A DNA stretch of 64,000 nucleotides from a virus, in the IMG/VR virus record IMGVR_UViG_3300037507_005588, positions 25,823-89,822 of that record; one strand, given 5' to 3'. Both the position numbers and the translations under genes were made by a program. The notes beneath the pieces were generated by a model that was not told where the DNA came from, searched no databases, and worked only from the letters and a program-made list of their open reading frames with translations. This document shows, in pieces, positions 1 through 64,000 of this stretch. Positions within the stretch are counted from its first letter, which is position 1. Every line of letters begins with the position of its first letter.

Positions 1-128
1 GACTATAAGTGGTAAATATTTGTTGGTCTTACTACCCAAAATATATTTGATGAGGGTGTAGTAGTCTAGCCCAAGTGTATGTGGATGTTGTTTTACAAAC
101 TCGTTTTTCATGTCAATATTTTTCTGAA

Positions 129-1151
129 TTATAGTTCAGTTGTTTCGTTATTCAAAATTATTTTTTCACCTTTGTTGATAACCTCGTTTACTCTATTCTG
201 AGGTTGATTTTCATATCCCCAAGTTTCCTTTACACCATCTCTAATAATGTGGTCAGCCCTCATTAGTGAGTGTAACTCACAATATTTGGTTTCTTTAATA
301 CCATTCTTAACCGTTTGAACTACTTCTCGTAATCGATGATGTTCTTCCTGTTTGGTTTCTTTAACCCCATTTTTTATTATATCATCAAATCTTTCATCGC
401 CATCTAACCAATCACCATATTCAGTATGTTTCACCCCCTTTTCAAGGACATCTTTAACTGAAGGACGATTCTGATTCCATTGGTCAATGGTTACTTTAAT
501 CCCATTTTGAATGACCTCTTCCATAGCAAGACCGTCCTCGAAGGGATTGTGTTCGGTCTCTTTCACCCCATTTTGAATAGTATCTTCAATTGTTAAAAGT
601 GAGTGGAATGTCATTTCTCGGGTGTGTTTCACTACATTTTGAATGGTGTCTTCAACAGTTGGTCTACGCAAGTCAACATCACCCCAGGTGTATATCACCC
701 CATTTTGAATGGTATCTCCAACCTCAAGGTGTTGCTCACTCTCATCAGCAACGGTGTATATCACCCCATTTTGAATGGTATCTCCAACGCGCGAACCAAT
801 GTTTAAGAAGCGGGGGTCGGTGTATATCACCCCATTTTGAATGGTATCTCCAACCAAAAGAGATTCCCGCGTGTACCCTCCTTGGGTGCGTTTTACCCCA
901 TTTTGGATGAAATTCTCAACCCATTTGGTTATATGGTGCTGATTCTCAATCACATCCAAAGAAATGATTTTGAATATTTTTTCAAAAAAATAATAATTAT
1001 ACCACAGGGTTCCTGTTTTTGTGAGTTCAAAAATCCATTTCTTTTCATCGGTAAAAATTAACCACCGACTACTATGATTGATATATGTGTCAGCACCTTT
1101 GACCTTTTTATCAATCATTTTTTCTAAAAGTTCGTAGATGTCCCGTTTCAT
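129..1151 (-). CDS. Phage protein with N-terminal globular domain and 12 in-frame 22-aa units (12-aa repeat + 10-aa variable segment)
   Basis: ORF; start moved to ATG 1151 (MKRDIYELL) because TATATTTG lies 5 nt upstream and the longer ORF overlaps tRNA-Ser; repeat consensus V(G/E)DTIQNGV(I/K)xT. Confidence 0.8.
   Translation of the reverse strand: MKRDIYELLEKMIDKKVKGADTYINHSSRWLIFTDEKKWIFELTKTGTLWYNYYFFEKIFKIISLDVIENQHHITKWVENFIQNGVKRTQGGYTRESLLVGDTIQNGVIYTDPRFLNIGSRVGDTIQNGVIYTVADESEQHLEVGDTIQNGVIYTWGDVDLRRPTVEDTIQNVVKHTREMTFHSLLTIEDTIQNGVKETEHNPFEDGLAMEEVIQNGIKVTIDQWNQNRPSVKDVLEKGVKHTEYGDWLDGDERFDDIIKNGVKETKQEEHHRLREVVQTVKNGIKETKYCELHSLMRADHIIRDGVKETWGYENQPQNRVNEVINKGEKIILNNETTEL
156..920 (+). 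CRISPR. CRISPR-like array inside a CDS: 36-bp repeats, 30-bp unique spacers, type VI-B-like repeat
   Basis: GGTGTATATCACCCCATTTTGAATGGTATCTCCAAC identical at 687-722, 753-788, 819-854; degenerate copies start at 885, 621, 555, 489, 423, 354, 288, 222, 156; period 66 bp (one 69); no cas genes in window. Confidence 0.55.
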
Positions 1152-1197
1152 AACACCAAATATACAAACTAAATTGTTATGAAACAAATAAATTCTG

Positions 1198-1283
1198 CGG
1201 TGGGTGTGGGGCTCGAACCCACGCGGCTGTAACACCCTACTTGTTTAGCAAACAAGCCCCTTCACCAACTTGGGTAACCCACC
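1198..1283 (-). tRNA. tRNA-Ser(GCT)
   Basis: Cloverleaf GGTGGGT/ACCCACC, anticodon arm CTTGT-TTGCTAA-ACAAG, long variable arm. Confidence 0.95.
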
Positions 1284-1325
1284 AAAAAATCCCGACCTAT
1301 CTCGGGATAACACATCGGATTATTG

Positions 1326-1413
1326 TGGAAGGAGAGGGATTCGAACCCCCGGAACCCTCTCAGGTTCAACAGTTTTCAAGACTGCCTCGATAAACCAACT
1401 CTGACATCCTTCC
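1326..1413 (-). tRNA. tRNA-Ser(TGA)
   Basis: GGAAGGA/TCCTTCC acceptor, GCAGT-CTTGAAA-ACTGT, long variable arm. Confidence 0.95.
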
Positions 1414-1462
1414 TTTTCGAGATTATAATTACAAAGTTACAAATAAAAAATCAATCAGTAAA

Positions 1463-1858
1463 TTATGAAATTGAATTTTTGAAATCATTTTTAACTTTTT
1501 CACTAATTGGAATTGGATTCCCATCTTCATCAATTCTGACAAAAGTTATGTGAGTAGATAAAACGGTTTCTTCCTCGTGAGTGTAGACATTGAATGAACG
1601 AGCCTCAACATAAAGATTACAACTAGTGTTTCCTATTTTGTCTACTTTACCGTAAATTTTTAATAACATCCCTTCTTTAGCTGGTTTCTTGAAGACACAT
1701 TTATCGATACAGACTGTCACCATTCTTCTGTTATGGCAAACCTCCATAGCGTAAGCGGCTGCTGAAGCGTCAATCCACGCCATTAATTTGCCCCCAAAGA
1801 GGTTTCCGTGAAATCCTAAATCCGATTTTTTGATTGGGTGTGTGTTAATTAAATCCAT
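1463..1858 (-). CDS. Hotdog-fold acyl-CoA thioesterase (YciA-like)
   Basis: DLGFHGNLFGGKLMAWIDASA, VTV..D...FKKP and TFVRID motifs. Confidence 0.85.
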   Translation of the reverse strand: MDLINTHPIKKSDLGFHGNLFGGKLMAWIDASAAAYAMEVCHNRRMVTVCIDKCVFKKPAKEGMLLKIYGKVDKIGNTSCNLYVEARSFNVYTHEEETVLSTHITFVRIDEDGNPIPISEKVKNDFKNSIS

Positions 1859-1915
1859 AAAAACAATATATTCAAATTTTTTGGGTAATCAAATTATATT
1901 TTGTATATTTGTGTT

Positions 1916-2413
1916 ATGAAATTGAAATTAACCGTACTGTTTTTAATTGTGTCCTTTTTTACTAAAGCACAATCTGCTTACTACAATTATTATGGAGGAG
2001 GTTACAACAACGGACGAACCGTAGATTTTATCTTGGTTCAAGGTGACACATCTCTAATTACCACATTCAACGGATTGGACCGAAGGGACTTTGGAATTTA
2101 TTTGGGTGTGAGATATGCCGGTTTGTTCAGTGGTTCTTTGTTCTACACCCCATTCAACTCAATTAATCGTGTCGGAATTACCAAAGGTTTCCTCAAAGAT
2201 GGTGTTAGAGGAATGGCTGGCATGAAAATTCAACCGAACGGGATAAGTTATGATGTTTATCCCGAATTTGGTGTCATGATTCACCCAATCAGATTGTTGA
2301 CAAAAGACCCATATTCATTTGATATCACATTTACAAGTCACTTATCAAACCAAAGTAGATTGGGTTTTGGTATATCTTTTCCTATCCAATACAGAAACAA
2401 CTTTAGATTGTAG
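1916..2413 (+). CDS. Secreted / outer-membrane beta-strand-rich protein
   Basis: Signal peptide MKLKLTVLFLIVSFFTKAQ; TATATTTG at 1904-1911 supports start 1916. Confidence 0.55.
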   Translation: MKLKLTVLFLIVSFFTKAQSAYYNYYGGGYNNGRTVDFILVQGDTSLITTFNGLDRRDFGIYLGVRYAGLFSGSLFYTPFNSINRVGITKGFLKDGVRGMAGMKIQPNGISYDVYPEFGVMIHPIRLLTKDPYSFDITFTSHLSNQSRLGFGISFPIQYRNNFRL

Positions 2414-2425
2414 TATTTATAGTTT

Positions 2426-3022
2426 ATGGGTTATAAAAACAACAATGATATGTTGCAAGAAGACAAGGTCTCAAGAAAAAATGTTAGAGAATTAATTCGG
2501 GACATTATTTTCAAAATAAAACCTGATATTCACGCACCTCAAACTCTTAACTATGAAGGTTTGGACCCCGGTTTCGGTTCGGAATTTGATTTGGAAATTG
2601 TAATTAATAAGGGTGTCGATTTGGATGAAAATACACTCAAACCATATGATTTAGAAGGTTATTGGGACGACGATACCAACTCAATTGAAATCTTTTTGAA
2701 TGTGGACTCAGATGCCAACAATTCTATTTTTTATGAATTGATTGGTGATTTGAACGATATGATTTATCATGAGTTACGACACAAAAAACAATATGAAGAT
2801 GGTTACGAATCTTCAAACAGAGTCATTAAAAAACCTGAGACCTATTATACTCAACCTCACGAAATTGATGCTCAGATTGTTGGTTTGAAAAGAAAGGCTA
2901 AATTACAAGGAAGAGAGTTTGAAGATGTCTTGAGGGAATTCTTCGAAAAAAGACGAAAGAAATACAAATTGACTGATGGTATTATCAATCGAATTGTCCA
3001 AAAAATTATGAATGAATATTAA
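2426..3022 (+). CDS. HExxH zincin-like hypothetical protein
   Basis: YHELRH ... HEIDA; TATTTATA at 2414-2421. Confidence 0.55.
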   Translation: MGYKNNNDMLQEDKVSRKNVRELIRDIIFKIKPDIHAPQTLNYEGLDPGFGSEFDLEIVINKGVDLDENTLKPYDLEGYWDDDTNSIEIFLNVDSDANNSIFYELIGDLNDMIYHELRHKKQYEDGYESSNRVIKKPETYYTQPHEIDAQIVGLKRKAKLQGREFEDVLREFFEKRRKKYKLTDGIINRIVQKIMNEY

Positions 3023-3024
3023 GG

Positions 3025-3642
3025 TTATTTTACCTTAAGAATTTTTTTCACAATATCACTTAGCATTTCGGCTGAAATGTGGAATATTCCGATAGCCGAT
3101 AATCGAGTAATTAATAATTCAATTTCTTCAGGGGAAAATGTGTGACCCTGAAAGGCATTTACCAAATATCCCAATAACGGAATCATGTAGGTATAGGCAA
3201 TTACATCTGAAGTAAAAGATAACCCTTTTACGGTATTACCCAAAAATTTTCTAAAAGACGATTCAAGAGACTTAGTTTTCTGAACGGCAGTTTTCAACTC
3301 AGATTCAATTCCAAGACTTTTAATTCTCCCCATAACTTCTTTGAGTAATTCTTTGTTTTCAAAATAAAGAATTGAAATTGTACCTATCAGTAATAATAGA
3401 ATTTCGTCTTCATTTAAGGTTGGAAATTTACCTCTGAGAAACTCTTCAAGAGGTCTTGTTATAGCCCCAATCATACTAGAAAACGTAAGAAGAATTTTGA
3501 AATTTATACCCAATCTCTTCAGAACTCGTTGATACAAGTCAGCTGAATAGTCGATGGTTCCTGAGTATAATTTTTGTAAAGTTTCACCAACACCTTCTGT
3601 TATCAAAAGTTTTTGTTGAGATTCTGTAATCAAAATATCCAT
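3025..3642 (-). CDS. Hypothetical membrane-associated protein
   Basis: Start MDILITESQ at 3642 preceded by TATTTATT; hydrophobic segments. Confidence 0.6.
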   Translation of the reverse strand: MDILITESQQKLLITEGVGETLQKLYSGTIDYSADLYQRVLKRLGINFKILLTFSSMIGAITRPLEEFLRGKFPTLNEDEILLLLIGTISILYFENKELLKEVMGRIKSLGIESELKTAVQKTKSLESSFRKFLGNTVKGLSFTSDVIAYTYMIPLLGYLVNAFQGHTFSPEEIELLITRLSAIGIFHISAEMLSDIVKKILKVK

Positions 3643-3674
3643 AATAATAAATACCTCAGTATATTTATTTGTAT

Positions 3675-3986
3675 ATGTCACAATTAAACCCACCCTTAAC
3701 ACCTGGAGATAGAATCGTTCTATTACATATGCACGGCCCAAGTGTAATCAAACCTGGCATTGCAGGTACTGTAATTGATATTCAGAAAGTCCCATATGGT
3801 GACAAATTTGATTTCCACTATCTTATGCAATGGGATAATGGGTCTACTTTGGCTTTGGAACCTGATGTGGATAATTGGGTTCTTAAATCAGACTTTGATG
3901 AAAAGAAAAAACCGACCCTTGGTGAGTCGGTTAAGAACGAGTGGGAAATTTATGAGTCACTTTATCGGAGTAAAAACTTCCAATGA
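3675..3986 (+). CDS. Hypothetical protein (SH3-like, DUF4314-like)
   Basis: GDRIVLLHM..PGIAGTV...WDNGSTLAL. Confidence 0.5.
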   Translation: MSQLNPPLTPGDRIVLLHMHGPSVIKPGIAGTVIDIQKVPYGDKFDFHYLMQWDNGSTLALEPDVDNWVLKSDFDEKKKPTLGESVKNEWEIYESLYRSKNFQ

Positions 3987-4264
3987 TTATTGGTTTTGAT
4001 TGGTTCTAAGATATAGGATGTAAAAATCGGATTCAGTGTCCCAAAATGTCCACCTATGATGTTGAAGGAAAAGTAGTCAGTTGCCTCATCCTCCGTCATT
4101 CCATCATTTTGAAGCAAAGTCAAAATTTTATTGGTATCATATAGTACTCTTAGACCCTCAAAACTTTGAACCAATCCTATGATTGCGGATTCCATACCAT
4201 CTAACAAAATGATATTTTCATCCAAATCTCCAATATCTAAATAATCAAGTTCAGTTTGATTCAT
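3962..4264 (-). CDS. Conserved phage hypothetical protein
   Basis: DGMESAIIG..YD..KI..DGMTEDEATDYFSFNIIG pattern. Confidence 0.6.
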   Translation of the reverse strand: MNQTELDYLDIGDLDENIILLDGMESAIIGLVQSFEGLRVLYDTNKILTLLQNDGMTEDEATDYFSFNIIGGHFGTLNPIFTSYILEPIKTNNHWKFLLR

Positions 4265-4655
4265 GACTACATACGTAAAACCAGACAAAGTCATTAAATT
4301 CTATGGCAACTGTTATTAAACCTGGATATTCAGGGTTTGTTTGCATTCTGATGTAACAACTAAATCCGTCTAAATTTTTACATAACCATTTGTGTTCGTT
4401 CTCGGTTTGAGAGACTTTATTTATAATAAAATAGTTTTGTTCTTTTTTACTAAAAATTTTTACCTTAGTTTCATGTAATTCTATTAGAATGTTTACTTCT
4501 TCCCCCTCAACAGACCAAGATGTTACAGGAGAATTTTCATCAACTCTAACTCCCATAGAAACGTTATGAGCTCGGAGGTAGTGTATTTTTGCCGATTGAG
4601 CAAAAGAAGTTAAAGTTGAAACCAATAAAAATAATGAAAGGAAAAAAGACTTCAT
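4251..4655 (-). CDS. Secreted hypothetical protein
   Basis: Signal peptide MKSFFLSLFLLVSTLTSFAQ. Confidence 0.6.
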   Translation of the reverse strand: MKSFFLSLFLLVSTLTSFAQSAKIHYLRAHNVSMGVRVDENSPVTSWSVEGEEVNILIELHETKVKIFSKKEQNYFIINKVSQTENEHKWLCKNLDGFSCYIRMQTNPEYPGLITVAIEFNDFVWFYVCSHESN

Positions 4656-4888
4656 TATTCGTAATTCTGAAGAGTACCTGTTTCAGTAAAATACAAATCC
4701 AAGATTTGTAACTTATCTTGAGCTGAGGCAACCTGTTCCACGAATTTATCCATTTCCTCGATGTGTTGAGGATGTTCCCCTATCCCAACAGAATTGGTAA
4801 AGTAAATTTCAAGTGTTGCTAATCCCTCAGCAATTTGTGACTCATACTTTTTTTTAAGTGCTGAGTATTTCAGATTTTTTTTGTTCAT
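4655..4888 (-). CDS. Small conserved phage protein
   Basis: VGIGEHPQHIEEMDK motif; start at MNKKNLK. Confidence 0.55.
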   Translation of the reverse strand: MNKKNLKYSALKKKYESQIAEGLATLEIYFTNSVGIGEHPQHIEEMDKFVEQVASAQDKLQILDLYFTETGTLQNYE

Positions 4889-5034
4889 GTAAATAATTTT
4901 CATATATTTAATAAATAACAAAAGGGAACCTCGGGACCTCACCAAGAATAACCAATAACCAAAATACTACACAAAGATTTTTGGTCCCGAAGTTTTCCCC
5001 TTCTGTTAAATGATACGATGAAAATTATTATCTA

Positions 5035-5478
5035 TCAAGTTTTCTGAATGAACTTTGTTAGATTTTTCAAACGATTACCCTTAATGTACTCTCGCACTTG
5101 ATTGTAAGGGAGCCAAAAGTCAAAAGTTCCAACTTCTTCTACTCGTTTATTTACACTCTCACGGAAAGATTCAACCTCTTCAACTGAGTTTAGATACTTC
5201 AACCCCAAGTATTTTGAACAGGTTGGTCCCACTCCGACCAACATTGAGAGGTCTTGTTTCAAAGTCTTGTTGCAACAACGACAAAGTTTTCCGTTGTCTT
5301 GAGTCATTTTTGCAACGACACGAATACCATCCTTGTTTGCTTCAATCGCTGAGAGAACGTCAACAACGATTGGGTGGAAGTTCAATCCTTTGGTGTTTCG
5401 GATTGATAATGCTACTTTGCGCTTCAACTTAATGGTTTCATTGTTGAGCGAGATTTCGATTTTCTTCATTTGTGACAT
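5035..5478 (-). CDS. Zinc-finger protein (DUF6011-like)
   Basis: CRCCNKTL...SMLVGVGPTC; TATCTTTG promoter at 5501-5508 (-). Confidence 0.55.
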   Translation of the reverse strand: MSQMKKIEISLNNETIKLKRKVALSIRNTKGLNFHPIVVDVLSAIEANKDGIRVVAKMTQDNGKLCRCCNKTLKQDLSMLVGVGPTCSKYLGLKYLNSVEEVESFRESVNKRVEEVGTFDFWLPYNQVREYIKGNRLKNLTKFIQKT

Positions 5479-5554
5479 TGTGTAGTTGTTTTTGGTTCTA
5501 CAAAGATACAATTTTTTTTTATTCTACAAACTATTTATAGAGAAATATTTTTGT

Positions 5555-6736
5555 ATGAGTGCGTACTTTGTAAACATCAAGCCTGAAGAAAGAGAGAATA
5601 TCCTTAATAAACACAAAGAGGTTTATAATGGATATCAGACTTTGAATCCAGCCCCTGTTAAGAATCCACAAGATTTGTATGTCCAAGATTTGGCAAACGA
5701 TAAGATGGGTATGACAGTGAATAATCGTGGTGAGGTAATGCCCTACACAAACATGGGAATCAATGAATCCAAAAGGGATTTTTCCCCATTGGGATACGCA
5801 AAAAGGATTGTGAACGGTGAAATATCATTTGAAGAGGCGATGAAAGAAGCTGAATTACCGTTTGTTATACTTGCTGATTTAGTTAAAAAATTAAAAAAAT
5901 CGAAAGGTGTCGAAATGGAAGAAGGCGAAATGTGCGAGCAATGTCAAATGGAAGAGGGTTTAGAAGATGGTGGTCAAATGGACATATCAGATATGGCCTC
6001 TTCTATAATGCAATCACAGGAGTTCCAAGAAATATTTCAATTATTGGACCCATCACTATTTGAGGATGAATTTGAATATGCTGACAATGTAATTTACAAT
6101 TTACTCGACAAATACGAGGACGAACCTTATTATGAAGACCTTTTTGACTATATTAAGTATGAATACTCAGAAGATTTGTTTGACGCTTACAGAGTTACTG
6201 TTGGTGATGATTATTCAGACGAAGATTTTGAGGATATTGATTATGAAGAAGTGGAAGAAGATGTTGATGATGGTGAAGTTGCTTCAGATGTTGAACCGGC
6301 ATACGATTTTCAATCACATGGACCTGAGGACGTGTATGGTACATTAAAAGATTACGATAAAGAACACCCTCATCACGATTACGATTCGATGGAAGACGTT
6401 GAAAAGTATGACCCAAGTATGGATTTGGCCAATATGTTTGGAGATATGGAGGACGGAATGGCGTTCAAAGACATCCCAACAGATACATTTCAACAAGACG
6501 CTGGTGACATAAATAGAATGGGTGACGAAGGATTAGGTCAAGATACTGAAAATGATATGGACCTACAGAAAGTTGATACAGGATATAATTTTGTATCGGG
6601 TGGCTCTGAAGGTGGAGATGTTTTCCCGAATGAAGACGACATCGACGAAGAAGTGGATGAAGATTTGAAAGAGTCGTTTACCGAACAAAGGAAATTGACC
6701 CTTGAAATGTTCCAAAGGTTGTCAAGATTCAACTAA
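5555..6736 (+). CDS. Acidic putative virion/head internal protein
   Basis: D/E-rich; TATTTATA at 5532-5539; C-terminal LKES motif. Confidence 0.6.
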   Translation: MSAYFVNIKPEERENILNKHKEVYNGYQTLNPAPVKNPQDLYVQDLANDKMGMTVNNRGEVMPYTNMGINESKRDFSPLGYAKRIVNGEISFEEAMKEAELPFVILADLVKKLKKSKGVEMEEGEMCEQCQMEEGLEDGGQMDISDMASSIMQSQEFQEIFQLLDPSLFEDEFEYADNVIYNLLDKYEDEPYYEDLFDYIKYEYSEDLFDAYRVTVGDDYSDEDFEDIDYEEVEEDVDDGEVASDVEPAYDFQSHGPEDVYGTLKDYDKEHPHHDYDSMEDVEKYDPSMDLANMFGDMEDGMAFKDIPTDTFQQDAGDINRMGDEGLGQDTENDMDLQKVDTGYNFVSGGSEGGDVFPNEDDIDEEVDEDLKESFTEQRKLTLEMFQRLSRFN

Positions 6737-6742
6737 AAAAAC

Positions 6743-6772
6743 AATCCCCTTTAATTGAGGGGATTTTTTTTT
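6743..6772 (+). terminator. Intrinsic terminator
   Basis: AATCCCCT/AGGGGATT stem followed by T run. Confidence 0.8.
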
Positions 6773-6783
6773 ATATTGACCTC

Positions 6784-7581
6784 ATGAGGATAGACAATGT
6801 TTATATCATTACGATAGACCACCGACCAGAATACATCGAGGAATTAGTTGAAAGGGCGAAACAACTTCCGCTGCCAGAAGCAACTCCTATTGAAATAATG
6901 CCAGGTTTTATCGGAACAAGATTAAAAACCGAAGGGGATTTACCGTATCAATTATATGAAGGTTGGGATTTAACATACAGAAACAACAACAATTTTTGGT
7001 GGACAAGACCCGTAACTTACGGAGAAGCTGGTGGCGTGATTTCACACACTCAATGTTGGGAAGATGCTTATGAAAAAGGTTATGAAACCATTTTGATTTT
7101 AGAAGATGATTTTATACCCATACATGAGATTGATTGGTCGATATTCGATGAGTTATGGGACTACGATTGGGACATTTGTTTGATGTCACACAATTCGTTA
7201 CATGGATTATATTCTGATGTTGCAAAACCCTCGAGAATTGGTAAAGAACATTTTATCCGACCAACTTATTTTTACAATACTCATACCTATGTTCTCCAAA
7301 GTGAGGGTATTAGAAAGTTAGTGGAAGACCATCTTTGGATGTTGAAAAGTAATATTATTGTCTCAGATGAATTTCTTTCAGCGGTAACATCGTCCCATCC
7401 CCGATGGGACATTCGAGAAAAGTATATCTCGAATATGATTGCAGTTGCAACTAAACAAAATTATACCGGACAATCACGAAGTGAGGGTCTTGGTAACAGT
7501 CTAACAGAACCTGAAAATGAATCTAAAAACGTACAAACCATTCAACCGATATTTGGTTTACCAATCAATAGAGCCAATTGA
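6784..7581 (+). CDS. Glycosyltransferase family 25-like
   Basis: VYIIT, GEAGGVISHTQCW, ILILEDD, THTYVL motifs. Confidence 0.8.
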   Translation: MRIDNVYIITIDHRPEYIEELVERAKQLPLPEATPIEIMPGFIGTRLKTEGDLPYQLYEGWDLTYRNNNNFWWTRPVTYGEAGGVISHTQCWEDAYEKGYETILILEDDFIPIHEIDWSIFDELWDYDWDICLMSHNSLHGLYSDVAKPSRIGKEHFIRPTYFYNTHTYVLQSEGIRKLVEDHLWMLKSNIIVSDEFLSAVTSSHPRWDIREKYISNMIAVATKQNYTGQSRSEGLGNSLTEPENESKNVQTIQPIFGLPINRAN

Positions 7582-8320
7582 AAAACAAATTTTAGGTATT
7601 CTCACAACGTATTTTTTGGCAATCCTTAACAATTATAAGTTTGCCATTGCCAATCTACAAGAGAACAAGTTAGCGGAAATTTTTACTTCACCCGAAAAAT
7701 GGTGGTCAAAAGAATGGTCCGATTTTGCTCAATACCATGGTATTTTGAATTTGAATAATTGGTATGAAGAAACAGTGTATAAAATAAAAGATGTTACCTT
7801 GGATGAGGTATATCCAAAATCAACCTCAATTCAAGTTTATTGTAATCAAAATTTTATACCCACAATTTTTGAAAATCCAAACTACGCAAAAAAGATTGAA
7901 AAACTCGAACTAAATGAATCCACAATTTTCAATGAATTGTTCACACATCTGTTTACTCAGTTCGAATCAAAATACTTAGAGAATTATAACTTTCTTTTGA
8001 AAAAAATTCTTGAATATGGAGATGACTTCGTTGCCGTGAGAATAAATAAAATTGACGACCAACTGATAAAAAGAATATTGGATACAAAAAAGAAAAATAT
8101 TTTTATTTCATCCCCCGATGAAAATAATGTTGTATTACTTAAAAACAAATTATCCGACAAAAATGTTTTTCATATTGCCAAGATAGTTGATGTTGAAAAC
8201 CAAAAGGAACTCGACACCGTCAAGATGTTCTATGAACTAAAGATATTCCAACAATTTCAAAATATTTTGATTGACGACACCTTTAGTGATGTCTGCAAAC
8301 TATTTGAAGTCAAAGAATAA
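7517..8320 (+). CDS. Hypothetical protein, possibly degenerate GT-B/fucosyltransferase-like
   Basis: FVAVRI..D, IFISSPDE, SDVCKL weakly resemble O-fucosyltransferase motifs; glyco-gene context. Confidence 0.35.
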   Translation: MNLKTYKPFNRYLVYQSIEPIEKQILGILTTYFLAILNNYKFAIANLQENKLAEIFTSPEKWWSKEWSDFAQYHGILNLNNWYEETVYKIKDVTLDEVYPKSTSIQVYCNQNFIPTIFENPNYAKKIEKLELNESTIFNELFTHLFTQFESKYLENYNFLLKKILEYGDDFVAVRINKIDDQLIKRILDTKKKNIFISSPDENNVVLLKNKLSDKNVFHIAKIVDVENQKELDTVKMFYELKIFQQFQNILIDDTFSDVCKLFEVKE

Positions 8321-8869
8321 TGATTTTGGTGTGGTGACAATTTTCTTCACCAAAAACAAACCGTCTTCTCTTTTGTGGAAAAATTGAGTATGAACCCCTT
8401 CGTATTTTTCTTTCTGAACGGTTTTTAATGTACTCGGGTCTTTGTGGTAGGTGTGATAATACATCAAAATACTTCCCCTTTCATTCTTGTCCAAATCTGA
8501 TTTTGAGATGATATCATGAACCTTAGATTCCAAAACCAAAGGAGCAAAAGTACAAACATTTTTTATATGTTGAGGATTTGTAATCTTTGGGATTTCGTAT
8601 ATCTTGGAAAAAGATAATACATCTTCATAGTCCAATTCTAATTTATATAACAAATCCAAGAAACTTACAGAATTGGTGTGGATGTCAAAATTTTTGAGAA
8701 TTATAATTTTTTTTCTTAGTTGGGGGTCTACCTTATCGTAGATATCAAACTCATCTTGATTATCAAAAATAATGAAGTAAAAGACATCATTTGACAATAA
8801 ATCTAACCTGTAATTTAACAAGTCTAATTCTCCTTCAAATTCAAAACAATCTATCAATCTGTTTGTCAT
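8300..8869 (-). CDS. Glycosyltransferase family 17-like (divergent)
   Basis: N-terminal IDCFEFEGELDLLNYRLDLL..DVFYFII; later SKIYEIP. Confidence 0.5.
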   Translation of the reverse strand: MTNRLIDCFEFEGELDLLNYRLDLLSNDVFYFIIFDNQDEFDIYDKVDPQLRKKIIILKNFDIHTNSVSFLDLLYKLELDYEDVLSFSKIYEIPKITNPQHIKNVCTFAPLVLESKVHDIISKSDLDKNERGSILMYYHTYHKDPSTLKTVQKEKYEGVHTQFFHKREDGLFLVKKIVTTPKSLFFDFK

Positions 8870-8929
8870 AATATGTATTTCTTTTAGTTAAAAATAATTA
8901 TATACTTCATTAAACTAAATGTTTACTAT

Positions 8930-9529
8930 ATGACTTTTTCAGACCCTTTTGTTTCCCAATATGCGCAAAATAAAAGATTCTTTATGGATTACTATTATTT
9001 TGAATCAGCATTCACTGACGAAGAGATTGAAAAAATTATCGACTTGGGTGAAAACTCAGAATTATTCGAGGGTCTTGTCGGTGGTTTTGATAACATCAAG
9101 AGAAAACATGTGAGAGATTCCACGGTCGGATTTTTAGATTACGATAACAATACCAGTTGGGTGTTTGAAAAAATGGCAGATTATGCCAAGGAGGCTAACA
9201 ATGAAATGTGGAGTTTTGATTTGTTAGGGTTCGGTGATGGAATCCAATACACCAAGTATTTTGGTGGAGGAGGACACTATGATTGGCACGCTGACATCGG
9301 AGAAACTTGTAGTCATAGAAAAATCTCAATGGTTGTACAATTATCAGATGAAACTGATTATGATGGGGGTATCCTACAACTGAACGTTGGACATCAATTA
9401 TTGGAAGTTCCAAAATTGAAAGGGTCATTATCTATATTTCCTTCTTATCTTTTACATAGAGTTACTCCTGTAGTGACAGGCGTTCGTAAAAGTTTAGTAA
9501 GTTGGGTTTCGGGACCAAATTTGAGATAA
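8930..9529 (+). CDS. 2OG-Fe(II) oxygenase (PKHD/prolyl-hydroxylase-like)
   Basis: YDWHAD, RKISMVVQL, YDGG, FPSYLLHRVTPV, RKSLVSW. Confidence 0.9.
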   Translation: MTFSDPFVSQYAQNKRFFMDYYYFESAFTDEEIEKIIDLGENSELFEGLVGGFDNIKRKHVRDSTVGFLDYDNNTSWVFEKMADYAKEANNEMWSFDLLGFGDGIQYTKYFGGGGHYDWHADIGETCSHRKISMVVQLSDETDYDGGILQLNVGHQLLEVPKLKGSLSIFPSYLLHRVTPVVTGVRKSLVSWVSGPNLR

Positions 9530-9530
9530 T

Positions 9531-9950
9531 ATGTTCAAAAAATTTATTGGGAAAAACTTCTTTGATTATCTTTATGAAGATAAAAGTTTTATCATAATTT
9601 TTCATGGTAAAGAAATCTCAGACAGAATGGGTATTCGACCGAGTGATGAAAGGGAGGATTTCTCGGAATTTGCGAATGAGTTGCATATTTTCGAGGAGAA
9701 TTTTCCTGAAATTGTGATTTACGAAGCGGTAGTAACCGATGAGATTGATAGTATTATCAACATGGGTATTTCCACTGATTATTTTTGGGACGAAAAGTTT
9801 GAATATTTTAGACCCTTTTTTGTGTTGATAAAAAATGGTTGGGTATCCGAAACATCCCTCGATAGTTGTTGGTGTTTGGATACCCTAATACATTATGCCT
9901 CCCAATTGAGACCTGACTTATTTGAACCACCCAGTGTAAGTGAGTCTTAA
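9531..9950 (+). CDS. Hypothetical protein (possible thioredoxin-like fold)
   Basis: ORF in operon; PFFVLIKNG. Confidence 0.45.
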   Translation: MFKKFIGKNFFDYLYEDKSFIIIFHGKEISDRMGIRPSDEREDFSEFANELHIFEENFPEIVIYEAVVTDEIDSIINMGISTDYFWDEKFEYFRPFFVLIKNGWVSETSLDSCWCLDTLIHYASQLRPDLFEPPSVSES

Positions 9951-10643
9951 CTCAGGTGTACCTGGAGCAATCGGTGAAACAAAATGCCACTTACCTTTAT
10001 CTTTTGGAAGATAAAACAACGTCAAACTATTATATTCAGGAACTTCAATTCTTTCTACAACAGTTCTATTGTCATCCATAAAGTGAAGAAGACCACCATA
10101 TTCAGGTAACCAATTTTTACTCATTTGTAAAACAAACCCTAATGTTCCGTTGGGAGAATCAACGTGTGGTGATAAAAAGTCTCCCACAGTGTAACAAGCA
10201 GCAAATACCTCGTCACTACCTGTATATTTTTCAGTCGTAATACTATTCAAAAAATTCAACGACTCGTCTGAAACTAACCATTGTCTAAATTCACACTCGT
10301 GACAAACACAGTCAGGATAGTGATTATCTTTTGTTCTGAAAAAATTGTAGGCGAATTTCCCCTGAGAAAATTCAGAGACGGCATATTCGTAGTATTGTCG
10401 AATCACATCTTGATTTTCAGTGGTATTCCTAATGAATGAAGGTCCCGACTCTTCTTCTTGGGGAAATGTTGAAACGTCCCACCAATCACTCGGCATTCCA
10501 TCACTGAACCACTCATGTAATTTTGACATTTCACTTTCTTTCAAGAAGTCTTTAATAACAACGACTTTATTCTTGTGAAATTCTTCTCTTATTTTTTCTA
10601 CATCCAAGTTTGGATTGATAATTAGGTCTTCAAAATGTGCCAT
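9918..10643 (-). CDS. 2OG-Fe(II) oxygenase (prolyl 3,4-hydroxylase-like)
   Basis: GDFLSPHVD, WLPEYGGLL, WHFVSPI, RLTYTGW. Confidence 0.85.
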   Translation of the reverse strand: MAHFEDLIINPNLDVEKIREEFHKNKVVVIKDFLKESEMSKLHEWFSDGMPSDWWDVSTFPQEEESGPSFIRNTTENQDVIRQYYEYAVSEFSQGKFAYNFFRTKDNHYPDCVCHECEFRQWLVSDESLNFLNSITTEKYTGSDEVFAACYTVGDFLSPHVDSPNGTLGFVLQMSKNWLPEYGGLLHFMDDNRTVVERIEVPEYNSLTLFYLPKDKGKWHFVSPIAPGTPELRLTYTGWFK

Positions 10644-10644
10644 A

Positions 10645-11238
10645 TTAAAATTCTGTGTTAAAAAAGAATACTTGAAAAAGTCTCCCGTCTTCTTTTGTTT
10701 TTCCGAAGTAATCCAAAGATACGTGATACAAATCTGCTCTATATAAAATAAGACGATTGAATAAATTTCCAAATCTATCTACCATATCCCATTTAGTATA
10801 ATCTTTGGCATCCATATGTCCCGGTGATAATTCCTTGGGTTCACTTCCTCTGTAATCAAAACTCATTAGTCCAGTTTCTTTGTGTTTGAAAATACCTGTT
10901 CCAGCTGAAATAGGTGCATCAGGGGTTAAATACAAAACACCGGCCCAATCTGTATAGGAATCCGAATGAATCCATGACCTATCTTCAGCTGTTGTATATT
11001 GAAATGAACCCGTATAATCCCCACCCCAATTAACTATTTTACCAGCAAAAGGTTGAATATTGTATTGGATAATTTGTTTGATTTCTTCGTTCAAAAATGA
11101 TTGTGTTCTTCTTCCTGGATAATTACCAGAAACTGAAAATTCTTGACTCAATGCAAAGTCTCTAACCTCATGTGGGTTAGAATAAAAATCGTCAATAATC
11201 AAAGAAGAAACTCTCATTTTTGGTTTTTTAATAAACAT
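10645..11238 (-). CDS. DUF6445-like 2OG-Fe(II) oxygenase
   Basis: IIDDFY.NP, YPGRRT, WIHSD, AGVLYL, FNRLILY...H, RLFQVFF. Confidence 0.75.
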   Translation of the reverse strand: MFIKKPKMRVSSLIIDDFYSNPHEVRDFALSQEFSVSGNYPGRRTQSFLNEEIKQIIQYNIQPFAGKIVNWGGDYTGSFQYTTAEDRSWIHSDSYTDWAGVLYLTPDAPISAGTGIFKHKETGLMSFDYRGSEPKELSPGHMDAKDYTKWDMVDRFGNLFNRLILYRADLYHVSLDYFGKTKEDGRLFQVFFFNTEF

Positions 11239-11301
11239 ATTCTTTCTTTTGGTAAAGAAAATGATATTTGTATATATAAATAAACTCTCGATAGATTGCA
11301 A

Positions 11302-11610
11302 ATGGAAGTAAGAGAAATTGTTGAAACAATTGTTAGAGAACCCGTCTTAGAAGTACGATTCAGGTTGGATTCTGATTCTGATGATGTCATTAGAATTTCA
11401 GAATTTATTATAAGTGAAATCCAAGATTATGGGTATAATGTTCTTTATGAAGAATTTGACTTATTTGACTATGACGAAGATGAGGATGATGATAACAATT
11501 ATGTTGATGATGAAGATATATCCTCTGAAGTTGATGAAGATGAACTTATTTCATTTATGAATGAGTTTTTTATGATATCAGGTGACATTCCGGAACCTGA
11601 AATGTTCTAA
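11302..11610 (+). CDS. Acidic hypothetical protein
   Basis: ORF, D/E-rich. Confidence 0.55.
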   Translation: MEVREIVETIVREPVLEVRFRLDSDSDDVIRISEFIISEIQDYGYNVLYEEFDLFDYDEDEDDDNNYVDDEDISSEVDEDELISFMNEFFMISGDIPEPEMF

Positions 11611-11625
11611 TCAGTATTTATAAAG

Positions 11626-11862
11626 ATGGACCTAAACAATATAGATGAATTGATTGACCTTTTCGATTCTTTTGGAACCAAAGATTCTGAATTTAATGAA
11701 GAGGAGGGTGATACTTCATCAGCGAGTTCATCAACTTCAGGATATCCCACGGTAACCAAATGGGAAAGTGGTGTTGTAAGAGGTCCCGCAAATCAAATTG
11801 GTAATACCAAGTGGAGTGATTCACACAAGATAACCAGAGGTAAGGCTAATACTTTACTCTGA
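11626..11862 (+). CDS. Hypothetical protein with WESG..RGPAN / RGKAN repeat
   Basis: ORF preceded by TATTTATA 11615-11622. Confidence 0.6.
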   Translation: MDLNNIDELIDLFDSFGTKDSEFNEEEGDTSSASSSTSGYPTVTKWESGVVRGPANQIGNTKWSDSHKITRGKANTLL

Positions 11863-11891
11863 TAAAGATATTTATATCAAAAGGAATTCCT

Positions 11892-12530
11892 ATGTCTAAC
11901 AAAATTATACAAGAAGGTAAAGATGCTTTAAGTAGAAGCCTACTTCTTATGAACTATAGTAATAAACAAACTTTATCGGAAAACGTTGCAAAGGTTTCCA
12001 AAATTGAGGAACAAAGTTGGTCACAGATAACCAAGGGAGCCGCAACGGGTGCGGCTACAGGTGCTGGCATAGGATTGGCGGGAGCTGGTGTAGGTGCTAT
12101 CCCAGGAGCTATAATTGGTGCTTTAGGTGGTGCAGTATTGGCTGCGATTGGAAACCCAAAGATGGACCAAGTAAAAAAAATGTTTGATGCGTGTAAAACA
12201 GAAAAATCTACCCCCACTCTAACAACATCTCAGTTAGATGCTATATCTGATAGTATTAATAATGCAATTCAGGGAGTTGGGACAGATGAAGATGCTATTT
12301 CTTCAGCATTACAACAATTACCGACAATTCCGGATTTGTGTGGTTTAATTAAAGCTTATGACTATCACGGAGATTTATTCTCTGATTTAGATGGTGACTT
12401 GGATAGTGACTATGAATGGAAACAATATGTGGTGATTCCATTAAGAAATGCAATAAGAAAGAGTCAGGAAATAACCAATAATGCTGGACAAAAAAATACA
12501 GGTTCAGGTAAAGAAAAAATTGATTGGTAA
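11892..12530 (+). CDS. Glycine-zipper protein with annexin-like repeat
   Basis: GAATGAATGAGIG...GAIIGALGG; AIQGVGTDEDAI. Confidence 0.6.
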   Translation: MSNKIIQEGKDALSRSLLLMNYSNKQTLSENVAKVSKIEEQSWSQITKGAATGAATGAGIGLAGAGVGAIPGAIIGALGGAVLAAIGNPKMDQVKKMFDACKTEKSTPTLTTSQLDAISDSINNAIQGVGTDEDAISSALQQLPTIPDLCGLIKAYDYHGDLFSDLDGDLDSDYEWKQYVVIPLRNAIRKSQEITNNAGQKNTGSGKEKIDW

Positions 12531-12532
12531 TT

Positions 12533-14188
12533 ATGGATAATCAAGCGTTAAAATCTTTGTTTGACAAAGTAGATGCAAAATTTGACATCGGGACCTTTGA
12601 GGAATTCAAGGGTAAGATGAAAACTGCCGACCAGAGAAAAAAGTTTTTTGATAAAGTAAGTGAGAAGTTTGACATTGGAACTTTTGAAAACATGGAGAAA
12701 AGACTTTCAGGTACAGGATGTAACGCTGGCGGAGTTAAAAACAAACAAGGAAAATGTGTTTTCCCGTGTTTGAAAAGTTTGAAACAATATTTAGTTCCTG
12801 GAAGCAAAGGTCAATATAAAATGAGTGGTGGTGAATATAAGTTCATATCATCAGGAAAATATACTTTCACCAGTAATGACCCCAAAAAATCCAAGGAAGG
12901 AACATGGACATGTAACTCGAACGGTAAAGTAGAATTAGATGGACAAACTTCAAAATTATTAGGATTTCAATGGAAACAATCCCCTACTGAAGAGGAAGTT
13001 AAAAATGGTCTCAAAATTTTGAAATTTGGAATGAAAGGTGATTTTGTTACGGTAGTTCAAAATAAATTAAAGGAAAGAGGTCTAAATCCAGGTTCTTCTG
13101 ATGGTAAATTTGGTAGAAAAACGAAAAAAGCTGTCATGGATTATCAAACACAAATGGGACTTAAATCAGATGGAGTTGTTGGTAAAAATACTTATGCAAA
13201 ACTATTCTTTGTTGCCCCAAAACAAGAACCAATAAATCTTAGTCCAGAAACCCAAGAAGTGCCTCAACAAGGTCAAACCCAAACTACTGAACCTGGAATA
13301 AATCGTGTTTTTGAACCACAAACTCCTGAGATTCAAAAACAATCACCAATACAACCGGTATCACCTGTTGAACCACAAACTCCTGAGATTCAAAAACAAT
13401 CACCAATACAACCGGTAGCACCTGTTGAACCACAACAAACTCGAAGAATGAATAGAAGACAATCACGTAGACAACAAAACGCACACGTTGACCCTAAACC
13501 AACGATAATAGAGAGTTTGAAAAAAAACTTGAAAACTACTTTAGTGGAAAAAACTAAAGAAAAAGAAAACTTAATCGTTGAAACCAACATAATCAAAAAT
13601 AGATTCGCATTAATTTCTGAGGGTCAGACATTCAAGAGTGAAGAATCCAAAATTGATTTAATTGAAAGTGTATTCGTTGAAACAAATTATCTTTCAATAC
13701 AAGGTTACAACTCCGAGTTAATTAATGAAGGTTTGTTTTCTTTCATCGGAAGTATATTAGGAGGTGGCGTAGGTTCAACTCCTCAAGTGGTTGGTGAATA
13801 TATTGCAAAATGGTTGACTAGAAAGTTAGGTGTTCCACAGGGTTCTTACATTGAAGGAGTAATTGTAAGTTTGGTTACAAGTATGAATATTAGTGATTAT
13901 GATAAAATATTTACCGATTGTCGATTCCTAACAAATAAATTATCTGACGCTTTGATTGAGGGATACCTGTTCCAAATGCAAAGTCAGAAAGGTTTGGAAA
14001 GTGGTGTTTCAGGATTTCTATTGTCAGCAATAAGAAACTCCATTATTGAATATTTCGCTGAAGATAAGGACGGTTTAATTCAAAAACTCGAGGACAAAAT
14101 TGCAGAATTCCTATGTCCTGCAATTTCAAAAATCTCGGGAAAAGTACAAGACAAGGCAGATGAGTTGAAAGACAAAGCTTTGGCTTAA
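12533..14188 (+). CDS. Peptidoglycan-binding-domain virion protein
   Basis: LKFGMKGDFV..VQNKL..DGKFGRKTKKAVMDYQ..GLKSDGVVG; 19-aa duplicate EPQTPEIQKQSPIQPV. Confidence 0.75.
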   Translation: MDNQALKSLFDKVDAKFDIGTFEEFKGKMKTADQRKKFFDKVSEKFDIGTFENMEKRLSGTGCNAGGVKNKQGKCVFPCLKSLKQYLVPGSKGQYKMSGGEYKFISSGKYTFTSNDPKKSKEGTWTCNSNGKVELDGQTSKLLGFQWKQSPTEEEVKNGLKILKFGMKGDFVTVVQNKLKERGLNPGSSDGKFGRKTKKAVMDYQTQMGLKSDGVVGKNTYAKLFFVAPKQEPINLSPETQEVPQQGQTQTTEPGINRVFEPQTPEIQKQSPIQPVSPVEPQTPEIQKQSPIQPVAPVEPQQTRRMNRRQSRRQQNAHVDPKPTIIESLKKNLKTTLVEKTKEKENLIVETNIIKNRFALISEGQTFKSEESKIDLIESVFVETNYLSIQGYNSELINEGLFSFIGSILGGGVGSTPQVVGEYIAKWLTRKLGVPQGSYIEGVIVSLVTSMNISDYDKIFTDCRFLTNKLSDALIEGYLFQMQSQKGLESGVSGFLLSAIRNSIIEYFAEDKDGLIQKLEDKIAEFLCPAISKISGKVQDKADELKDKALA

Positions 14189-14255
14189 AAAAATTCCCGA
14201 GGTAGAACTCGGGAATATAAATCACTTTTAGAAGGGGGGTGAACTAATATCTAAG

Positions 14256-14282
14256 AAAGGGAGTCGTGAGACTCCCTTTTTT
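14256..14282. terminator. Terminator between convergent genes
   Basis: AAAGGGAGTC-GTGA-GACTCCCTTT. Confidence 0.75.
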
Positions 14283-14955
14283 ATTTTTTCTTCATAACAA
14301 CCTCGTCGATGATTCCGTAGTCAACAGCCTCTTGAGCTGAGAGCCAAAAATCACGTGAAGCATCTTCAGTGACCTGTTCAGGTGTTTTACCACAGAAACC
14401 ACCTAAAAGTTCGAATAAGATTTTGTTGGTTTTTTCCCATTCTTTGAAATTAATACGAGCGTCTTGGATATTACCACCAGCACCACCTGAAGTTTGGTGA
14501 AGCATTGTCTTGGAAAAACGGAGAGATGAACGTTTACCTTTAGTCCCCGCTCCCAAAAGAACTGAACCCATTGATGCTGCCATACCTGTGTTGACAGTGC
14601 GAATATCACACTTGATGTAGTCCATAACATCAACCATAGAAAGTCCTGATTTTACAGAACCACCAGGACTGTCAATATGCATGGTGATGTCCAAATTGTC
14701 CGCAGAATCCAAATACATAAGTTGTGCTTGGACAACAGTCGACATACGGTCGTTTACCGGACCCGCAACCCACAATAGACGTTCTCTCATCAAACGAGAA
14801 AAAATATCCATTTGAGTTACTCGCATTTCACGTTCCTCCAAAATGTAGGGGGTCATAGACGCTTTTACTTGTTCATCGTAGTAATGTAGGTTCATCGAAG
14901 ACAAACCGTACTCGCTCATAGCGTACTTTTGGAAATCATTCATAGTTGGGTTCAT
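14281..14955 (-). CDS. clpP: ATP-dependent Clp protease proteolytic subunit
   Basis: MDIFSRL, DSPGGSV, GMAASMGS (Ser), MLHQ (His), RDFWLS (Asp). Confidence 0.95.
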   Translation of the reverse strand: MNPTMNDFQKYAMSEYGLSSMNLHYYDEQVKASMTPYILEEREMRVTQMDIFSRLMRERLLWVAGPVNDRMSTVVQAQLMYLDSADNLDITMHIDSPGGSVKSGLSMVDVMDYIKCDIRTVNTGMAASMGSVLLGAGTKGKRSSLRFSKTMLHQTSGGAGGNIQDARINFKEWEKTNKILFELLGGFCGKTPEQVTEDASRDFWLSAQEAVDYGIIDEVVMKKK

Positions 14956-14971
14956 AGTTTATAAAAATTAG

Positions 14972-15057
14972 TACCGCCTACCGGAATCGAACCGGTACGA
15001 CCATTTCGGGTCGAGGGATTTTAAGTCCCTTGTGTCTACCTGTTTCACCAAGGCGGC
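14972..15057 (-). tRNA. tRNA-Leu(TAA)
   Basis: AGGGA-CTTAAAA-TCCCT, long variable arm. Confidence 0.95.
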
Positions 15058-15088
15058 AACTTTAGGAATTATAGTTATGTAATTTGTG

Positions 15089-15580
15089 TTAGACAAATGC
15101 GATTTGGAAATCATTCCAAATATTTTCAATCTCAACTGATAGTATCGAGGAGAAAATACTTGGTTCATAAGGTTTGTGACGAAGTTTCATACCCGATTCC
15201 TCAGGAGTCCGATTACCTTTTTTCATGTTGCAAGTAGTACAACACGTTACCAAATTGTTCCAATTGTTTCTACCACCTCTTGATTTGGGTAGAACGTGGT
15301 CCAAAGTCAAATGTTTTTTACTTCCACAATAAACACATTCGTTATTGTCCCGACGATACAAACGTTTACGATTCAACTTTAACGGTGAGGCATGAAAACG
15401 TACATAATTCAACAAACGAATTACAATTGGTCTGACAAACTCACCAACAGTTGTTACAATTTTTTTGGAATCTTCCCGCAATACCTCAGCCTTTCCTTTT
15501 ACAACAAGGATAAACCCTCTACGTAAACTTGTTACGTTGAGTGGGGTGTAATCTGAATTGAGAACTAATACTTGGTCCAT
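15089..15580 (-). CDS. HNH endonuclease
   Basis: VLVLNSDY, RDNNECVYCG, LTLDHVLPKSRGG, NLVTCCTTCN..KG. Confidence 0.9.
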   Translation of the reverse strand: MDQVLVLNSDYTPLNVTSLRRGFILVVKGKAEVLREDSKKIVTTVGEFVRPIVIRLLNYVRFHASPLKLNRKRLYRRDNNECVYCGSKKHLTLDHVLPKSRGGRNNWNNLVTCCTTCNMKKGNRTPEESGMKLRHKPYEPSIFSSILSVEIENIWNDFQIAFV

Positions 15581-15794
15581 GATTTCTATAATACAATACA
15601 AAGATAATAAAAATTTATGATAAAAAAAAAGTCCCTCGTAAGAAGGACCATATAATAATGCGTATTTATATCAATCGTTCCATGAGTTTGCGTCGAATGT
15701 ATTGAAGTAATAAAAATCTCATATTGATAAATATTATCAACTTGTGTTTGTAATTTCAAAAAAAGTATGTATCTTTGGAGTGTTAAAAATATCT

Positions 15795-15868
15795 GCCTCC
15801 GTAGCTCAGCTGGATAGAGCAACGCACTTCTAATGCGTAGGTCATTGGTTCGAATCCAATCGGGGGTA
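15795..15868 (+). tRNA. tRNA-Arg(TCT)
   Basis: ACGCA-CTTCTAA-TGCGT; promoter TATCTTTG 15770-15777. Confidence 0.95.
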
Positions 15869-15887
15869 CAAAATTTTAGGGTTGAAT

Positions 15888-16241
15888 ATGGCACATCCAA
15901 ACTTACACGCCAAATCCTCGGCGAAACAATTTGGGGGAAAACCTGAAGATTATATGCATCTTCATAATTGGATGGATGAAACAAAAGGATGGGTAGGAAA
16001 TTCTAATCACAGAATTTTCAGACATCATTCAGAAGGTATTTTCGAAATGGAAAAGATATTCGGTGCAGAATTCACAAACAGTGATGGAAAAGTTGTATAC
16101 ACAAGGTATGTTGGAGAACAACATGTAAAAGAAGACTGTAATAACTACATCCCATCTGCCAAAGAATGGGTTGACGCGATGTTATCCCAAAAAAAACCAA
16201 TGTGGATGCTCAGAACCGTGGAATTGGAATTCACTGACTGA
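15888..16241 (+). CDS. DUF6915-like protein
   Basis: MAHPNLHAKSS..FGG, HRIFRHHSEGIF, EQHVKED. Confidence 0.65.
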   Translation: MAHPNLHAKSSAKQFGGKPEDYMHLHNWMDETKGWVGNSNHRIFRHHSEGIFEMEKIFGAEFTNSDGKVVYTRYVGEQHVKEDCNNYIPSAKEWVDAMLSQKKPMWMLRTVELEFTD

Positions 16242-16252
16242 TATTTATTATT

Positions 16253-16933
16253 ATGACAGAAAAACAAACAAAAATTTTTGAGCTTATTGCAAAGGCTATA
16301 CAGTCAAAAGGGTGCGACTATGGTAGTTTCAATGTAGAATATTACTCCGACTACGTATTTCACGGAAGAGATTTTGAGTGTGGTGAATTTAAGGGAACTG
16401 GTAAATTACCTTTCGACGTTTCTGAAATTCTCTCAGATTGGTACAATGAAAATAAATGGGAAAGGTACATTGATGAAGATTCATTGAGTAGTGTCGAAAT
16501 GAAAATTATTCCATCTGAAAGGAAAATACAACTTATTGGGTATTATTACGAATATCAAACTGACGATTCTGAAGTTACAGAAGCTGACTTACCAAACGAC
16601 GAGGAGATTAATAATTTGATTGATAATTTTGAGTTAGAAGGTCATACAAAATTGTATATTGAATTTAACGGAGGTGGTGATGATGGAGAAATCTTACTTA
16701 GGGAAGTAAAAAGTGAAAATCACAGTGAATTATTGAACTTAAGGGGTGATGTTTACCGACCACTTACAAATTTTGTCTATCAGATGCTTGAAAATGAGTA
16801 TGGTGGTTGGGAAAACAATGATGGTGCCGAAGGTGAATTTGTCATAGATTTGGAGGAAAAAAATGTTACTTTATATTTCAGACGTAACTTCACTGTTGAC
16901 AAACCTGAGGTTTTATTTGAAATGAACTATTAA
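16253..16933 (+). CDS. DUF6878-like protein
   Basis: EFNGGGDDG, GWENNDGAEGEF. Confidence 0.55.
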   Translation: MTEKQTKIFELIAKAIQSKGCDYGSFNVEYYSDYVFHGRDFECGEFKGTGKLPFDVSEILSDWYNENKWERYIDEDSLSSVEMKIIPSERKIQLIGYYYEYQTDDSEVTEADLPNDEEINNLIDNFELEGHTKLYIEFNGGGDDGEILLREVKSENHSELLNLRGDVYRPLTNFVYQMLENEYGGWENNDGAEGEFVIDLEEKNVTLYFRRNFTVDKPEVLFEMNY

Positions 16934-16936
16934 TAT

Positions 16937-17572
16937 ATGTCATTATTAAATTCTAACATTCCGAGTTTCAAAGCTCTGATGAGAAAATCACATATTACTA
17001 AAAATCAGAATGACTCTGAAACTTACGTCAATGTTTATGTTTTTGGATTACAGTCTTGTGATGGTAAAATTTTGACATTCCACGTTATGACTGATGATGG
17101 AATGGTTCGAAGTAGGGTACCGATTTCCGAGATTTTTACCAAAATACCCACAAACGACATTCCATTCAACTTCAAACAATTATGGGATTGTTTTTCAAAT
17201 AATGTAACCGTGGTAGAATATGATTTCCTAAACTCCCACAGAGCTCAGATTGTTCTAAGAGATGGGACAAAAGTTTGGGGAACTTATATGTTTACCGTAG
17301 ATTGGTTTGACAATCCCTATAGTGATGAACCATCAGATTATAAATGTGGACATATTTTCAAATCTGACGATGGATACTTGTTATGTCAACCAAACAATCG
17401 TATATTTTGGAAAGACTCAAATTGGGTTACCAAAAAAATGTCAGACGATTTGAAACAATACAAAGTTGATACAGACTTACCTTCAGTTGAAAATCGTTCG
17501 GATAGGTGGATTACAGAAGATACAAACAGTTTTTATTATGACATTAAACCAATCGTGGATGAGACGCCCTGA
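16937..17572 (+). CDS. Conserved phage hypothetical protein
   Basis: LNSNIP, QLWDCFS, YMFTVDW, QPNNRI. Confidence 0.65.
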   Translation: MSLLNSNIPSFKALMRKSHITKNQNDSETYVNVYVFGLQSCDGKILTFHVMTDDGMVRSRVPISEIFTKIPTNDIPFNFKQLWDCFSNNVTVVEYDFLNSHRAQIVLRDGTKVWGTYMFTVDWFDNPYSDEPSDYKCGHIFKSDDGYLLCQPNNRIFWKDSNWVTKKMSDDLKQYKVDTDLPSVENRSDRWITEDTNSFYYDIKPIVDETP

Positions 17573-17817
17573 TTTAAGAAACGTCAACCCATGGGTCAAA
17601 GTAGACCGAGATACTTACCAAATCCTTCAAATAGGTTCATTTGAAGAAATCAACAAATCCAAGATTGATGGTCATACGATGACTCTTTATTTACATACTC
17701 AAATTCTTGAGGAACGATATGATGAAGAAATGATTGAATTTGCCGAAAAAGATTAATTTGCCAAACAAAGTCTGATTTTTCTTTGATTATAATTTTGTTT
17801 GGCATATCTTTGTCCTT

Positions 17818-18408
17818 ATGAAAGTTTTATTCTTAGATAACGACGGTGTAATTTGTCTTGCCAACACTTGGGGGACTAGAAACAAAAAACGCCAAAAGGC
17901 GGGTCTTTCCACTAAAGTACCTTTTAAGGAACTACCTCTTGATGTTAGGTTCGACAACTTTGACAAGAAATCAGTTCAAGTATTGAATGAAATTTTGGAA
18001 GAAACTGGTGCTGAACTTGTTGTCAGTTCTGATTGGAGATTTTACGCAACACTCGAAGAACTCGGTGATTACTACCAATCTCAAGGTATTAATAAAAGAC
18101 CAATTGACGTCACCGAAAAGTTTTCTGATGCGTTTCCTAAAGAATGGAGTGGTCTAAGATTCAGGGCCGAACTTGAGCTCGAAAGGTTTATGGAAATTGA
18201 ACTTTGGTTGGAAAATCATCCCGAAGTTACTCAATGGGTTGCAGTTGATGATTTGGATATGAGTATTGATTATCTTGGACCGAGGTTTTCAGATAAGAAT
18301 GGTTCCGATAAAAAACCAGGTCTTACCAATTTTGTTTTAACTCCAAAGTCAACTGAAGGTATTAAACAATATGGTATTAAAGATAAAATTTTGAAATATT
18401 TATTATAA
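17818..18408 (+). CDS. HAD-superfamily phosphatase (Swiss-army-knife RNA-repair type)
   Basis: KVLFLDNDGVI, VVSSDWR, WVAVDD; promoter TTTG 17782 + TATCTTTG 17805-17812. Confidence 0.75.
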   Translation: MKVLFLDNDGVICLANTWGTRNKKRQKAGLSTKVPFKELPLDVRFDNFDKKSVQVLNEILEETGAELVVSSDWRFYATLEELGDYYQSQGINKRPIDVTEKFSDAFPKEWSGLRFRAELELERFMEIELWLENHPEVTQWVAVDDLDMSIDYLGPRFSDKNGSDKKPGLTNFVLTPKSTEGIKQYGIKDKILKYLL

Positions 18409-19013
18409 TGATTATTATAGACAACTTCATCAAAGACTTAGATTTTTTGGAAAGAATTGAAAAATCTGATAAATTTTGGGAACGTGGATATCAGTGGTAC
18501 GACGGTTGGTGGAATCTCGAACCGAATAATTTAAGACATCACTTAATCAAAGCTATTTGGGGTCCCAACTCACCTCATCCCAATATTTCATGTTTGGGAT
18601 TCGAACATTGGGTTGGTGATTTTACAGACACATCTGAAAGTTTTGAACAAATGGGTAGAGAATATTCTTTGAAACTCCATTTTGACAAAGACGAAGATTA
18701 TTGGAAAGAACATAAAACAATTCTTGGTCCTAAAATAGGTACGGTATTTTACCCATGTAGGGAAATTAACGAAATGGAAGGTGGTATGTTATACCATTGG
18801 GAGAATTATGATTCATCCAAGTTAACTCCTGAAGGTTGGTTGACAGAACCTGAAGATGAGCCCGAAATCATCAAAGCTAAATTCAATAGATTGATTATTT
18901 TTGATGCGTCAAAACTACACGGGGTTTCCAAAGTAACCAAAGGTAGACGTAGAGCTATTGCAATTAATTTGTGGGACAAAAAACCACTCGAATTTGTCAA
19001 TAAAGATTATTAA
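18408..19013 (+). CDS. 2OG-Fe(II) oxygenase
   Basis: LHFDKD, EGGML, NRLIIFD...HGVSKV..GRRRAIAINLW. Confidence 0.8.
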   Translation: MIIIDNFIKDLDFLERIEKSDKFWERGYQWYDGWWNLEPNNLRHHLIKAIWGPNSPHPNISCLGFEHWVGDFTDTSESFEQMGREYSLKLHFDKDEDYWKEHKTILGPKIGTVFYPCREINEMEGGMLYHWENYDSSKLTPEGWLTEPEDEPEIIKAKFNRLIIFDASKLHGVSKVTKGRRRAIAINLWDKKPLEFVNKDY

Positions 19014-19091
19014 TTAAACTGACATGGTTTGTTCAATTTGTGGTATGGAAATCGATGAAAGAATCTCAGAAGAATATATTGCGGGAGATGT

Positions 19092-20135
19092 TCATTTAGC
19101 CTGTTCGATTTCCGAAAGTTGATTTTGGAAAATTTGTATTTGTAATCTATAATAAAGAATTTTCTGATTCAAATCCAAAATTTCTTTGGAGTTTTTGTTC
19201 CTAATCAAAGAGTTATCTGTTTGATTCAACATTTCATTTTCTAATTCGGAAATTTTTTTCTGCACCGATAAAATGTTGTTTTTATACAAAAGAGTTTTTC
19301 TATTCAATTTATCTATGTCAAAGAGGTGTCGACGTTCTTCATCAGTCATATCGTTGTGATAGTAATGTGCTTTAACATTTGACAATCCATACGGGGGAGT
19401 CCCAAAACAAAAAACAAAATTGGAGGGGAGTGTAAAACCTCTTTTCACCAAAGATTCATTAAGTTCGTTGATATATCCTGTGTTTTTTGGGTGCGGATTC
19501 TCAAATTCATACCCGAACATTTTAATATCTAAATCGAATCTATTTGCAACGATTTCTTTTGTTTCATCCGTATAATATTGTTTATAATCTCTATCTTTTT
19601 CGTTCAAATATGACTCGTTGGTCATAGGTAGAAAACTATCTTTTAACTTCAAATGAGTTGAAATTAAGTCAAAATCCTCATTGAGTTTTTCAAAAGCACC
19701 AATAAAGTTGACAATAAATTTACCACTCTCATCAATTAGATAATACGTTTGAGGTGTGCGGTTACTATAATAACAAGTTCTTAACCATTCCAAATCTACA
19801 TGAGGGTCATTGGTAGGTAATCTATCTTGCATCTGTAAAATATTTCCATTGAATTTCCAATTTATGAATTCATCAAATGTCATATCGATATTCTTATTCC
19901 TGACATAATACCTCCAACAAGAAACTTGGAGGTCCCATGGATTTCTTACAAAAGCAAATTTGAATAAAGATTCAAAAAAAATTGGTTCCAACCAATCACG
20001 GTATTGGACGGATAGAGCGTGAGTTAATTCGTGATACAAAAATTCTGTATACGAATGAAGTGAGTCTTCAATTGAGGACCCAGCCGTTTTTGGGATATGA
20101 ATAAAAAGAAACGGAGGGTCAGTAGATAAAACCAT
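19092..20135 (-). CDS. Sulfotransferase (Sulfotransfer_2 family) with C-terminal coiled coil
   Basis: FIHIPKTAGSSI, FAFVRNPWD..VS, DIKMFGY. Confidence 0.85.
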   Translation of the reverse strand: MVLSTDPPFLFIHIPKTAGSSIEDSLHSYTEFLYHELTHALSVQYRDWLEPIFFESLFKFAFVRNPWDLQVSCWRYYVRNKNIDMTFDEFINWKFNGNILQMQDRLPTNDPHVDLEWLRTCYYSNRTPQTYYLIDESGKFIVNFIGAFEKLNEDFDLISTHLKLKDSFLPMTNESYLNEKDRDYKQYYTDETKEIVANRFDLDIKMFGYEFENPHPKNTGYINELNESLVKRGFTLPSNFVFCFGTPPYGLSNVKAHYYHNDMTDEERRHLFDIDKLNRKTLLYKNNILSVQKKISELENEMLNQTDNSLIRNKNSKEILDLNQKILYYRLQIQIFQNQLSEIEQAK

Positions 20136-20156
20136 AAAAAAAATATCGTCAAACTA

Positions 20157-20187
20157 TTTGACATGTAAAATAAATTTTATAACTTTG
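20157..20187 (+). promoter_or_regulatory. Bacteroidota-type sigma-A promoter for leader peptide/tRNA operon
   Basis: TTTG 20157-20160, 19-nt spacer, TAACTTTG 20180-20187. Confidence 0.75.
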
Positions 20188-20205
20188 TGGTATAATTATA
20201 AAGAT

Positions 20206-20304
20206 ATGAAAACGCACGTTCAAAATATTGTAGGTTTTATGATTGATGTCATTTGTCAAAAATGGTTTCAGCGTCCTATATTTAGTTCGGGTATTTTCAT
20301 GTAA
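20206..20304 (+). CDS. Putative attenuator leader peptide MKTHVQNIVGFMIDVICQKWFQRPIFSSGIFM
   Basis: 32-codon ORF between promoter and terminator; its 3' part carries the antiterminator strand. Confidence 0.7.
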   Translation: MKTHVQNIVGFMIDVICQKWFQRPIFSSGIFM

Positions 20305-20357
20305 ACTACAAAGTTAACAAAATATTACAACCCGAACTCACAAGGTTCGGGTTTTTT
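20284..20357 (+). terminator. Attenuator: antiterminator (20284-20292 with 20330-20338) versus terminator (20329-20357)
   Basis: AGTTCGGGT and GTTCGGGTT both complement ACCCGAAC(T); U-tract follows terminator. Confidence 0.75.
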
Positions 20358-20370
20358 GTTTTATCTTTGT

Positions 20371-20387
20371 AAGTTCTTTGACATATT
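20371..20387 (+). promoter_or_regulatory. boxA-like antitermination element
   Basis: AAGTTCTTTGACATATT just upstream of tRNA-Phe. Confidence 0.6.
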
Positions 20388-20398
20388 AGTAGCCATAA

Positions 20399-20471
20399 GG
20401 TATTGTAGCTCAGTTGGTAGAGCACCAGACTGAAAATCTGGGTGTCACTGGTTCGATTCCAGTCAGTACCA
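20399..20471 (+). tRNA. tRNA-Phe(GAA)
   Basis: CCAGA-CTGAAAA-TCTGG. Confidence 0.95.
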
Positions 20472-20479
20472 CAACAAAC

Positions 20480-20553
20480 AGGCATTTAGCTCAGATGGTT
20501 AGAGCACCTCGCTGATACCGAGGGGGTCGTAGGTTCGAGTCCTACATTGCCTA
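20480..20553 (+). tRNA. tRNA-Ile(GAT)
   Basis: CCTCG-CTGATAC-CGAGG. Confidence 0.92.
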
Positions 20554-20557
20554 CAAA

Positions 20558-20630
20558 GACTTCTTAGCTCAGCTGGTAGAGCAATACACTTTTAATGTAT
20601 GGGTCCCGAGTTCGAATCTCGGAGGAGTCA
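20558..20630 (+). tRNA. tRNA-Lys(TTT)
   Basis: ATACA-CTTTTAA-TGTAT. Confidence 0.95.
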
Positions 20631-20634
20631 CAAA

Positions 20635-20709
20635 GCACCCTTAGCTCAGTTGGTTCAGAGCATCTCGTTTACACCGAGAGGGTCGGGAGTTCGAGTCTCT
20701 CAGGGTGCA
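20635..20709 (+). tRNA. tRNA-Val(TAC)
   Basis: TCTCG-TTTACAC-CGAGA. Confidence 0.95.
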
Positions 20710-20738
20710 CTTTCAAATTTTTTTCTTATATTTGTATT

Positions 20739-21329
20739 ATGAAAGAATTAATCTTAGAACGTGTCACAAACACTTTGGTTGATTTTCAAATTGACGAAGG
20801 TTCAGAACAGAGAACCGTTGGAGATTTGATTGAATACCAAATCAAACAAATCATCATGGGACTCAAGGACTCCAACTTGGTGAGAGAATGTTTGGAACCA
20901 CGTAGCAAAAAATCAATTGAAGATGTGACTTTGATTGGGGTCGACAATATAACAAATTATATTGACACAAAAACCCACGATGTTGATTCTGAATTTTCAA
21001 TGCCAAATTTAACATCCGTTGAAAAAATCCGAAAGTTACTTTTGGATGATTCCAAATCATTAATCTACGTGTTCGTTTCTTATAAAAAAGAAAACAATAT
21101 TGTCACAATTCAAAAAATCCAAGTAAAATATATTTGGGAAATTGACTTCTCAATTCTTAGAATTGGTTCATTGGGAAAGGGACAACTTCAAATTTCAGAT
21201 ATGAATAAAGAATTGGTCTTCACCGAAGAAGGAAAAGTATCTTGGTTTGAAAAACTCAAATCCAAAGTTCGAGAATATCATCAAGATAGAATCAATCAAA
21301 TCGAAAAAGACAAATTGTCTTGGTTATAA
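20739..21329 (+). CDS. PD-(D/E)XK nuclease-like protein inside the tRNA cluster
   Basis: GDLIE...IEDV...YIDTKT; own promoter TATATTTG 20727-20734. Confidence 0.55.
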   Translation: MKELILERVTNTLVDFQIDEGSEQRTVGDLIEYQIKQIIMGLKDSNLVRECLEPRSKKSIEDVTLIGVDNITNYIDTKTHDVDSEFSMPNLTSVEKIRKLLLDDSKSLIYVFVSYKKENNIVTIQKIQVKYIWEIDFSILRIGSLGKGQLQISDMNKELVFTEEGKVSWFEKLKSKVREYHQDRINQIEKDKLSWL

Positions 21330-21331
21330 AT

Positions 21332-21406
21332 GGTGGATATAGTTCAGTTGGTTAGAACGTCTGATTGTGGTTCAGAAGGTCGTGGGTTCGAATCCCATTA
21401 TTCACC
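21332..21406 (+). tRNA. tRNA-His(GTG)
   Basis: G-1, TCTGA-TTGTGGT-TCAGA, C discriminator. Confidence 0.95.
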
Positions 21407-21411
21407 CAAAT

Positions 21412-21485
21412 GGTCTTGTACCCAAGTGGTTTAAGGGAGCGCTCTGCAAAAGCGTCAGTCGTCAGTTCGAATCTGACCGAGACCT
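21412..21485 (+). tRNA. tRNA-Cys(GCA)
   Basis: GCGCT-CTGCAAA-AGCGT, U discriminator. Confidence 0.95.
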
Positions 21486-21491
21486 CAATTT

Positions 21492-21562
21492 TACCCTCTC
21501 GTATAATGGCAGTACAAGCGGTTTTGGTCCGCTGAATTGGGGTTCGAGTCCCTGGGGGGTAA
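21492..21562 (+). tRNA. tRNA-Gln(TTG)
   Basis: AGCGG-TTTTGGT-CCGCT. Confidence 0.9.
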
Positions 21563-21567
21563 CAATT

Positions 21568-21638
21568 GCGTCCATAGTGTAATGGTAACATCACGGTCTC
21601 CAAAACCGTTGTTCTAGGTTCGAGTCCTAGTGGGCGTG
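21568..21638 (+). tRNA. tRNA-Trp(CCA)
   Basis: ACGGT-CTCCAAA-ACCGT. Confidence 0.95.
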
Positions 21639-21719
21639 CTAAAAGTTATGATGTATAAGAACCCAATTTTGTTGTTGGAACAGAAAGGATAACAATCCCT
21701 TCGGGGACATTATCTCATC

Positions 21720-23822
21720 TTATGTGAATTGTAAACTCCAAGAAAGTATTTCGTGATTGTCATTATTACCTCCTGTTGCAGCACCGAATCCCATGTAGTA
21801 AGAACCAGTGTCAAATGAGAAACTGCTATATGTAATGTTTGGAGAACCTGGTTTACTATTTGTTGTATTGTAATATAATGATAGTGTTTGAGCTGAATTA
21901 TTATAATCCGCCCAGAAATATAATTGTTGTCTCCAAAATCCTGCACTTACACTTGTAGTTGATTGTAAGACATTACTCTTATACCATTGGAAATTATTAA
22001 CTGTAAAGGTGTAGAATCCGATGGCATTTATTGTTGATGATGATTCTATTCTACCAACACCGCCACCACTAGTTCCATTGGTATTATTTGTTGTTGTCCA
22101 TTGTACACAATATCCATCGGCACCTGTTCCTCCGCCAATAAAAGATGACCATTGAGCTGAGAAGTTTCTATTGTATTGAATTGCAGTCGTCCTATACATA
22201 TTTCCAACTGAGGCACTTGTTGTTGTTGTTAAAGCAATAATAGTACCTCCCGATACTGCAGCGGCTCCAACAAGAGTAATACCATCAGTTGATGTAAAGT
22301 TAGGGTAACTAAATCCTTGTAAGTTAGTTGTATTTGTCGATGTTGGGGTTGGAGTTTGTGTATTGGTTGGTGTCTGAGTTGGAGTAGTTGTTGGTGTAAA
22401 ACTTGGAGTCAAACTACTCGTTGGTGTTTGTGTAGGTGTTTGAGTACTTGTTGGACTTGGTGTTGGAGTGACTCCTGGATTTATTACCAAACTTACATAT
22501 ACAGGTACACCTATTGTGAATTGTGTTGTTGCGGATTGTATTAGTACGGCATTTCCGGAGGGTACATTTGTAGGAGGTGCACCTATACCAGCACCAAAAA
22601 CAAATCCATTGTTTGATGGCGATTCTTGCCAATATTTGAAAGAGTCAGTATCACCTGAATAAATTGCTGTAATACCTGCTTGATAGAATGTTATGGTCAC
22701 ACTTTGACCTGTAAACACCGAATAATAATTTGTTCTATTAACACTTTCTGAATCTATACTATTGAGGTAAAATCCTCTACCTCCTGTTGCTAAAACATTT
22801 ATGTCTGTACTTCCTGATGTAATTCCACCAGTACTGTTCATAATAGAATTACCTGAAGAAGGGAAGCTGTATGGAAGTGCTACCAAATTAAATGAATAAC
22901 CCGTTAACGCAACTGGTGAGGTCGAAGGTGTGGGAGTATTTGTGGGACTAACCGTTGGAGTGTTTGTATTCGTTTGAGTCGGAGTTGTTGTTGGTGTTGG
23001 TGATGGAGTTCCAATAACACAAACATTATTTACTCCTTCTGCAGGTGTATATAATGCAAAGAATGTATGTAATGGTTGTGTAACTGGATTTGATGAAGTA
23101 TAAATTAATACATTATTTTTATAATATGTAACATTCGTTCCATTATATTCTACCTTCCATACATCAGTTGATAAGGTAGTTATTGAACCTGGAACATTAA
23201 CTTGGTTACCATTTTCATATATCTCTATGAAATTATTTTGTAAGTATATTCCATATGAAATATTAACATATGTCTCAACATTTCCTGTTGGATTATAAGA
23301 GAATCCACCCATTAAGATGTTACCATTAGCTGTAGTTTGGAAGGTCAATGTAACAGGAGTTGTATATGTTTCCAAGGAATATGCCGATGAATCCCAACCA
23401 CCAGCAGATGTTTTTATTGCTGAAGTTGTTGTTGTGTTTGCATTAATACTATTAAATGTAAATGAATCACAGAGAGACACACCATATGATGTCCAATAAC
23501 CATTATTATTTAACCATGTTTTTGCTTCTTCTCCAGTTGCAAATGATTGACCAGCAATAGTTTCTGATAAAGTAATAAACGACCCTTCAGTTAAATCGGT
23601 TGACCTGAAAAATCCCAAAAATGCGGTTGTGCCGTCGGCACCTGGTTGACCACTTGGAGTTTGGTGGGTGATTACATATCCCAAATCTTCATCAGGACCA
23701 TTCCAAAATTTTGGACTTTGGGTAAATCCAGATGTTGGTGTACCAATTGCTAAATTACCTAACTGTTCTGTTCCATCAATTGATGAACCCAAATTATAAG
23801 CGAAAGGACGAGTTGTTGCCAT
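21720..23822 (-). CDS. Virion/adhesin protein with Thr/Pro linkers and C-terminal L-type (legume) lectin-like domain
   Basis: TPTPT tracts; FSYPNF..LVGAA, GADGY, YMGFGAATGG...HEILSWS; TATTTATT upstream. Confidence 0.75.
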   Translation of the reverse strand: MATTRPFAYNLGSSIDGTEQLGNLAIGTPTSGFTQSPKFWNGPDEDLGYVITHQTPSGQPGADGTTAFLGFFRSTDLTEGSFITLSETIAGQSFATGEEAKTWLNNNGYWTSYGVSLCDSFTFNSINANTTTTSAIKTSAGGWDSSAYSLETYTTPVTLTFQTTANGNILMGGFSYNPTGNVETYVNISYGIYLQNNFIEIYENGNQVNVPGSITTLSTDVWKVEYNGTNVTYYKNNVLIYTSSNPVTQPLHTFFALYTPAEGVNNVCVIGTPSPTPTTTPTQTNTNTPTVSPTNTPTPSTSPVALTGYSFNLVALPYSFPSSGNSIMNSTGGITSGSTDINVLATGGRGFYLNSIDSESVNRTNYYSVFTGQSVTITFYQAGITAIYSGDTDSFKYWQESPSNNGFVFGAGIGAPPTNVPSGNAVLIQSATTQFTIGVPVYVSLVINPGVTPTPSPTSTQTPTQTPTSSLTPSFTPTTTPTQTPTNTQTPTPTSTNTTNLQGFSYPNFTSTDGITLVGAAAVSGGTIIALTTTTSASVGNMYRTTAIQYNRNFSAQWSSFIGGGTGADGYCVQWTTTNNTNGTSGGGVGRIESSSTINAIGFYTFTVNNFQWYKSNVLQSTTSVSAGFWRQQLYFWADYNNSAQTLSLYYNTTNSKPGSPNITYSSFSFDTGSYYMGFGAATGGNNDNHEILSWSLQFT

Positions 23823-23839
23823 GGACAACAATAAATACT

Positions 23840-24442
23840 TTATTCAATAATATTTTTCCAAGAATCCTTTTCATAACCCCACATTTCAAAGTCTTCGGTT
23901 CTTTTTTGATAAACAATGTCCGCCAATTCTTGAGTATAATAAGAATGATATGGTTTTTTGTATTGTTCCAAATAGTTGGTTTGCCAAGGTTTTTTACCAT
24001 CTTGAATCATATCCAACAATTCTGACAATTCAGTTTGATTGTCTTTTATAAATGGTATTCGTAAAAGGTCTTGATATAAATTTTCATGTCTTACAAGATA
24101 ATCAGGTTTGGTGTTGTACCTTTTGAGGGTCCCCAATTCATGCCAATTATTATCATAATTCAAATCCAAGAATTCGTTATGGTTTCTAACGAAATCTGAA
24201 AAAGAAACCTTCTTATCTTTTGGAATGTCATCGGTACCGTTTCTTAAAATCCACCATGAGACAGTTCTTGAATAAGGATTTCTAATGTTTAATATTATCG
24301 ACCAACTTGGGTCAATAACTTCCATTCCATGACTTATTCCATAGTCAACGAAACCCAAATTGGTGGCAATCATAGATGTTGCTCTACTTGCCGTTCTTGG
24401 AGGACCCCACCAATGACATTTATATTTTTCAGAAATATACAT
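23840..24442 (-). CDS. Sulfotransferase-like protein
   Basis: PPRTASRA, IRNPYSRTVSW, DFEMWGY. Confidence 0.75.
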   Translation of the reverse strand: MYISEKYKCHWWGPPRTASRATSMIATNLGFVDYGISHGMEVIDPSWSIILNIRNPYSRTVSWWILRNGTDDIPKDKKVSFSDFVRNHNEFLDLNYDNNWHELGTLKRYNTKPDYLVRHENLYQDLLRIPFIKDNQTELSELLDMIQDGKKPWQTNYLEQYKKPYHSYYTQELADIVYQKRTEDFEMWGYEKDSWKNIIE

Positions 24443-24447
24443 GTGCG

Positions 24448-25266
24448 TTAAATCTTATCGTAGTTGAAATAAATAAAATCTTTTTCAAATTTTTTATTAA
24501 TCCAATCGATGTTTTCTTTACTGATATCTTCTAATCCAAATCTTTTTTCTGAGTAGTAGTGTGAACCTATGTTTGCAGATTTGTTGATTCTTATTTTAGT
24601 ATTGTAGTTAAACATAAGATTATCAAACTCTTCTTTCAAATTCTCCAATTTGATAACATGGGGTATAACTTTCTTGTCTTTGTAATATACAAAATCATAC
24701 ATAGTGTCAGATTTTATAATAGATTCTGAAACCCAAACATTAAACTCATCTTTGGTTGGTTTATATTGACTTCTGTTTTGAAATACAAGATTGAATGGGC
24801 AATAAGTCAAACTTAAAATTCTATCATAAGGGTTTCTTACTGTGGTAAACAATACCTTGTCTTTGATTAAGTCTGGATTGTTCATAAAGTAATTTGATGG
24901 TGAATGATAACTATGGGGTGTTTCGTACCATTTTGACCACCTTACACCCCATTCATAACCAGTGTTTTCTATTGTAGACCCACCACATTTTGGGATATGG
25001 ATGTAATGTAGTTCAGTGGATTCTTCTCCTTTATGTGCGAAATAGTCTTGGACTATACGAATCTCTTTGCCAGGATACATTTTCAAAAATGAATGTCCAA
25101 CCCAAGAGGAATAAGGTTTGATTGCTGGGTTGAAGACAGTTTCATGTAAAATATCCTCACCATACATCAGATTAATTATAACCCCGTCATAATTTCTAGG
25201 AACTGTATATTTGCAATAAAATTCACCTGTTTCGCTGAAAATTTTTTCAAATGGAAGTGATTTCAT
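24448..25266 (-). CDS. Sulfotransferase (Sulfotransfer_2 family)
   Basis: YIHIPKCGGSTI, VRNPYDRILS, DFIYFNY. Confidence 0.85.
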   Translation of the reverse strand: MKSLPFEKIFSETGEFYCKYTVPRNYDGVIINLMYGEDILHETVFNPAIKPYSSWVGHSFLKMYPGKEIRIVQDYFAHKGEESTELHYIHIPKCGGSTIENTGYEWGVRWSKWYETPHSYHSPSNYFMNNPDLIKDKVLFTTVRNPYDRILSLTYCPFNLVFQNRSQYKPTKDEFNVWVSESIIKSDTMYDFVYYKDKKVIPHVIKLENLKEEFDNLMFNYNTKIRINKSANIGSHYYSEKRFGLEDISKENIDWINKKFEKDFIYFNYDKI

Positions 25267-25332
25267 ATTTTGTATATTGTTGATATTATAACGGAATAAA
25301 AAAGATTGTCCATAAAAATTAACCGTAGTTAG

Positions 25333-25404
25333 TTTGGAAATTAGAATACTTATTGTATCTTTGTAGGGTTGAAACGGGGATAACACCCCGAAGGTCTTTG
25401 AAAT
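25333..25404 (+). promoter_or_regulatory. Promoter, boxB-like hairpin and boxA-like element of tRNA cluster
   Basis: TTTG 25333, TATCTTTG 25356-25363; CGGGG-ATAACA-CCCCG 25375-25390; GGTCTTTGAAAT 25393-25404. Confidence 0.6.
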
Positions 25405-25420
25405 GTTGGTGAAAAAAGTT

Positions 25421-25501
25421 GCCGAGGTGGTGGAATGGTAGACACGCTGGTCTTAGGAACCAGTGCTGTGAGGCGTGTGGGTTCGAGTCCCACCCTCGGT
25501 A
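25421..25501 (+). tRNA. tRNA-Leu(TAG)
   Basis: CTGGT-CTTAGGA-ACCAG, variable arm. Confidence 0.95.
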
Positions 25502-25507
25502 CAACTT

Positions 25508-25605
25508 GGTGTAGTAGCTCAGGAGGAATGCCCATATGACATTCCCATGGTAGAGCAGAGTCCTGAAAAAACTTGTGCCACGTGGTTCGAACCCCGTCTA
25601 CACCA
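25508..25605 (+). ncRNA. Atypical tRNA-like RNA (Phe GAA-like) with extra hairpin in D-loop
   Basis: Perfect acceptor GGTGTAG/CTACACC, D-stem GCTC/GAGC, inserted GGAATG/CATTCC hairpin, bulged T-stem. Confidence 0.65.
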
Positions 25606-25611
25606 CAACCT

Positions 25612-25694
25612 TGGAAGGTGGGTGAGTGGTTAAAACCGGCAGACTGTAAATCTGCTCCCTTACGGGTACGGCGGTTCGAATCCGTCCCTTCCAA
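25612..25694 (+). tRNA. tRNA-Tyr(GTA)
   Basis: GCAGA-CTGTAAA-TCTGC, variable arm; U1-A72 first pair. Confidence 0.92.
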
Positions 25695-25753
25695 CAGCCT
25701 ATTAGGGGGTTGTTCTCGATTGTAGGTGGGATTCCTACCCCGACTATCGTGTG

Positions 25754-25903
25754 GGTTGGTAGTACAAAGCGTAGGTTGACAGACTGAGAGAGCAGTTCGC
25801 AAGGGTACACACTAAGAATTCTATTTCTCTCTAATGGTGTGTGAAGTTAGGCCATTCCGAGGTTGCTAAACGGGATTCCTGATAAAGTCAACTACTACCA
25901 ACC
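25754..25903 (+). ncRNA. Candidate multi-stem structured ncRNA of unknown family
   Basis: 11-bp closing stem GGTTGGTAGTA/TACTACCAACC, GTTGAC/GTCAAC, internal hairpins, trailing T run. Confidence 0.55.
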
Positions 25904-25907
25904 TTTT

Positions 25908-26507
25908 TTATTTCACCAATGTTTTCCAAGAATTCGGGTCATACCCGAAATTATCAAACTCCAATTTTCTTTGACGGTAAACTATATTGGCCAATTCTTG
26001 GTCATAAAATTCGTAATAAGGTCTTTTAACTTCTTCAGGATAATCGTCCATCCAAGGTACGTCACCTTGATGTAATTTATCAATTTCATTCTGTAACAAA
26101 CTAGAATTATTCTTGATAAAAGGAACGTTCATTATATCTTCAGCAAAATTCTCGTACCTGATAACTCTATCGGGCATTCGGTTAAAAATTTGTAAGTAGT
26201 AAGAAGGTCCAATTTCAGGAGGTATACCATAGGTAGGTCTATCCAACTCCAACGTATGTTCTAAAAAAGTTGGAACTGGTCTATTATTTTTTTTTCGATT
26301 TTTGTAGATTAGAATCCACATAGACGCTGCAACAGCATATGGGTTTCTTGTATTAATTATCAATTCCCAATCATTTCTTACATTAACAACCACATGATGA
26401 CCAAACAATTCATTGAAACCCAATTTATCCAAAAATTCCTTTGTCATACGACTTGCAGTTCTTGGAGGAAGTCCCCATTGAGCTTCATATTTTGGTGAGT
26501 AATACAT
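25908..26507 (-). CDS. Sulfotransferase-like protein (paralog of 23840-24442)
   Basis: PPRTASRM, TRNPY, PYYEFYDQELANIVY, EFDNFGY. Confidence 0.75.
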   Translation of the reverse strand: MYYSPKYEAQWGLPPRTASRMTKEFLDKLGFNELFGHHVVVNVRNDWELIINTRNPYAVAASMWILIYKNRKKNNRPVPTFLEHTLELDRPTYGIPPEIGPSYYLQIFNRMPDRVIRYENFAEDIMNVPFIKNNSSLLQNEIDKLHQGDVPWMDDYPEEVKRPYYEFYDQELANIVYRQRKLEFDNFGYDPNSWKTLVK

Positions 26508-26614
26508 CCGTTTTAATTATAATTAAATTCCTTAATATTTTCGATTAGGTTATTTTGAATGATAAATTTTTTTTGTATATTTGTATATAGAAATCATTAA
26601 TTGTTGTTTGAAAC

Positions 26615-26791
26615 ATGAAGCATCTGTATTATTTTCTTTTTACCGTGATTTACATGAGTTTGTTGGGTTTTATCATCTGGATGACTCAAAATCCTTGGTG
26701 GTTATTGGGAATTTTATTGATGCCTACAGCTAGTTTCGATGACGATGACAATGACGAAGAACCAACTAAAAACTCACAACTCAATGGCTAA
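26615..26791 (+). CDS. Small membrane protein (58 aa)
   Basis: MKHLYYFLFTVIYMSLLGFIIWMTQNPWWLLGILLMP; read manually. Confidence 0.55.
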   Translation: MKHLYYFLFTVIYMSLLGFIIWMTQNPWWLLGILLMPTASFDDDDNDEEPTKNSQLNG

Positions 26792-27428
26792 ATATCAACT
26801 CCTTGTGAACGGATACGGACTCGATGGTTCCGCTCACACCTTAACTGATGAAGAAGTTCAAACCATCCTTTCTTTCAAGGAAAAAGAGGGACATAAAACT
26901 TTGGATGAAATGTACATGGACCTTCCTGAAATTTTGGAGGATTATGACCATTATATGACAAATTATTGGGTAACAACCACAGCTATTGATTCTGAGAGAC
27001 TTCATTTCGTACTCGTTGACGAGCAGGAGAATGTGGTTTGGGACGTTAAACAAGACGAAATGGACCGTTTTATGGAAAATTTCGAATACCCCGAAAATGC
27101 TGATGACCATATAAAAGAAATTGATGCTTATCCTCATGAGGGTAAAGAAAATATTCTTTTGGTTTATGAGACTGTTAAAGGTACTATGTTCGGTTTCAAT
27201 ATTGAATCAGATGAACAACCAAAACCTTCAGACTTTGCAGTGACTGGACAATCAATGGAGACACCAAATTACGAAGAACAGTTGATTGACAAGGTTTTCT
27301 TCAAGGGTCAAGAACTTGAACGAAATTACGATGAGGAACATTTTTGGGGTAAGAGTCTTACGGTAGAACTATTCACAATGGATGACCTTGACAGTGATGA
27401 TGATTGGGATGATGATGAAGAAGAATAG
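26784..27428 (+). CDS. Acidic hypothetical protein
   Basis: ORF from MAKYQLL, coupled to upstream ORF. Confidence 0.6.
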   Translation: MAKYQLLVNGYGLDGSAHTLTDEEVQTILSFKEKEGHKTLDEMYMDLPEILEDYDHYMTNYWVTTTAIDSERLHFVLVDEQENVVWDVKQDEMDRFMENFEYPENADDHIKEIDAYPHEGKENILLVYETVKGTMFGFNIESDEQPKPSDFAVTGQSMETPNYEEQLIDKVFFKGQELERNYDEEHFWGKSLTVELFTMDDLDSDDDWDDDEEE

Positions 27429-27455
27429 TTTTGTATATTTGTTAAAATTTTAATT

Positions 27456-27947
27456 ATGGGAACTAACTATTACCGGGTACCCCAAGGACACGAAATGATT
27501 AAGCGGGAGCAAAAGCTCCGCATGCGGATTGATGAAATGGATTCAATTAATCCAGGACAAATTGAGCGGGGATTTCGTTCAATCTCAGTTGGTGAGTGGG
27601 TTTCTATTTCACCTTGGGAGGAGTTCTTGGAAGGAACCAACATCCACTTGGGTAAGCGAAGCTCTGGTTGGAAATTTCTTTGGAACTGGAACGACTCAGA
27701 ATACTACAAGACCAAAGAAGAACTCTTTGAGTTTATCCGGAGTGGTCGTGTGGTTAACGAATACGGAGAACTTATAGACCAAGAAGAGTTTATTCAAATG
27801 GCTCTTGAGTGGGGTCAGGAAGATGGATGGGACATTCAAACATACTATAAGGAACATCCTGAACACCGTACGAGTTCTCTTTCAAACAAAAAACAAGAGC
27901 AGTATCTTTATGGTCTTCGGGTTTCCACCCGTGTTGAGTTTTCATAA
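27456..27947 (+). CDS. Conserved phage protein (MGTNYY...HLGKRSSGWKF)
   Basis: Motif pattern; promoter TATATTTG upstream. Confidence 0.65.
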   Translation: MGTNYYRVPQGHEMIKREQKLRMRIDEMDSINPGQIERGFRSISVGEWVSISPWEEFLEGTNIHLGKRSSGWKFLWNWNDSEYYKTKEELFEFIRSGRVVNEYGELIDQEEFIQMALEWGQEDGWDIQTYYKEHPEHRTSSLSNKKQEQYLYGLRVSTRVEFS

Positions 27948-27960
27948 TTCTTTCTACTAC

Positions 27961-27984
27961 ACGGGGACTTCGGTCCCCGTTTTT
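27961..27984 (+). terminator. Intrinsic terminator
   Basis: ACGGGGAC-TTCG-GTCCCCGT-TTTT. Confidence 0.8.
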
Positions 27985-27986
27985 AT

Positions 27987-28060
27987 GGCAAGGTAGTTCA
28001 GTTGGTCAGAACACATGATTCATAACCATGAGGTCGGGAGTTCGATTCTCCCCCTTGCTA
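27987..28060 (+). tRNA. tRNA-Met(CAT), elongator-like
   Basis: GGCAAGG/CCTTGCT, CATGA-TTCATAA-CCATG. Confidence 0.85.
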
Positions 28061-28088
28061 CATCAAAAATTTTTATTATATTTGCACT

Positions 28089-28667
28089 ATGAAAATCAGT
28101 AGAAAAGACCTTGAATGGTTCATCAAGAATATCCGAACTCACAGTGAGGGTAAAGAACTCACCGATGAACAATTGGTAGATGAACTTGCCACCTACATGG
28201 AGAGAAATCCAAGGTGTGTGGATATTCATGGTGTCAGTGACCCTGGTAGATTCTATTACTCGACTGTCGGATATGGAGTGTTCTCTTTGTTTGGTGAGAA
28301 ATACCGAATGGGAAGAATTGAAATCTTTGATAGTCAAGACGAGTCAGGTTACGCTGTTGATGAGGGTATCTACACGATGCCATTCGTAGCTGCGAATCAG
28401 TTCGAAGACTTCATTGACTCACTTGAGACCGATTTACCAATCCATATCTCAATTGGTTCTCATGAGTGGTGTGAAAAAGAGTGTGCCAAAGCTCTCGGAT
28501 TTGAAAATCCCGATGAGATGAGGGACCCTGAAAAAATCCAAGCATTTCAAAGAAAGAAAAATGATGATTATGCGGTAGAACGTGGATTCAAAGATTTTGA
28601 TGATTTGTGGACAAATAGTAAATTCGGTGGTAAAGCACCAAGTAACTTAAAAAACGAAGAAAAATGA
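28089..28667 (+). CDS. Hypothetical protein
   Basis: ORF with TATATTTG 28077-28084, 4 nt before ATG. Confidence 0.65.
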   Translation: MKISRKDLEWFIKNIRTHSEGKELTDEQLVDELATYMERNPRCVDIHGVSDPGRFYYSTVGYGVFSLFGEKYRMGRIEIFDSQDESGYAVDEGIYTMPFVAANQFEDFIDSLETDLPIHISIGSHEWCEKECAKALGFENPDEMRDPEKIQAFQRKKNDDYAVERGFKDFDDLWTNSKFGGKAPSNLKNEEK

Positions 28668-28760
28668 TTGTAATTGGTCTAATAGTAATTGTGCAGTTGT
28701 TTGCAATTCTAAAACAAATTGAGAAGGGGAACAACTCACCAACAAAACATCCAAAAGGAA

Positions 28761-29045
28761 ATGAATACAATAGAAGATATTGAAAAAGTAGTTAGTGGAT
28801 TCTTGATGAAGAATCACAACGAACTTGGTTTGGGTGAATTTGATTTTGTCTACAACGAAGAAGTTATGGAACACGTTCACAGTATTTGTGTGAGCATTTT
28901 GTGTACCAAACATGGTATCGGTTACCCTGGCGGAGGGTTCGTTCAAGCAGTTGTCAACAACGACTTGATGGGAGCTTTCGGTCGGGCGGACAGTATCAAC
29001 AAAAAGTACATCGGTCTATACGTAAAACTTTTATACAATTATTAA
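28761..29045 (+). CDS. Hypothetical protein
   Basis: PGGGFVQAVVNNDLMGAFGRAD motif. Confidence 0.55.
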   Translation: MNTIEDIEKVVSGFLMKNHNELGLGEFDFVYNEEVMEHVHSICVSILCTKHGIGYPGGGFVQAVVNNDLMGAFGRADSINKKYIGLYVKLLYNY

Positions 29046-29272
29046 CAAAGTTCTGTCGCTCCACGGAGAGGAAACTCAGGACATCTCAGCTTAAGGTGGG
29101 AGATATAAGGATTACAACTTATAATGGTCAGTTATAAGTCCACATCATTATATCATAATTACCACCGAGGATGCAACCCAAAATAGTCCATGACGGTGAG
29201 CTGGTCGGACAAGGTGGGGGCCAAAAGATTAATGACAGATTAAATACAGAATCCTGGTTATACTTTGTTGAT
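29041..29272 (+). ncRNA. rnpB: RNase P RNA, miniaturised type-A-like
   Basis: GAGGAAACTCAGGAC / ACAGAATCCTGGTTA conserved regions forming P4 with bulged U; P1, P2, P5, P6, P7, P15-P17 all pair. Confidence 0.85.
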
Positions 29273-29277
29273 TAAAC

Positions 29278-29349
29278 GCCCCCTTAGGCTAATGGATAAA
29301 CCACTTCACTACGGATGAAGTTTTGGGAGTTCGAATCTCTCAGGGGGTA
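29278..29349 (+). tRNA. tRNA-Arg(ACG)
   Basis: CTTCA-CTACGGA-TGAAG. Confidence 0.92.
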
Positions 29350-29404
29350 CTGAAAAAAAGATTTGGATATTTATAAAATCTTTCTTATCTTTGTACTATC
29401 AAAT

Positions 29405-29476
29405 GGCCCGGTCGTCTATCGGTCAGGACACGTCCCTTTCACGGATGAAAGCGGGGTTCGATTCCCCGTCGGGCTA
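29405..29476 (+). tRNA. tRNA-Glu(TTC)
   Basis: CGTCC-CTTTCAC-GGATG. Confidence 0.95.
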
Positions 29477-29482
29477 CAACAT

Positions 29483-29554
29483 CGCGGGGTAGAGCAGTGG
29501 TAGCTTACGAGGCTCATAACCTCGGGGTCGGAGGTTCGAATCCTCCCCCCGCAA
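29483..29554 (+). tRNA. tRNA-fMet(CAT), initiator-like
   Basis: CGCGGGG start with C1:A72 mismatch; CGAGG-CTCATAA-CCTCG. Confidence 0.9.
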
Positions 29555-29558
29555 CAAA

Positions 29559-29618
29559 GTAGACCTTCAAAAGGGCCCTTCCGTCTCTGCGTGAGCGGCT
29601 TGCTGGGCCCGGGTCTAC
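29559..29618 (+). ncRNA. GC-rich rod-like hairpin RNA between tRNAs
   Basis: GTAGACC/GGTCTAC, GGGCCC/GGGCCC, CCG/CGG, CTC/GAG nested stems. Confidence 0.45.
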
Positions 29619-29628
29619 CTCTTTTTAA

Positions 29629-29701
29629 GCGAAAGTAGCTCAGTTGGTAGAGCATGACCTTGCCAAGGTCAGGGTCGCCGGTTCGAATCCGGTCTTTCGC
29701 T
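29629..29701 (+). tRNA. tRNA-Gly(GCC)
   Basis: TGACC-TTGCCAA-GGTCA. Confidence 0.95.
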
Positions 29702-29706
29702 CGAAT

Positions 29707-29780
29707 AGTTGAGTAGCTCAGTGGTAGAGCAATCCCATTTATGGGATGTGACGCGATAGGTTCGATTCCTGCCTCAACTA
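29707..29780 (+). ncRNA. tRNA-like RNA with collapsed anticodon loop
   Basis: AGTTGAG/CTCAACT acceptor, canonical D and T arms, anticodon arm ATCCCA-TTTA-TGGGAT. Confidence 0.7.
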
Positions 29781-29795
29781 CAAACCTATTTCATA

Positions 29796-30347
29796 ATGTC
29801 AAACTTATGTGAAAATATTATCTACTATGATAATTTTCGAGTCATACCAAATGTAATTAATGAACAAGAAGTTCAAGAACTATTAAAATATTGGAATGGT
29901 ATAACAATAGGTGTTTCGGTAAATATTAATAGATGGGATGTACACTCAACTACAAAAACAAAGATACAAGCATCCAACCGTAATGTAGAAATTATTGGTA
30001 TTCCGAATAACAAATTTGTTTTTTTAACTGAAAAACTTATTGAATGTTTTTCGTGTTTTATTGAAGACCCATCTTTAGAATCTCCACACTATTTCACTTA
30101 TTATCCTGTTGGGGGTAAACACTCCAAACACAGAGATTCGGGACCTGAATTCAATCGGGACTTGGTCCTGACACTTTTTTTGAATGATGATTTCCAAGGA
30201 GGAGAATTGATAATCAATGGAGAAACTGCCCCTGTTAAAAAATATTCAGCAATTATTTACGATGGAAATTTGTTTCATGAGGTAAAAAGTGTTACCTTTG
30301 GTGAAAGATTTGTAATAACTGAATGTGCTGGTAAAAAATTGAAATAA
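29796..30347 (+). CDS. 2OG-Fe(II) oxygenase
   Basis: HSKHRD, LFLNDDFQGGEL, FHEVKSVTFGER. Confidence 0.85.
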   Translation: MSNLCENIIYYDNFRVIPNVINEQEVQELLKYWNGITIGVSVNINRWDVHSTTKTKIQASNRNVEIIGIPNNKFVFLTEKLIECFSCFIEDPSLESPHYFTYYPVGGKHSKHRDSGPEFNRDLVLTLFLNDDFQGGELIINGETAPVKKYSAIIYDGNLFHEVKSVTFGERFVITECAGKKLK

Positions 30348-30571
30348 TGAAAGCAATCTTAGAATTTAACCTACCTGAAGACGACCACGAATTCCAAATG
30401 GCAACTGGTGGTTCTAAATTCCATTCCGTTCTTTGGGATATGGACCAATATCTTCGAGGTAAAATTAAATACGCTCCTGATAATATGAGTGATGAAGAAC
30501 TCAATGCTTTGGAACAATGTCGTAGTCAACTCCACGAGTTTATGGCAAGTTATAATGTTTCATTTGACTAA
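30347..30571 (+). CDS. Conserved small phage protein
   Basis: MKAILEFNLPEDD...LWDMDQYLR. Confidence 0.6.
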   Translation: MKAILEFNLPEDDHEFQMATGGSKFHSVLWDMDQYLRGKIKYAPDNMSDEELNALEQCRSQLHEFMASYNVSFD

Positions 30572-30601
30572 GGAGATATCTATAGTATAATTGAAACACA
30601 T

Positions 30602-30674
30602 AGGGATGTAGCGCAGATGGTAGCGCACCTGGTTTGGGACCAGGGGGTCGCAGGTTCGAGCCCTGTCATCCCTA
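30602..30674 (+). tRNA. tRNA-Pro(TGG)
   Basis: CCTGG-TTTGGGA-CCAGG. Confidence 0.95.
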
Positions 30675-30865
30675 CAAAATTTTAATCCTATGCCGTTTGT
30701 AATATTAAAAGAAACCACAATGATGAACCAAAAGGTAACGATTTTGGTCAATGACAGTGAAGGTATTCCGATGGAATTTGAGACCTTCGAACAAGCGGAA
30801 AAAATTGCCAAGTTGTTCGAATCCAATTCTTTGTTGGGAAATAAGTATACCGTCAAACAAATATC

Positions 30866-31141
30866 ATGAAAACTTGGTTGAAAGACAACGGTCCCGCTTT
30901 TTTGATTTTTTTAGGAATCATATGTTTATCTCTTTTGTTAATTTCCCTATCATCTTGTGACAGACCTACGAAAGATAATGGTGTAATAGTCCAATGTGTT
31001 GTTGATAGTAGCTGGACGATTGGACCTGATGAAAACAATGTGAAATTTATCCGAACTCAGTGTGGACAAACTGTAATGATGGATGGTATGGGAAACTATA
31101 AAATTGGTGATACTCTTATCTATGTCTACAAAGGAAATTGA
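30866..31141 (+). CDS. Putative lipoprotein
   Basis: Hydrophobic signal ending in lipobox LSSC. Confidence 0.55.
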   Translation: MKTWLKDNGPAFLIFLGIICLSLLLISLSSCDRPTKDNGVIVQCVVDSSWTIGPDENNVKFIRTQCGQTVMMDGMGNYKIGDTLIYVYKGN

Positions 31142-31363
31142 TTTCAGTAAACAAAAATACAATAAGTTTGTTGGCGTTTCCCCCGAGGGAATGGTTTTGG
31201 TACCTTATGAGGTCTTGGAAATGTTGAAAGACTTTGATGTTTGGAAAGAATTCAAATATGCTGATAAAGATTGGATTGTTGAAAAATCTGCAGAAATTTT
31301 TTCAACAAGAGAACAAGTTTAGTTTGAAATTAATATTATTTGATATATATTTGTACAGTTATT

Positions 31364-31436
31364 GCCTCCATAGCTCAGCTGGTAGAGCCACTGATTTGTA
31401 ATCAGTAGGTCGTTGGTTCGAATCCGACTGGAGGCT
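31364..31436 (+). tRNA. tRNA-Thr(TGT)
   Basis: ACTGA-TTTGTAA-TCAGT. Confidence 0.95.
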
Positions 31437-31765
31437 CAGAATTTTCTAAATTTAATTAAATGAGTAAACTCAATTTGCAAAATCTTCCGTTGGATGACGA
31501 AGACAAAGGTCCGAAACCTCGTCAAGTTAAAAAACAAACGAAGGCACCAAAATTGACCGATAAAACAAAGAAGGGTAAAAATAAGTAATCATGGATTCCT
31601 CTGAAGATATTCACAACCAAATTATTGCCAAGGGCAATACAAGCGAATTGGTTGATATCTTACAAGATTTACCCAATTCCAAAGAACGAATATCAAAACC
31701 TGAGTTGTTTGTATGTCCATGGGATAATCAACATGGTGACACAACTTACTTCCGTTAATCTTTAT

Positions 31766-31841
31766 AGACGGATAGCTCAGGGGTGAGAGCAGGATGCTTA
31801 TACCATCAAGGTCTTGGGTTCGATTCCCATTCCGTCTACCA
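31766..31841 (+). tRNA. tRNA-Ile(TAT)
   Basis: AGACGGA/TCCGTCT-A-CCA; GATG-CTTATAC-CATC. Confidence 0.85.
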
Positions 31842-31885
31842 ATATGTAATTTTGTAATTTAACAAACTTTTTGTATCTTTGTCTA

Positions 31886-32458
31886 ATGGAACATAAAAAA
31901 CTTTCTTTTTGGGGAAAACTTCGGTTGTTTTGGCAATTCGAATATCGTTACTATCCACAGAACTTTGTGCGTGGTATCAAAAACCTAATCAAATGGGGTC
32001 CAGTAATTTGGAAGGACCGTGATTGGGATGATACATTTTTGTTCGAGATAATCAAGTTCAAACTATCTAATATGTCCGAGTCCCACGGTAAAACTATGCC
32101 ATACGTGGGTTACGAACGTAACGTGGAAATCATGAACACAATTGTCAGACTTATTGAAAAGTTTCAGTCAGAACATTATCTCCACGAGTATTTTTCCTAC
32201 GTTGATGATGAATATACATTCGTAAAGATTGAAGGAAGTGATGACTATGAGATGAAAATCAAAAATCTTCGTGACGATTTGGACGAGTATTTTACCAAAT
32301 ACCCCTTGTTGAAAAATAGAGCAACAAAACATAAGATTTACCAAAGTAATCCAAGTTCAGTACGTTTGGCAATGGCAATGGGATTTGTGCAGCACGAACG
32401 GGCAAAAGGCCTTATCTTTGAACTTCTAAATCGTCACGTTGACAAGTGGTGGGAATAA
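31886..32458 (+). CDS. Conserved phage hypothetical protein
   Basis: VIWKDRDWD...KFKL; ends KWWE; TATCTTTG 31874-31881. Confidence 0.65.
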   Translation: MEHKKLSFWGKLRLFWQFEYRYYPQNFVRGIKNLIKWGPVIWKDRDWDDTFLFEIIKFKLSNMSESHGKTMPYVGYERNVEIMNTIVRLIEKFQSEHYLHEYFSYVDDEYTFVKIEGSDDYEMKIKNLRDDLDEYFTKYPLLKNRATKHKIYQSNPSSVRLAMAMGFVQHERAKGLIFELLNRHVDKWWE

Positions 32459-32466
32459 ACAAATAA

Positions 32467-32539
<73 letters not shown>

Positions 32540-32558
32540 CAAATTTTTAATTTATAAA

Positions 32559-32744
32559 ATGAAACCTGTTATCTATCGTCCAAAATCAGACCGTGTGTTT
32601 GGTGGTGTGTGTAGTGGTTTGGCATACCACTATAACATTAATCCTCTAATATCCAGGGTAATCTTCTTCGGCTTGATTTTCACGCCATTCCCAATTATAT
32701 TAATTTACTTTTTATTTTGGATGTTTATTCCATCAGGAGAGTAA
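32559..32744 (+). CDS. pspC: PspC domain protein
   Basis: YRPKSDRVFGGVCSGLAYHYNINP..SR...IYFLFWMFIP. Confidence 0.85.
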   Translation: MKPVIYRPKSDRVFGGVCSGLAYHYNINPLISRVIFFGLIFTPFPIILIYFLFWMFIPSGE

Positions 32745-32749
32745 ATTTT

Positions 32750-32822
32750 GCGGAAGTAGCTCAGTTGGTAGAGCTATAGCCTTCCAAGCTATAGGTCGCG
32801 GGTTCGAGTCCCGTCTTCCGCT
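32750..32822 (+). tRNA. tRNA-Gly(TCC)
   Basis: ATAGC-CTTCCAA-GCTAT. Confidence 0.95.
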
Positions 32823-32826
32823 CAAA

Positions 32827-33051
32827 ATGATGAAGAGACTATCTATATATCGTCACTTGGCGAAAACTGTTTCTTATAGGATTTTAGGTACAATAACAAC
32901 AATTTCAGTTGCATATTTTTTTGGTGCAAGTGTAGAATTAGCTTCCATGTTAGGTTTGGGTGAATTGTTATTCAAACCAATTTTGTATTTTATTCACGAA
33001 AGAATATGGTACAAAATACCTTTTGGTATAAAAAATGAAACAAAAGACTGA
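32827..33051 (+). CDS. DUF2061 membrane protein
   Basis: RHLAKTVSYRILGT...LYFIHERIW. Confidence 0.8.
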   Translation: MMKRLSIYRHLAKTVSYRILGTITTISVAYFFGASVELASMLGLGELLFKPILYFIHERIWYKIPFGIKNETKD

Positions 33052-33085
33052 TAAAGCTTAGTCTTTTTGTATTTATTAAAGTATT

Positions 33086-33712
33086 ATGGATTGGATTTCC
33101 CTTATTCAGACTGTCATTACCGCGATTACATCTGTAATCATAGCACTAATTGGTGCTGGGTATTTCAAAAAAATGCAGGATAAAAAGGATGAGAAAAAAA
33201 GTCGCGAAAAATTGGTAGAACAAATCCAAAAAGATGAAGTGATTCACTTTACTCTCAGAGAAATAAGAAGAAGATTTAATTCAGATAGAATTTACGTAAT
33301 TCAATTTCACAACGGAGGATATTTTTACAGTAAAAATCCAATGCAGAAAGCTTCGGTGACATATGAAAGAAATTCAGACGGATTAGAAAGAGTTGGAGAT
33401 AAATTTCAAAATATTTTAGTTTCAAATTACACTTGGTATTTGGGACAGATGATGTCCAGTAGAATGTTCTATGTAGATTTGGATAATCAAATGGAAGACT
33501 TACCAACGATGAGTCTTTTGAAAAATTATGGAAATTATGCTCACGTTGCAGTCCCTATTTATGATGAAAGTAAAAACTTGATAGCCACATTAGCCTTAAG
33601 TTGGGTATTCTCTGAAATACCAACATCTATTATTAAGGACAATAACTTTTCAGATGAATTCAAAGAAGAGTTATATAATGATGCGAACTCATTAAGAAAC
33701 TATTTGGTATGA
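33086..33712 (+). CDS. Putative holin-like protein (N-terminal TM + GAF-like domain)
   Basis: Single N-terminal TM; DRIYVIQFHNG, SVTYE, AVPIYD...IATL. Confidence 0.55.
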   Translation: MDWISLIQTVITAITSVIIALIGAGYFKKMQDKKDEKKSREKLVEQIQKDEVIHFTLREIRRRFNSDRIYVIQFHNGGYFYSKNPMQKASVTYERNSDGLERVGDKFQNILVSNYTWYLGQMMSSRMFYVDLDNQMEDLPTMSLLKNYGNYAHVAVPIYDESKNLIATLALSWVFSEIPTSIIKDNNFSDEFKEELYNDANSLRNYLV

Positions 33713-33987
33713 TTGATTTTTGGGATATAGATTTCGATGATGAAACAATAGTCGAAGAAAATTTTATTGAAGGTTTATTGAAACTCGGTTTTGTCAAAAG
33801 AAATCCAAACATTTACACAAAAGAAATTGTGAACTTACATGGAGATTTAGTTGAAGATGGTGTTTTTATTGACCTTGAAAGTTCGATTTTGATTTTTACT
33901 CCTGAGCCAAAAAATCATGTTAAAATAAAAATTGGAGACAGGGACATTAACAGGGTTGATAAATTTATCCGAAACAATGTTATTTGA
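33709..33987 (+). CDS. Hypothetical protein
   Basis: ORF coupled by ATGA overlap. Confidence 0.5.
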   Translation: MIDFWDIDFDDETIVEENFIEGLLKLGFVKRNPNIYTKEIVNLHGDLVEDGVFIDLESSILIFTPEPKNHVKIKIGDRDINRVDKFIRNNVI

Positions 33988-33999
33988 TATTTATAATTT

Positions 34000-34677
34000 A
34001 TGAATATATCATACCCACTACAAGGAAAGAGTTTTGAAAAGACCTCTGACTTCGGTCCGAGATGGGGTCGACAACACAAAGGTATTGATTTGGCTGCCGA
34101 CCCTGGCACAAGAGTAGTTGCCGTTGCAGATGGAGAAATTGTCAAAGCCGGTAACTTCAATGATGGTTTTGGTGGTCAAGTTCTTATAAAACACGTTACC
34201 GAAGATGGTAAAGTTTTTTATACAAGATATGCTCACCTAAATAAGTGGTATGCTCGCGAAAATGAAAAAATTACCAAAGGTAAAAAAATTGGCGAATCTG
34301 GTGGTGAAAAAGGACATCCCAATGCAGGACGTAGTGAAGGACCACATCTGCATTTTGAACTCTTGGATGGTGGATTAGTTGCAAAGGACCCTGAACCATA
34401 TCTTAAAGGTGCTGCTATTGGAGCTTTGGCGACAGCGGCAGTATTAACAAAAGATGGTGGAGAGAGTAAAAGTGGGAATAAAGAAACAACCTATACACCT
34501 GGAAAATATGGTGAATTACAAAAGGACGGTAATAACTTGGTGGATAAAATTATGAAAACTGCGTTGAAAGTTATCACACCAGCCGCCGCTGTTACATCTT
34601 TGAAAGGGTTATCTGAACCAAAGGAGGAAGATAAAAAATTAAATGAAGAAATTTCTCGTATAAAACAATTATTATAA
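34000..34677 (+). CDS. M23 family peptidase
   Basis: HKGIDL, YAHL, GPHLHFE. Confidence 0.9.
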   Translation: MNISYPLQGKSFEKTSDFGPRWGRQHKGIDLAADPGTRVVAVADGEIVKAGNFNDGFGGQVLIKHVTEDGKVFYTRYAHLNKWYARENEKITKGKKIGESGGEKGHPNAGRSEGPHLHFELLDGGLVAKDPEPYLKGAAIGALATAAVLTKDGGESKSGNKETTYTPGKYGELQKDGNNLVDKIMKTALKVITPAAAVTSLKGLSEPKEEDKKLNEEISRIKQLL

Positions 34678-34693
34678 CGATATATTTATAGAC

Positions 34694-34996
34694 ATGGATG
34701 ACATTAAAAGATTACTCAGAGAGAGTTTAGTACAACACCTCAAGGAAGCCGAGGGTAAGAAAAAAGAAGACGTTATGGTACCTCAGGGATGTTTTGGTGG
34801 ACCTAAACATGGTTTGGGTGCGTTAGTAAACATCGTAGAATTACTCATGAGAGAGAAAGATAGTGAGGGTACGAAAGCCGTTGATGATTTGAAACAATTT
34901 TTGAAAGGAACATCTAAGGTTGACCCGAAAGTTGTTGTTCAGATTTTAAGGAAACACAACAAACCACAATTTATAAGTTTTACAGGATGTTTGTAA
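34694..34996 (+). CDS. Hypothetical protein
   Basis: TATTTATA 34683-34690; IKRLLRESL motif. Confidence 0.6.
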   Translation: MDDIKRLLRESLVQHLKEAEGKKKEDVMVPQGCFGGPKHGLGALVNIVELLMREKDSEGTKAVDDLKQFLKGTSKVDPKVVVQILRKHNKPQFISFTGCL

Positions 34997-35003
34997 AATA
35001 AAA

Positions 35004-35032
35004 AACCCCTCCCGAAAGAGGGGTTCTTTTTT
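35004..35032. terminator. Bidirectional terminator
   Basis: AACCCCTC-CCGAAA-GAGGGGTT with A and T runs. Confidence 0.75.
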
Positions 35033-35443
35033 TGGTGGAGGTGGCGGGAATCGAACCCGCGTCTTGCTCAGTCTACCCATAAAGGACTACATGCTTAGGT
35101 CAGGGTTTTTCACACCCTCCGAACTATTTGGTTTCTATTTTACCATCGTCACCAACAACTGTGGGGTGTTCACTCAAATCGGTAGAACACCAAACGTTAC
35201 CTCCATTCCTTTTTGGGTAGAAACCACACCGTAGGGACTTCTGTTTCCAGGTTATATGTCCATCGACCCATTGTCACTATAGCCTTAGGCTACAGTAACT
35301 TCCTCAGCTTGGATAAGACCCAAAGCCTCGAGAGTTGCGAAAGTTTCGCCGTTTGATTGTTGCATCCATAGATTAAGGTGATAGGAAACATCTCACCGCA
35401 TGCCCCGTATGACTAACTCTGCCAATCAATACCGGTCACCCCC
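35033..35443 (-). ncRNA. ssrA: tmRNA; tag GETFATLEALGLIQAEEVTVA* at 35285-35350
   Basis: GGGGGTG/CACCTCC-A-CCA with G3.U70; T-arm GCGGG-TTCGATT-CCCGC; tag ORF ending GCC TAA. Confidence 0.92.
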
Positions 35444-35516
35444 ATAATTCAAAGAACAATACAAATATAAATACTTTTTTTCGAATCACAAAGTATTTAT
35501 ATGTAAAATATTTCAA

Positions 35517-36059
35517 ATGAAAAAAGTTATTAGACTAACTGAATCTGATTTAGAAAAGATTGTAAGAAGAATAATTCAAGAACAGCCAGCCCCTGAGAAA
35601 GAGGCTAGAAAAATTACAAACGGTTGGATGGTACCGACAGTTCAAGACCTTGAACTAAGTGCAAAAAAGGTATTTGGTGAGTTAAGTGGTCAGATTCCAG
35701 GCCAAAAGACCCCCACTTTTACTGAATTTATTAAGAGAGACGCTTTGGATAAGGTTGAATTACAAAAATTAGTTAACGGGGCAATCAATATGGCGTATCA
35801 AAGAGTGAGAGTAAAAAAATTACCTTTATACCAATTGAGTGATTTCTACACAAAAGCTTGTAACGCAGGTCAGGCATTTTGTTACAGTTACACTGAAGGT
35901 AATGAACTTGAAAAAAACCAAGCATTAGAGGTTGGTCAACGTAAGGCATATGGTCAAGCACAGAACGCAACATTTGAAATGTTGAAAAAGTTAGGTAATA
36001 CTAATACAGTCCAAGACTTGAATATAGGTGGAGAATCTGTAGGGGCATTAGTATTCTAA
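35517..36059 (+). CDS. Putative head internal protein
   Basis: MKKVIRLTESDLEKIVRRIIQE N-terminal motif; TATTTATA 35494-35501. Confidence 0.6.
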   Translation: MKKVIRLTESDLEKIVRRIIQEQPAPEKEARKITNGWMVPTVQDLELSAKKVFGELSGQIPGQKTPTFTEFIKRDALDKVELQKLVNGAINMAYQRVRVKKLPLYQLSDFYTKACNAGQAFCYSYTEGNELEKNQALEVGQRKAYGQAQNATFEMLKKLGNTNTVQDLNIGGESVGALVF

Positions 36060-36109
36060 AAATACTTGTTATGTAAAATGTAAAAGGGGGGGTATATTAC
36101 CCCCTTTTT

Positions 36110-36430
36110 TTATTCCACTGTCTCTTCGAGTAATTGTTTGTATCGGTCGGACTCCAAGAATTCAGAATATCGACTTACATGTTGTTTTTTGGGGTAGATG
36201 ATAATTGGTGCGGGGAATTCGACAGGAACTCCTACCATTTTACGACCTTTCTGATGGAAGACGTACAGTACGTCTTTGACCAAGAACATCTCCGAAGATT
36301 GTTCCATTGCGTATGAAACCCATTGTTCGTCTTCTCGAGATTCAACCATGATGAATGTGGTGTCAGATGTTTTTTGTGCGAAGACACTCGCTCCTGCGAG
36401 GGTCATCAGTAAGAATAGTGCCTTTTTCAT
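36110..36430 (-). CDS. Secreted hypothetical protein
   Basis: Signal peptide MKKALFLLMTLAGASVFAQ; TATATTTG 4 nt upstream. Confidence 0.6.
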   Translation of the reverse strand: MKKALFLLMTLAGASVFAQKTSDTTFIMVESREDEQWVSYAMEQSSEMFLVKDVLYVFHQKGRKMVGVPVEFPAPIIIYPKKQHVSRYSEFLESDRYKQLLEETVE

Positions 36431-36510
36431 ACTTCAAATATACAATACATTTTTCAATTTTACAAATAGTGGAGACATAAATTGGGTTTTTCCAAGTATT
36501 TATTTGAGGT

Positions 36511-38328
36511 ATGAACAAAATATTTCTTGTTGAAGGTAAGAAAGAGGATGCGTATAAAAAACTTTTTCAAAAGTTTCCTGACTACGACAATACCATTGAA
36601 CGTATATTGGATTCCGACCCAACCGGGTCAAGGTTCATTACGTGGATTGAAAAATCCCTTGAGGAAAAACTTACAGAACTCCAAGAAAAATCTCTTAGTC
36701 AAAGAGAGAAAATCGAACAGACACAGTATTTAATCCAACTATTTGAGGAGGTTGTTGGTACATTTTCGAATAATGTTAATAGGATTACCCCAAAAATTTT
36801 GGAAAAATTAAAAGTTGCTCAGACTTGGAACGACAATAAGATGAGTGAAGAGGATTTGGAAAGAATTCTGAAATCTCCAAAAGATATTTTTTCTTATAAT
36901 CTTGACCAACTTTTTGTATTGACAACAATATTGAAAAAAAATCTGTCAGAAAAATCAAAACAAAAAACCGCAAAAAAAGAATCGGATGTCATCTATGATG
37001 ATGGAAGATACTTGGTAGTCCGTCCAAACTCCCATAAGGCATCTTGTTATTATGGGGCAAACACCAAATGGTGTACCACAGCCGAAAATGACCGACACTT
37101 TGAAGATTATAAATCTCGTGGTTCGTTATATTATTTTATAGATAGAAGAAATGCAAAAGAAAAAATGGCCGTTTTCATCCCAATAAGTGGTACAATTGAA
37201 ATTTACAATACCGCAGACAACAGAAGTACCTTGGAATATTTGATAAATCTTTATCCTTTTGCAACAGATATCCTCAATGAGGCACGAAAGGGTACCGGGT
37301 TGATGGAGTTGATAAAAAAAATTAAAAATGGTGATGTATCGTTGAGTCAACTTTACTCATTCGATGAAATGATTCGTTCAGCTTCACGAGATTCTGATGG
37401 TAACATCATTTTGAACATTTCTTTTGATGATAAAGGTTTTTGGGATTTATTTACTGAAATGGATGATTGGGAACGTGTGGCATATTCATCAGTTGGAAGT
37501 CATTATCCTATGGAACATTATGACTCTTATGTGGGTGAAGAAGATTGGAACGAGGGTTATCTGTTCGACTATTTTAATGAAACTCAGAAGGTAAGGTTAC
37601 AAGAATACTTGTCCGTTTTATTCTCAGGAAAATTACCAAATGAATGCCTTGAAACACCACTTCAGGGGGGTTGCCGACAAAAAGTTGCATCAGAATTGCA
37701 AACTTTTTTTCCTGACGAAGTTGAAGAAATTCAAAATTATTATGTTTCTGACAAAAATTCGGATGTGGAAGAAGGTCTCAGTGACTACCTTAAAAAAGAA
37801 TATTCCAACATTTTTGAAGAAAATGGTTTGAATTTGATTATGGACAAACCTTTTTGGAAATACGATATCAAACTTGATGATTTAGAAAACTATTTGGAAA
37901 AAAATAGTGGAGGACTGCATCAAAACTTATTTGATTTGTTGAGTGACTTTGTAAACAACAAAACGGGTGGAATTGAAGATTTCTCGCAGTTACAATATCA
38001 AGTTTCCGGTTCTGGTGATTATGACTATACAGAATCTGCCATTGAAAAATTATTGGACAAAATGGAGGAAGTCATTGACGATGGTTCTTTTGAGATAGAA
38101 AAAATTGCCGAAGCTCAGAATTTTATAAAGAAAATTGGTGGTTTTAATCAACGATTAGTTCTTCCTTCAGATGAAAACTATATCTTCATGGTAGATAGGA
38201 TTGATACTGAAACGGGTAAAATTTTGTTTACGGTAGGTAAAAAAAATGAATTCATAAAAAAAGGGTTCAGATTACCCTTGGAAGACTTCAAGAGTTTCCT
38301 TTATAACAAAAAACTTTTTGATATATAA
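36511..38328 (+). CDS. Large hypothetical protein (ASCYYG..TKWCT domain)
   Basis: 605-aa ORF; TATTTATT upstream. Confidence 0.65.
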   Translation: MNKIFLVEGKKEDAYKKLFQKFPDYDNTIERILDSDPTGSRFITWIEKSLEEKLTELQEKSLSQREKIEQTQYLIQLFEEVVGTFSNNVNRITPKILEKLKVAQTWNDNKMSEEDLERILKSPKDIFSYNLDQLFVLTTILKKNLSEKSKQKTAKKESDVIYDDGRYLVVRPNSHKASCYYGANTKWCTTAENDRHFEDYKSRGSLYYFIDRRNAKEKMAVFIPISGTIEIYNTADNRSTLEYLINLYPFATDILNEARKGTGLMELIKKIKNGDVSLSQLYSFDEMIRSASRDSDGNIILNISFDDKGFWDLFTEMDDWERVAYSSVGSHYPMEHYDSYVGEEDWNEGYLFDYFNETQKVRLQEYLSVLFSGKLPNECLETPLQGGCRQKVASELQTFFPDEVEEIQNYYVSDKNSDVEEGLSDYLKKEYSNIFEENGLNLIMDKPFWKYDIKLDDLENYLEKNSGGLHQNLFDLLSDFVNNKTGGIEDFSQLQYQVSGSGDYDYTESAIEKLLDKMEEVIDDGSFEIEKIAEAQNFIKKIGGFNQRLVLPSDENYIFMVDRIDTETGKILFTVGKKNEFIKKGFRLPLEDFKSFLYNKKLFDI

Positions 38329-38375
38329 AAAAGTTTTCATATCTTTGTTGAAAACTATTGTAAATTTCTTCATAG

Positions 38376-39209
38376 ATGAATGAATTAGAATTCCTCAAGA
38401 ACGTCCTTTCTGTCAGGACCGCAACACATCATGAAGAACTGATGGTTCAATACATTTGTGATTGGTTAAAAGAACAGAACATCCCGTATGTTGTTGACGA
38501 AATGATGAATGTATATGCAACAAAAACTTCCCAAGGTTATGAAAACAAACTATATCCTTGTATGGTGGCTCACACCGACACTGTCCATCGATTTTCGGAT
38601 GAAATTATAGTCAAGGAAGAATTCCTTCCCAACGAAGAAAATCAAACCAAACTATCACTTAAAGGATACAATGCCGAAGGCAAACCTGTAGGTATTGGTG
38701 GTGACGACAAATGTGGTGTTTATGGTGCACTTGTTTCTTTGAGAGATTTGCCTCACGTAAAAGCAGCATTCTTTGTTTCCGAGGAAACTGGTTGTTGGGG
38801 TTCAAAAGAGGCAAGTCCCGAGTTCTTCTCGGATGTTGCTTACGCAATTCAATTGGATGCTCCAAGTAATTTCATGGTAACTGAAGTTTGTTCTGGTGTT
38901 CGTCTTTGGGAAAGGGATAGTGAATTTTTCCAAATATGTGATGAGGTTCTTGAGGAATTAATGCCGACTCGACAATACATGATTCACCCATATACGGACG
39001 TATCACAACTGAAAAAGAAATTTGATTTTTCTTGTATAAATTTTTCTTGTGGTTATTATTCTTATCATACACCTCATGAATATGTTGTGATTGAAGATTT
39101 ACATAATTCAATTCGGGCAGCTCACGAGATGATAAATCGTCTTGGATACAAGAAACATTTTTATGAACATAAAGGAAACAATTGGAATCTACCCTGGGAC
39201 ACTCAGTGA
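38376..39209 (+). CDS. M20/M28-family metallopeptidase
   Basis: AHTDTV, GGDDKCG, SEETG, QLD, YHT. Confidence 0.8.
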   Translation: MNELEFLKNVLSVRTATHHEELMVQYICDWLKEQNIPYVVDEMMNVYATKTSQGYENKLYPCMVAHTDTVHRFSDEIIVKEEFLPNEENQTKLSLKGYNAEGKPVGIGGDDKCGVYGALVSLRDLPHVKAAFFVSEETGCWGSKEASPEFFSDVAYAIQLDAPSNFMVTEVCSGVRLWERDSEFFQICDEVLEELMPTRQYMIHPYTDVSQLKKKFDFSCINFSCGYYSYHTPHEYVVIEDLHNSIRAAHEMINRLGYKKHFYEHKGNNWNLPWDTQ

Positions 39210-39756
39210 TGAATTTTGTGATAGGTTAATTGAAATCTTTCACGAAAAAAAAGATTTACAATACAAAGGTGAAATGGCTAGTGGTGTTGACCCCACTGTC
39301 AAGGACACAACAGATTTGAATTTGATGGCAGACCCTGACCTTGCAGATATTGTTGAGGAAATTTGTGATGCTGCAAATGAAAAAATTGATTTATACGTTA
39401 AGAGGTACAGAACAGATGAGTCTTTCAATACCCAAGAATATCTTTTCAATCAAGGAACTCATTATCCTGTGTGGCAATTACAGAGATATGAAAAGGGACA
39501 AGGTCATTATATGGCTTGGCATACTGAAGGAGAATACCACGAATTTTGTAGTAGAATTTTTGCGGTGATGTTCTACTTAAATGATGTTACCGAAGGAGGA
39601 GAAACCGAATTCATACATCAAGGGTTGAAATTACAACCTACCAAAGGAACTTTTGTTGTATGGCCAGCTCCATGGCCATATGTACATCGTGGAAATGTCC
39701 CAATCTCAAATGACAAATATATTCTTACTACTTGGTTAGTCAGAAATGATGAATAA
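39163..39756 (+). CDS. 2OG-Fe(II) oxygenase
   Basis: AWHTE, FYLNDVTEGGETEF, WPYVHRG, KYILTTW. Confidence 0.9.
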   Translation: MNIKETIGIYPGTLSDEFCDRLIEIFHEKKDLQYKGEMASGVDPTVKDTTDLNLMADPDLADIVEEICDAANEKIDLYVKRYRTDESFNTQEYLFNQGTHYPVWQLQRYEKGQGHYMAWHTEGEYHEFCSRIFAVMFYLNDVTEGGETEFIHQGLKLQPTKGTFVVWPAPWPYVHRGNVPISNDKYILTTWLVRNDE

Positions 39757-39758
39757 AA

Positions 39759-39780
39759 AAAGGGGTCTTTCGACCCCTTT
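39759..39780. terminator. Bidirectional terminator
   Basis: AAAGGGGTC-TTTC-GACCCCTTT. Confidence 0.75.
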
Positions 39781-39781
39781 C

Positions 39782-41776
39782 TTATTTTACCGTCACTTTA
39801 TCTTCGACTACGGTTATTTTGTAGTTTTTGTCTTCCACAACATCCCCATTTAGAACAAGTTCTGAAATAAGGTCTTCTACTTCATCTTGAATTGCTCGTT
39901 TGATTGGGCGAGCACCATAGACATCATCAAAACCAACTTTGGAAATATGATTAACCAACTTTTCATCAAATGTGAATTGTAGTTTCAATTCACCCAATCG
40001 TTTAATCAAATTTTGAAGTTCAATTGAAACAATCTTACTTACAGAGTCCTGGTCCAAAGAGTTGAAAATGATGGTGTCATCAATACGGTTTAGGAATTCA
40101 GGAGAGAAATAATTCTTCATTTCTTTTTTCAGGATTTCTTTTTTCTGTTCTTCGTTAGAATAACTTGAACCGCCAAAACCGATACCTGTACCGAAATCTT
40201 GAAGTTTTTTAACTCCGATATTTGAGGTCATAATAATCAAAGTATTTTTGAAATTGATTTTACGTCCCAAAGAATCCGTGAGGTGACCCTCGTCCAACAT
40301 TTGTAGGAGAGTGTGGAAAATATCTTTATTTGCTTTTTCAACCTCATCAAACAAAATTACAGAATACGGTTTGTTTTTTACTTGTTCAGTGAGTTGACCA
40401 CCTTCATTGTATCCAACGTATCCTGGAGGTGCTCCAATCAATCGAGATACTGTGTGTTTTTCTTGGTATTCACTCATGTCTACACGGATAAGTGCGTCTG
40501 AGCTACCAAAAACTTGTTTAGCTAATTGTTTAGCCAAGTGAGTTTTACCAACACCAGTGGAGCCCAAGAAGATGAATGAACCAATTGGTTTGTTGGGGTC
40601 TTTAATTCCGATACGATTACGACGCATTGCTCGTGCAATTTTCTTAACCGCTTCGTTCTGTCCCACAACATTCTTTTGAAGTTCTTGCTCCAAATTCTTG
40701 AGTGACTCTTTATCATCTGTCGACAACTTTGTAACAGGAATTTTTGTCATTGAGGAAACAACATTCAAAACCAATTCAGGTTCGATAATCTTTTTGTTTT
40801 TGATTTGGTCCTCTTCAAACTTACGTTTTTCTTTTTCCAAACGTTCCAAAAGTTTCTTTTCTTTGTCACGAATCTCTGCTGCTTGTTCGTAATCTTGTTT
40901 CTTTACAACATCTAATTTGTGTTGTTTGAGTTCCACAGCTTTTTGCTTCAATACCTCAATTGATTCAGGCACCTTAACTTCGACTTGACTACGAGCACCT
41001 ACCTCGTCAAGGATATCAAATGCTTTGTCAGGAAACTCTCGGTCAGTGATGTAACGGTCTGCCAAGTTTACACACATTTCCAAGATTTCATCAGAATAAG
41101 AAACTTTGTGAAAATCTTCGTAACGGTCTTTTGAATTCTTGAGAATCAAAAGGGTTTCTTCTTTTGATGGTGAGTCTACCACAACCTTTTGGAAACGACG
41201 CTCCAAGGCTCCATCTTTTTCAAAATTAGTTCGGTATTCATCCAAAGTGGTTGCACCGATACATTGAATTTCCCCACGAGCCAAGGCGGGTTTGAAAATG
41301 TTGGATGCGTCCATTGAACCTGATGCGTTACCGGCACCAACCAAAGTATGAATTTCATCGATGAAAATGATAATATCAGGATTTTCGGTAAGTTCCTCGA
41401 TGATTACCCGCATACGTTCTTCAAACTGTCCACGGTATTTTGTACCAGCCACAATTGATGTGAGGTCCAACAGAACGATTTTTTTATCTCGAAGATTTTT
41501 GGGACATTCACCCAAGAAAATTTTCATTGCAAGTCCTTCGACAATTGCAGTTTTACCACTTCCTGGTTCCCCTATAAGAATTGGATTATTCTTTTTACGA
41601 CGTGAAAGAATTTGGGCGATTCGATTGATTTCCAACTCGCGACCAATTACAGGGTCCAATTTACCCTCAGAAGCCAATTTGATTAGGTCTCGGCTAAAGT
41701 TATCCAAGACTGGAGTTCTACCACCTTTATTTCTCGATTTGATGTTTCCATCGTTGTCATCCATAGATTCAATCAT
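39782..41776 (-). CDS. clpC: ClpC-like AAA+ unfoldase lacking the N-terminal Clp-repeat domain
   Basis: GEPGSGKT and GSTGVGKT Walker A, FIDEIH/FDEVEK, UVR middle domain QDYEQAAEIRD, ClpP-docking IGF loop. Confidence 0.88.
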   Translation of the reverse strand: MIESMDDNDGNIKSRNKGGRTPVLDNFSRDLIKLASEGKLDPVIGRELEINRIAQILSRRKKNNPILIGEPGSGKTAIVEGLAMKIFLGECPKNLRDKKIVLLDLTSIVAGTKYRGQFEERMRVIIEELTENPDIIIFIDEIHTLVGAGNASGSMDASNIFKPALARGEIQCIGATTLDEYRTNFEKDGALERRFQKVVVDSPSKEETLLILKNSKDRYEDFHKVSYSDEILEMCVNLADRYITDREFPDKAFDILDEVGARSQVEVKVPESIEVLKQKAVELKQHKLDVVKKQDYEQAAEIRDKEKKLLERLEKEKRKFEEDQIKNKKIIEPELVLNVVSSMTKIPVTKLSTDDKESLKNLEQELQKNVVGQNEAVKKIARAMRRNRIGIKDPNKPIGSFIFLGSTGVGKTHLAKQLAKQVFGSSDALIRVDMSEYQEKHTVSRLIGAPPGYVGYNEGGQLTEQVKNKPYSVILFDEVEKANKDIFHTLLQMLDEGHLTDSLGRKINFKNTLIIMTSNIGVKKLQDFGTGIGFGGSSYSNEEQKKEILKKEMKNYFSPEFLNRIDDTIIFNSLDQDSVSKIVSIELQNLIKRLGELKLQFTFDEKLVNHISKVGFDDVYGARPIKRAIQDEVEDLISELVLNGDVVEDKNYKITVVEDKVTVK

Positions 41777-41832
41777 GATATTAAGTTTTTAGTTACCACA
41801 AATATACAATTATTTTTCCAAACTACAACAAA

Positions 41833-41913
41833 GACAATTTGTCAGGTATAAATTTTATGGTATTGACAAATTGTCAGGTATTAGATTATATTTTGGACTG
41901 GCACATTATTTAC
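41833..41913 (+). promoter_or_regulatory. Tandem palindromic operators plus sigma54-like element
   Basis: GACAAWTTGTCAGGTAT at 41833-41849 and 41865-41881; TGGCAC-N5-TTAC at 41899-41913. Confidence 0.45.
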
Positions 41914-41960
41914 TATCATTGAGTTAAATATAAAAAATAAAAATTAAAATAAGAAATATT

Positions 41961-42434
41961 ATGTTTGGAAGACGAGATTCATTTGACGATTTGTTCAACG
42001 AACTAAATAAATTTTTTGGAGATAATTCTAACCCTTTCGGTGGAAGGTTTGGTATTCATGGAAAAAATAACGTAGAAAAAGGTAAAGATGAGAACGGTGA
42101 TTGGAATAAAGAAACCTTCACATCAGATGACGGAAAAATTGTAATTACCAGTTTTGTTCGTAGCTCGGGATTTGATGACGACATGATGAATAGTCTATTC
42201 AAAGAACCAAAACGTAAACCAAGTTCTGTTGAATCACTAAATCGTGAACTACAAACAGCAATTAAAAATGAGGATTACGAATTGGCAATTGCTATTAGAG
42301 ACAAAATCAAAAAAATCGAGGGTAATCAAGAATCAATTACCCAACTCGAGAATGAATTAAAAGAGTGTATCGAAACCCACAATTTCGAACGAGCAATAGA
42401 AATTAGAGAAGAGTTGAAGAAACTCAAAGTGTGA
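41961..42434 (+). CDS. Double UVR (UvrB/C) domain protein, putative Clp adaptor
   Basis: AIKNEDYELAIAIRDKIK and CIETHNFERAIEIREELK. Confidence 0.7.
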   Translation: MFGRRDSFDDLFNELNKFFGDNSNPFGGRFGIHGKNNVEKGKDENGDWNKETFTSDDGKIVITSFVRSSGFDDDMMNSLFKEPKRKPSSVESLNRELQTAIKNEDYELAIAIRDKIKKIEGNQESITQLENELKECIETHNFERAIEIREELKKLKV

Positions 42435-42482
42435 CCCGAAAGACCCCCAAAATTAATTGGGGGTTTTTTATATTTATTAGGT

Positions 42483-42794
42483 ATGGAATCACCTTGGAAG
42501 AAATTTTTGGATACGGTCATGTTAAACGACCTTAAAAACGTTGCTGACCTTTACAGAAATATGAGGGTGAGTTTACAAAAAGAAGGAATCAGACAATCTC
42601 AATTGGAAAAGGGTGTCAACATTCCTCACAATATTTACATGGAGCGAGAATTTACAATCTACGCATTAAAACAAATGAAAGCCAAACTTAGAAAGTATGG
42701 TTTGATTGAAGGTGGTGGATTTGAATTTGATGATTACATTTCGGAAATATTTTCTAAAATTGATGAAGAAACACCTTTAGAAAATGGCCGTTAA
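42483..42794 (+). CDS. Hypothetical protein
   Basis: ORF with TATTTATT upstream. Confidence 0.55.
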   Translation: MESPWKKFLDTVMLNDLKNVADLYRNMRVSLQKEGIRQSQLEKGVNIPHNIYMEREFTIYALKQMKAKLRKYGLIEGGGFEFDDYISEIFSKIDEETPLENGR

Positions 42795-43029
42795 ATCACA
42801 AATTATAGAAGGTACAAGAATCATCAACACAATTGATTCTTCAAACTTAGTAAAAACTGAGTACGATACCGACACAAAAAAAATGGTTGTTGAGTTCAAA
42901 AACGGAACTCGATATGAGTATGATGAGGTTCCCCACAACGTCTATGCTGAGTTTAGATTATCCGAATCACAGGGAAAATACTTCAATACCAAAATTTCAA
43001 AGACTTATAAGTTTAATAAATTAACTTAA
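42784..43029 (+). CDS. KTSC domain protein
   Basis: SSNL...YD.....VEFKNG..YEY..VP........SESQGKYFN. Confidence 0.85.
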   Translation: MAVKSQIIEGTRIINTIDSSNLVKTEYDTDTKKMVVEFKNGTRYEYDEVPHNVYAEFRLSESQGKYFNTKISKTYKFNKLT

Positions 43030-43054
43030 ATTTTTATTTGAGTATTTATAGTTT

Positions 43055-43807
43055 ATGGACAAATACTCGGATATTTTAACCTCTTTTGGTACAAAAGATA
43101 CTTTGAACCCCCAAATTTGGGATGGGTTTGATACCGATAGTCCAATTCTTAAACCATCGATAAGAAAAGCATTACTCGCCATTGCCGGTGAATTTATGGA
43201 TTTTTTGGGTGAAAACCTATTCATCGATGATGTAAGATTTACAGGTTCCTTGGCAAATTACAACTGGTCAAAATATTCCGATATCGACCTTCATCTATAT
43301 GTAGATTTCACCCAATTCGATAGCGAAGATAGGGAGGTTTACAAAGAACTGTTTGGATTGAAAAAAACTCTTTTTAATACAACACACAATATAACCGTCA
43401 AAGGATATGAGGTTGAGTTATACGCTGAGGATACAAATGAATCACATTTCTCTACGGGGGTGTATTCAGTATTATATGATGAATGGGTTCACAAACCCGA
43501 AAAAGAAAATAAATCAATTGATAAAGACTTTTTGATGAAAAAAGCGCAATCTGTTATGGATTGTATCGATGATTTAATGGACGAATCCAAGGACATGGAT
43601 TATGAGAAAGCTGTCAAGAAAATTGATACCTTCAAAGAAAAGTTGAAGAAGTATAGAACCGCTGGATTGGAAAAAGATGGTGAGTTCTCTTATGAGAATT
43701 TGGTGTTCAAATTCTTAAGACGAAATGGATATATTGATAAACTATTCGAATTCAAAAATAAACTAACGGATAAGAACCTCTCGGTTGAAAATATGGAAAC
43801 CGAATAA
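43055..43807 (+). CDS. Pol-beta-superfamily nucleotidyltransferase
   Basis: TGSLANYNWSKYSDIDLH ... EVELY. Confidence 0.7.
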   Translation: MDKYSDILTSFGTKDTLNPQIWDGFDTDSPILKPSIRKALLAIAGEFMDFLGENLFIDDVRFTGSLANYNWSKYSDIDLHLYVDFTQFDSEDREVYKELFGLKKTLFNTTHNITVKGYEVELYAEDTNESHFSTGVYSVLYDEWVHKPEKENKSIDKDFLMKKAQSVMDCIDDLMDESKDMDYEKAVKKIDTFKEKLKKYRTAGLEKDGEFSYENLVFKFLRRNGYIDKLFEFKNKLTDKNLSVENMETE

Positions 43808-43853
43808 ATTGAGATTTATGATTTTCCGTATATTTATAAAGTAAAAAAATTAG

Positions 43854-44675
43854 ATGAGTCTCGTAACATATTTAGTGGCACCCTGTGCTGGCGGAGCCGC
43901 AGTTGAAGTCGATTTTGATGGACGTTCTCTTCCTGTAATTGGGGGAAATTATTATTTAACCTTTAATGGTGCAACTGCCGAAGGTTGTTACGAAGTTGTT
44001 GATACTGCGGAACCAGGTACTGGTTCAGATGTTGTTGCAACACAATCTTCGAATTATGGAGATTGTTTAACTTGTTTGGCGGATAACCCAACACCAACCC
44101 CAACACCCACACAAACTTCAACACCTACTCAGACTCCTACTAACACTGTAACACCATCGGTAACCGCGAGTCAAACAGCAACCAATACTCCAACACCATC
44201 GGTAACTGCGAGTCCAACACCGACACCATCGGTGACAAGTACTGTAACTCCGTCACCAACACCGACGGTCACGACATCACAAACAGCAACAAAAACACCG
44301 ACTCCGAGTAATTCTCCGACTCCAAGTGTTACGGCTTCGAATACTCCAACACCATCTATTACGGCATCACAGACCGCAACAAAGACACCAACACCAACGG
44401 TGACTCCGTCCGTAACGGCTACGAATACTCCTACACCGACACTTACACCTACTAATACACTTACACCAACTAACACACCTTCACCAACACCGTCAAACAC
44501 CCCAGCAGCTTCGGCTCAGTTTAACGGTCAAATCGACTATGAAGATTGTGTAAATTGTAGTGGTACAATAACGACTCCACAACTTCCTAAACCAGCTTGG
44601 TCTGATAACCAAGGTGCGGTTGTTTACCAAACAGATGCGGTTGCGCTTGGAGGTCCTAATGGATTAAATTCTTAA
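43854..44675 (+). CDS. Thr/Pro-rich virion protein with Cys-rich ends
   Basis: ~140-aa TPTPS tract; CxxC motifs; TATTTATA upstream. Confidence 0.7.
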
Positions 44676-44693
44676 AAATTAAATAAATAAAAA

Positions 44694-46148
44694 ATGGCTG
44701 ACTTAAAACCTATTGGTAGTGAAAAATTACAAGGACAAGAAAAATTGAACAGAATCCTTGAAATTGCTCGTTACAAAGAAAACATTCCACAAACCGTAAA
44801 CGAAACTGCAAAAGTTGAGTTTGGTAAAACATTGTCTGATGGAAACCAATATGAAATCGTTAAAGAAAAGGGTGGTTACGTTTTGATGAAACGTATCAAT
44901 GAATCTTTGGATTACATTGAACCTATGAAGAATAGAAAACATTATAAGTCATATTCTCAAGCTTTGAAAAGATTAAATTTGATGGCTGGCGAAATTAACA
45001 GATTGACTGAAAATGTTGAAGAAGTTTCTATGTTCAGAGTTGATGAGGAAAAAAAGTTCACACTAAAATTACCAAAACCATCTACGCCAGAACCAGCTCC
45101 GGCACCTGAGGTATCTATGGATGCTGAAATGGATATGACAGACGTACCTGAAATGGGTGATGAAGAAATGTCTATGGATACTGAAGTTTCGATGGATTCA
45201 CCAGCAGACACTGAACCTATGGATATGGGAGCAGAAACTGATGGAGGTATGGAAGAGGAAGTTGATTTTAGAGTTATTCAAAAAATTACAGGAAAATTAG
45301 GTCAAAAAATTAGAATGATGAATGATTCTGTTGGAATGTCATCTGAAGATGTTAAGTACGTTATTAATTCCATTTTGTCAGCGTTGGATTTAAGCAAACT
45401 ATCTGAAGAAGATAAAGAAGATATTTTAACAAAATTTGAAGATACTGAAACAGATTATGATATGGATATGGACATGAGTATGGACAATTCATCTGAATCT
45501 GATTTTGATTTTGATATGGATTCTGAGGAGACTGTTGATTCTGAAATGGGTGAAGGTATGTATGGTTCATTTGGTAATATTAGAAGAAAAGATTACAAAG
45601 GTGATGAATACTATGACGAAAAAGGCAGACAGGCTAAAAGTGCTGATATCTATGGTATAGCTGGAGATGATTTTGATACTGAAGAATTTGATACTTTTCA
45701 GCAATTATATGACAAATATGGTGACAAACAATCTTGGTTTAATAAAACAGATGGTGAAAAAATGTTTAACAAATATAGAGAAAGGACAGGTAAACCATTT
45801 AAGGTAAAAACAAGAAAGATGGACGGTGAAATGGGTGAAACCGAGTCGAAGGTTTCATCAATCATGGATTCAATCTTTGCTGAGTCAAAAGTTGATAAAG
45901 TATTATCAAGTTATTTTGTTTTATCTGAATCTGAAATTGAAAAATCTGAAAAACAAAAGTCAAAAGTTGATTCAAAAATGTTAAAGGTAAAAAAGTTGTC
46001 TGAAACAATTGAACAAGAATTGGCTGCTGAGTTTATTATCAAAGAAAACTCTGAATTAAAACTTCTGGGTAAAACTAATAAAAACAACTTAGTTTTCGAA
46101 AGCAACGGTGAACAATTCAGAATTTCACCAAAAGGAGAATTACTATGA
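44694..46148 (+). CDS. Acidic structural-module protein
   Basis: LKPIGSEKL..RILEIA; D/E/M-rich linkers. Confidence 0.65.
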   Translation: MADLKPIGSEKLQGQEKLNRILEIARYKENIPQTVNETAKVEFGKTLSDGNQYEIVKEKGGYVLMKRINESLDYIEPMKNRKHYKSYSQALKRLNLMAGEINRLTENVEEVSMFRVDEEKKFTLKLPKPSTPEPAPAPEVSMDAEMDMTDVPEMGDEEMSMDTEVSMDSPADTEPMDMGAETDGGMEEEVDFRVIQKITGKLGQKIRMMNDSVGMSSEDVKYVINSILSALDLSKLSEEDKEDILTKFEDTETDYDMDMDMSMDNSSESDFDFDMDSEETVDSEMGEGMYGSFGNIRRKDYKGDEYYDEKGRQAKSADIYGIAGDDFDTEEFDTFQQLYDKYGDKQSWFNKTDGEKMFNKYRERTGKPFKVKTRKMDGEMGETESKVSSIMDSIFAESKVDKVLSSYFVLSESEIEKSEKQKSKVDSKMLKVKKLSETIEQELAAEFIIKENSELKLLGKTNKNNLVFESNGEQFRISPKGELL

Positions 46149-46540
46149 TTCTAATCTATGTGAACGGACTTGGTCCTAACTATAGAGGGGATAATATGTA
46201 TGAATTCATTTTTGGAAAAGAATTAGATGTATGGGGTGAAGGTTGGGATTCAAAACCATCAAGTGGATATCCTGAACCACCTGAACTCCAATACATTTCC
46301 AAAGTTGGAACTTTGAAGAATACAAGTTTGGAATTAGAACTTGTTCAAAAATCTGACTTCATGGGAATGACAGACGCGATGGAAGATATAATCGCGTTAG
46401 CCTGGGAAACCGATGAAAGTTGTGAAAATCAAACTCGTCTTGTTTTCCGTTTCGGAGATTCCGAACAAAAAGTTAAAGATAAATTGTACGAAAGGGACCT
46501 AATTTTAGAATTTGATAAAGAAGTTGTTTATGAAAACTAA
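46145..46540 (+). CDS. Hypothetical protein
   Basis: ORF coupled in operon. Confidence 0.6.
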   Translation: MILIYVNGLGPNYRGDNMYEFIFGKELDVWGEGWDSKPSSGYPEPPELQYISKVGTLKNTSLELELVQKSDFMGMTDAMEDIIALAWETDESCENQTRLVFRFGDSEQKVKDKLYERDLILEFDKEVVYEN

Positions 46541-47372
46541 AAAAGAAACAAAAGAAGTAGTTCAAGTGTCTCAAGCAGACACTGTTACCATCAATAAATT
46601 AAAGACTGAGAAGAAACCTTTCGAAGTTTATGAAGATGAGGATGAAACTATAGTAAAAGACCCTTTCGAATTAGGTTCAACACAAGACAAAAGACAAGTT
46701 GGTGCTAGTAGTTATGGTGACAATCCAACTGTGGACAAAGAATTAGACGCTGACGATGAAGATGGTATGGGTATGATGGAAGGTGAAATGGATGAAAAAT
46801 TCGAGTCCAAATCACAACAAAAATACTTCTTTGCAAAATGTGGCGATGGAAAAACTCCTGAACAAAAAAAGTGGTGTAAGATGGCTGATGAATTTGCAAG
46901 TAAAACAAAAAACTTCAAAAAATTACCTGAAAAAGTTACTGAAAGAAAAACAAGTCAACAAGTTTTAGAAGAATCTCTTGAGAAGATGATTCTAAAACAT
47001 GTCCAACCAAGAATGACAAAAAAAGAATTGATTCAAACTTTATCAGAAAGTGGAATCATCAGAAAAACTATTCATAAGATGCCAACTGAGAAAATGGTTG
47101 GAGATAAAAAATTGGACAAGCCTGTCGGGAAGATGTATACTTTAACAAAAAAGGAAGCTATGGAATCTACTACAACAGCACCAACAAGAACAAAACCCAC
47201 TACTAAACCAGGTGTAAAACCTGGTACTAGTGACCCCTTCAAACAACCTAAACACCAACCCAAACCTAAGGCTGGTAAAAATATGGTTGATTCCAATCCA
47301 AAATCAGAAGTCGTAAAAATTCCAGATTACCTTACTTTTGACCAACTTAAAATTAATTTCAAAGACAAGTAA
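46530..47372 (+). CDS. Hypothetical structural-module protein
   Basis: EKFESKSQQKYF...KKLPEKV. Confidence 0.6.
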   Translation: MKTKKETKEVVQVSQADTVTINKLKTEKKPFEVYEDEDETIVKDPFELGSTQDKRQVGASSYGDNPTVDKELDADDEDGMGMMEGEMDEKFESKSQQKYFFAKCGDGKTPEQKKWCKMADEFASKTKNFKKLPEKVTERKTSQQVLEESLEKMILKHVQPRMTKKELIQTLSESGIIRKTIHKMPTEKMVGDKKLDKPVGKMYTLTKKEAMESTTTAPTRTKPTTKPGVKPGTSDPFKQPKHQPKPKAGKNMVDSNPKSEVVKIPDYLTFDQLKINFKDK

Positions 47373-48670
47373 TGAAAAAATTTATCAAAGAAGCGGACCC
47401 AAAGGACAGGTCGGAATTTGAAAAATCGACTAAGGGAATGTCTGGTGACATTAAAAGTAAAATGGAACGTGGTGAAACTCCTCTTTCCAAAAGTCCTGCT
47501 TTTCCTGACATCAAATCTCCTGAGGTTCCTGTTTCATTTGAAGAAAAAATTGCATCTAAAAGATTCAATGACGTAGTTGAAAAAGTAAAAAGATATACAG
47601 GTCAAGAAGACGTAAGAAGTCAGAATGCTTTGATGGGTTTACAGATGGCCATGATGGGTGCTGTAAGAGATGTTATAGGGATTCAGACTAGGAATAAAGA
47701 ATATTTAGAAAATTTAGCAGTAGATTTGGTAAGAAAAGAAATGGGTGTAAGACCTGACCAAGTCAATTATGATGCTAAGTTGGTGATGCCAGGACAAATT
47801 GATATGGCAGGTTTTTCCAAACAAGGTGAAGAACCTGAACAAGAAGACTTGGAACAAAATTTTGGTCAACAAGAAGAAGATATTGAAGATTTCATGACTG
47901 CGTTCGAAAGATTCGATATTGAAAAGGCAAAGAGAAGATTTATCAACGCACTAATTCAAGGTTCATCCAAAAAAGGTCACTACATGTTCGAATTGGTAAG
48001 AGATGAACTAGACCGAATTGATGAAAATCTTCTAAATCTTTATGGAGTTTTAATGTCTGTAAACGATTTGATGTATTGGGTATTACCTGACCAAGCGTTT
48101 GACATGATGATGAATCAAGGTGGTATTGCTGGAAAAGAAGAGGTTGACATTGAAACTGACCCTCCAACAGTAAAAGCTCGTGGAGTATTTTTTCCTGTAT
48201 TAGTCCACGAATTAATTAAAGGAACCATGGAAATTTTGGGAACTCAGGGTTTACCTGATGACCCTAAACAAGCCGAAATGGTAATGGCATCAACCGATAC
48301 TTTGGCAAATGAAATTTGGGATTTGAGACTTGGTCCAGTCCTGTGGGAAAAGTTTATTGAGGCTTATCCTGAACGTTTGTTTGACGAAGATAAACGATGG
48401 ATACAAAACTATCTATTTGCTCGTTTCTCAGCACTTTCTTCTGAAGAATTTTTCAAGTTGGCAAAAGCAATCCTAAAGGGAGATGTAAATGCTACCAAAA
48501 TTCTTGACAGAATGATTGATGAAATTGTACAACATTTGAATCAAGTTCACGACGATGAAGATTATTCAGATGATGATGAGGATACAACCGAACCTTCATC
48601 CGATGATGACGACGACAATTTGGATGACTTGGACGACTTTTTGGGTAGTTTAGGTATCAGTAGAAGCTGA
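47372..48670 (+). CDS. Conserved hypothetical protein upstream of terminase
   Basis: KRRFINALIQG, FPVLVHELIKG. Confidence 0.65.
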   Translation: MKKFIKEADPKDRSEFEKSTKGMSGDIKSKMERGETPLSKSPAFPDIKSPEVPVSFEEKIASKRFNDVVEKVKRYTGQEDVRSQNALMGLQMAMMGAVRDVIGIQTRNKEYLENLAVDLVRKEMGVRPDQVNYDAKLVMPGQIDMAGFSKQGEEPEQEDLEQNFGQQEEDIEDFMTAFERFDIEKAKRRFINALIQGSSKKGHYMFELVRDELDRIDENLLNLYGVLMSVNDLMYWVLPDQAFDMMMNQGGIAGKEEVDIETDPPTVKARGVFFPVLVHELIKGTMEILGTQGLPDDPKQAEMVMASTDTLANEIWDLRLGPVLWEKFIEAYPERLFDEDKRWIQNYLFARFSALSSEEFFKLAKAILKGDVNATKILDRMIDEIVQHLNQVHDDEDYSDDDEDTTEPSSDDDDDNLDDLDDFLGSLGISRS

Positions 48671-48680
48671 ACTTAACTAT

Positions 48681-50450
48681 ATGGGTCTTTCCCGTGAACA
48701 ATTATTATTAGAATACACGAAGTGCATGCAGAATACTCCGTATGCGCTTCGAACTTATTTGCAGACATACGACAATACCCAATCGAGGTATGTTCCGTTA
48801 GAACTATTCCCTGACCAAGTTAGGTTAGTAGAAGATTACGATAGTTTTAATGAAAATATTGCCCTGAAATACCGACAAGCGGGTGTATCAACGGTTACCG
48901 CAGCATGGGCAAGTAAGAAACTTGTATTCGCTAGAAAAAACAAACCAGAAAAGGTTTTGATTATTGCCAATAAATTGGATACCTCTGTAGAATTTGCCAA
49001 CAAAATCAGGGAATTTACAGACCAATGGCCTTCGTGGGTTGGAGTGACTTTTTCCAACGACAAAAATGCTGCAAAACACTACAAACTCACAAACGGATGT
49101 GAGGTTAAGGCAGTTGCAACATCTAAAGACGCATTACGTGGATATACCCCCACGATTCTTATATTTGATGAAGCGGCGTTTATTGACGCGGACAGTGATT
49201 TCTGGGCGGCTTGTATGGCGTCACTATCCACAGGTGGTAAAGTGATTGTTATATCCACACCAAACGGATATGACCCCATCTATTACGAAATCTATGAACA
49301 GGCAAATCGTGGAATGAACGATTTTAAGATTACTGAGATGTATTGGTATCGAGACCCAAGATATACTAAAGATTTATACTTGGTAAAAACTGATGATATT
49401 GTTCATTATTTTCTAAACAGAGAGGAATATAAAAATGAAAAAATTTTAGATTACTCTGACGTAAACCCATTTGAAAGAAATTTTGCTGAGTTGGTAGATT
49501 TGTTCAAACAAGGTTGGAAACCATCCTCATCTTGGTTTGAGGCGATGGTGAAAAAACTCAAGTACGACAAAAGAAAAGTTGCTCAAGAATTGGAATGTAA
49601 TTTCCTCGGTTCAGGTGACAACGTTTTTGACTCAAATATGTTGAAGAGTATTACAGACAATATGGTTCAAGAACCCCCCACCAAAATGATGAGTGGTGGT
49701 TTGTGGATTTGGAAGGAACCAGAACTTGGTCACAAATATATTATGGGTGTTGACGTTTCTCGTGGAGATTCTGAGGACTTTTCCACATTTCAAATTTATG
49801 ATTTTGACGACAGGGAACAAGTTGCCGAATATCTAGGTAAAGTTCCACCTGATGTTTTAGCTGAAATTGCTTATAAATGGGGGAATATGTATAAAGCCTT
49901 TATTGTTGTGGATATCACTGGTGGGATGGGGGTATCGACTTCGAGGAAATTACAAGAACTTGGTTATAAAGATTTGTATGTCGATGGAGTAGAGTTTGGT
50001 AATAAATGGAAATATGACCCAAAAATGGATTTGAAGATTCCGGGTATTAACTTTAACTCAAAACGTGTTCAAATAATTGCATCTTTTGAAGAAGGGTTAA
50101 GACATGGATTAAAAATTAGGTCTTCACGATTATTGAACGAGATGAATACGTTTGTTTACATCAATGGTAGGCCAGACCACATGAAGGGGCAACATGATGA
50201 TTTGATTATGTCCTTGGCAATGGCTGTGTATGTTTCTGACTCATCGTTTTCCCAATTGACAAAGGTATCTGAGCAGGCTAAAACTATGTTGGAATCATGG
50301 ACGGTTCAATCATATGAAAAACCACAAGAAACGTACTTCAACCCATCTATTTCGAATAATAACTTCAAAAGGAATGTTGCATATCAAAATGAACCTAGCA
50401 AAAGCGATTATGAAAAGTATTTATGGTTATTCGGCGGTGGCAAGCGTTGA
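48681..50450 (+). CDS. terL: Terminase large subunit (T4 gp17-like)
   Basis: KYRQAGVST Walker A, IFDEAAF Walker B, STPNG, MGVDVSRG and HDDLIM nuclease motifs. Confidence 0.93.
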   Translation: MGLSREQLLLEYTKCMQNTPYALRTYLQTYDNTQSRYVPLELFPDQVRLVEDYDSFNENIALKYRQAGVSTVTAAWASKKLVFARKNKPEKVLIIANKLDTSVEFANKIREFTDQWPSWVGVTFSNDKNAAKHYKLTNGCEVKAVATSKDALRGYTPTILIFDEAAFIDADSDFWAACMASLSTGGKVIVISTPNGYDPIYYEIYEQANRGMNDFKITEMYWYRDPRYTKDLYLVKTDDIVHYFLNREEYKNEKILDYSDVNPFERNFAELVDLFKQGWKPSSSWFEAMVKKLKYDKRKVAQELECNFLGSGDNVFDSNMLKSITDNMVQEPPTKMMSGGLWIWKEPELGHKYIMGVDVSRGDSEDFSTFQIYDFDDREQVAEYLGKVPPDVLAEIAYKWGNMYKAFIVVDITGGMGVSTSRKLQELGYKDLYVDGVEFGNKWKYDPKMDLKIPGINFNSKRVQIIASFEEGLRHGLKIRSSRLLNEMNTFVYINGRPDHMKGQHDDLIMSLAMAVYVSDSSFSQLTKVSEQAKTMLESWTVQSYEKPQETYFNPSISNNNFKRNVAYQNEPSKSDYEKYLWLFGGGKR

Positions 50451-50478
50451 TAAAATATTGGCATGATGTAATTTTTGT

Positions 50479-52287
50479 ATGATGGCAGAAAATGAAAAAA
50501 ATTTAACAGTTTGGCAGAGGTTATCCCAAACTTTCGGACCCAATTCTTTATTGGGTCAAGATATTCCTACGTATCAATACGACAAAAAAGTTTTATTGAG
50601 AACTACGGACAAAGACGAATACGAAAAACAAAAATTACAAGCTCGTCAAACTTACTATTTGTCTCAACAATGGGCAAAAATTGAGAATAATTTATACTCT
50701 CAAGCAATTTATTATGAACCAACAAGATTGGCTTCATATTACGACTACGAATCAATGGAATACACTCCCGAGATTTCTGCCGCTTTGGATACCTATGCTG
50801 AAGAATCTACCACAGTGGATGAGAATGGACACATGTTACAAATCTATTCTGACTCACCACGTATCAAATCTATTTTGGGTGATTTATTTAACAATGCTTT
50901 GGATATCAACACCAACCTTCCCATGTGGACAAGAAACACTTCGAAATATGGTGATAACTTTGTTTTCTTAAAATTAGACCCAGTCAAGGGTGTTGTTGGT
51001 TGTTTACAACTACCAAACATCGAAATTGAAAGAATTGAAGTAGGTATGAGAGGACGAGCAACTTCAGGGTTGGGTGGTGCTCCTACAACAACAGATGCTA
51101 GAAGTTTAACTTTTACGTGGAAAAACAAAAACTTAGAATTTAATAGTTGGGAGATTGCTCACTTTAGATTGTTGGGTGACGATAGAAAATTACCTTATGG
51201 TACTTCCATGTTGGAAAAAGCTAGAAGAATTTGGAAACAACTGGTTCTTTCGGAAGACGCTATGTTGGTTTATCGTGTATCGAGAGCACCCGAGAGAAGA
51301 GTTTTCAAAGTTTACGTGGGTAATATGGAAGACCAAGACGTTCAACCATACCTACAAAGGTTTGCACAACAATTCAAAAAAGACTCTGTCGTAGACCCTC
51401 AAACAGGAAACGTAGATATGAGATTCAACCAAATGGCGGTTGACCAAGATTTCTTTATTCCAGTTAGAGACCCAGCAGCTCCAAATCCGATTGAAACCTT
51501 GGATGGCGCGAAAAACTTATCAGAAATCGCCGACATTGAGTACATTCAAAAGAAATTATTGACAGCACTGAGGATTCCAAAGGCGTTTTTGGGATTTGAA
51601 GAAGTTGTGGGAGATGGTAGAAACTTATCTCTACAAGACATCCGTTTTGCCCGTACAATCAATAGGATTCAAAAATCTATGATTGCCGAGTTAAATAAGA
51701 TTGCAATTGTTCATTTGTTTTTATTGGGATTTGAAGACGAACTTGGTTCGTTCCAACTTAGTTTGACAAATCCATCGAAACAAGCTGATTTACTTACCAT
51801 AGATGTTTGGAAAGAAAAAATGTTATTGTATAAAGACGCCGTGACAGCGGTAGATGGTATTGCACCTGTTTCACAGACATGGGCTAAAAAACATATAATT
51901 GGTTTCTCAGATGAAGAAATCAAATTGGATTTACAACAACAAAGAATCGAAAAGGCGGTTGCAACTGAAATTCAAAATACTCCTAACGTGATTACCAAGA
52001 CTGGTTTATTTGATAATATTGATAAACTTTATGGAGGTTCTACAACCGGGGCAACGACGAGTAGTGATACGGGTATTGATGCTGGTTTGGGAGAATTACC
52101 CTCAGAAACTCCAATCGAGTCACCCACGGAAGGAGCTCCCGCAGAAATTACACCTGAATCTACAAATAAACAAGACAAGGTCATTTACGATTCAGAAAAC
52201 TTGGGGACAATTATGGAAATTGATTTGGATAAAGGAAGACGTTCTTTGGGTGAAATAGAAGAGCGTCTGTCTAAACTAATTAACTAA
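50479..52287 (+). CDS. Portal protein (T4 gp20-like)
   Basis: KYGDNF, EDAMLVYRVSRAPERRVF, DFFIP, DIEYIQKKLLTALRIP. Confidence 0.92.
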   Translation: MMAENEKNLTVWQRLSQTFGPNSLLGQDIPTYQYDKKVLLRTTDKDEYEKQKLQARQTYYLSQQWAKIENNLYSQAIYYEPTRLASYYDYESMEYTPEISAALDTYAEESTTVDENGHMLQIYSDSPRIKSILGDLFNNALDINTNLPMWTRNTSKYGDNFVFLKLDPVKGVVGCLQLPNIEIERIEVGMRGRATSGLGGAPTTTDARSLTFTWKNKNLEFNSWEIAHFRLLGDDRKLPYGTSMLEKARRIWKQLVLSEDAMLVYRVSRAPERRVFKVYVGNMEDQDVQPYLQRFAQQFKKDSVVDPQTGNVDMRFNQMAVDQDFFIPVRDPAAPNPIETLDGAKNLSEIADIEYIQKKLLTALRIPKAFLGFEEVVGDGRNLSLQDIRFARTINRIQKSMIAELNKIAIVHLFLLGFEDELGSFQLSLTNPSKQADLLTIDVWKEKMLLYKDAVTAVDGIAPVSQTWAKKHIIGFSDEEIKLDLQQQRIEKAVATEIQNTPNVITKTGLFDNIDKLYGGSTTGATTSSDTGIDAGLGELPSETPIESPTEGAPAEITPESTNKQDKVIYDSENLGTIMEIDLDKGRRSLGEIEERLSKLIN

Positions 52288-52311
52288 TATATTTATAGTA
52301 AAATATATCAA

Positions 52312-53013
52312 ATGAACTTCGGAGAAATTTTATCTAAAATTGAGTCAAAAATGGTATCGTCATACGTGAATGGTACTTTGAAAGAAGATACGCTAAACTT
52401 CAAAAAATTTGTTTTGGAGAATAAAACAATTAGTTCTTTGACTCACCTATATACTGAACTTGATAAGAGTCAAGGTTTGGATAAAGAAACTGCTGAATTA
52501 TTTATTTTTGAGTCTGTTAGACAGATTGAAAAGTTCTTACCGAAGTTAGATTTGACAAAAGTTGCAAAATGGACTCAAAATGTTGTTTGTGAAAACCAAT
52601 ACAAATCAATTGACAATTTGGTATATACTCTTCCAACAACAATTTTAGAATCTGTAGAAAGTAGAAAAAATATTATTTCAACTTTGACTCAAAAACCGCA
52701 AGTAAAAGAATCAATTAATTTACCTATTGAAACAATTTTCAATATTGCGGGAAAACAATTAGAAAATTATATTCAAAATTTAGATGAATCTTCAAAAAAA
52801 GATTTGTCAAAAGTTTTAATGACTGAAGATACACAACTAACAGTAGAATTCGAAGACTTAAAAACTAAAACGGTAGATGCTTTGAGAAAGATTTCATCTG
52901 ATGATGAACTAACTCAAAATAAATTGAACGAAACTATCGAACAAGTTTCACAAGACAACTATTCAAAGATTAATTACGTAAGATTATACAATTTATTCAA
53001 TAATCTTAACTAA
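52312..53013 (+). CDS. Conserved head-module hypothetical protein
   Basis: MNFGEILSKIE; TATTTATA 52290-52297. Confidence 0.6.
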   Translation: MNFGEILSKIESKMVSSYVNGTLKEDTLNFKKFVLENKTISSLTHLYTELDKSQGLDKETAELFIFESVRQIEKFLPKLDLTKVAKWTQNVVCENQYKSIDNLVYTLPTTILESVESRKNIISTLTQKPQVKESINLPIETIFNIAGKQLENYIQNLDESSKKDLSKVLMTEDTQLTVEFEDLKTKTVDALRKISSDDELTQNKLNETIEQVSQDNYSKINYVRLYNLFNNLN

Positions 53014-53201
53014 TCTTTTTCACTATCCTTTTTATTCTGAACGTACTTGGCTTTCAAAATTTGGGAACGATGTGAAACGCTCTTTTTTTGGAATTGTTGT
53101 CTTTTACGTAACTTGTCCAATTGCTTGGTTTTAATAACTTTTCCCTTAAGAATTTTGAGGGCTTTTTCGATGTTTGACTTTTCGACTATTACGTGAAGCA
53201 T
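53010..53201 (-). CDS. rpsU: 30S ribosomal protein bS21, phage-encoded
   Basis: NIEKALK.LK.K......L.KRQQF.K.SV..R.QI.KA.Y aligns with Bacteroidota bS21. Confidence 0.88.
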   Translation of the reverse strand: MLHVIVEKSNIEKALKILKGKVIKTKQLDKLRKRQQFQKKSVSHRSQILKAKYVQNKKDSEKD

Positions 53202-53308
53202 AGATTTGTTTATTGGTATAAATAACTTGTAAAAAAGAAAAAATTTGACGGAGTAACTTTTATACCTATTATTTTACTACAAATAAATTAGTAGTACTCA
53301 AATAACAC

Positions 53309-53749
53309 ATGAAAAAAGGAAAAACCTCTCGTATTGCAGGGTTTCCCGAAGCTAAAATTACTTACGGAACAGTAGACTCAAAAAATCTAAAATCAGTTTA
53401 TCTAAATTTACAAAGTTGGGTCAATCCCAAAGATGAATATGAAAATTGGGACAGAATTGTTTCATATTTTTCTAAGACAATAAAAAATTCTGTCTACGAA
53501 GTTTTGGATAAAGAAATCTTTAAGGAAAACTATATAGTAGATTTAGATTTGAGAAGTAGTGGTATTGTCACAGGAAAAAAGAGTTTCATGAATTTAGAAA
53601 TTACTTTTTTTACCAACCAAGAATTCGATTTCAAAGATGTAATCCTCAAAGAATCCCTAAGAAGAGTTACTCGAAATATATACATTGAGAATTTCAAGAA
53701 AAACAAATATTTTGATTTTACAATCTCAAAAAAAGTAAAAGAAGCTTAA
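53309..53749 (+). CDS. Hypothetical protein
   Basis: YGTVDSKNLKSVYL, IVDLDLRSSGI. Confidence 0.6.
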   Translation: MKKGKTSRIAGFPEAKITYGTVDSKNLKSVYLNLQSWVNPKDEYENWDRIVSYFSKTIKNSVYEVLDKEIFKENYIVDLDLRSSGIVTGKKSFMNLEITFFTNQEFDFKDVILKESLRRVTRNIYIENFKKNKYFDFTISKKVKEA

Positions 53750-53776
53750 AGGTATATTTATTACTAAAATATCTTT

Positions 53777-54499
53777 ATGAAAATTTTGGGACCTAACGAT
53801 ACTGGCAAAGGAATTCTAATTGAATATGATGCAGGTTTAGTATCACCTAACCATGAGTTTAACAAAAAAATGATTCAAGAATCTAACAAAACTATGTTGG
53901 ATTATTCTAAACCTTTTGAGTTTTATGCCGTATTACAAAAGTATAATACGCCAAACAGAAATGGTCGTGTTTATCCCGAGAGAATCCTAAAAAGAGAAGC
54001 CGAAAACTATAAAAAGGCAATCGCGAAAGGTGTAGCACTTTCTGAACTCAATCACCCTGAATCTTCACTGATTGATTTGGATAGAGTTTCACACAGTATC
54101 GAAGATGTTTGGTGGGACGGTCATATTTTGATGGGTAAATTAAAATTGTTAACCTCACCTGGGTTTCATGAAAGAGGTATTGTATCTACCAAAGGTGACC
54201 AAGCGGCAAACCTTTTGAGACAGGGTGTAACTTTGGGTATATCATCAAGAGGTGTTGGGTCCCTTAAAAAAGTTGGGGAACAAAATGAAGTTCAAGATGA
54301 TTTTGAATTGATTTGTTTCGATTTGGTTTCTTCACCATCTACTCCTGGCGCATATCTTTTCACAAATCCTGAGGATAGAAATAACTTCGAAGAAAATTTG
54401 GAAGAGGAAAAAAGAGAACGTTCTACCGAAATTCATTCAACTGGTTTGAATCGCTCAGTTGACTTATTGAAAAAATTAAATCATTATTTGAATAAATAA
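53777..54499 (+). CDS. Prohead protease (T4 gp21-like)
   Basis: NRNGRVYP, ELNHP, GISSRGVGS, DLVSSPSTPGA. Confidence 0.92.
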   Translation: MKILGPNDTGKGILIEYDAGLVSPNHEFNKKMIQESNKTMLDYSKPFEFYAVLQKYNTPNRNGRVYPERILKREAENYKKAIAKGVALSELNHPESSLIDLDRVSHSIEDVWWDGHILMGKLKLLTSPGFHERGIVSTKGDQAANLLRQGVTLGISSRGVGSLKKVGEQNEVQDDFELICFDLVSSPSTPGAYLFTNPEDRNNFEENLEEEKRERSTEIHSTGLNRSVDLLKKLNHYLNK

Positions 54500-54508
54500 A
54501 AAATACTT

Positions 54509-54721
54509 ATGGACGAAAAATATTTTGTAGCAAAAATCACTTATGATTTACCTGACGATAATACAGGTAAAATCAAAAAAATCAGAGAGGAAAAACTCGT
54601 AAGAGGATATAACGTAACTGATGTAGAAGCTAAAGTCACAAAAAGATATTCGGGTTTTCAACATGATTGGAGAATAACCGCAGTATCTGAAAGTAAAATA
54701 GACGAAGTGATTGAAGAATAA
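54509..54721 (+). CDS. DUF4494-like small protein
   Basis: YFVAKITY...GKIKKIREEKLV....TDVEAKV. Confidence 0.5.
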   Translation: MDEKYFVAKITYDLPDDNTGKIKKIREEKLVRGYNVTDVEAKVTKRYSGFQHDWRITAVSESKIDEVIEE

Positions 54722-54722
54722 G

Positions 54723-54749
54723 AAAACCCCTCCGAAAGAGGGGTTTTTT
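54723..54749 (+). terminator. Intrinsic terminator
   Basis: AAAACCCCTC-CGAAA-GAGGGGTTTTTT. Confidence 0.8.
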
Positions 54750-54832
54750 AATTATATGAAGTTTATAATAACAGAAAAAAGAATTTTTTAAGTTTTGGCT
54801 ATATTTATAGTGTAAATTATTCACAATATAAT

Positions 54833-56449
54833 ATGGCAGAAAATAAGTCATTAGTTGAGGAAGCACTACTCCAAATGAAAAATTTGGAACAAGTAGTAGC
54901 GGAAAATGCAAAAGGAATACTTGCTTCTACAATGAAGGAAGAAATCTCTGAACTAGTAAAAGAGTCTTTGAAAGAGGCTGAAGAGGAATCTAACGAAATG
55001 GAAATGGACGAACAACCTGAAATGGATGTTATGACTATTGATATGGATTCCGAAGAATCTGACGATGAATCCGAAGAAATGATTAATATGGATTCTGAAG
55101 ACGACATGGATGACATGGAGTCTGAGGATGAAATGGATTTTGAACTTTCTATGGATGATGAAGAAGAAGATGAACAACCAATCGACCTTAGAAATGCTTC
55201 TACAGAAGAAATTCTTAAAGTATTCAAGAAAATGGGTGATGAAGATGGAATTATTGTAACTCAGGATGATGAAGACATTCATCTTACCGATAACGATGAG
55301 GATGTTGAGTATATTATCCAAACTGAAGGTGACGATGAATCTGATGAGGAAGTTATCGATGAAGAAATGCACGGAGAAGAAATGGAAGAAAACATTTCTG
55401 ATGAAGAGCTAGATTCGATGATGGACAGTATTTTCCAAGAATCTGAAATGGAAGAAGAAGACTCAATGGAAGAAGATGAAGTTGTTTATGAAATCGAAAT
55501 GGACATGGAAGATGATGAAATGGAAGATTCAGAAATGGACGAAGAGTACATGGAAGAAGAAGACATGATGGAGGCTATTGGTTTCAAACCAGTTATGGGT
55601 CACACAAAAAAATCAACATTAACAAATAAAGCTAAGAAAATGGAAACAAAAGAAGGTGACATGATGACCAAACCTGTAGTAGGTAAAGGTGTTAAAACAG
55701 GAAAACCTGATTTTGAATTCAAAGAAGGTAAGAAGATGGAAACTAAGGAAGAAGTCATCGAACCTAAAGGTTCAGCTAAAGGTGTTAATATGAATTTGAA
55801 ACCTAAGAAGTTTGAATATACAGAAGCAAAAAAGAAGCAGGGTTATGATGCTCGTGAAGACGAGAGAGAAGGAATGAAGCACGGCAAGATTGCTGGTAAA
55901 GATTTGAAAACTACCAAAGCAAGAAGAGACGATGCTCATTTTGAAACTCGTAAAAAAGGAGAACATTCAGAAGCTGCAAGAACATTAGGTAATGGAACAA
56001 GAAATTACCCTATGAGAAAAGGTCTTCCAAAAATGAAAGTTATACCAAACGAATATCTTCAAGAAGAAGTCGAAAGATTAAGAAATAAAAACGATGAGTA
56101 CCGTAAGGCTCTTAACGTGTTCAGAGAAAAACTGAATGAAGTTGCGGTATTTAATTCAAATTTGGCATACGCTACTAGATTGTTCACAGAGCATACAACC
56201 ACAAAACAAGAAAAAATCAATATCTTAAGAAGATTTGATGATGTGGAAAGTCTTAAAGAATCTAAAAATCTGTATGGTACTATTAAAAATGAGTTGAATA
56301 CTCAGGTTCAAAGTGTTGTAACTGAATCTATCAAAGAGATTGACAAATCTCCAGCATCAGGTTCATCACAAAACTTAATTGAATCTAAAACGTATGAAAA
56401 TCCACAGTTCTTAAGAATGAAGGATATCATGTCAAAAATTAACAGATAA
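54833..56449 (+). CDS. Prohead scaffolding/core protein
   Basis: Acidic coiled coil directly upstream of capsid gene; LNEVAVFNSNLAY. Confidence 0.75.
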   Translation: MAENKSLVEEALLQMKNLEQVVAENAKGILASTMKEEISELVKESLKEAEEESNEMEMDEQPEMDVMTIDMDSEESDDESEEMINMDSEDDMDDMESEDEMDFELSMDDEEEDEQPIDLRNASTEEILKVFKKMGDEDGIIVTQDDEDIHLTDNDEDVEYIIQTEGDDESDEEVIDEEMHGEEMEENISDEELDSMMDSIFQESEMEEEDSMEEDEVVYEIEMDMEDDEMEDSEMDEEYMEEEDMMEAIGFKPVMGHTKKSTLTNKAKKMETKEGDMMTKPVVGKGVKTGKPDFEFKEGKKMETKEEVIEPKGSAKGVNMNLKPKKFEYTEAKKKQGYDAREDEREGMKHGKIAGKDLKTTKARRDDAHFETRKKGEHSEAARTLGNGTRNYPMRKGLPKMKVIPNEYLQEEVERLRNKNDEYRKALNVFREKLNEVAVFNSNLAYATRLFTEHTTTKQEKINILRRFDDVESLKESKNLYGTIKNELNTQVQSVVTESIKEIDKSPASGSSQNLIESKTYENPQFLRMKDIMSKINR

Positions 56450-56480
56450 AAATAAATAAATTAAAAAAACCAATATTAAA

Positions 56481-58325
56481 ATGGGCGCATTATTAGAAAG
56501 TGGTCTAGTTGGTAACATCGGTCTTAAGCACTTGAAAGTTATCAAAGAAGACACAGTAAATAAGTGGGACAAATTAGGATTCCTTGAGGGTCTAGGTGGT
56601 CACTTGAAAGAGAACGTAGCTCAGTTGTACGAAAACCAAGCTTCATATTTGATTAACGAAGCTTCTTCAACTTCTGACTCAGGTTCTTTCGAGACCGTAG
56701 TTTTCCCAATCGTAAGAAGAGTATTCTCTAAACTTCTTGCAAACGATATCGTATCTGTACAAGCAATGAACTTACCAATCGGTAAATTGTTCTACTTCGT
56801 ACCTAAAATCCAAGGTTACTCTGGTGGTACTACTCCTAACGACCTAGGTTACTTCGGTCAATCTGGTGACCACTACGCTCCTGTAGGTTCTCCAGGTAAC
56901 TACCCAGGTAATCCTGACGCTGGTTACACTAACGGTACAGGTTCTTACAATCCTACATACACAAAGGATTTGTATGACTTGTTCTACGAAGGTAACGAAG
57001 CTGGTTTGAATCCTCCAGGTTTGTTTGACTACTCTAAAGGTAAGTGGTCAGCTACTACAGCTGCTACTACAACTGTAGCTTGGAACAACAATGGTCTTAT
57101 GGTTCCTGCAGCATACGCTATAAACGATTACAGAAAGGTTATTATCGTATTGAGTGGTTTCTCTAACTCAGGTGCTGGTCAACTTATCGGACCTAATGGT
57201 AACACTATGGATACAGAAGAATTCCTTTCAGGATTGAACATCTTCGGTGTTCCTTCAAACGCGACTACTTCTGCTAACACCAGCAATCCTTACTTATTCA
57301 GAGTAGTAACTCAAAGATACGGTAAGGGTATCGTAGAATACGGTAACCAAGCTTCAACTACTTGGCCAACAACTGGTTCAGGTGGTCAGTACTACAACGT
57401 ATGTGACGCTAACGGTAGAATTTACTTGGAGGTAGACCTTCAGGTTCCTGTTTGTATTGAGTGTGGTCAAACAACTCCTGATGGTTACACAGGTTCAACA
57501 TTCGAATCTACACCAGCATTGAACCAAGCGTTCGTTGGTGTTTACAGAATCTACAAAGAACTTGAATTCGAAGACCAAATCGGTGAAGTTTCTTTCGACC
57601 TTGAGTCAGTAACTGTTTCTGTTACAGAAAGAAAACTTAGAGCACAATGGTCTCCTGAATTGGCACAAGACGTTGCGGCATTCCACAACATCGACGCTGA
57701 AGCTGAATTGACAGCTTTATTGTCTGAGCAAGTGGCTGCTGAAATCGATAGAGAAATCTTGAGAGACTTGAGAAAAGGTGCAGCTTGGAACCTAAGATGG
57801 GATTACAACGGATGGAAGAGACTTGCTTCTAGCGGTACAACTCCATACACTCAGAAAGACTGGAACCAAACTTTGATTACTGCAATCAACCAATTGTCAG
57901 CTCAAATCCACAAATCAACTTTGAGAGGTGGTGCTAACTGGATTGTTGTTTCTTCTGAAGTTTCAGCTATCTTTGACGACTTGGAGTACTTCCACGTTTC
58001 AAACGCGGCTCCTGAGCAGGACCAATACAACATGGGTATCGAAAGAATCGGTACTTTGTCAGGTAGATACCAAGTGTATCGTGACCCTTACTTCCCAGCT
58101 AACCAAGTGTTGATTGGACACAAAGGAACTAGCTTGTTGGATACAGGTTACATTTACGCTCCATACGTACCTCTACAATTGACTCCAACAATGTATAACC
58201 CATTCAACTTCACTCCTATCAAGGGTATCATGACTAGATACGCTAAGAAGATGGTTAACAACCGTTTCTATGGTAGAGTAACAGTTGACGGTGTTAGAAC
58301 ATTCGACTTGAGAGAATTGAGATAA
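56481..58325 (+). CDS. Major capsid protein (T4 gp23-like)
   Basis: FPIVRRVF, VSVQAM, RKLRAQWSPELAQD, EIDREIL, YAPYVPL, TRYAK. Confidence 0.95.
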   Translation: MGALLESGLVGNIGLKHLKVIKEDTVNKWDKLGFLEGLGGHLKENVAQLYENQASYLINEASSTSDSGSFETVVFPIVRRVFSKLLANDIVSVQAMNLPIGKLFYFVPKIQGYSGGTTPNDLGYFGQSGDHYAPVGSPGNYPGNPDAGYTNGTGSYNPTYTKDLYDLFYEGNEAGLNPPGLFDYSKGKWSATTAATTTVAWNNNGLMVPAAYAINDYRKVIIVLSGFSNSGAGQLIGPNGNTMDTEEFLSGLNIFGVPSNATTSANTSNPYLFRVVTQRYGKGIVEYGNQASTTWPTTGSGGQYYNVCDANGRIYLEVDLQVPVCIECGQTTPDGYTGSTFESTPALNQAFVGVYRIYKELEFEDQIGEVSFDLESVTVSVTERKLRAQWSPELAQDVAAFHNIDAEAELTALLSEQVAAEIDREILRDLRKGAAWNLRWDYNGWKRLASSGTTPYTQKDWNQTLITAINQLSAQIHKSTLRGGANWIVVSSEVSAIFDDLEYFHVSNAAPEQDQYNMGIERIGTLSGRYQVYRDPYFPANQVLIGHKGTSLLDTGYIYAPYVPLQLTPTMYNPFNFTPIKGIMTRYAKKMVNNRFYGRVTVDGVRTFDLRELR

Positions 58326-58347
58326 TATTTATCTTAATTAACAACAG

Positions 58348-58374
58348 AAGGGAGACGAAAGTCTCCCTTTTTTT
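58348..58374 (+). terminator. Intrinsic terminator after capsid gene
   Basis: AAGGGAGAC-GAAA-GTCTCCCTTTTTTT. Confidence 0.85.
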
Positions 58375-58410
58375 ATTTTACGGGTATTTATAAGATATAA
58401 TTTTCAAAAG

Positions 58411-61400
58411 GTGAGTCTTTGTAAAAAACTTGTAATCAAAAACATATCTACTGTTGTTAGGGTTATCTCATACACTCGATGTTCGGATGGTTTGGTAATT
58501 TACAATTATCAAATTCCTGCAGGTGCTACAAGGACAATTTATTATAGAATATATTCTTATAGTACCGCATCTCCTCAAAGTTTTCAAATTTTATCGTTAG
58601 AAGATTGGCCGCCAGATTCAACACCAACACCAACACCCACGATAACTCCTACGGTGACTCCTACGGTGAGTATTACTCCTACTAATACTGCTTCACCAAG
58701 TCCAACGAGAACGAGTACTCAAACACCTACACAGACCTCCAGTGGGACTGCAACGCCAACACCTACACCAACCGTAAGTCCAACTCAAACTCCAACTAAC
58801 ACACCTACACCTTCAATTACTCTGTCGGCAACAAATTCACCAACACCGACAAATACAAATACTCCAACTCAAACGTCAACTCAAACACCTACGAGTAGCG
58901 TTACTCCATCAAATACGCCAACGCCAACAATAACTGAATCACCAACAGCAACACCAGGTGAAACTCCAACTCAAACTCCCACAAATACTGCATCTAATTC
59001 TCCTACACCAACAAATACGGATACTCCGACCCAAACTCCATCCCAAACACCAACATCGACGGTCACTAGTACTCCTACGGTAAGTATTACATCATCTCCA
59101 ACAGCAAGTAATACCCCAACTAATACTCCTACAAATACTGTTACCGCAAGTAATACTGTTACACCAACACAAACAGAAACTCCAAGTCCAACACCCGGAG
59201 AATCTCAGACTCCGACACCATCGGTAACCCCAACAATTACCTTGTCTCCAACAAATAGTGGTACACCGACTACAACACCAACCAACACATTCACACCAAC
59301 TCCTTCGATAACATCATCACCTACGGAAACTCCAAGTCCAACACCTGGAGAAACACCATCTCCGACCGCTTCGATTACACCTACAAATACGCCGACACAG
59401 ACCTCAACAACAACACCAACTAATACTCCATCAAACACTGGAACTCCGACTAACACGCCGAGTCCTACTGTGACTGATACCCCAACCCCAACTCCTGGAG
59501 AATCTGCAACTCCAACTCCGACTCAAACAGGAACACCAACAAATACTCCAAGTAACACGGCATCTCAAACTCCAACACAGACTGAAACACCAACAAATAC
59601 TCCAAGTAATACAGCGTCTCAGACTGCAACACAAACACCAACGCAAACTGAAACACCAACAAATACTCCAAGTAATACAGCGTCTCAGACTGCAACACAA
59701 ACACCAACGCAAACTGAAACGCCAACCAATACTCCAAGTAATACCGCGTCTCAGACTCCATCTCAAACACCTACTCAGACCGGTACACCAACAAACACTC
59801 CGAGCAACACGGCATCTCAAACTCCATCTCAAACGCCAACTCAGACTGGTACACCAACCAACACGCCAAGTAACACAGCTTCTCAGACTGCAACACAAAC
59901 ACCAACTCCAACTGAAACACCAACAAATACTCCAAGTAATACAGCTTCCCAAACTCCGACTCAGACTGGTACACCAACAAATACTCCAAGTAATACAGCA
60001 TCTCAGACTCCATCTCAAACGCCAACTCAGACCGGTACACCAACAAACACTCCGAGCAACACGGCATCTCAAACTCCATCTCAAACGCCAACTCAGACTG
60101 GTACACCAACCAACACGCCAAGTAACACAGCTTCTCAGACTGCAACACAAACACCAACTCCAACTGAAACACCAACAAATACTCCAAGTAATACAGCTTC
60201 CCAAACTCCGACTCAGACTGAAACACCAACAAATACGCCAAGTAACACGGCTTCTCAGACTGCAACACAAACGCCAACTCAAACCGGCACACCAACAAAT
60301 ACTCCAAGTAACACGGCTTCTGAGACCCCAACTCCGACACCGACACAGACTCCAACCCCGACACAAACATACACTCCTACCCCAAGTTTAACAGCATCAG
60401 TCACTCCAACAGAAACTCCGACTCAAACACCCGAACCAACTTATTGGTCAATTAATGAATTGACAAATTGTTGTACTGGAGAACGATATAATCCTGGGGT
60501 TCTTGTTAGTTTATCTTCGACAGCACCTCAAAATGGTGACACAATTTCTGTGAATGCCGATGGTACAGGAATCAAGTGTTGGACAATCACGAGTGAGGTC
60601 ACACCAATATCACCAGAATCTGGAGAATATATCATAACTAATTATGGTCCTGAGAACTGTGAAATTTGTGTGTTGACATACCCATGTCCTTCACCAACTC
60701 CTACTCCAACTCAGACACAGACTCCAACACAAACTCAAGCGGAATTGGTTTATATCTTGGAAGAATGTCCAGGTGGTGGTGATGTAATATATGCTAACTT
60801 TATAAATGCCGGAGCACCTAATAACGACGTAGTTTATATTAATTTCGATGGAGGAAGTGGTTGTTATATAGTCGTAGAAGGACCAATTTTAGCACCAGCT
60901 GATGTATATGTACTTAGTAAAACTGACCAAACTGCTTGTAATACTTGTAATGTGTCTCCAACTCCAACACCTACTCAGACAAGAACACCAGCGGCAACCC
61001 CAACGGTGACCCCGACTAAAACTCCAACTTCAACCCCAACAAGGACTCCAACTGGAACACCTACAACAACACCTACACCTACGAAGACCAAGACACCAAC
61101 TCCAACTAAGACTAAAACACCAACTCCAACGCCGACTCCGACTGGTCCTTGTAGTTGTAGTGGTCAACTTCCTTGTCTTGGACCAACAAGTGGGTATGAT
61201 TTCACCATAAAAGAAGTGATTGGTGGTACTACGTCAACTGCTTTGTGGCAGAATATTTCTGAATGGGAAACATGGCTTGGTTGGAAATCATGGAGTTTTG
61301 GTGGTGGTGAACCTTGTACTAGTAATCCTGGTAGTGTTCAGCCGATTAGTCAGAATAAACCAAATACAAATACTGGTAATGGAGTTGAAAAAACCACCTC

Positions 61401-61794
61401 AGTAAATGACTATTTCACAAGGTGTTATCTTGTTGTTGTTGGGTTTAGATATGTACAATCAGGTGCCACCCCAAGTAGTAATATAAGACTTTCAGTTGGT
61501 AATGGTTATGGAGATTGTAGTTATGGAGTATTTGATATTCCAAACCCAATTAGTGGTACATATTATTCATTCCAATGTCAGATACCTAACATGACTGCGC
61601 CTAATCTTGTAATCGGACTATATACACCTGTTTACAGTCCATATAATTCATGTTTTTCACCTGGTTCATTATCCTGTTGTTATACAACCGCTCAAGGTTC
61701 CACGAACTATGTTTGTCCTGCTGGTCTATGTTCAAGTTCAACTGGTTGTGACCCGTATTGGCAAGGTTCTTGTCCTTTAGGTGATGGGTGTTGA
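58411..61794 (+). CDS. Mucin-like Thr/Pro/Ser-rich virion protein with Cys-rich domains
   Basis: ~600-aa TPT tract; TATTTATA 58385-58392; adjacent to capsid gene. Confidence 0.75.
59521..60330 (+). repeat. Coding tandem repeat TQT(E/G)[13 protein letters not shown](P/A), with a 252-bp higher-order duplication
   Basis: Block starting 59749 recurs nearly identically at 60001. Confidence 0.8.
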
Positions 61795-61818
61795 GGTGGT
61801 AATATATTTTATTTGTTT

Positions 61819-62178
61819 ATGAAAAAATTTTGGAATTTTATAAAAAAACTTTTGGGTCTAAAGTCAAAGATAACCACTACAACTACTACCCGTTGGGTGG
61901 TACATCCACAACCTACACCACCTACTTTAGATAAAGTATACCCACACAATGTAAATGGTGTTGAAGAGGATTTGGGTAAGATTTGTAGTACAGGAGTTTT
62001 AACAATTTATTCCGATTGTGAAAATCTCAGTATGGGTTGTTTCGTCTGTGCGGATTCACAGGCGAATGACTTTACAACTTTAGCAGGAAAGTATTTCCAC
62101 GATTATTCTGATGACGTAGTTTATTACGTCCAAGAGGTCGACGGAATGATTTTCAATGTAGGAAGTTGTAACCTATAA
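61819..62178 (+). CDS. Hypothetical Cys-containing protein
   Basis: ORF with TATTTAT-like motif upstream. Confidence 0.5.
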   Translation: MKKFWNFIKKLLGLKSKITTTTTTRWVVHPQPTPPTLDKVYPHNVNGVEEDLGKICSTGVLTIYSDCENLSMGCFVCADSQANDFTTLAGKYFHDYSDDVVYYVQEVDGMIFNVGSCNL

Positions 62179-62385
62179 TTTCCGAATAAGTCGGGAGACC
62201 ATCTCACTTTCAAGTAAATTCAAACACCCCCTACGATGCGCTGATACTAAAGCCAAAGTGGTAATATACTTTACCTGTTCGGGTGAAAGATTGTCTAAAA
62301 GAGTATTTATTTCGTCTTCGTTAGTAAATTGTATTGTGTCGAATAATTCTCCGATAATATCTTCGTTTTTTTCTGTATTTTCCAT
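62173..62385 (-). CDS. Hypothetical protein
   Basis: LFDTIQF...LNLLESEMVS. Confidence 0.55.
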   Translation of the reverse strand: MENTEKNEDIIGELFDTIQFTNEDEINTLLDNLSPEQVKYITTLALVSAHRRGCLNLLESEMVSRLIRKL

Positions 62386-62445
62386 AACAATTCAAATGGT
62401 GTTAGTATTTATTGCAAGTATCGTAAAAATCACGAAAAAAACAAC

Positions 62446-63000
62446 ATGCAAAACAATTTGAAAGAAGATTTGGCGGTTTGGTTTGGAACTAAAAAGAAAC
62501 CAAAAGGTAGTTCACAACCCAAGGGTCCATGGGTAAATATATGTTCCAAAGACAAAGATGGAAAACACCCACCGTGTGGACGGAAAGAAGCCGATTCTAA
62601 ATCTTATCCAAAATGTAGAGCGGCAGGTGTTGCAGGAAAAATGAGTGATTCTGAAAAAAAAGCGGCTTGTAGACAAAAAAGAGCTGCTGAAAAGAAAGAT
62701 ACTCAAACAGGTAAAGGACAAAAACCTGTAATGACATCATATAAACCAAAAAAGAAAACTAATGAAGGAATGCGACAAATTATTAAGTCCATCCTCCGCG
62801 AAAGAATTGAAAGAAATGACATGTTAGAACTTGGTAAATTAGTTGAGATGGAGCACTCATCGGACCCAAAAGTGGCAATCGAAATTGCTACCGACCATCT
62901 ACAACAAAATCCAAGGTATTACTGTGTTTTATACCGTATCGGTTTAATTGACGAAGAGGATGCAGTAAAATTAGCCGAAAGTATTTGCCCCTCAATCTAA
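62446..63000 (+). CDS. Basic Cys-motif domain fused to DUF5661-like domain
   Basis: EDLAVWF..WVNIC..PCGR..YPKCR; G..VEMEH..D..VAIEIATDHL...PRYY. Confidence 0.6.
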   Translation: MQNNLKEDLAVWFGTKKKPKGSSQPKGPWVNICSKDKDGKHPPCGRKEADSKSYPKCRAAGVAGKMSDSEKKAACRQKRAAEKKDTQTGKGQKPVMTSYKPKKKTNEGMRQIIKSILRERIERNDMLELGKLVEMEHSSDPKVAIEIATDHLQQNPRYYCVLYRIGLIDEEDAVKLAESICPSI

Positions 63001-63399
63001 ACTATGGGCAATAGTCTTCAAGGAATGTTTAATATTCTTTGTAATCTCATCCTCCATCTTTTTTCGTTGTAATTCAATTTTATCGTTGAATAAGTTTTGA
63101 ATGGTTTGACGAGTTTTTTCTGAAATTTGTACGGTATATGAGTATTTGTGATTAATCACATTTACCAAACTACCATCGATGACGATGAAAATTCCAAGAA
63201 TATCGTTTTTAATATAACGTTTATTGGAGATTGGTGTCATGAGAAGATTACTATCTTCTCGCAAAATCATTTTATTACAAATCAGTAGACAATCTTTTTC
63301 ATAGACTGAACGATATTGTCTATCGTAGTCCAAATATTTTATAACTTGGATAACGGTTTTTTGTAGGAACCTACGAAAAAGGTGTCGAATTGATTTCAT
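62992..63399 (-). CDS. Hypothetical protein
   Basis: Start MKSIRHL with TATATTTG 4 nt upstream. Confidence 0.6.
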   Translation of the reverse strand: MKSIRHLFRRFLQKTVIQVIKYLDYDRQYRSVYEKDCLLICNKMILREDSNLLMTPISNKRYIKNDILGIFIVIDGSLVNVINHKYSYTVQISEKTRQTIQNLFNDKIELQRKKMEDEITKNIKHSLKTIAHSLD

Positions 63400-63440
63400 G
63401 GTACAAATATATGAAAAAAAATTATTGTACCAAAAAAAAA

Positions 63441-63917
63441 TTAACAGTAAGCCCCTGAACAATGTTTCTTTCCGTCGAGTCCTGGCATCTTACCTTTACA
63501 GACTTGAACTGCGTAACCGTTGGCATATGCACTTGGATAAACATCGAATTTAGCTTTAGCTGCAGATTTACCTCTTGCACACAATTTAGTACCCGTCTTT
63601 TTTCTACCTTCTTCTAAAGTAGATATTTGAGGATTGTTTTGAAATTCACTATCATCTGAATGTACTTCATTCATCATGAATTCAAAAACGTGGTCCAAAT
63701 TTTCTTTGGATTTGGAAATATGGTCATCGGCCCAATCATGTCCGTTTTGTAAAAAACCTTCAACAACCTCTTTGGGTAAGTCCAACAAAAGTTCTGCTTG
63801 TCTTTTTATTTGTTCTAAATTAGAAAAGAACATGTAGTTTTCAGTTCTTTCTTCTTGTAATGTTTTTTTGATAACCTCGTAAAGTTGAGATTCTGATAGT
63901 TTGATTACTTTTTTCAT
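63441..63917 (-). CDS. Putative head internal protein
   Basis: MKKVIKLSESQL N-terminus; KAKFDVYPSAYANGY. Confidence 0.6.
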   Translation of the reverse strand: MKKVIKLSESQLYEVIKKTLQEERTENYMFFSNLEQIKRQAELLLDLPKEVVEGFLQNGHDWADDHISKSKENLDHVFEFMMNEVHSDDSEFQNNPQISTLEEGRKKTGTKLCARGKSAAKAKFDVYPSAYANGYAVQVCKGKMPGLDGKKHCSGAYC

Positions 63918-64000
63918 TTTTTGTTAACTATTTCAAAAGTTAGTTGTCTTTGATAAGTATCTTTCTCTCCACTTGTATTCACTTGGATATCAACATAATA

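Follow-up and report, generated by a model that had tools for sequence, protein, structure and literature searches.

The array at positions 129-1151 of the window (the whole 64,000-nt stretch of DNA that was analyzed) is a translated gene of an uncultured freshwater (lake) jumbo phage, whose host probably belongs to the Bacteroidota. Its product, a constant scaffold carrying cassettes that are shared between phages in differing orders, is a cassette-shuffled hypervariable repeat protein of a generic kind. As to how new cassettes arise, we put the probability at roughly 45% that they originate much as new CRISPR spacers do, through a ruler-type insertion that duplicates the repeat, and are then subject to recombination and selection. 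This places insertion ahead of recombination and mutation alone, which we regard as nearly as plausible.

A translated array of constant blocks and variable segments

The gene is a single open frame on the minus strand that spans all blocks and segments and encodes 340 aa, in which 12 units of 22 aa, each made of a constant 12-aa and a variable ~10-aa part, come after an N-terminal domain (Table 1). The twelve 36-nt blocks recur at a spacing of 66 nt, with a single step of 69 nt, and are separated by segments of 30 nt, except for one of 33 nt (390-422). The blocks at 687, 753, and 819 are identical at 36/36 positions, while the block at 885 differs from all three, and block decay runs toward the C-terminus. 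The GC content is 0.53, 0.57, 0.50, and 0.50 (15-17/30) in segments 1 to 4, which lie closest to the start of the gene, compared to ~0.31-0.35 in the DNA around the array. An earlier note on this DNA had described each of these features, namely the twelve repeats with 30-bp spacers (one of 33 bp), the DNA-level identity of three repeats, the GC-rich 5′-most spacers in AT-rich surroundings, the progressive repeat decay, and the translated frame, along with the caveat that the first repeat (885-920) is unlike the next three, and all of them are borne out here. Tandem Repeats Finder gave no report for the array, because the units have only the 36-nt part in common. The neighboring genes (a 4HBT thioesterase, an unknown 424-aa protein, and two tRNA-Ser genes) give no clue to function, and synteny around the gene is kept in the closest lineage only.

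Table 1. Features of the array gene, listed from its 5′ end in window positions; the lower number of each block is its start on the + strand.
Feature	Position	Strand	Remarks
Bacteroidota-type promoter motif (TTTG-N-TAnnTTTG)	1157-1188	-	ends 6 nt before ATG
Conserved N-terminal domain, aa 1-77, fold alpha-beta4-alpha2	921-1151	-	AF2, homologue clusters
Constant block 1 VENFIQNGVKRT	885-920	-	unlike blocks 2-4
Variable segment 1 QGGYTRESLL	855-884	-	GC 0.53; common to close relatives only
Constant block 2 VGDTIQNGVIYT	819-854	-	identical to blocks 3 and 4
Variable segment 2 DPRFLNIGSR, orphan insert	789-818	-	GC 0.57, GC3 0.70, two CGC codons; flanking blocks 36/36 identical
Constant block 3 VGDTIQNGVIYT	753-788	-	
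Variable segment 3 VADESEQHLE	723-752	-	found again in genes with other N-domain lineages
Constant block 4 VGDTIQNGVIYT	687-722	-	
Variable segment 4 WGDVDLRRPT	657-686	-	7 other proteins with identical copy
Constant block 5 VEDTIQNVVKHT	621-656	-	
Variable segment 5 REMTFHSLLT	591-620	-	elsewhere only in distant homologue P0040
Constant block 6 IEDTIQNGVKET	555-590	-	near family consensus
Variable segment 6 EHNPFEDGLA	525-554	-	common cassette
Constant block 7 MEEVIQNGIKVT	489-524	-	
Variable segment 7 IDQWNQNRPS	459-488	-	common cassette
Constant block 8 VKDVLEKGVKHT	423-458	-	
Variable segment 8 EYGDWLDGDER, 33 nt	390-422	-	in 148/202 family genes; 35/36 nt identical to L002 (36 nt compared)
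Constant block 9 FDDIIKNGVKET	354-389	-	
Variable segment 9 KQEEHHRLRE	324-353	-	common cassette; diverged relatives
Constant block 10 VVQTVKNGIKET	288-323	-	degenerate
Variable segment 10 KYCELHSLMR	258-287	-	common cassette
Constant block 11 ADHIIRDGVKET	222-257	-	degenerate
Variable segment 11 WGYENQPQNR	192-221	-	common C-terminal cassette
Constant block 12 VNEVINKGEKII	156-191	-	most degenerate block
C-terminal tail and stop codon	129-155	-	after block 12

The gene is protein-coding and selected as a protein. It has >2,400 homologues, and the promoter motif that precedes it occurs 25 times in the window versus 4.8 times expected. Its N-terminal domain, predicted by AF2 with a pLDDT >90 across about aa 10-85, falls into 293 clusters at 50% identity and is N-terminal in every one of them; neither Foldseek (E of at least 1) nor VIA-align (Z of at most 4.7) returned a match to its fold. 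Codon-position bias in the repeat substitutions, which the earlier note had suggested examining, is present, with between-block differences of 254/182/392 at codon positions 1/2/3 that favor the third position. Shared cassettes compared with their homologues show 15 synonymous versus 9 nonsynonymous codon differences. The constant block, whose uniformity is highest near the N-terminus, keeps rare codons family-wide (GGG 57%, GTG 65%, and ACC 60-89%, against a background of 9-17%). We rejected an RNA hairpin as the cause of these codons, as T/A versus A/T covariation is weak (odds ratio ~1.5); an association between the third bases of Gly8 and of Thr12 is confounded by block age.

No site within the segments is constrained (at most 0.22 bit per site). 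A full-length AF2 model has a pLDDT of 46.6 and shows, at low confidence, one hairpin per unit, and we therefore used it for secondary structure only. This low-confidence model would give each unit a beta-hairpin of 12 constant residues (VEDTIQ-NG-VKET) and a free loop of ~10 residues. Searches of the repeat protein against Pfam, PHROGs, and NCBIfam gave no significant match and the ESM Atlas no usable one, and a Bacillus tape-measure match (tblastn E 5e-4, 22% identity) was judged to be low-complexity or periodic. Our guess is that the protein serves as a scaffold showing many variable loops to host molecules.

At the 36-nt constant blocks, phages gain and lose entire units and exchange them with one another. 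Ten of the 11 window segments are found again as conserved peptides in homologues, where their order and number vary and where some belong to genes with different N-domain lineages, and the 202 family genes hold a pool of 434 cassette clusters. A relative (L093) that is 95.9% identical to the window over 1,873 nt of flank and N-domain has the window’s last six units in the same order, while its first four are unrelated to the window’s first five. The earlier note had taken the spacers to be unique and had suggested looking for polar gain of units. The recurring peptides contradict the first of these points, and the gain is not strictly polar, as close relatives differ by gain and loss of internal units. 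Since block 1 is unlike blocks 2 to 4, the latest duplication was internal and not at a leader junction. In contigs of four lake runs, the array was unchanged and many sister cassettes were present, and no dated gain of a unit was found among them.

Likeness of the block to CRISPR repeats

In B. zoohelcum ATCC 43767, a CRISPR array adjoins a Cas13b gene that was verified with NF038190 (838.8 bits). The block and the repeat of this Bergeyella array are identical at 22/36 positions, exactly the match that the earlier note had put at about 22/36. Against eight Cas13b-adjacent repeats, picked without reference to the window, the window repeat reached 25/36 at best and the family consensus 23/36 at best. 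As a null for this match, the highest value in the rest of the window was 23/36 (125,710 positions), and a single 25/36 occurred in flanks of sister loci (117,124 positions). The likeness is thus extreme, yet not beyond what ~240,000 null positions give once. Taken with the 36 + 30 geometry, these values uphold the resemblance to type VI-B arrays that the earlier note had pointed out. The + strand block reads GGUG...UUUU...CAAC, and type VI-B repeats have 5′-GUUG and CAAC-3′ ends with a poly-U loop (10.1101/092577). The most similar repeat, at 29/36, lies in Parapedobacter soli (L023), which we rejected as a family gene because it is a degenerate out-of-frame array beside a TnpB-like ORF, without the N-domain; its search pattern was built from the window, and its 29/36 is therefore biased.

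Folded real Cas13b repeats have a terminal GUUG/CAAC stem, an inner stem, and a U-rich loop, with energies from -8.6 to -11.2 kcal/mol. Folding of the window repeat gives two tiny local hairpins only (-6.8 kcal/mol, z -0.75), a consensus-like block barely folds (-1.9 kcal/mol), and a search of Rfam gave no CRISPR-DR family match at E up to 10. In the B. zoohelcum array, the degenerate repeats lie at the transcription-distal end, and the variable (leader) end of a VI-B array lies upstream in crRNA orientation (PMC8092290). When the window is placed in crRNA orientation, its degenerate blocks lie at the 5′ end of the repeat-like strand, opposite to B. zoohelcum. The window array is not a guide-RNA array, because the Cas13b repeat fold is missing, no cas genes were found in two complete sister genomes, and its variable end is misplaced.

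Origin of the cassettes

Novelty and the strict 30-nt length are concentrated at the N-proximal end of the genes. At unit position 1, 88% of the segments are exactly 10 aa long and 30% are rare, compared with 28-50% and about 9-13%, respectively, near the C-terminus. Codon adaptation drops with rarity, from 0.20 for cassettes present in at least 20 genes (null 0.18) to 0.00 for orphans, and 30% of the orphans versus 1% of the common cassettes fall below the 5% quantile of the null, in a small sample of 40 orphans. The least codon-adapted cassettes have GC-rich rare codons, e.g., CGC, GGC, and CCG, in a family whose loci (n = 94) all have 28-36% GC; averaged over the family, rare cassettes have an ordinary GC3 of 0.32. 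Flanking blocks that are at least 34/36 identical (positions 2-5) were found around 26% of the orphans, 23 of which entered this comparison, versus 2-4% of the common cassettes.

Unit 789-818 is the cleanest case of an orphan cassette between near-identical blocks. Its peptide was not found in homologue searches (~5.8 billion proteins indexed, shared 5-residue words) or in IMG/VR, and it is the sixth least codon-adapted of 309, while the segments neighboring it adjoin each other in three homologues (P0003, P0005, and P0014). The segment was seen letter for letter in other lake runs. The unit has the appearance of 66 nt of foreign-like DNA newly inserted between identical repeats. The proposal of the earlier note that foreign fragments are inserted into the gene draws support from this unit.

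We infer that a new unit would arise when ~30 nt of non-native DNA is inserted in a ruler-type manner and the adjacent 36-nt block is duplicated, the pattern that CRISPR adaptation leaves behind. As the agent, host Cas1-Cas2 would be most plausible, with a repeat similar to the 36-nt CRISPR repeats of the host phylum as its target. Tentatively, the host CRISPR integrase (Cas1-Cas2 with a 36-nt ruler, compare the II-C/VI-B pairs of Bacteroidota) might, during infection, mistake the repeat of the gene for a CRISPR repeat, insert 30 nt of foreign, probably bacterial, DNA, and duplicate the repeat. As 66 nt equals 22 codons, each such capture would write a new 10-residue loop into the phage protein. 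Stop-free inserts would survive and be kept as peptide loops, slowly adapt to phage codon usage, and spread via homologous recombination. The sequence and spacing of repeats are reported to be able to guide Cas1-Cas2 on their own (PMC6698737), and the VI-B arrays of F. columnare receive their spacers in trans from type II-C machinery (PMC8092290).

For the youngest inserts, which resemble foreign DNA that has been captured, no sequence of origin turned up in the collections searched. Searches for protospacers of young segments gave only chance-level matches in the phage’s own record, INPHARED, PLSDB, and 401 Bacteroidota genomes, in 400 genomes from the genus of Flavobacterium silvisoli, and in 378 genomes from the order of Parapedobacter soli. 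The two complete sister genomes, searched with the segments of their own genes, and IMG/VR, searched for exact matches to four segments, likewise gave only chance-level matches. A match of segment 1 to one Bacteroidota genome (G329; 23/25 over 25 nt) was dismissed as chance level for 401 genomes. Spacer matches in foreign DNA, another check named in the earlier note, hence did not exceed chance level in the collections searched. Neither Cas1 nor Cas13b was found in the phage’s own 89.8-kb record or in the two complete sister genomes. Beyond the missing protospacers and phage-borne cas genes, the internal latest duplication, the reversed variable end, the ordinary mean GC3 of rare cassettes, the gradually diverging cassette families, the small footprint samples, and a repeat likeness that the null positions reach once all count against an origin by insertion.

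Nearly as plausible is an ordinary hypervariable repeat protein, whose loops would result from point mutation under diversifying selection and from homologous recombination (unequal crossover and gene conversion) between near-identical 36-nt blocks of co-infecting phages; the 36 + 30 geometry and the CRISPR-repeat likeness would then be chance or at most the fossil of an ancient captured array, with no integrase involved today. Exchange is directly visible, in the form of identical cassettes in different lineages and mosaics between 96% identical phages, and internal units are gained and lost. Cassettes diverge gradually, with an excess of pairs at every level from 9/10 to 5/10 matches (143 to 165 pairs at each) and changes mostly at silent sites, and the rare codons kept in the block, together with the greater uniformity of the block near the N-terminus, are as expected from concerted evolution in a recombination hot zone. 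The lack of protospacers and cas genes in the collections searched, the mere 23/36 of the consensus block against the best Cas13b repeat, and the occurrence of a 22-residue period in viral FNIP-type leucine-rich repeats (PMC9525666) are in line with this explanation as well. However, recombination and mutation alone leave unexplained the GC-rich rare codons of the youngest cassettes, at loci of 28-36% GC under AT-biased mutation, the orphans between near-identical blocks at matched positions, and the restriction of the strict 30-nt length to the young end. Of 467 distinct 10-residue segments, 182 have no relative better than 4/10, which also counts against this explanation. It must further accept a repeat likeness of p ~1e-5 and a geometry exactly like that of CRISPR arrays in a phage of just the phylum known for them.

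It is very improbable that, as the earlier note had also considered, host Cas13b receives decoy repeats or guides resembling crRNAs from antisense (+ strand) array RNA, which would then act like an RNA anti-CRISPR. The + strand block does have the CAAC 3′ end, the U-run, and the 36-nt length of type VI-B repeats, a Bacteroidota-type promoter motif at 19-49 (+) is directed into the array, and phage repeat mimics, the Racrs, are already known (PMC10651486). This role is at odds, however, with the absent Cas13b repeat fold and Rfam CRISPR-DR match, with the misplaced variable end, and with the free variation at third codon positions of the blocks. The blocks nearest that promoter motif are moreover the most degenerate (10-16/36), and silent changes disrupt the motif itself in L095 and L167, two of the five distinct sequences from relatives. 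A diversity-generating retroelement or similar system that specifically hypermutates the variable segments, with which the confinement of variation to defined segments between constant blocks would agree, is close to refuted, as we found neither a reverse transcriptase (RVT_1) nor a second or template copy of the array in the phage’s own record (which leaves 70% of the genome unsampled) or in the two complete sister genomes, each of which has one array gene at the DNA level, and as the segments are mutually unrelated rather than adenine-specific variants of a template.

Significance and comparison with known systems

If insertion with repeat duplication is the true origin of new units, CRISPR adaptation or a look-alike ruler integrase would have a second use in writing random peptides into a viral gene. 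Protein diversity would then have a new source besides cassette recombination and diversity-generating retroelements, and host DNA would reach the phage in an unexpected way. Even with recombination only, the gene represents a large family of lake jumbo phages, with >2,400 members, that is absent from Pfam, PHROGs, and NCBIfam. The unit architecture, the polar turnover, and the silent-site conservation of the scaffold need explaining, and a fixed hairpin with free loops could act as a natural display scaffold. A literature search yielded no paper on a translated CRISPR-type array.

The phage array shares with type VI-B arrays (10.1101/092577; PMC8092290) the 36-nt repeat, the 30-nt insert, and the 66-nt period, the CAAC end and U-run, a 22-25/36 identity to real Cas13b repeats, one variable and one decaying end, and fresh units between identical repeats. 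Unlike these arrays, it is read and selected as a protein on the opposite strand, its repeat cannot form the Cas13b repeat fold, its variable end lies on the other side, and most of its inserts are old shared peptide cassettes; it also comes without a leader, without cas genes in the phage, and without a protospacer found. Racrs are small noncoding RNAs that mimic CRISPR repeat structure as solitary repeat units or mini-arrays (PMC10651486). They have in common with the present array that a phage sequence resembles the CRISPR repeat of the host phylum, whereas the repeat-like strand described here is antisense to a gene, is not repeat-folded, and drifts at silent sites.

The FNIP/IP22 repeats of Cafeteria roenbergensis virus (CroV588, PDB 6NYR; PMC9525666) likewise form a viral protein of many 22-residue units, and the FNIP profile matched the repeat protein with a summed E of 1.3e-12, although single stretches were insignificant (i-E 0.25-4.3). 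The FNIP repeat (LxxLxFGxxFNQxIxENVLPxx) is conserved over the whole unit, in contrast to the phage unit, in which 10 of 22 positions are unconstrained, and the low-confidence AF2 model of the phage protein shows hairpins and no LRR turn. We rejected an identity as FNIP/IP22 leucine-rich repeats, given these unconstrained positions and matches that are periodic and individually insignificant.

The pilE/pilS mini-cassettes of Neisseria and the choline-binding hairpin repeats are examples of cassette antigenic variation and mosaic repeat proteins. As in these systems, constant stretches of the phage gene serve as swap sites, and hairpin-plus-loop units would show variable surfaces. Unlike these systems, the phage gene has no silent donor locus, as two complete genomes each have one such gene at the DNA level, and draws on a pool that is common to phages, and its young cassettes are foreign-looking in their codon usage.

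Layout and setting of the repeat gene

On the + strand, twelve 36-nt blocks follow one another at a spacing of 66 nt, with a single 69-nt step; the segments between them are 30 nt long, with one exception of 33 nt. Three of the blocks are identical to one another, and the four segments closest to the 5′ end of the gene have a GC content of 50 to 57%. The earlier note had described this arrangement correctly in every part, and its caveat that the first block is not identical to blocks 2 to 4 was borne out by block comparison. The array lies within a single minus-strand ORF of 340 amino acids with its ATG at 1151. Promoter motifs of the form TTTG-N16-22-TAnnTTTG number 25 in the window versus 4.8 expected, an excess that supports a probable Bacteroidota host for the phage. 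The window is also very rich in tRNA genes (25 in total); its source IMG/VR record measures 89.8 kb at a CheckV completeness of 30%, and sister contigs reach up to 295-309 kb.

Within the downstream gene, a promoter-like motif is aimed antisense into the array; silent changes destroy it in L095 and L167, 2 of 5 distinct relative sequences. Two sister phage contigs, L007 and L008, carry a second family gene, which lies about 2.4 kb upstream of the first, is encoded on the other strand, and has cassettes (variable stretches between blocks) in common with other genes.

Features of the window and of loci compared with it
Feature	Locus	Position	Strand	Remark
Repeat gene	window	129-1151	-	
Identical blocks	window	687, 753, 819		
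DPRFLNIGSR segment	window	789-818		
Promoter motif, TTTG-N-TAnnTTTG, Bacteroidota type	window	1157-1188	-	ends 6 nt before ATG
Further promoter motifs	window	20157-20187, 25333-25363	+	
Antisense promoter-like motif	window	19-49	+	
Two tRNA-Ser genes	window	1197-1283, 1325-1413	-	directly upstream of repeat gene
4HBT-family thioesterase, 131 aa	window	1463-1858	-	neighbour of repeat gene
Second family gene	L007, L008	about 1200-1650	-	
Mini-arrays	L019	3600-6400		
Degenerate array	L023	5000-7200		
Composite units	L088	50-900		

The protein family and exchange of its units

Homology searching found more than 2,400 proteins of 190-590 aa, in all of which a common N-terminal domain precedes units that vary in number; queried alone, this domain gave 293 clusters at 50% identity and was always N-terminal. 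It is modeled by AF2 as alpha-beta4-alpha2 (pLDDT >90), for which neither Foldseek nor VIA-align found a known fold, while in the full-length model, of low confidence, each constant block forms a beta-hairpin about its invariant Asn-Gly. The codon-position bias that had been proposed as a check is present, as differences among the twelve blocks fall most often on the third position (254/182/392 at positions 1/2/3), and cassettes common to distant loci differ by 15 synonymous versus 9 non-synonymous codons. The array is a gene, selected as a protein.

Among 202 distinct genes, which together contain 2,072 variable segments, the constant block has the consensus [VI]-[ED]-D-[TVI]-I-[QEK]-N-G-[VI]-K-x-T, and the segments are exactly 10 aa long in 55% and 11 aa in 20% of cases. 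Information content in the 10-residue segments does not exceed 0.22 bit at any position, which is the behavior of free loops. Constant hairpins, unconstrained loops, and fast turnover suggest a display scaffold that may engage host molecules. The segments form 434 cassette clusters, 199 of them confined to one gene and 43 found in ten or more; 10 of the 11 window segments recur in other genes, the EYGDWLDGDER cassette in as many as 148. There is a clear gradient from the N to the C terminus: At the first unit position, 10-aa segments make up 88% and rare segments 30%, as compared with 28-50% and about 9-13%, respectively, near the C terminus.

Exchange of units by recombination can be demonstrated. 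Cassettes that are identical, often at 100% in DNA, occur in genes with N-domains from different lineages. Across the upstream flank and N-domain (1,873 nt), the sister locus L093 matches the window at 95.9%, and downstream at 88.7%; its last six units are shared in the same order, yet its first four are unrelated to the first five of the window; several lineage-specific units in this comparison are present in other lineages and were thus imported, not made in place. The neighbouring thioesterase is 100% identical as protein in L093 and L095, yet the arrays there are strongly unlike that of the window, and six close relatives with neighbour genes 72-100% identical carry 3 to 11 variable segments each. 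The window array, including its orphan unit (a cassette without a relative elsewhere), recurs letter-for-letter in contigs of other lake-water runs.

Origin of new units

The reading in the earlier note is partly supported: the gene is a CRISPR-like array that is translated, with units swapped by recombination and kept as peptides. As the source of new units, we favor capture resembling CRISPR adaptation (probability roughly 45%), whereby units would be born through ruler-type insertion and repeat duplication. Taken together, the gradient, codon, flank, and orphan-unit results fit such insertion. In published work, repeat sequence and spacing alone can guide Cas1-Cas2 (PMC6698737), and arrays of type VI-B receive their spacers in trans (PMC8092290).

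A serious contender, following closely, is that recombination and mutation alone generate new units. Gradually diverging cassette families do exist, and the most recent block duplication was internal, because the first block differs from blocks 2 to 4, which counsels caution about capture. The spacer searches proposed earlier, moreover, yielded no source sequence: none for the young segments in the phage's own record or by megablast on 50,697 phage genomes and 72,556 plasmids, none when two complete sister genomes were compared with the family genes that they themselves carry, and none in IMG/VR by exact match (four segments) or back-translated peptide (one segment). Only chance-level matches appeared in 401 Bacteroidota genomes, in 400 from the genus to which Flavobacterium silvisoli belongs, and in 378 from the order that includes Parapedobacter soli; these sets represent a small fraction of the potential hosts.

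Four observations are, however, awkward for mutation and recombination alone. First, strict 30-nt segment length is confined to the young end. Second, codon adaptation declines steadily with cassette rarity, from 0.20 in cassettes of at least 20 genes, taken as equal to the 0.18 of ordinary phage genes, to 0.00 in orphans, and 30% of orphans versus 1% of common cassettes fall below the 5% quantile of the null. The least adapted cassettes use GC-rich rare codons (e.g., CGC, GGC, and CCG), although all 94 family loci have a GC content of 28-36%, and mutation is AT-biased in genomes of such low GC. Third, at matched positions 2-5, flanking blocks are identical at 34 or more of 36 nt for 26% of orphans versus 2-4% of common cassettes, these footprint statistics being based on a few dozen orphans; near-identical flanks are the trace that repeat duplication at insertion would leave. 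Fourth, rare codons of the constant block are kept family-wide (GGG 57%, GTG 65%, and ACC 60-89%, against a background of 9-17%). This block resembles the consensus, and a CRISPR repeat, most closely beside the N-domain.

The window offers the cleanest single case of putative insertion, the DPRFLNIGSR unit, which is the sole window segment without any relative, either in searches for homologues against an index of about 5.8 billion proteins or in IMG/VR. Its flanking blocks are identical (36/36), and its neighbours are adjacent to each other in three close relatives. The segment has 57% GC and contains CGC, a codon whose usage in the phage is 2%, twice; its codon adaptation is the sixth lowest of 309. 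In another compared locus, L014, the first variable segment, RNGFESRPIS, is GC-rich and poorly codon-adapted and contains a stretch, GGATTTGAATCC, resembling a tRNA T-arm.

Comparison with CRISPR arrays

VI-B repeats are 36 nt long, with GUUG/CAAC ends and a poly-U loop (10.1101/092577). Real ones fold as a terminal stem plus an inner stem, whereas the phage block lacks that fold; in crRNA orientation, the variable end of the phage array lies on the opposite side from that of a real array. With no CRISPR repeat family found in Rfam and no Cas1, Cas13b, or reverse transcriptase in the two complete sister genomes, the array is therefore neither a guide-RNA array nor a repeat decoy, and the suggestion that its antisense RNA supplies crRNAs or decoys is essentially excluded.

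Further arrays were seen in bacterial contigs. L019, an uncultured Flavobacteriaceae MAG contig, holds four mini-arrays of 2-4 copies of a 36-nt Cas13b-like repeat, all beginning with an identical 30-nt first spacer and interspersed with a weakly OrfB_IS605-like (TnpB-like) ORF and a bPH_2-domain ORF; one of them has an open antisense frame of 126 aa, which encodes VENTIQKVVVPN plus 10 residues that vary. A degenerate out-of-frame array in Parapedobacter soli (L023), whose repeat matches that of the window at 29/36 and has no Cas13b-repeat-like fold, occurs together with repeats of a second family and adjoins a TnpB-like ORF. At a Cas13b locus of a Flavobacteriales genome (L088), composite units with a period of about 118 nt, each a conserved insert flanked by half-repeats, lie beside a normal array.

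A search with the window-repeat pattern retrieved genuine 66-nt-period arrays in many Bacteroidota, including Bergeyella zoohelcum beside a verified Cas13b gene, and the likeness given in the earlier note, about 22/36, proved to be exactly 22/36 against the real repeat (strain ATCC 43767). Against eight repeats gathered solely via Cas13b genes, to avoid selection bias, the window repeat scored at best 25/36, as compared with 23/36 for the family consensus. Elsewhere in the window, the score reached at most 23/36 over 125,710 positions, and sister-locus flanks gave one 25/36 over 117,124 positions, along with 24/36 hits of which one proved to be a second family gene. At about 1e-5 per position, the likeness to Cas13b repeats is thus real and rare, if not overwhelming, and the window protein matches a translated true Cas13b array (tblastn E 2e-5).

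Follow-up and report, generated by a model that had tools for sequence, protein, structure and literature searches.

A putative leader-peptide attenuator with codons for each tRNA of the phage array behind it

Introduction

Among the leader peptides of enterobacterial amino-acid operons, some are multivalent, such as those of ilvGMEDA (Ile, Leu and Val) and thr (Thr and Ile), and others answer to a single amino acid, as in trp, his, leu and pheA. In the his, phe and thr leaders the regulatory codons stand in runs, and an anti-antiterminator is a feature of the trp type that is not common to every attenuator. The phage element described here resembles these leaders in several ways: its 5' leader contains a short ORF, an intrinsic terminator precedes the regulated genes, one leader represents several amino acids, and an alternative helix uses the 5' arm of the terminator and would be masked by a ribosome at the end of the ORF; its regulatory codons would likewise report the supply of charged tRNA. 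It departs from them in that the genes behind it encode tRNAs rather than biosynthetic enzymes, in that up to 14 amino acids are represented per system, mostly by one to a few codons each, in the absence of an anti-antiterminator together with a predicted default of readthrough, and in its occurrence in phages of Bacteroidota, where it has a boxA behind the terminator and no similarity to the enterobacterial leaders in sequence or by Rfam model.

Two further systems bring attenuation closer to the translation apparatus. In E. coli, pheST is preceded by pheM, a leader-peptide attenuator of aminoacyl-tRNA synthetase genes. There, as here, a leader peptide controls genes of the translation apparatus through the decoding of cognate codons; the synthetase attenuators respond to one amino acid, whereas the products of the phage operon would be many tRNAs that feed back directly on the decoding of the leader. 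T-boxes, which are marked by a conserved T-box sequence and a specifier loop, bind uncharged tRNA directly and need no ORF. They share with the phage element the principle that tRNA status sets the choice between antiterminator and terminator ahead of translation-related genes, but in the phage element it would be the ribosome that reads tRNA supply, and the locus has no T-box match.

Why phages carry tRNAs, and when they use them, is a long-standing question; among the answers now given are codon compensation and an escape from defences that target tRNAs. A 2010 survey noted that leader-peptide systems had been known from Proteobacteria and Actinobacteria only, and added Firmicutes; in bacilli, a His leader precedes hisS paralogues (PMC2965389). 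Our literature search found no description of attenuators ahead of tRNA genes and no report of leader-peptide attenuation in Bacteroidota.

Results and Discussion

Layout of the locus

The window, that is, the whole stretch of 64,000 nucleotides analysed here, comes from a Bacteroidota phage of lake water whose DNA is found in lake-water metagenomes from many studies. An earlier note on this DNA had described, at 20157-21638, a promoter, a 32-codon ORF, an intrinsic terminator and eight tRNAs in that order, and a direct reading of the sequence finds every one of these features in place. The parts of the locus are:

20157-20187, + strand: predicted Bacteroidota-type promoter, with TTTG(ACA) at 20157-20163 and, after a spacer of 19 nt, TAACTTTG as the -7 box at 20180-20187
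20206-20304, + strand: leader ORF of 32 codons, MKTHVQNIVGFMIDVICQKWFQRPIFSSGIFM, with its stop TAA at 20302-20304, 24 nt before the terminator stem
20284-20292, + strand: antiterminator strand AGTTCGGGT, codons 27-29 (S-S-G), complementary to 20330-20338
20329-20362, + strand: intrinsic terminator (the putative attenuator), 5' arm 20329-20338, loop 20339-20343, 3' arm 20344-20353, then TTTTGTTTT
20362-20369, + strand: candidate secondary -7 box TATCTTTG, between terminator and boxA
20373-20391, + strand: boxA-like element GTTCTTTGACATATTAGTA, by motif match an rrn-type antitermination signal, between terminator and tRNA-Phe
20399-20710, + strand: tRNA-Phe(GAA), Ile(GAU), Lys(UUU) and Val(UAC), called by ARAGORN
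20739-21329, + strand: 196-aa ORF inside the tRNA array, a possible nuclease gene that was probably inserted secondarily
21333-21639, + strand: tRNA-His(GUG), Cys(GCA), Gln(UUG) and Trp(CCA), called by ARAGORN

The promoter call, in which TTTG itself occupies 20157-20160, follows the known Bacteroidota consensus; among 39 related modules found in other phages (see below), 29 carry a TAnnT[TA]TG box in the 75 nt ahead of the leader ATG, from which the box is separated by 14-46 nt. The terminator has a stem of 10 bp, a loop of 5 nt and a T-tract that begins at 20354. Two other sites were considered as further modules and set aside: the boxA-like site at 25394-25411, the sole other one, which has a hairpin and lacks a leader ORF, and a similar terminator at G000:C1:13929-13957, which is an ordinary gene end. 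No second module of the same kind was found in this phage genome.

A three-stranded switch

Within the last codons of the ORF, AGTTCGGGT at 20284-20292 is the exact reverse complement of ACCCGAACT at 20330-20338 in the 5' arm of the terminator, over 9 bp, as the earlier note had claimed. The repeat GTTCGGGT occurs in four copies in the 89.8-kb record, against about 0.5 expected per strand, and two of these copies stand 60 nt apart here. By RNAduplex, the pairing in the window's family reaches -15 kcal/mol, compared with -6.7 to -8.0 for shuffles. When the nascent RNA is folded up to the loop of the terminator, the antiterminator helix is the minimum free energy (MFE) structure at -15.0 kcal/mol; when 20275-20358 is folded as a whole, the terminator form reaches -19.3 kcal/mol and the form with the antiterminator enforced -17.0.

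The same arrangement holds well beyond the window. In every leader family a stretch of 7-13 bp in the last ORF codons complements the 5' arm of the terminator, always within those codons, and the complementary strands are family-specific in sequence (AGUUCGGGU, AGUUCAGGGUUCU, GGAGAUGG, CUUAGGGU and GAAUCAGGU, for example). With families combined, the pairing exceeds that of dinucleotide shuffles at Fisher p=4e-10, and in 16 of 17 families the MFE structure of the untranslated nascent leader contains the helix between the 3' end of the ORF and the 5' arm of the terminator. Covariation of the three strands among related phages, the comparison that had been proposed for this locus, is thus borne out: the strands are kept, with different sequences in each leader family. 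An apparent further instance, in which the S-S-G codons seemed to be kept by synonymous compensatory changes in relative L131, was dropped, the true ORF there lying in another frame.

The geometry had been likened to trp- and his-type attenuation. Comparison supports the ribosome-coupled switch itself, but no strand 1:2 pairing that would act as anti-antiterminator was found, so that the fourth strand of the trp model is absent and, on these folding models, the switch looks three-stranded rather than trp-like and four-stranded. Without translation the nascent leader already adopts the antiterminator fold, which makes readthrough the predicted default. The antiterminator strand lies so close to the stop codon, its end being 10 nt away, that a ribosome terminating there would cover it. 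Termination is thereby predicted only when a ribosome reaches the end of the ORF.

Recurrence among viral contigs

The three-strand pattern with the window's own sequences was found in 12 other viral contigs. An independent probe that joins a T-run to a boxA matched 58 viral contigs and, in a cellular comparison set of one genome each from 185,579 bacterial and archaeal species, 4 contigs. After removal of redundancy these matches came to 39 phage modules in 18 leader families of unrelated sequence, with an rrn-type boxA behind each and, by construction of the search, a terminator in all of them. In 38 of the 39, an ORF of 23-39 codons that starts MK, MT or MR, and is a homologue or analogue of the window's, ends 18-34 nt before the terminator stem. 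The boxA motif is found ahead of the tRNA arrays of more than 111 viral contigs. Other routes to relatives gave little: searches among viral contigs with the flanking proteins (the 196-aa ORF and a sulfotransferase) found none, and blastn of the region against GenBank phages gave matches limited to the tRNA parts of unrelated phages.

Leader codons match the array behind them

In the window, the eight array amino acids (F, I, K, V, H, C, Q and W) all occur in the peptide and make up 20 of its 32 residues, a count of the earlier note that our recount reproduced. Codons 2-22 include a codon for each of the eight, and codons 15-22 (20248-20271) read VICQKWFQ. This composition exceeds chance. Among 31-residue pieces of the phage's own long ORFs, all eight amino acids are present with a probability of 0.005, at least 20 residues fall in the set with a probability of 0.0008, and a run of at least eight in-set residues was seen in 0 of 200,000 samples; both composition features are found together in 0.4% (one ORF) of the genome's 238 small ORFs. 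The remaining 12 of the 32 residues are amino acids outside the array and include an Arg encoded by CGT, for which the tRNA-Arg sits outside the array, elsewhere in the genome at 29278.

Across the modules the match is complete or nearly so: 73 of 73 array amino acids occur in their own leader and, under wider definitions of the array, 79 of 79, 112 of 112, 119 of 120 and 137 of 138. For each of the 73, the leader has a codon whose end is 9 nt or more upstream of the antiterminator strand. When the arrays are permuted among the leaders, the match has p<5e-5, or p=4e-5 if each superfamily contributes a single representative. The match belongs to the reading frame, since the other five frames of the same DNA cover 46-54 of the 73, and in-set residues make up 36.8% in frame compared with 19-24% in those five. 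It also extends to the anticodon. A strictly cognate leader codon exists for 73 of 75 tRNAs, and for 75 of 75 when U34 four-box wobble is allowed; among the leader codons for Leu, Ser, Arg and Ile, 81 are of the isoacceptor class found in the array, as against 14 of the other class; and Arg is written CGN in 10 of 10 leaders that precede tRNA-Arg(ACG), while CGN makes up 33% of the Arg codons in phage genes. Peptide composition had been expected to vary with tRNA content, and it does follow the array, at the level of both amino acid and anticodon class. Very different arrays, such as Ser-Asp-Val-Glu-Thr-Lys-Met-Ala and Phe-Ile-Gln-Lys-Val-Tyr-Cys-His-Arg-Trp-Leu-Asn, are each matched by their own leader.

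These figures bear directly on the strongest competing account, in which the same attenuator hardware reports overall ribosome activity (host shut-off, a shortage of ribosomes or the phase of infection) and shared ancestry or phage codon usage has produced the codon match as a side effect. Such a general sensor of translation status would fit the readthrough predicted for an untranslated leader, the regulatory codons that are mostly single, and the 63% of leader residues overall that lie outside the array set. It would also fit what is seen among close relatives with differing arrays, where the amino acid that has been gained or lost is equally frequent in the leader in 47 comparisons, more frequent in 10 and less frequent in 5. 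This tracking is not significant, and the mostly unchanged counts indicate that the match between leader and array is not maintained on short time scales. Against a general sensor stand the coverage far above permuted pairs, the frame-specificity of the match, the agreement in isoacceptor class within split boxes and for Arg CGN, and the fact that families with quite different arrays each match their own. On balance we regard it as unlikely, though the most serious of the rivals, and favour a leader whose codons report the supply of the tRNAs behind it.

A freely varying peptide

Comparison of codon columns across relatives gives 63 that change the amino acid and 19 with synonymous changes only, while the frame stays open. 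Frame, stop position and pairing strands are kept as the peptide varies freely, which fits a leader rather than a protein. Codons 15-22 had been singled out as the key run; the run is present in the window but is not conserved in full, and what is conserved among relatives is a core, C-x-x-W-(Y/F)-x-R, together with the N-terminus.

Another reading is that something other than codon supply sets the choice between antiterminator and terminator: an RNA-binding protein, uncharged tRNA bound directly in the manner of a T-box, or, as in TnaC, arrest of the nascent peptide at a motif (C-x-x-W-Y-P/x-R) in response to a small molecule. In its favour, leader families that are otherwise unrelated share, in several cases, a W-Y-(P)-R core regardless of the array. 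Several families, however, lack the core (those with MKNLHIITLLGADLEAGDITMVMV and MKTTMTYRLEVVKTKMEGADS..., for example), and such a switch leaves the frame-specific codon match unexplained. No Rfam family reached threshold on the window leader, where the best leader-family scores, 19.8 bits against 55 for Thr_leader (RF00506) and 16.6 against 41 for Trp_leader (RF00513), were both far below; no T-box match was found in 20100-20420 even at E<=10, and no other Rfam match in the leader at that level. We hold a non-ribosomal or peptide-specific trigger to be very improbable and retain ribosome-mediated attenuation.

boxA and candidate bypass promoters

Between the terminator and tRNA-Phe lies a part absent from the account of the earlier note: TTCTTTGACATATTAGTA at 20374-20391 is near-identical to motifs in the 16S-23S spacer of Bacteroidota, where they follow the spacer tRNAs about 100-140 nt before the 23S gene. 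On this sequence context, the 20373-20391 motif corresponds to the boxA of the host rrn spacer, and by analogy with the E. coli system it would be bound by NusB/NusE. As in rrn boxA/Nus antitermination, the motif stands between the promoter and untranslated RNA genes; unlike rrn boxA, it lies 2-35 nt behind an attenuator terminator and before tRNA arrays.

That the tRNAs might be transcribed only from a promoter downstream of the terminator had been named as a reading that would undo the proposal. In 37 of the 39 modules no TAnnTTTG box lies between terminator and boxA, a gap of 2-35 nt (median 9 nt), and the tRNAs there must therefore be read through the terminator. The window and its nearest relative, L084, are the only two modules with such a box after the terminator. 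In the window, TATCTTTG lacks a suitably spaced -33 TTTG, and transcripts started from it would begin inside boxA. A further TAnnTTTG box, TATATTTG at 20728-20735, precedes the inserted ORF. With boxes at 20362-20369 and 20728-20735, some or all of the window's tRNAs could be made independently of the attenuator.

The least credible reading overall is that of an independent small gene, a micropeptide ORF with its own promoter and an ordinary terminator, with the tRNAs made from a separate promoter (TATCTTTG at 20362-20369 here) and the GTTCGGGT repeat a remnant or chance, because, although the boxes in the window and L084 would suit it and the conserved core and N-terminus could mean a peptide function, it is opposed by the 37 modules with no such box, by the complementary strand, which in 16 of 17 families changes along with the terminator, by a peptide almost free of constraint and by a composition that follows the tRNAs behind the ORF.

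A model for tRNA supply on demand

Overall, we think it probable, from sequence and comparison, that the element is a ribosome-mediated (leader-peptide) transcription attenuator that gates the phage tRNA operon: a leader ORF with an in-frame stop, a terminator, an alternative helix and cognate codons are all present, in an order and spacing that can be read directly from the DNA. Consider a polymerase that begins transcription at the 20157-20187 promoter. Ribosomes would load on the 32-codon leader while the polymerase advances. If decoding is undelayed, the ribosome at the end of the ORF would cover AGUUCGGGU (20284-20292), the hairpin at 20329-20353 would form, and transcription would stop before the tRNAs. 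If the ribosome is delayed at any earlier codon, or if there is no translation at all, 20284-20292 would stay free and pair with the 5' arm of the terminator once that arm is made, so that no terminator forms and the polymerase reads through. Past the terminator it would transcribe boxA, probably gain host Nus antitermination factors as on rRNA operons, and continue into the untranslated tRNA array. Since the leader holds at least one codon for each array tRNA, the circuit would report the supply of exactly those tRNAs, and the phage's own tRNAs would close the loop by negative feedback.

As the leaders in the window and in dozens of related phages hold codons for every tRNA that follows, these tRNAs are probably made when decoding is slow. 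With somewhat less assurance, we lean towards a broader picture, in which Bacteroidota phages of fresh water, as a large clade, gate each of their tRNA arrays by a modular "codon catalogue" leader, sense a shortage of decoders through the host ribosome, and transcribe replacements that shut the array off again. The shortage could arise from a mismatch in codon usage, host shut-off, starvation or a tRNA-cleaving defence; the link to anticodon nucleases is conjecture.

If this model is correct, tRNAs would for the first time be the regulated products of an attenuator, in a direct, multiplexed autoregulation of tRNA supply by which phage tRNAs are made on demand rather than simply expressed. Leader-peptide attenuation would be extended to tRNA genes, to phages and to Bacteroidota, and the leader would already provide a reporter for the tRNAs that run short as infection proceeds. 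The assembly of promoter, codon-list ORF, three-strand switch and boxA also offers a compact design for synthetic biology.

Transcript coverage and the inserted ORF

In four metatranscriptome runs, searched as assembled contigs, coverage of the locus is restricted to tRNA stretches, 20397-20710, with no contig on the leader, and is mostly RNA of other organisms; one contig of 151 nt matches 20416-20566 with full identity.

The 196-aa ORF has no PHROG match. Against the Pfam SwaI-like family PF22081 it scores 22.5 bits (E=1e-4), under the cut-off of 27, and on this similarity it is possibly a nuclease. The tRNA array is uninterrupted in relatives such as L087, and the ORF is probably a secondary insertion into it.

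The leader locus and its relatives

The virus record, of which the window is part, is 89.8 kb long and an estimated ~30% complete; 25 tRNA genes and a large terminase are encoded there, and the phage DNA is present in lake-water metagenomes from many studies. Direct reading of the sequence bears out the promoter, ORF, complementary strands, terminator and tRNA order that the earlier note had described, and adds a boxA element absent from that text.

Features of the leader locus in the window
20157-20187, + strand: promoter of Bacteroidota type, TTTG(ACA) from 20157, 19 nt, then TAACTTTG at 20180-20187 (sequence reading)
20206-20304, + strand: leader ORF, 32 codons, MKTHVQNIVGFMIDVICQKWFQRPIFSSGIFM (sequence reading)
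20284-20292, + strand: antiterminator strand AGTTCGGGT, exact complement of ACCCGAACT at 20330-20338
20329-20353, + strand: terminator, 10-bp stem and T-tract (sequence reading)
20362-20369: possible -7 box TATCTTTG, between terminator and boxA
20373-20391, + strand: boxA GTTCTTTGACATATTAGTA, between terminator and tRNA-Phe
Downstream of boxA, + strand: tRNAs Phe, Ile, Lys, Val, a 196-aa ORF (20739-21329), then His, Cys, Gln, Trp
20728-20735: second box TATATTTG, just upstream of the 196-aa ORF

The gene upstream (19092-20135) runs in the opposite direction, so the promoter serves only the small ORF and whatever lies past its terminator. The loop CTCACAAGG of the attenuator terminator recurs in an ordinary gene terminator, AACCCTCACTCACAAGGTGGGGGTT, outside the window (13929-13957 of the full record G000:C1, minus strand), which has neither a leader nor a boxA beside it.

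Within this phage alone, GTTCGGGT has four copies in 89.8 kb (~0.5 expected per strand), two of which form the pair at the leader locus, 60 nt apart. Among 31-residue pieces drawn from the phage's own long ORFs, all eight amino acids of the tRNA array are present in 0.5%, and at least 20 residues belong to that set ("in-set" residues) in 0.08%; both properties are combined by one of the genome's 238 small ORFs (0.4%), and a run of eight in-set residues was seen in 0/200,000 samples. These single-window statistics are suggestive of a non-random leader; they are post hoc, and the comparison with relatives is the real test.

The window's three-strand pattern (the antiterminator strand and both terminator arms) led to 12 other viral contigs, all with the same order of Bacteroidota-type promoter, ~31-codon ORF, three strands, motif TTCTTTGACRTRTTGGTA and tRNA-Phe. 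Since such a search fixes the strands, the follow-up probe used the downstream motif alone, and matched >111 contigs; a T-run plus the motif matched 58 viral contigs and only 4 contigs among bacteria and archaea, where 185,579 species were covered by a single genome each. Of 39 non-redundant modules in which the motif directly follows a hairpin and T-run, 38 have an ATG ORF of 23-39 codons with an MK, MT or MR start and a stop 18-34 nt ahead of the terminator stem, the sole exception (L149) being the end of an ordinary protein gene without a complementary strand. The leaders fall into 18 families, mostly without sequence relation to each other.

Leader codons and downstream tRNAs

Arrays were defined blindly as runs of same-strand tRNAs that start no farther than 90 nt from boxA and are separated by 150 nt at most. 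Across 15 family representatives, with the start Met excluded, 73/73 array amino acids are found in their own leader; wider gap limits give 79/79, 112/112, 119/120 and 137/138, the single miss being an internal Met.

Arrays and leaders at four related loci
L087: array Phe Ile Gln Lys Val Tyr Cys His Arg Trp Leu Asn; leader MKLVNKQIVKHVIQFCQNWYIRLF-ASSGVLS
L200: array Ser Asp Val Glu Thr Lys Met Ala Gly Leu; leader MKNTMTYRLEVVKTKMEGADSLQPDLRVYCNR
L165: array Thr Leu Glu Asp Leu Gly Ala; leader MKNLNNILNARTEGDNPTVTEMV
L114: array Lys Val Trp Tyr Ile Pro Gln His; leader MKTYNIHTQNISQKDFYPVWGMFWLGE

In L087, the first 23 residues after Met are all in-set and all 12 array amino acids are present. 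When arrays were permuted among leaders, neither the observed coverage nor the in-set fraction was reached in 20,000 trials (p = 4e-5 with one representative per superfamily), and the other five frames of the same DNA cover 46-54 of the 73, with 19-24% in-set residues versus 36.8% in the leader frame. The co-variation of peptide and tRNA content expected from the earlier note thus holds across families. For each of the 73, a covering codon ends 9 nt or more upstream of the antiterminator strand, so that a ribosome stalled there would leave the strand free; the regulatory codons are mostly single.

The match extends to anticodons. A strictly cognate leader codon exists for 73/75 tRNAs, and for 75/75 with U34 four-box wobble. 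Leader codons for Leu, Ser, Arg and Ile fall 81 versus 14 in favour of the isoacceptor class that the array contains; Arg is CGN in 10/10 leaders ahead of tRNA-Arg(ACG), CGN being 33% of the phage genes' Arg codons, and Leu is UUA/UUG in 4/4 codons ahead of tRNA-Leu(UAA). On these codon counts, decoding by particular tRNAs, beyond amino-acid identity, looks like the relevant variable.

Among close relatives the tracking fails: where arrays differ, leader counts are equal in 47 cases, higher in 10 and lower in 5, and so either the match is not kept up in the short term, or leaders change more slowly than tRNAs move about within genomes. A few single cases do go the expected way, as anecdotes and not as statistics. 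Tyr and Leu are missing from both the array and the leader of the window, and the leader has W-F in place of the relatives' W-Y; L215 has tRNA-Glu and Glu codons, and L208 has neither.

A probable three-strand switch

Each family has, in the last codons of the ORF, a stretch of 7-13 bp complementary to the terminator 5' arm, family-specific in sequence (combined p = 4e-10 against dinucleotide shuffles of the upstream region).

Complementary strands in five families
Window: ORF strand AGUUCGGGU; terminator arm ACCCGAACU
L131: ORF strand AGUUCAGGGUUCU; terminator arm GGAAACCCUGGACU
L165b: ORF strand GGAGAUGG; terminator arm CCAUCUCC
L215: ORF strand CUUAGGGU; terminator arm ACCCUAAG
L217: ORF strand GAAUCAGGU; terminator arm AGCCUGAUUC

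The antiterminator strand ends 1-31 nt, typically 4-17 nt, ahead of the end of the stop codon; a ribosome terminating there would cover it, and with a stop-to-stem spacing of at least 18 nt the terminator stays free. When nascent RNA that ends at the terminator loop is folded without translation, the antiterminator helix is the minimum-free-energy structure in 16/17 families, at -15.0 kcal/mol in the window; over the window's whole segment, the terminator form is at -19.3 versus -17.0 kcal/mol for the antiterminator form. The pairing is kept from family to family with differing sequences.

Folding of nascent leaders of the window and the 17 families revealed no anti-antiterminator; the circuit is therefore three-stranded, with readthrough as its predicted default, and termination would require a ribosome that has passed through the ORF. 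In this respect it differs from the trp model: of the trp/his-type attenuation invoked earlier, the competing antiterminator and terminator pairing stands, and the trp circuitry does not.

BoxA and the route of transcription

In sampled Bacteroidota genomes the boxA motif occurs 1-3 times per genome (at most one mismatch), after two spacer tRNAs and ~100-140 nt ahead of the 23S rRNA, which is the site of the rRNA-operon spacer boxA. Judged by this context, the phage motif corresponds to the rrn boxA of the host. In the phage modules its start lies 2-35 nt (median 9) past the terminator, where putative Nus-factor binding would make polymerases beyond the attenuator termination-resistant over the untranslated array, as on rRNA operons. 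The same phage has a second, unattenuated boxA unit: at 25350-25411 of the window, a promoter box (TATCTTTG), a hairpin (GGGG-ATAACA-CCCC) and the boxA variant GTCTTTGAAATGTTGGTG (25394-25411) come ahead of tRNA-Leu(UAG)/Tyr, with no leader ORF.

Transcription of the tRNAs only from a box downstream of the terminator would undercut attenuation. The stretch from terminator to boxA lacks a TAnnTTTG in 37/39 modules, so their tRNA transcription must pass the terminator; the two exceptions are the window and its closest relative, L084. The 20362-20369 box lacks a TTTG at the -33 distance, and transcription from it would begin within boxA; bypass through this box is possible in this particular phage. 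The 20728-20735 box could serve tRNA-His to tRNA-Trp.

The 196-aa ORF that splits the array resembles SwaI-type restriction endonucleases weakly and below threshold (PF22081, E=1e-4), and no PHROG matches it. As the array is uninterrupted in relatives, the insertion looks secondary, and the ORF looks like an inserted, possibly mobile, candidate nuclease gene. Codons for His, Cys, Gln and Trp in the leader are consistent with an ancestral continuous array.

Probably a leader rather than a protein

Within families the frame, stop position, ATG-AAA start and strands are kept, and 63 codon columns are amino-acid-changing versus 19 synonymous-only. A peptide free to change within such a frame is leader-like and contrary to a functional micropeptide. 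Two motifs recur in leaders of otherwise unrelated families, whatever their arrays (L087, L103, L124, L205, L220, L202 and the window's 20206-20304): MK-x3-(K)H at the start, and the core C-x(0-2)-W-Y-(P)-R, which reads C-Q-K-W-F-Q-R in the window. They could reflect common descent, an efficient initiation context or a programmed slow spot.

Overall, we believe that the locus is probably a ribosome-mediated three-strand attenuator coupled to boxA, in which transcription of the tRNA array would rise when the array's own codons are decoded slowly. The earlier attenuator interpretation is supported, corrected to three strands and a readthrough default; its link to anticodon nucleases is conjecture. 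RNA runs mapped on the locus cover only the tRNA parts, and no Rfam family matches the leader at threshold.

The mechanism class is already known. A survey of attenuators gave Proteobacteria and Actinobacteria as the only groups with known leader-peptide systems, and added Firmicutes, including a His leader ahead of hisS (PMC2965389). The closest known systems are the ilvGMEDA and thr leaders, which are multivalent, and the control of synthetase genes by leaders. A full-text literature search found no description of an attenuator ahead of tRNA genes, phage or cellular. The novelty lies in tRNAs as the regulated product, in a leader that resembles a catalogue, and in the setting in phages and Bacteroidota.

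Variant modules

In L083 (1549-1720, minus strand) the leader stop TGA lies immediately ahead of the antiterminator strand, the ORF not running through it, and a tRNA-like sequence uncalled by ARAGORN lies between terminator and boxA. In L114, ~100 nt of unassigned sequence separate boxA (4095-4112, minus strand) from the first tRNA (Lys) and may be another small RNA of the operon. The MKNLHIILLGGLAIAEDRSYKEMV leader family (L211 285-1000, L233, L226) has boxA, then a TAnnTTTG box and a protein-coding ORF, then tRNAs Met, Ile(UAU), Gly, Glu and Asp, so the same gate is able to precede mixed protein and tRNA units. Just upstream of the L087 leader promoter is a CUA-anticodon tRNA (5291-5363, minus strand; 'Pyl' by ARAGORN, amber-suppressor type), and L087, L088 and L089 have tRNA-like genes with odd anticodon loops; these odd tRNAs may point to recoding of TAG, or to decoys, among the relatives.

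Follow-up and report, generated by a model that had tools for sequence, protein, structure and literature searches.

Locus and source phage

The window analysed in the present study is a stretch of 64,000 nucleotides (positions 25,823 to 89,822) of the 89.8-kb IMG/VR virus record IMGVR_UViG_3300037507_005588. Its RNA genes include 25 for tRNAs and one for tmRNA. At 29041..29277 on the plus strand, within an array of tRNA genes on the same strand, lies the predicted gene of a miniature RNase P RNA, which consists of a folded core of 232 nt (29041-29272) and a 5-nt tail that runs up to the 5' end of a tRNA. The gene is situated between a 94-aa ORF (28761..29045) and tRNA-Arg(ACG) (29278..29350), both of which are also on the plus strand. 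The product of the ORF is acidic (pI 5.4) and belongs to no known family, and its stop codon (29043-45) falls inside P1, the first helix of the RNA. The ribozyme forms the 5' leader of tRNA-Arg, which begins 5 nt past P1 and has no encoded 3' CCA. Downstream of tRNA-Arg, a Bacteroidota-type promoter-like site (29361..29393, plus strand; TTTG, 21 nt, TATCTTTG) precedes tRNA-Glu and opens the next transcription unit. On the 5' side of the ribozyme, we found no convincing sigma-70-type site and no TAnnTTTG motif immediately upstream. A search for a terminator at the end of the gene yielded nothing convincing.

Expression was assessed from assembled metatranscriptome contigs, in which DNA carry-over is possible and uncovered stretches carry no meaning. 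The contigs that cover parts of the gene come from RNA libraries of three studies. Pieces from two libraries matched it at 29045-29132 (1 mismatch) and 29075-29203 (0 mismatches). Another contig (28900-29074, 3 mismatches) extended from the upstream ORF into the ribozyme gene, and one more (29245-29357, 4 mismatches) ran from the 3' end of the ribozyme across the junction into tRNA-Arg. These contigs give a weak hint that the ribozyme is transcribed, and that it is co-transcribed with its neighbours.

The source is a large, uncultured phage from lake water, and the sequencing runs of 14 lake-water samples contain the stretch. The genes for the terminase large subunit (48681-50447), the portal (50479-52284), and the major head protein (56481-58322) were found in the same window, in agreement with the preliminary description of this DNA, which regarded the RNA as phage-encoded. 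The record is approximately 30% complete and is labelled as a provirus in IMG/VR. Its first 20 kb, outside the window, encode a phosphoesterase, a lectin-domain protein, and an endolysin-like product besides ORFans; neither tRNAs nor host markers were detected in this part (Pfam scan of 10 of the 16 ORFs of at least 200 aa). Since neither was detected outside the window, we consider the provirus label to be doubtful. Taken literally, the label would suit a non-functional remnant, namely, a captured host rnpB in decay or host DNA misjoined to a phage contig. The phage structural genes, the Pfam result, and the recovery of the stretch in runs of 14 samples argue against such a remnant. Furthermore, the same gene occupies the same position in related phage contigs of other samples (L014, L021, L052, and L024).

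The terminase shares at most 31% identity with deposited sequences. The top match is a 484-kb uncultured huge phage, followed by Flavobacterium phage immuto; the nearest cultured relative is a Flavobacterium phage at 28% identity. TAnnTTTG is a promoter mark of Bacteroidota. This motif is enriched in the phage DNA (121 sites against 82 +/- 8.6 expected) and stands directly 5' of tRNA-Glu, tRNA-Phe, tRNA-Leu, tRNA-Arg, tRNA-Thr, the tmRNA gene, and many ORFs. The promoter motif and the distant terminase relative make a Bacteroidota host plausible.

Structure and identity of the RNA

All of the helices listed in the preliminary description were recovered by a script-based pairing check. The nested helices comprise 58 pairs, the sole non-canonical one being G29109/A29147, inside the hairpin that takes the place of the specificity domain. 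P1 had been drawn as 29042-51/29262-71 (10 bp); this helix is present, but it is one pair longer (29041-51/29262-72, 11 bp). The minimum free energy fold of the single sequence (z = -2.45) recovered P1, P2, the long hairpin, P15, and P16/17. All of the elements described below are on the plus strand, and the covariation given for each refers to the relatives presented in the next section.

P1 occurs in nearly every family member with unrelated sequences, and 10-11 of its 11 pairs covary. In P2 (29052-57/29234-39), 6/6 pairs are changed on both sides, and 100% of the cells are paired in the close clade. P3 (29059-61/29066-68), confirmed by script, has 3 bp and a CACG tetraloop; in relatives, the loop is UACG, GAAA, or UUAG, or the stem is longer and compensated. 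J3/4 and the 5' strand of P4 constitute CR-I (29069..29081), in which the P4 residues are 29073-75 and 29077-81. Their partner is 29252-59 within CR-V (29246..29260), which agrees with the RF00010 consensus and with the clade. P4 forms 8/8 pairs around the bulged U29076. Three of its letters deviate from the RF00010 consensus, and each is compensated on the opposite strand; the bulged U and the compensatory changes proposed for this helix were therefore both borne out. P5 (29082-85/29170-73; 4/4 pairs covary) is followed by P6, a pseudoknot between 29087-91 and the P17 loop (29199-203) with 5/5 pairs, and by P7 (29095-99/29162-66), which is supported by the script and by the alignments of relatives.

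In place of the specificity domain (P8-P14), the RNA has an irregular AU-rich hairpin (29102..29154), in which stems of 11 and 8 bp are separated by an internal loop and capped by a 7-nt loop. The 93 model positions of the domain are reduced to 15 nt in the RF00010 alignment. The hairpin of relatives keeps its pairing, with free sequence and a length of ~10 nt to >100 nt. Since only pairing is conserved while length and sequence vary freely, this hairpin looks like a structural cap and not a recognition module.

J5/15 (GCAA, 29173..29176), the G29173 of which also closes P5, matches the upper-case RF00010 consensus and is near-invariant in the clade. It leads into the P15-P16-P17 arm (29177..29219), and P15 (29177-79/29217-19), P16 (29186-89/29207-10), and P17 (29192-94/29204-06) all covary. 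The GGU at 29213-15, in the L15 internal loop, is present in 12/12 close relatives. None of the tRNA genes of the phage encodes a 3' CCA; therefore, CCA addition would be needed before the GGU loop could pair. The 3' strand of P15 and CR-IV are separated by only 6 nt (29220-29225), and the 24 model positions of P18 are reduced to 2 nt. P18 is thus absent, and both the RF00010 alignment and the pairing check uphold the earlier view that this helix is missing and that the specificity domain is a single hairpin. P18 is optional in some bacteria. A hairpin is present at the P18 site in the more distant phage relatives L006, L011, L013, L017, and L018. CR-IV (AGAUUAAUG, 29226..29234) follows P15, and its AGAU.AAUG aligns to the upper-case RF00010 consensus and is kept in the clade.

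The Rfam model of bacterial class A RNase P (RF00010) matches 29041-29276 on the plus strand over model positions 1-367 with 42 bits (E 8e-12 in a 501-base search; E 3.4e-13 across the whole 89.8-kb record, which contains 1 copy). It was the RNase P clan family retained on this stretch in clan competition, and this full-length match confirms the RNase P homology that had been suspected from the sequence. The catalytic-domain consensus is matched at CR-I, J5/15 GCAA, AAAUAG, GGU, the GC after P15, CR-IV, and CR-V. For want of the specificity domain and P18, the score lies below the curated gathering cut-off (100 bits), and at the curated thresholds Rfam reports only tRNAs and the tmRNA in the window. 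Archaeal type T RNase P RNA was also considered as an identity and rejected, since RF00010 was kept in clan competition and the phage has bacterial-type promoters and tRNAs.

On this sequence evidence, the RNA is almost certainly a phage-encoded RNase P RNA without a specificity domain. The matched consensus indicates that it is a descendant of bacterial type A RNase P RNA that retains the whole catalytic domain. It shares with the bacterial RNA (rnpB/M1) P1-P5, P7, the P6 pseudoknot, P15-P16-P17 with GGU, the CR-I, CR-IV, and CR-V sequences, and the bulged U in P4. In contrast, the bacterial type A consensus spans 367 positions versus 232 nt in the phage RNA, which is without P8-P14 (CR-II/CR-III) and P18, has a P3 of 3 bp, and has three swapped P4 pairs. 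It further differs in being phage-encoded, in its position within a tRNA array, and in being a tRNA leader. The RNA is a reduced variant and no ordinary RF00010 member because two defining features of that family, the specificity domain and the curated score, are lacking.

Relatives and covariation

Relatives were sought over IMG/VR viral contigs using only two P4-bearing motifs 120-210 nt apart. The pattern was found at 60 places, which represent 56 distinct cores; by our own estimate, a pattern of 25 specified bases is not expected by chance in such a collection. A covariance model (R1) was built on nested helices only, with P4 and P6 left out, using the window RNA together with the three relatives closest to it. 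R1 matches the window RNA at 29041-29272 and finds 44 of the 56 distinct viral loci at E <= 0.01.

In the alignment of the 44 relatives, to which P4 and P6 were added as pseudoknots, 95.6% of the pair cells are paired, in contrast to 65.9% in shuffles, none of which (0/500) reached the observed value. Sliding the partners by 1-3 columns reduced the paired cells to 34-43%. Sixty of the 71 pairs are changed on both sides, and the covariation in homologs that the preliminary description had named beforehand as a check was thus obtained. P4 and P6 provide the cleanest tests because the alignment was never fitted to either helix. P4 is paired in 97.4% of cells with compensatory swaps at three positions, and the pair adjacent to the bulged U is GC (n=22), CG (n=19), or UG (n=2). 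The swaps in P6 are CG/UA and UA/AU/CG. Among the 12 closest relatives, 98.0% of cells are paired (P4 99%, P6 100%) and 47/71 pairs are double-changed.

Since compensatory changes occur in every helix across the close clade, the alignments indicate that the fold is under purifying selection. This also bears on the remnant discussed above. A score below the RF00010 cut-off is what a decaying rnpB might give; however, every helix is compensated across the close clade, and the relatives do not exhibit random decay. Together with the phage context of the locus, these results make a non-functional remnant very improbable.

A blastn search of the RNA against 50,697 cultured and deposited phage records returned no match, the RNA being too diverged for this method. 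With the covariance model, unannotated mini copies were found in the published huge-phage genomes LR756508.1 and LR756511.1; Flavobacterium phage immuto and Microcystis phage Mel-JY01 gave no match. R1 does not reach full-size viral RNase P RNAs. Full-size RNAs above the Rfam cut-off were identified at 8 of the 10 viral loci tested; they score 139-288 bits and lie in tRNA arrays on contigs of 180-497 kb. Judging from these sizes and scores, the phage RNase P RNA genes look like a continuum in which the mini forms were reduced within phages. The P4-anchored pattern was also used in a search for a cellular host and gave 49 matches, including CPR, Elusimicrobia, and other MAG contigs, none of which was close; the best cellular match scored 73.6 bits versus >240 bits for the closest viral loci, which are the four related phage contigs described above.

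The family is linked to tRNA genes. A tRNA lies within 2.5 kb in 51/61 family loci, nearly always on the same strand, and in 28/61 a same-strand tRNA begins 12-25 nt past CR-V, right after P1. In these tightly fused loci, in which the ribozyme is the 5' leader of the tRNA, its 3' end would be generated by RNase P. The fusion, which at the present locus leaves 5 nt between P1 and tRNA-Arg, also invites the view that the ribozyme is a cis-only cassette, processing just the tRNA fused to its own 3' end and having no general activity in trans. However, no tRNA is present within 25 nt downstream in 33/61 loci, several of which have none for kilobases. On the basis of the known architecture, 5 nt beyond P1 seem insufficient as a linker to the active site. 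As in enzymes acting in trans, the whole substrate-binding face and the GGU loop have been retained. We consider a cis-only role to be unlikely.

Predicted function and relation to known ribozymes

RNase P RNA, which trims the 5' ends of tRNAs, is a textbook example of RNA catalysis and one of the two ribozymes that are universal. Its bacterial specificity domain binds the T-loop/D-loop elbow of tRNA and raises affinity and accuracy. According to one report (PMC5839562), the catalytic domain of E. coli RNase P RNA cleaves substrates by itself, with or without protein; P18 becomes dispensable once the specificity domain has been removed, and P6-type pairing matters. Constructs of this type are less efficient, according to the same report. 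The phage RNA keeps P6 and drops P18 like the active E. coli constructs, which makes catalytic activity credible.

We consider it quite probable, from the conserved architecture and the gene context, that the phage carries a catalytic-domain-only RNase P RNA that acts in trans on phage tRNA and tmRNA precursors, probably with host RnpA. That it works as an active enzyme of tRNA 5' maturation is likely. In the mechanism we propose, the ribozyme would be co-transcribed with the tRNA-Arg located 5 nt downstream, and possibly also with the upstream ORFs. An RNase P cut at the 5' end of the tRNA would then free the 3' end of the ribozyme. The freed ribozyme would process in trans the 5' leaders of at least 25 phage pre-tRNAs and of the tmRNA precursor, recognising the acceptor stem and the 3' end via the catalytic domain alone, with host RnpA as the most probable partner. 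The phage may benefit from sufficient tRNA-processing capacity, or from freedom from the host enzyme, during infection. The preliminary description also suggested relaxed specificity suited to atypical tRNA-like RNAs nearby. We found one odd tRNA-like gene (25507-25605), which has a D-loop insert, and nothing linking it to the ribozyme; this suggestion was not retained.

RnpA (PF00825) gave no match in the 89.8-kb record; since the record is ~30% complete, a protein partner encoded by the phage may lie outside it. Five further genomes of phages that carry such RNAs (343-595 kb, including one that is 98% complete) likewise gave no match. Since no phage RnpA was found, the ribozyme probably uses the RnpA of the host; it may also be active as RNA alone or with an unrelated phage protein. 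Neighbouring ORFs were considered as candidates for a cofactor and rejected: the products of the two upstream ORFs, of 94 and 192 aa, are acidic (pI 5.4 and 4.7, respectively) and have no Pfam/PHROG match. Synteny of the 192-aa ORF, being confined to close phage relatives, carries little weight.

The absence of a phage RnpA would also accord with a decoy or regulator, in which an RNase P-shaped RNA that is no productive enzyme would sequester pre-tRNAs or the RnpA of the host and thereby divert or block tRNA processing in the host, since any protein it binds would be that of the host. The lower efficiency of engineered constructs upon loss of the specificity domain (PMC5839562) points in the same direction. 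There is also a viral precedent: the RNase P-like RNA of camelpox virus and other orthopoxviruses is virus-encoded and was reported to be expressed yet inactive, with no cleavage of pre-tRNA found (PMC3001073). However, that RNA belongs to a eukaryotic virus and its resemblance to RNase P RNA is weak, whereas the phage RNA exhibits strong homology and covariation. Moreover, a decoy has no need for the bulged U, J3/4, the CR-IV/CR-V nucleotides, P6, or GGU, all of which are conserved or covary across the 44 diverged relatives, and the tRNA-leader position within tRNA arrays suits a role in processing. We regard a decoy as improbable and prefer the trans-acting enzyme.

Other reduced RNase P RNAs have been described. 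The engineered construct Eco CP RPR is similar to the phage RNA in having no specificity domain, a dispensable P18, and an important P6-type pairing (PMC5839562). In contrast, it was made by laboratory deletions, whereas the phage RNA is a natural gene that is under selection in many phages and has a conserved capping hairpin. The type T RNase P RNA of archaea (Thermoproteaceae) is natural, measures ~200 nt, and has lost its specificity domain almost wholly (PMC3579882; Rfam RNaseP-T). The phage RNA shares this loss; however, type T is encoded by archaeal cells, and its archaeal-type core works with archaeal proteins, while the phage core is of bacterial type A. The RNase P RNAs of CPR bacteria and Mycoplasma fermentans are without P12, P13, P14, and P18 and fall below Rfam thresholds (PMC8172020). 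They are the only, essential copy of the cell, keep more of the specificity domain, and in many cases are without the CCA-binding motif, whereas the phage RNA is an extra, virus-borne copy in which GGU is retained. None of these archaeal, bacterial, and laboratory reductions is virus-borne, unlike the phage RNA. Theta (HDV-like) ribozymes are phage-encoded, lie beside phage tRNA genes, and have been proposed to enable tRNA maturation independent of host RNases (PMC10879173). However, theta ribozymes are small and self-cleaving, their action is in cis on the 3' trailers of tRNAs, and their fold and chemistry context are unrelated to those of the phage RNase P RNA.

We found no description of a phage-encoded RNase P RNA in full-text searches of the literature that is readable without subscription. 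Targeted reading of the 2020 huge-phage paper on LR756508.1 and LR756511.1 found no mention of RNase P, and targeted reading of two jumbo-phage overviews (2021, on genomics, and 2026) and of an RNase P review from 2024 found no mention of a phage RNase P RNA. On balance, and with some reservation, we favour the broader proposal that many large-phage lineages carry RNase P ribozymes that were pared stepwise from full-size to ~190-235-nt catalytic-domain-only RNAs active in vivo. These would be the smallest natural RNase P RNAs of the bacterial type and would confer autonomy in tRNA 5' maturation, in a family that is undescribed as far as our searches extended.

These genes fall under the Rfam cut-off and constitute a blind spot of annotation; they are unannotated even in LR756508.1 and LR756511.1. 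If our proposal is correct, the family represents a natural evolutionary experiment on the roles of the specificity domain and P18. As a minimal scaffold, the mini RNAs may also be of use in structural studies and in applications based on guide sequences or tRNA arrays. Moreover, the phage translation toolkit, which includes tRNAs, tmRNA, synthetases, and 3'-processing theta ribozymes, would gain a 5'-processing enzyme.

Insertions and extra hairpins in the miniature RNase P RNAs

The P3 helix of the miniature RNase P RNA appears to be a site where insertions are tolerated. At L030, one of the loci on other contigs that matched the RNase P RNA pattern (IMGVR_UViG_3300033182_000991), the P3 loop carries an insert of approximately 600 nt containing an HNH-endonuclease-like ORF, and CR-I, a conserved stretch bearing a P4 strand, is located approximately 650 nt downstream of the 5' strands of P1 and P2. 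At L024 (L024:2429-2708), P3 is enlarged to a hairpin of approximately 60 nt. In some family members, an extra hairpin is present in J2/4, between the 3' strand of P2 and CR-V, the other P4-bearing stretch; examples are L052 (L052:10863-11125), L019, L050, L053, and L054. Among diverged relatives, L052 is the closest to the window RNA, and its J2/4 hairpin adds approximately 31 nt.

Gene neighborhood and the tRNA array

Upstream of the RNase P RNA gene, the window encodes an acidic ORF of 192 aa (28089-28667, plus strand), which was not assigned to a known family. This ORF also precedes the RNase P RNA, conserved at 75-96% identity, in L014, L052, L021, L024, and L030. The record is classified in IMG/VR as a provirus, and we consider this label to be probably wrong. 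Its part outside the window (G000:C1:1-25822) contains ORFans and an endolysin-like gene, and neither tRNAs nor host marker genes were found there.

A tRNA-like gene (25507-25605, plus strand) flanked by tRNA-Leu and tRNA-Tyr scored 41.8 bits with the Rfam tRNA model and was not called by ARAGORN; its acceptor and T arms are intact, and an insert of approximately 25 nt is present in the D-loop region. An odd tRNA call was also noted at a similar position in the L052 array (L052:6985-7075). The tRNA call at 29707-29781 (plus strand) has the anticodon ATG ('His') and a low Rfam score (42.5 bits), and recurs in L014 and L015. Between tRNA-Met and tRNA-Gly lies a stable GC-rich hairpin (29559-29618, plus strand; -30.4 kcal/mol, z = -2.8). 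A U-run comes next, and the hairpin may act as a terminator or processing signal within the array. A phage tmRNA gene was identified at 35033-35443 (minus strand; RF00023, 83 bits), for which ARAGORN gave no call.

The motif TAnnTTTG, a Bacteroidota-type promoter element, is enriched across the whole window (121 sites vs 82 ± 8.6 expected). Its sites precede ORFs as well as tRNA genes, and one (35462-35469) is located just before the tmRNA gene. This enrichment and placement point to a Bacteroidota host and to the use of host-type promoters by the phage.

In another viral tRNA array, on a 190-kb contig, a c-di-GMP-I riboswitch aptamer is situated amid tRNA genes (L143:3262-3336, minus strand; 55.8 bits, above the cut-off).

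Distribution and size of the RNase P RNAs

The mini-size, P4-anchored pattern also matched 49 MAG contigs (L068-L116), many of them from Elusimicrobia and CPR (Shapirobacteria and Dojkabacteria), and a few bearing archaeal labels (L097, L101, and L112). Some of these matches are probably reduced RNase P RNAs of the cells themselves, and others may represent wrongly binned phage contigs. Miniature RNAs were further detected, both with E-values of approximately 1e-13, in two published huge-phage genomes in which they are unannotated: LR756508.1 (76011-76230, plus strand; L067) and LR756511.1 (224231-224445, minus strand; L066). The P4 strands of the former have diverged again, with complementarity and the bulged U retained.

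At eight loci, dense tRNA arrays on viral contigs of 180-497 kb contain a class A RNase P RNA of full size, 332-375 nt long and with scores of 139-288 bits that exceed the Rfam cut-off (L125:4835-5181, L138:1111-1452, L150:6074-6431, L147:6764-7116, L117:12670-13008, L165:3911-4249, L128:7064-7438, and L124:3348-3679). Phage-borne RNase P RNA therefore ranges from full-size to miniature.
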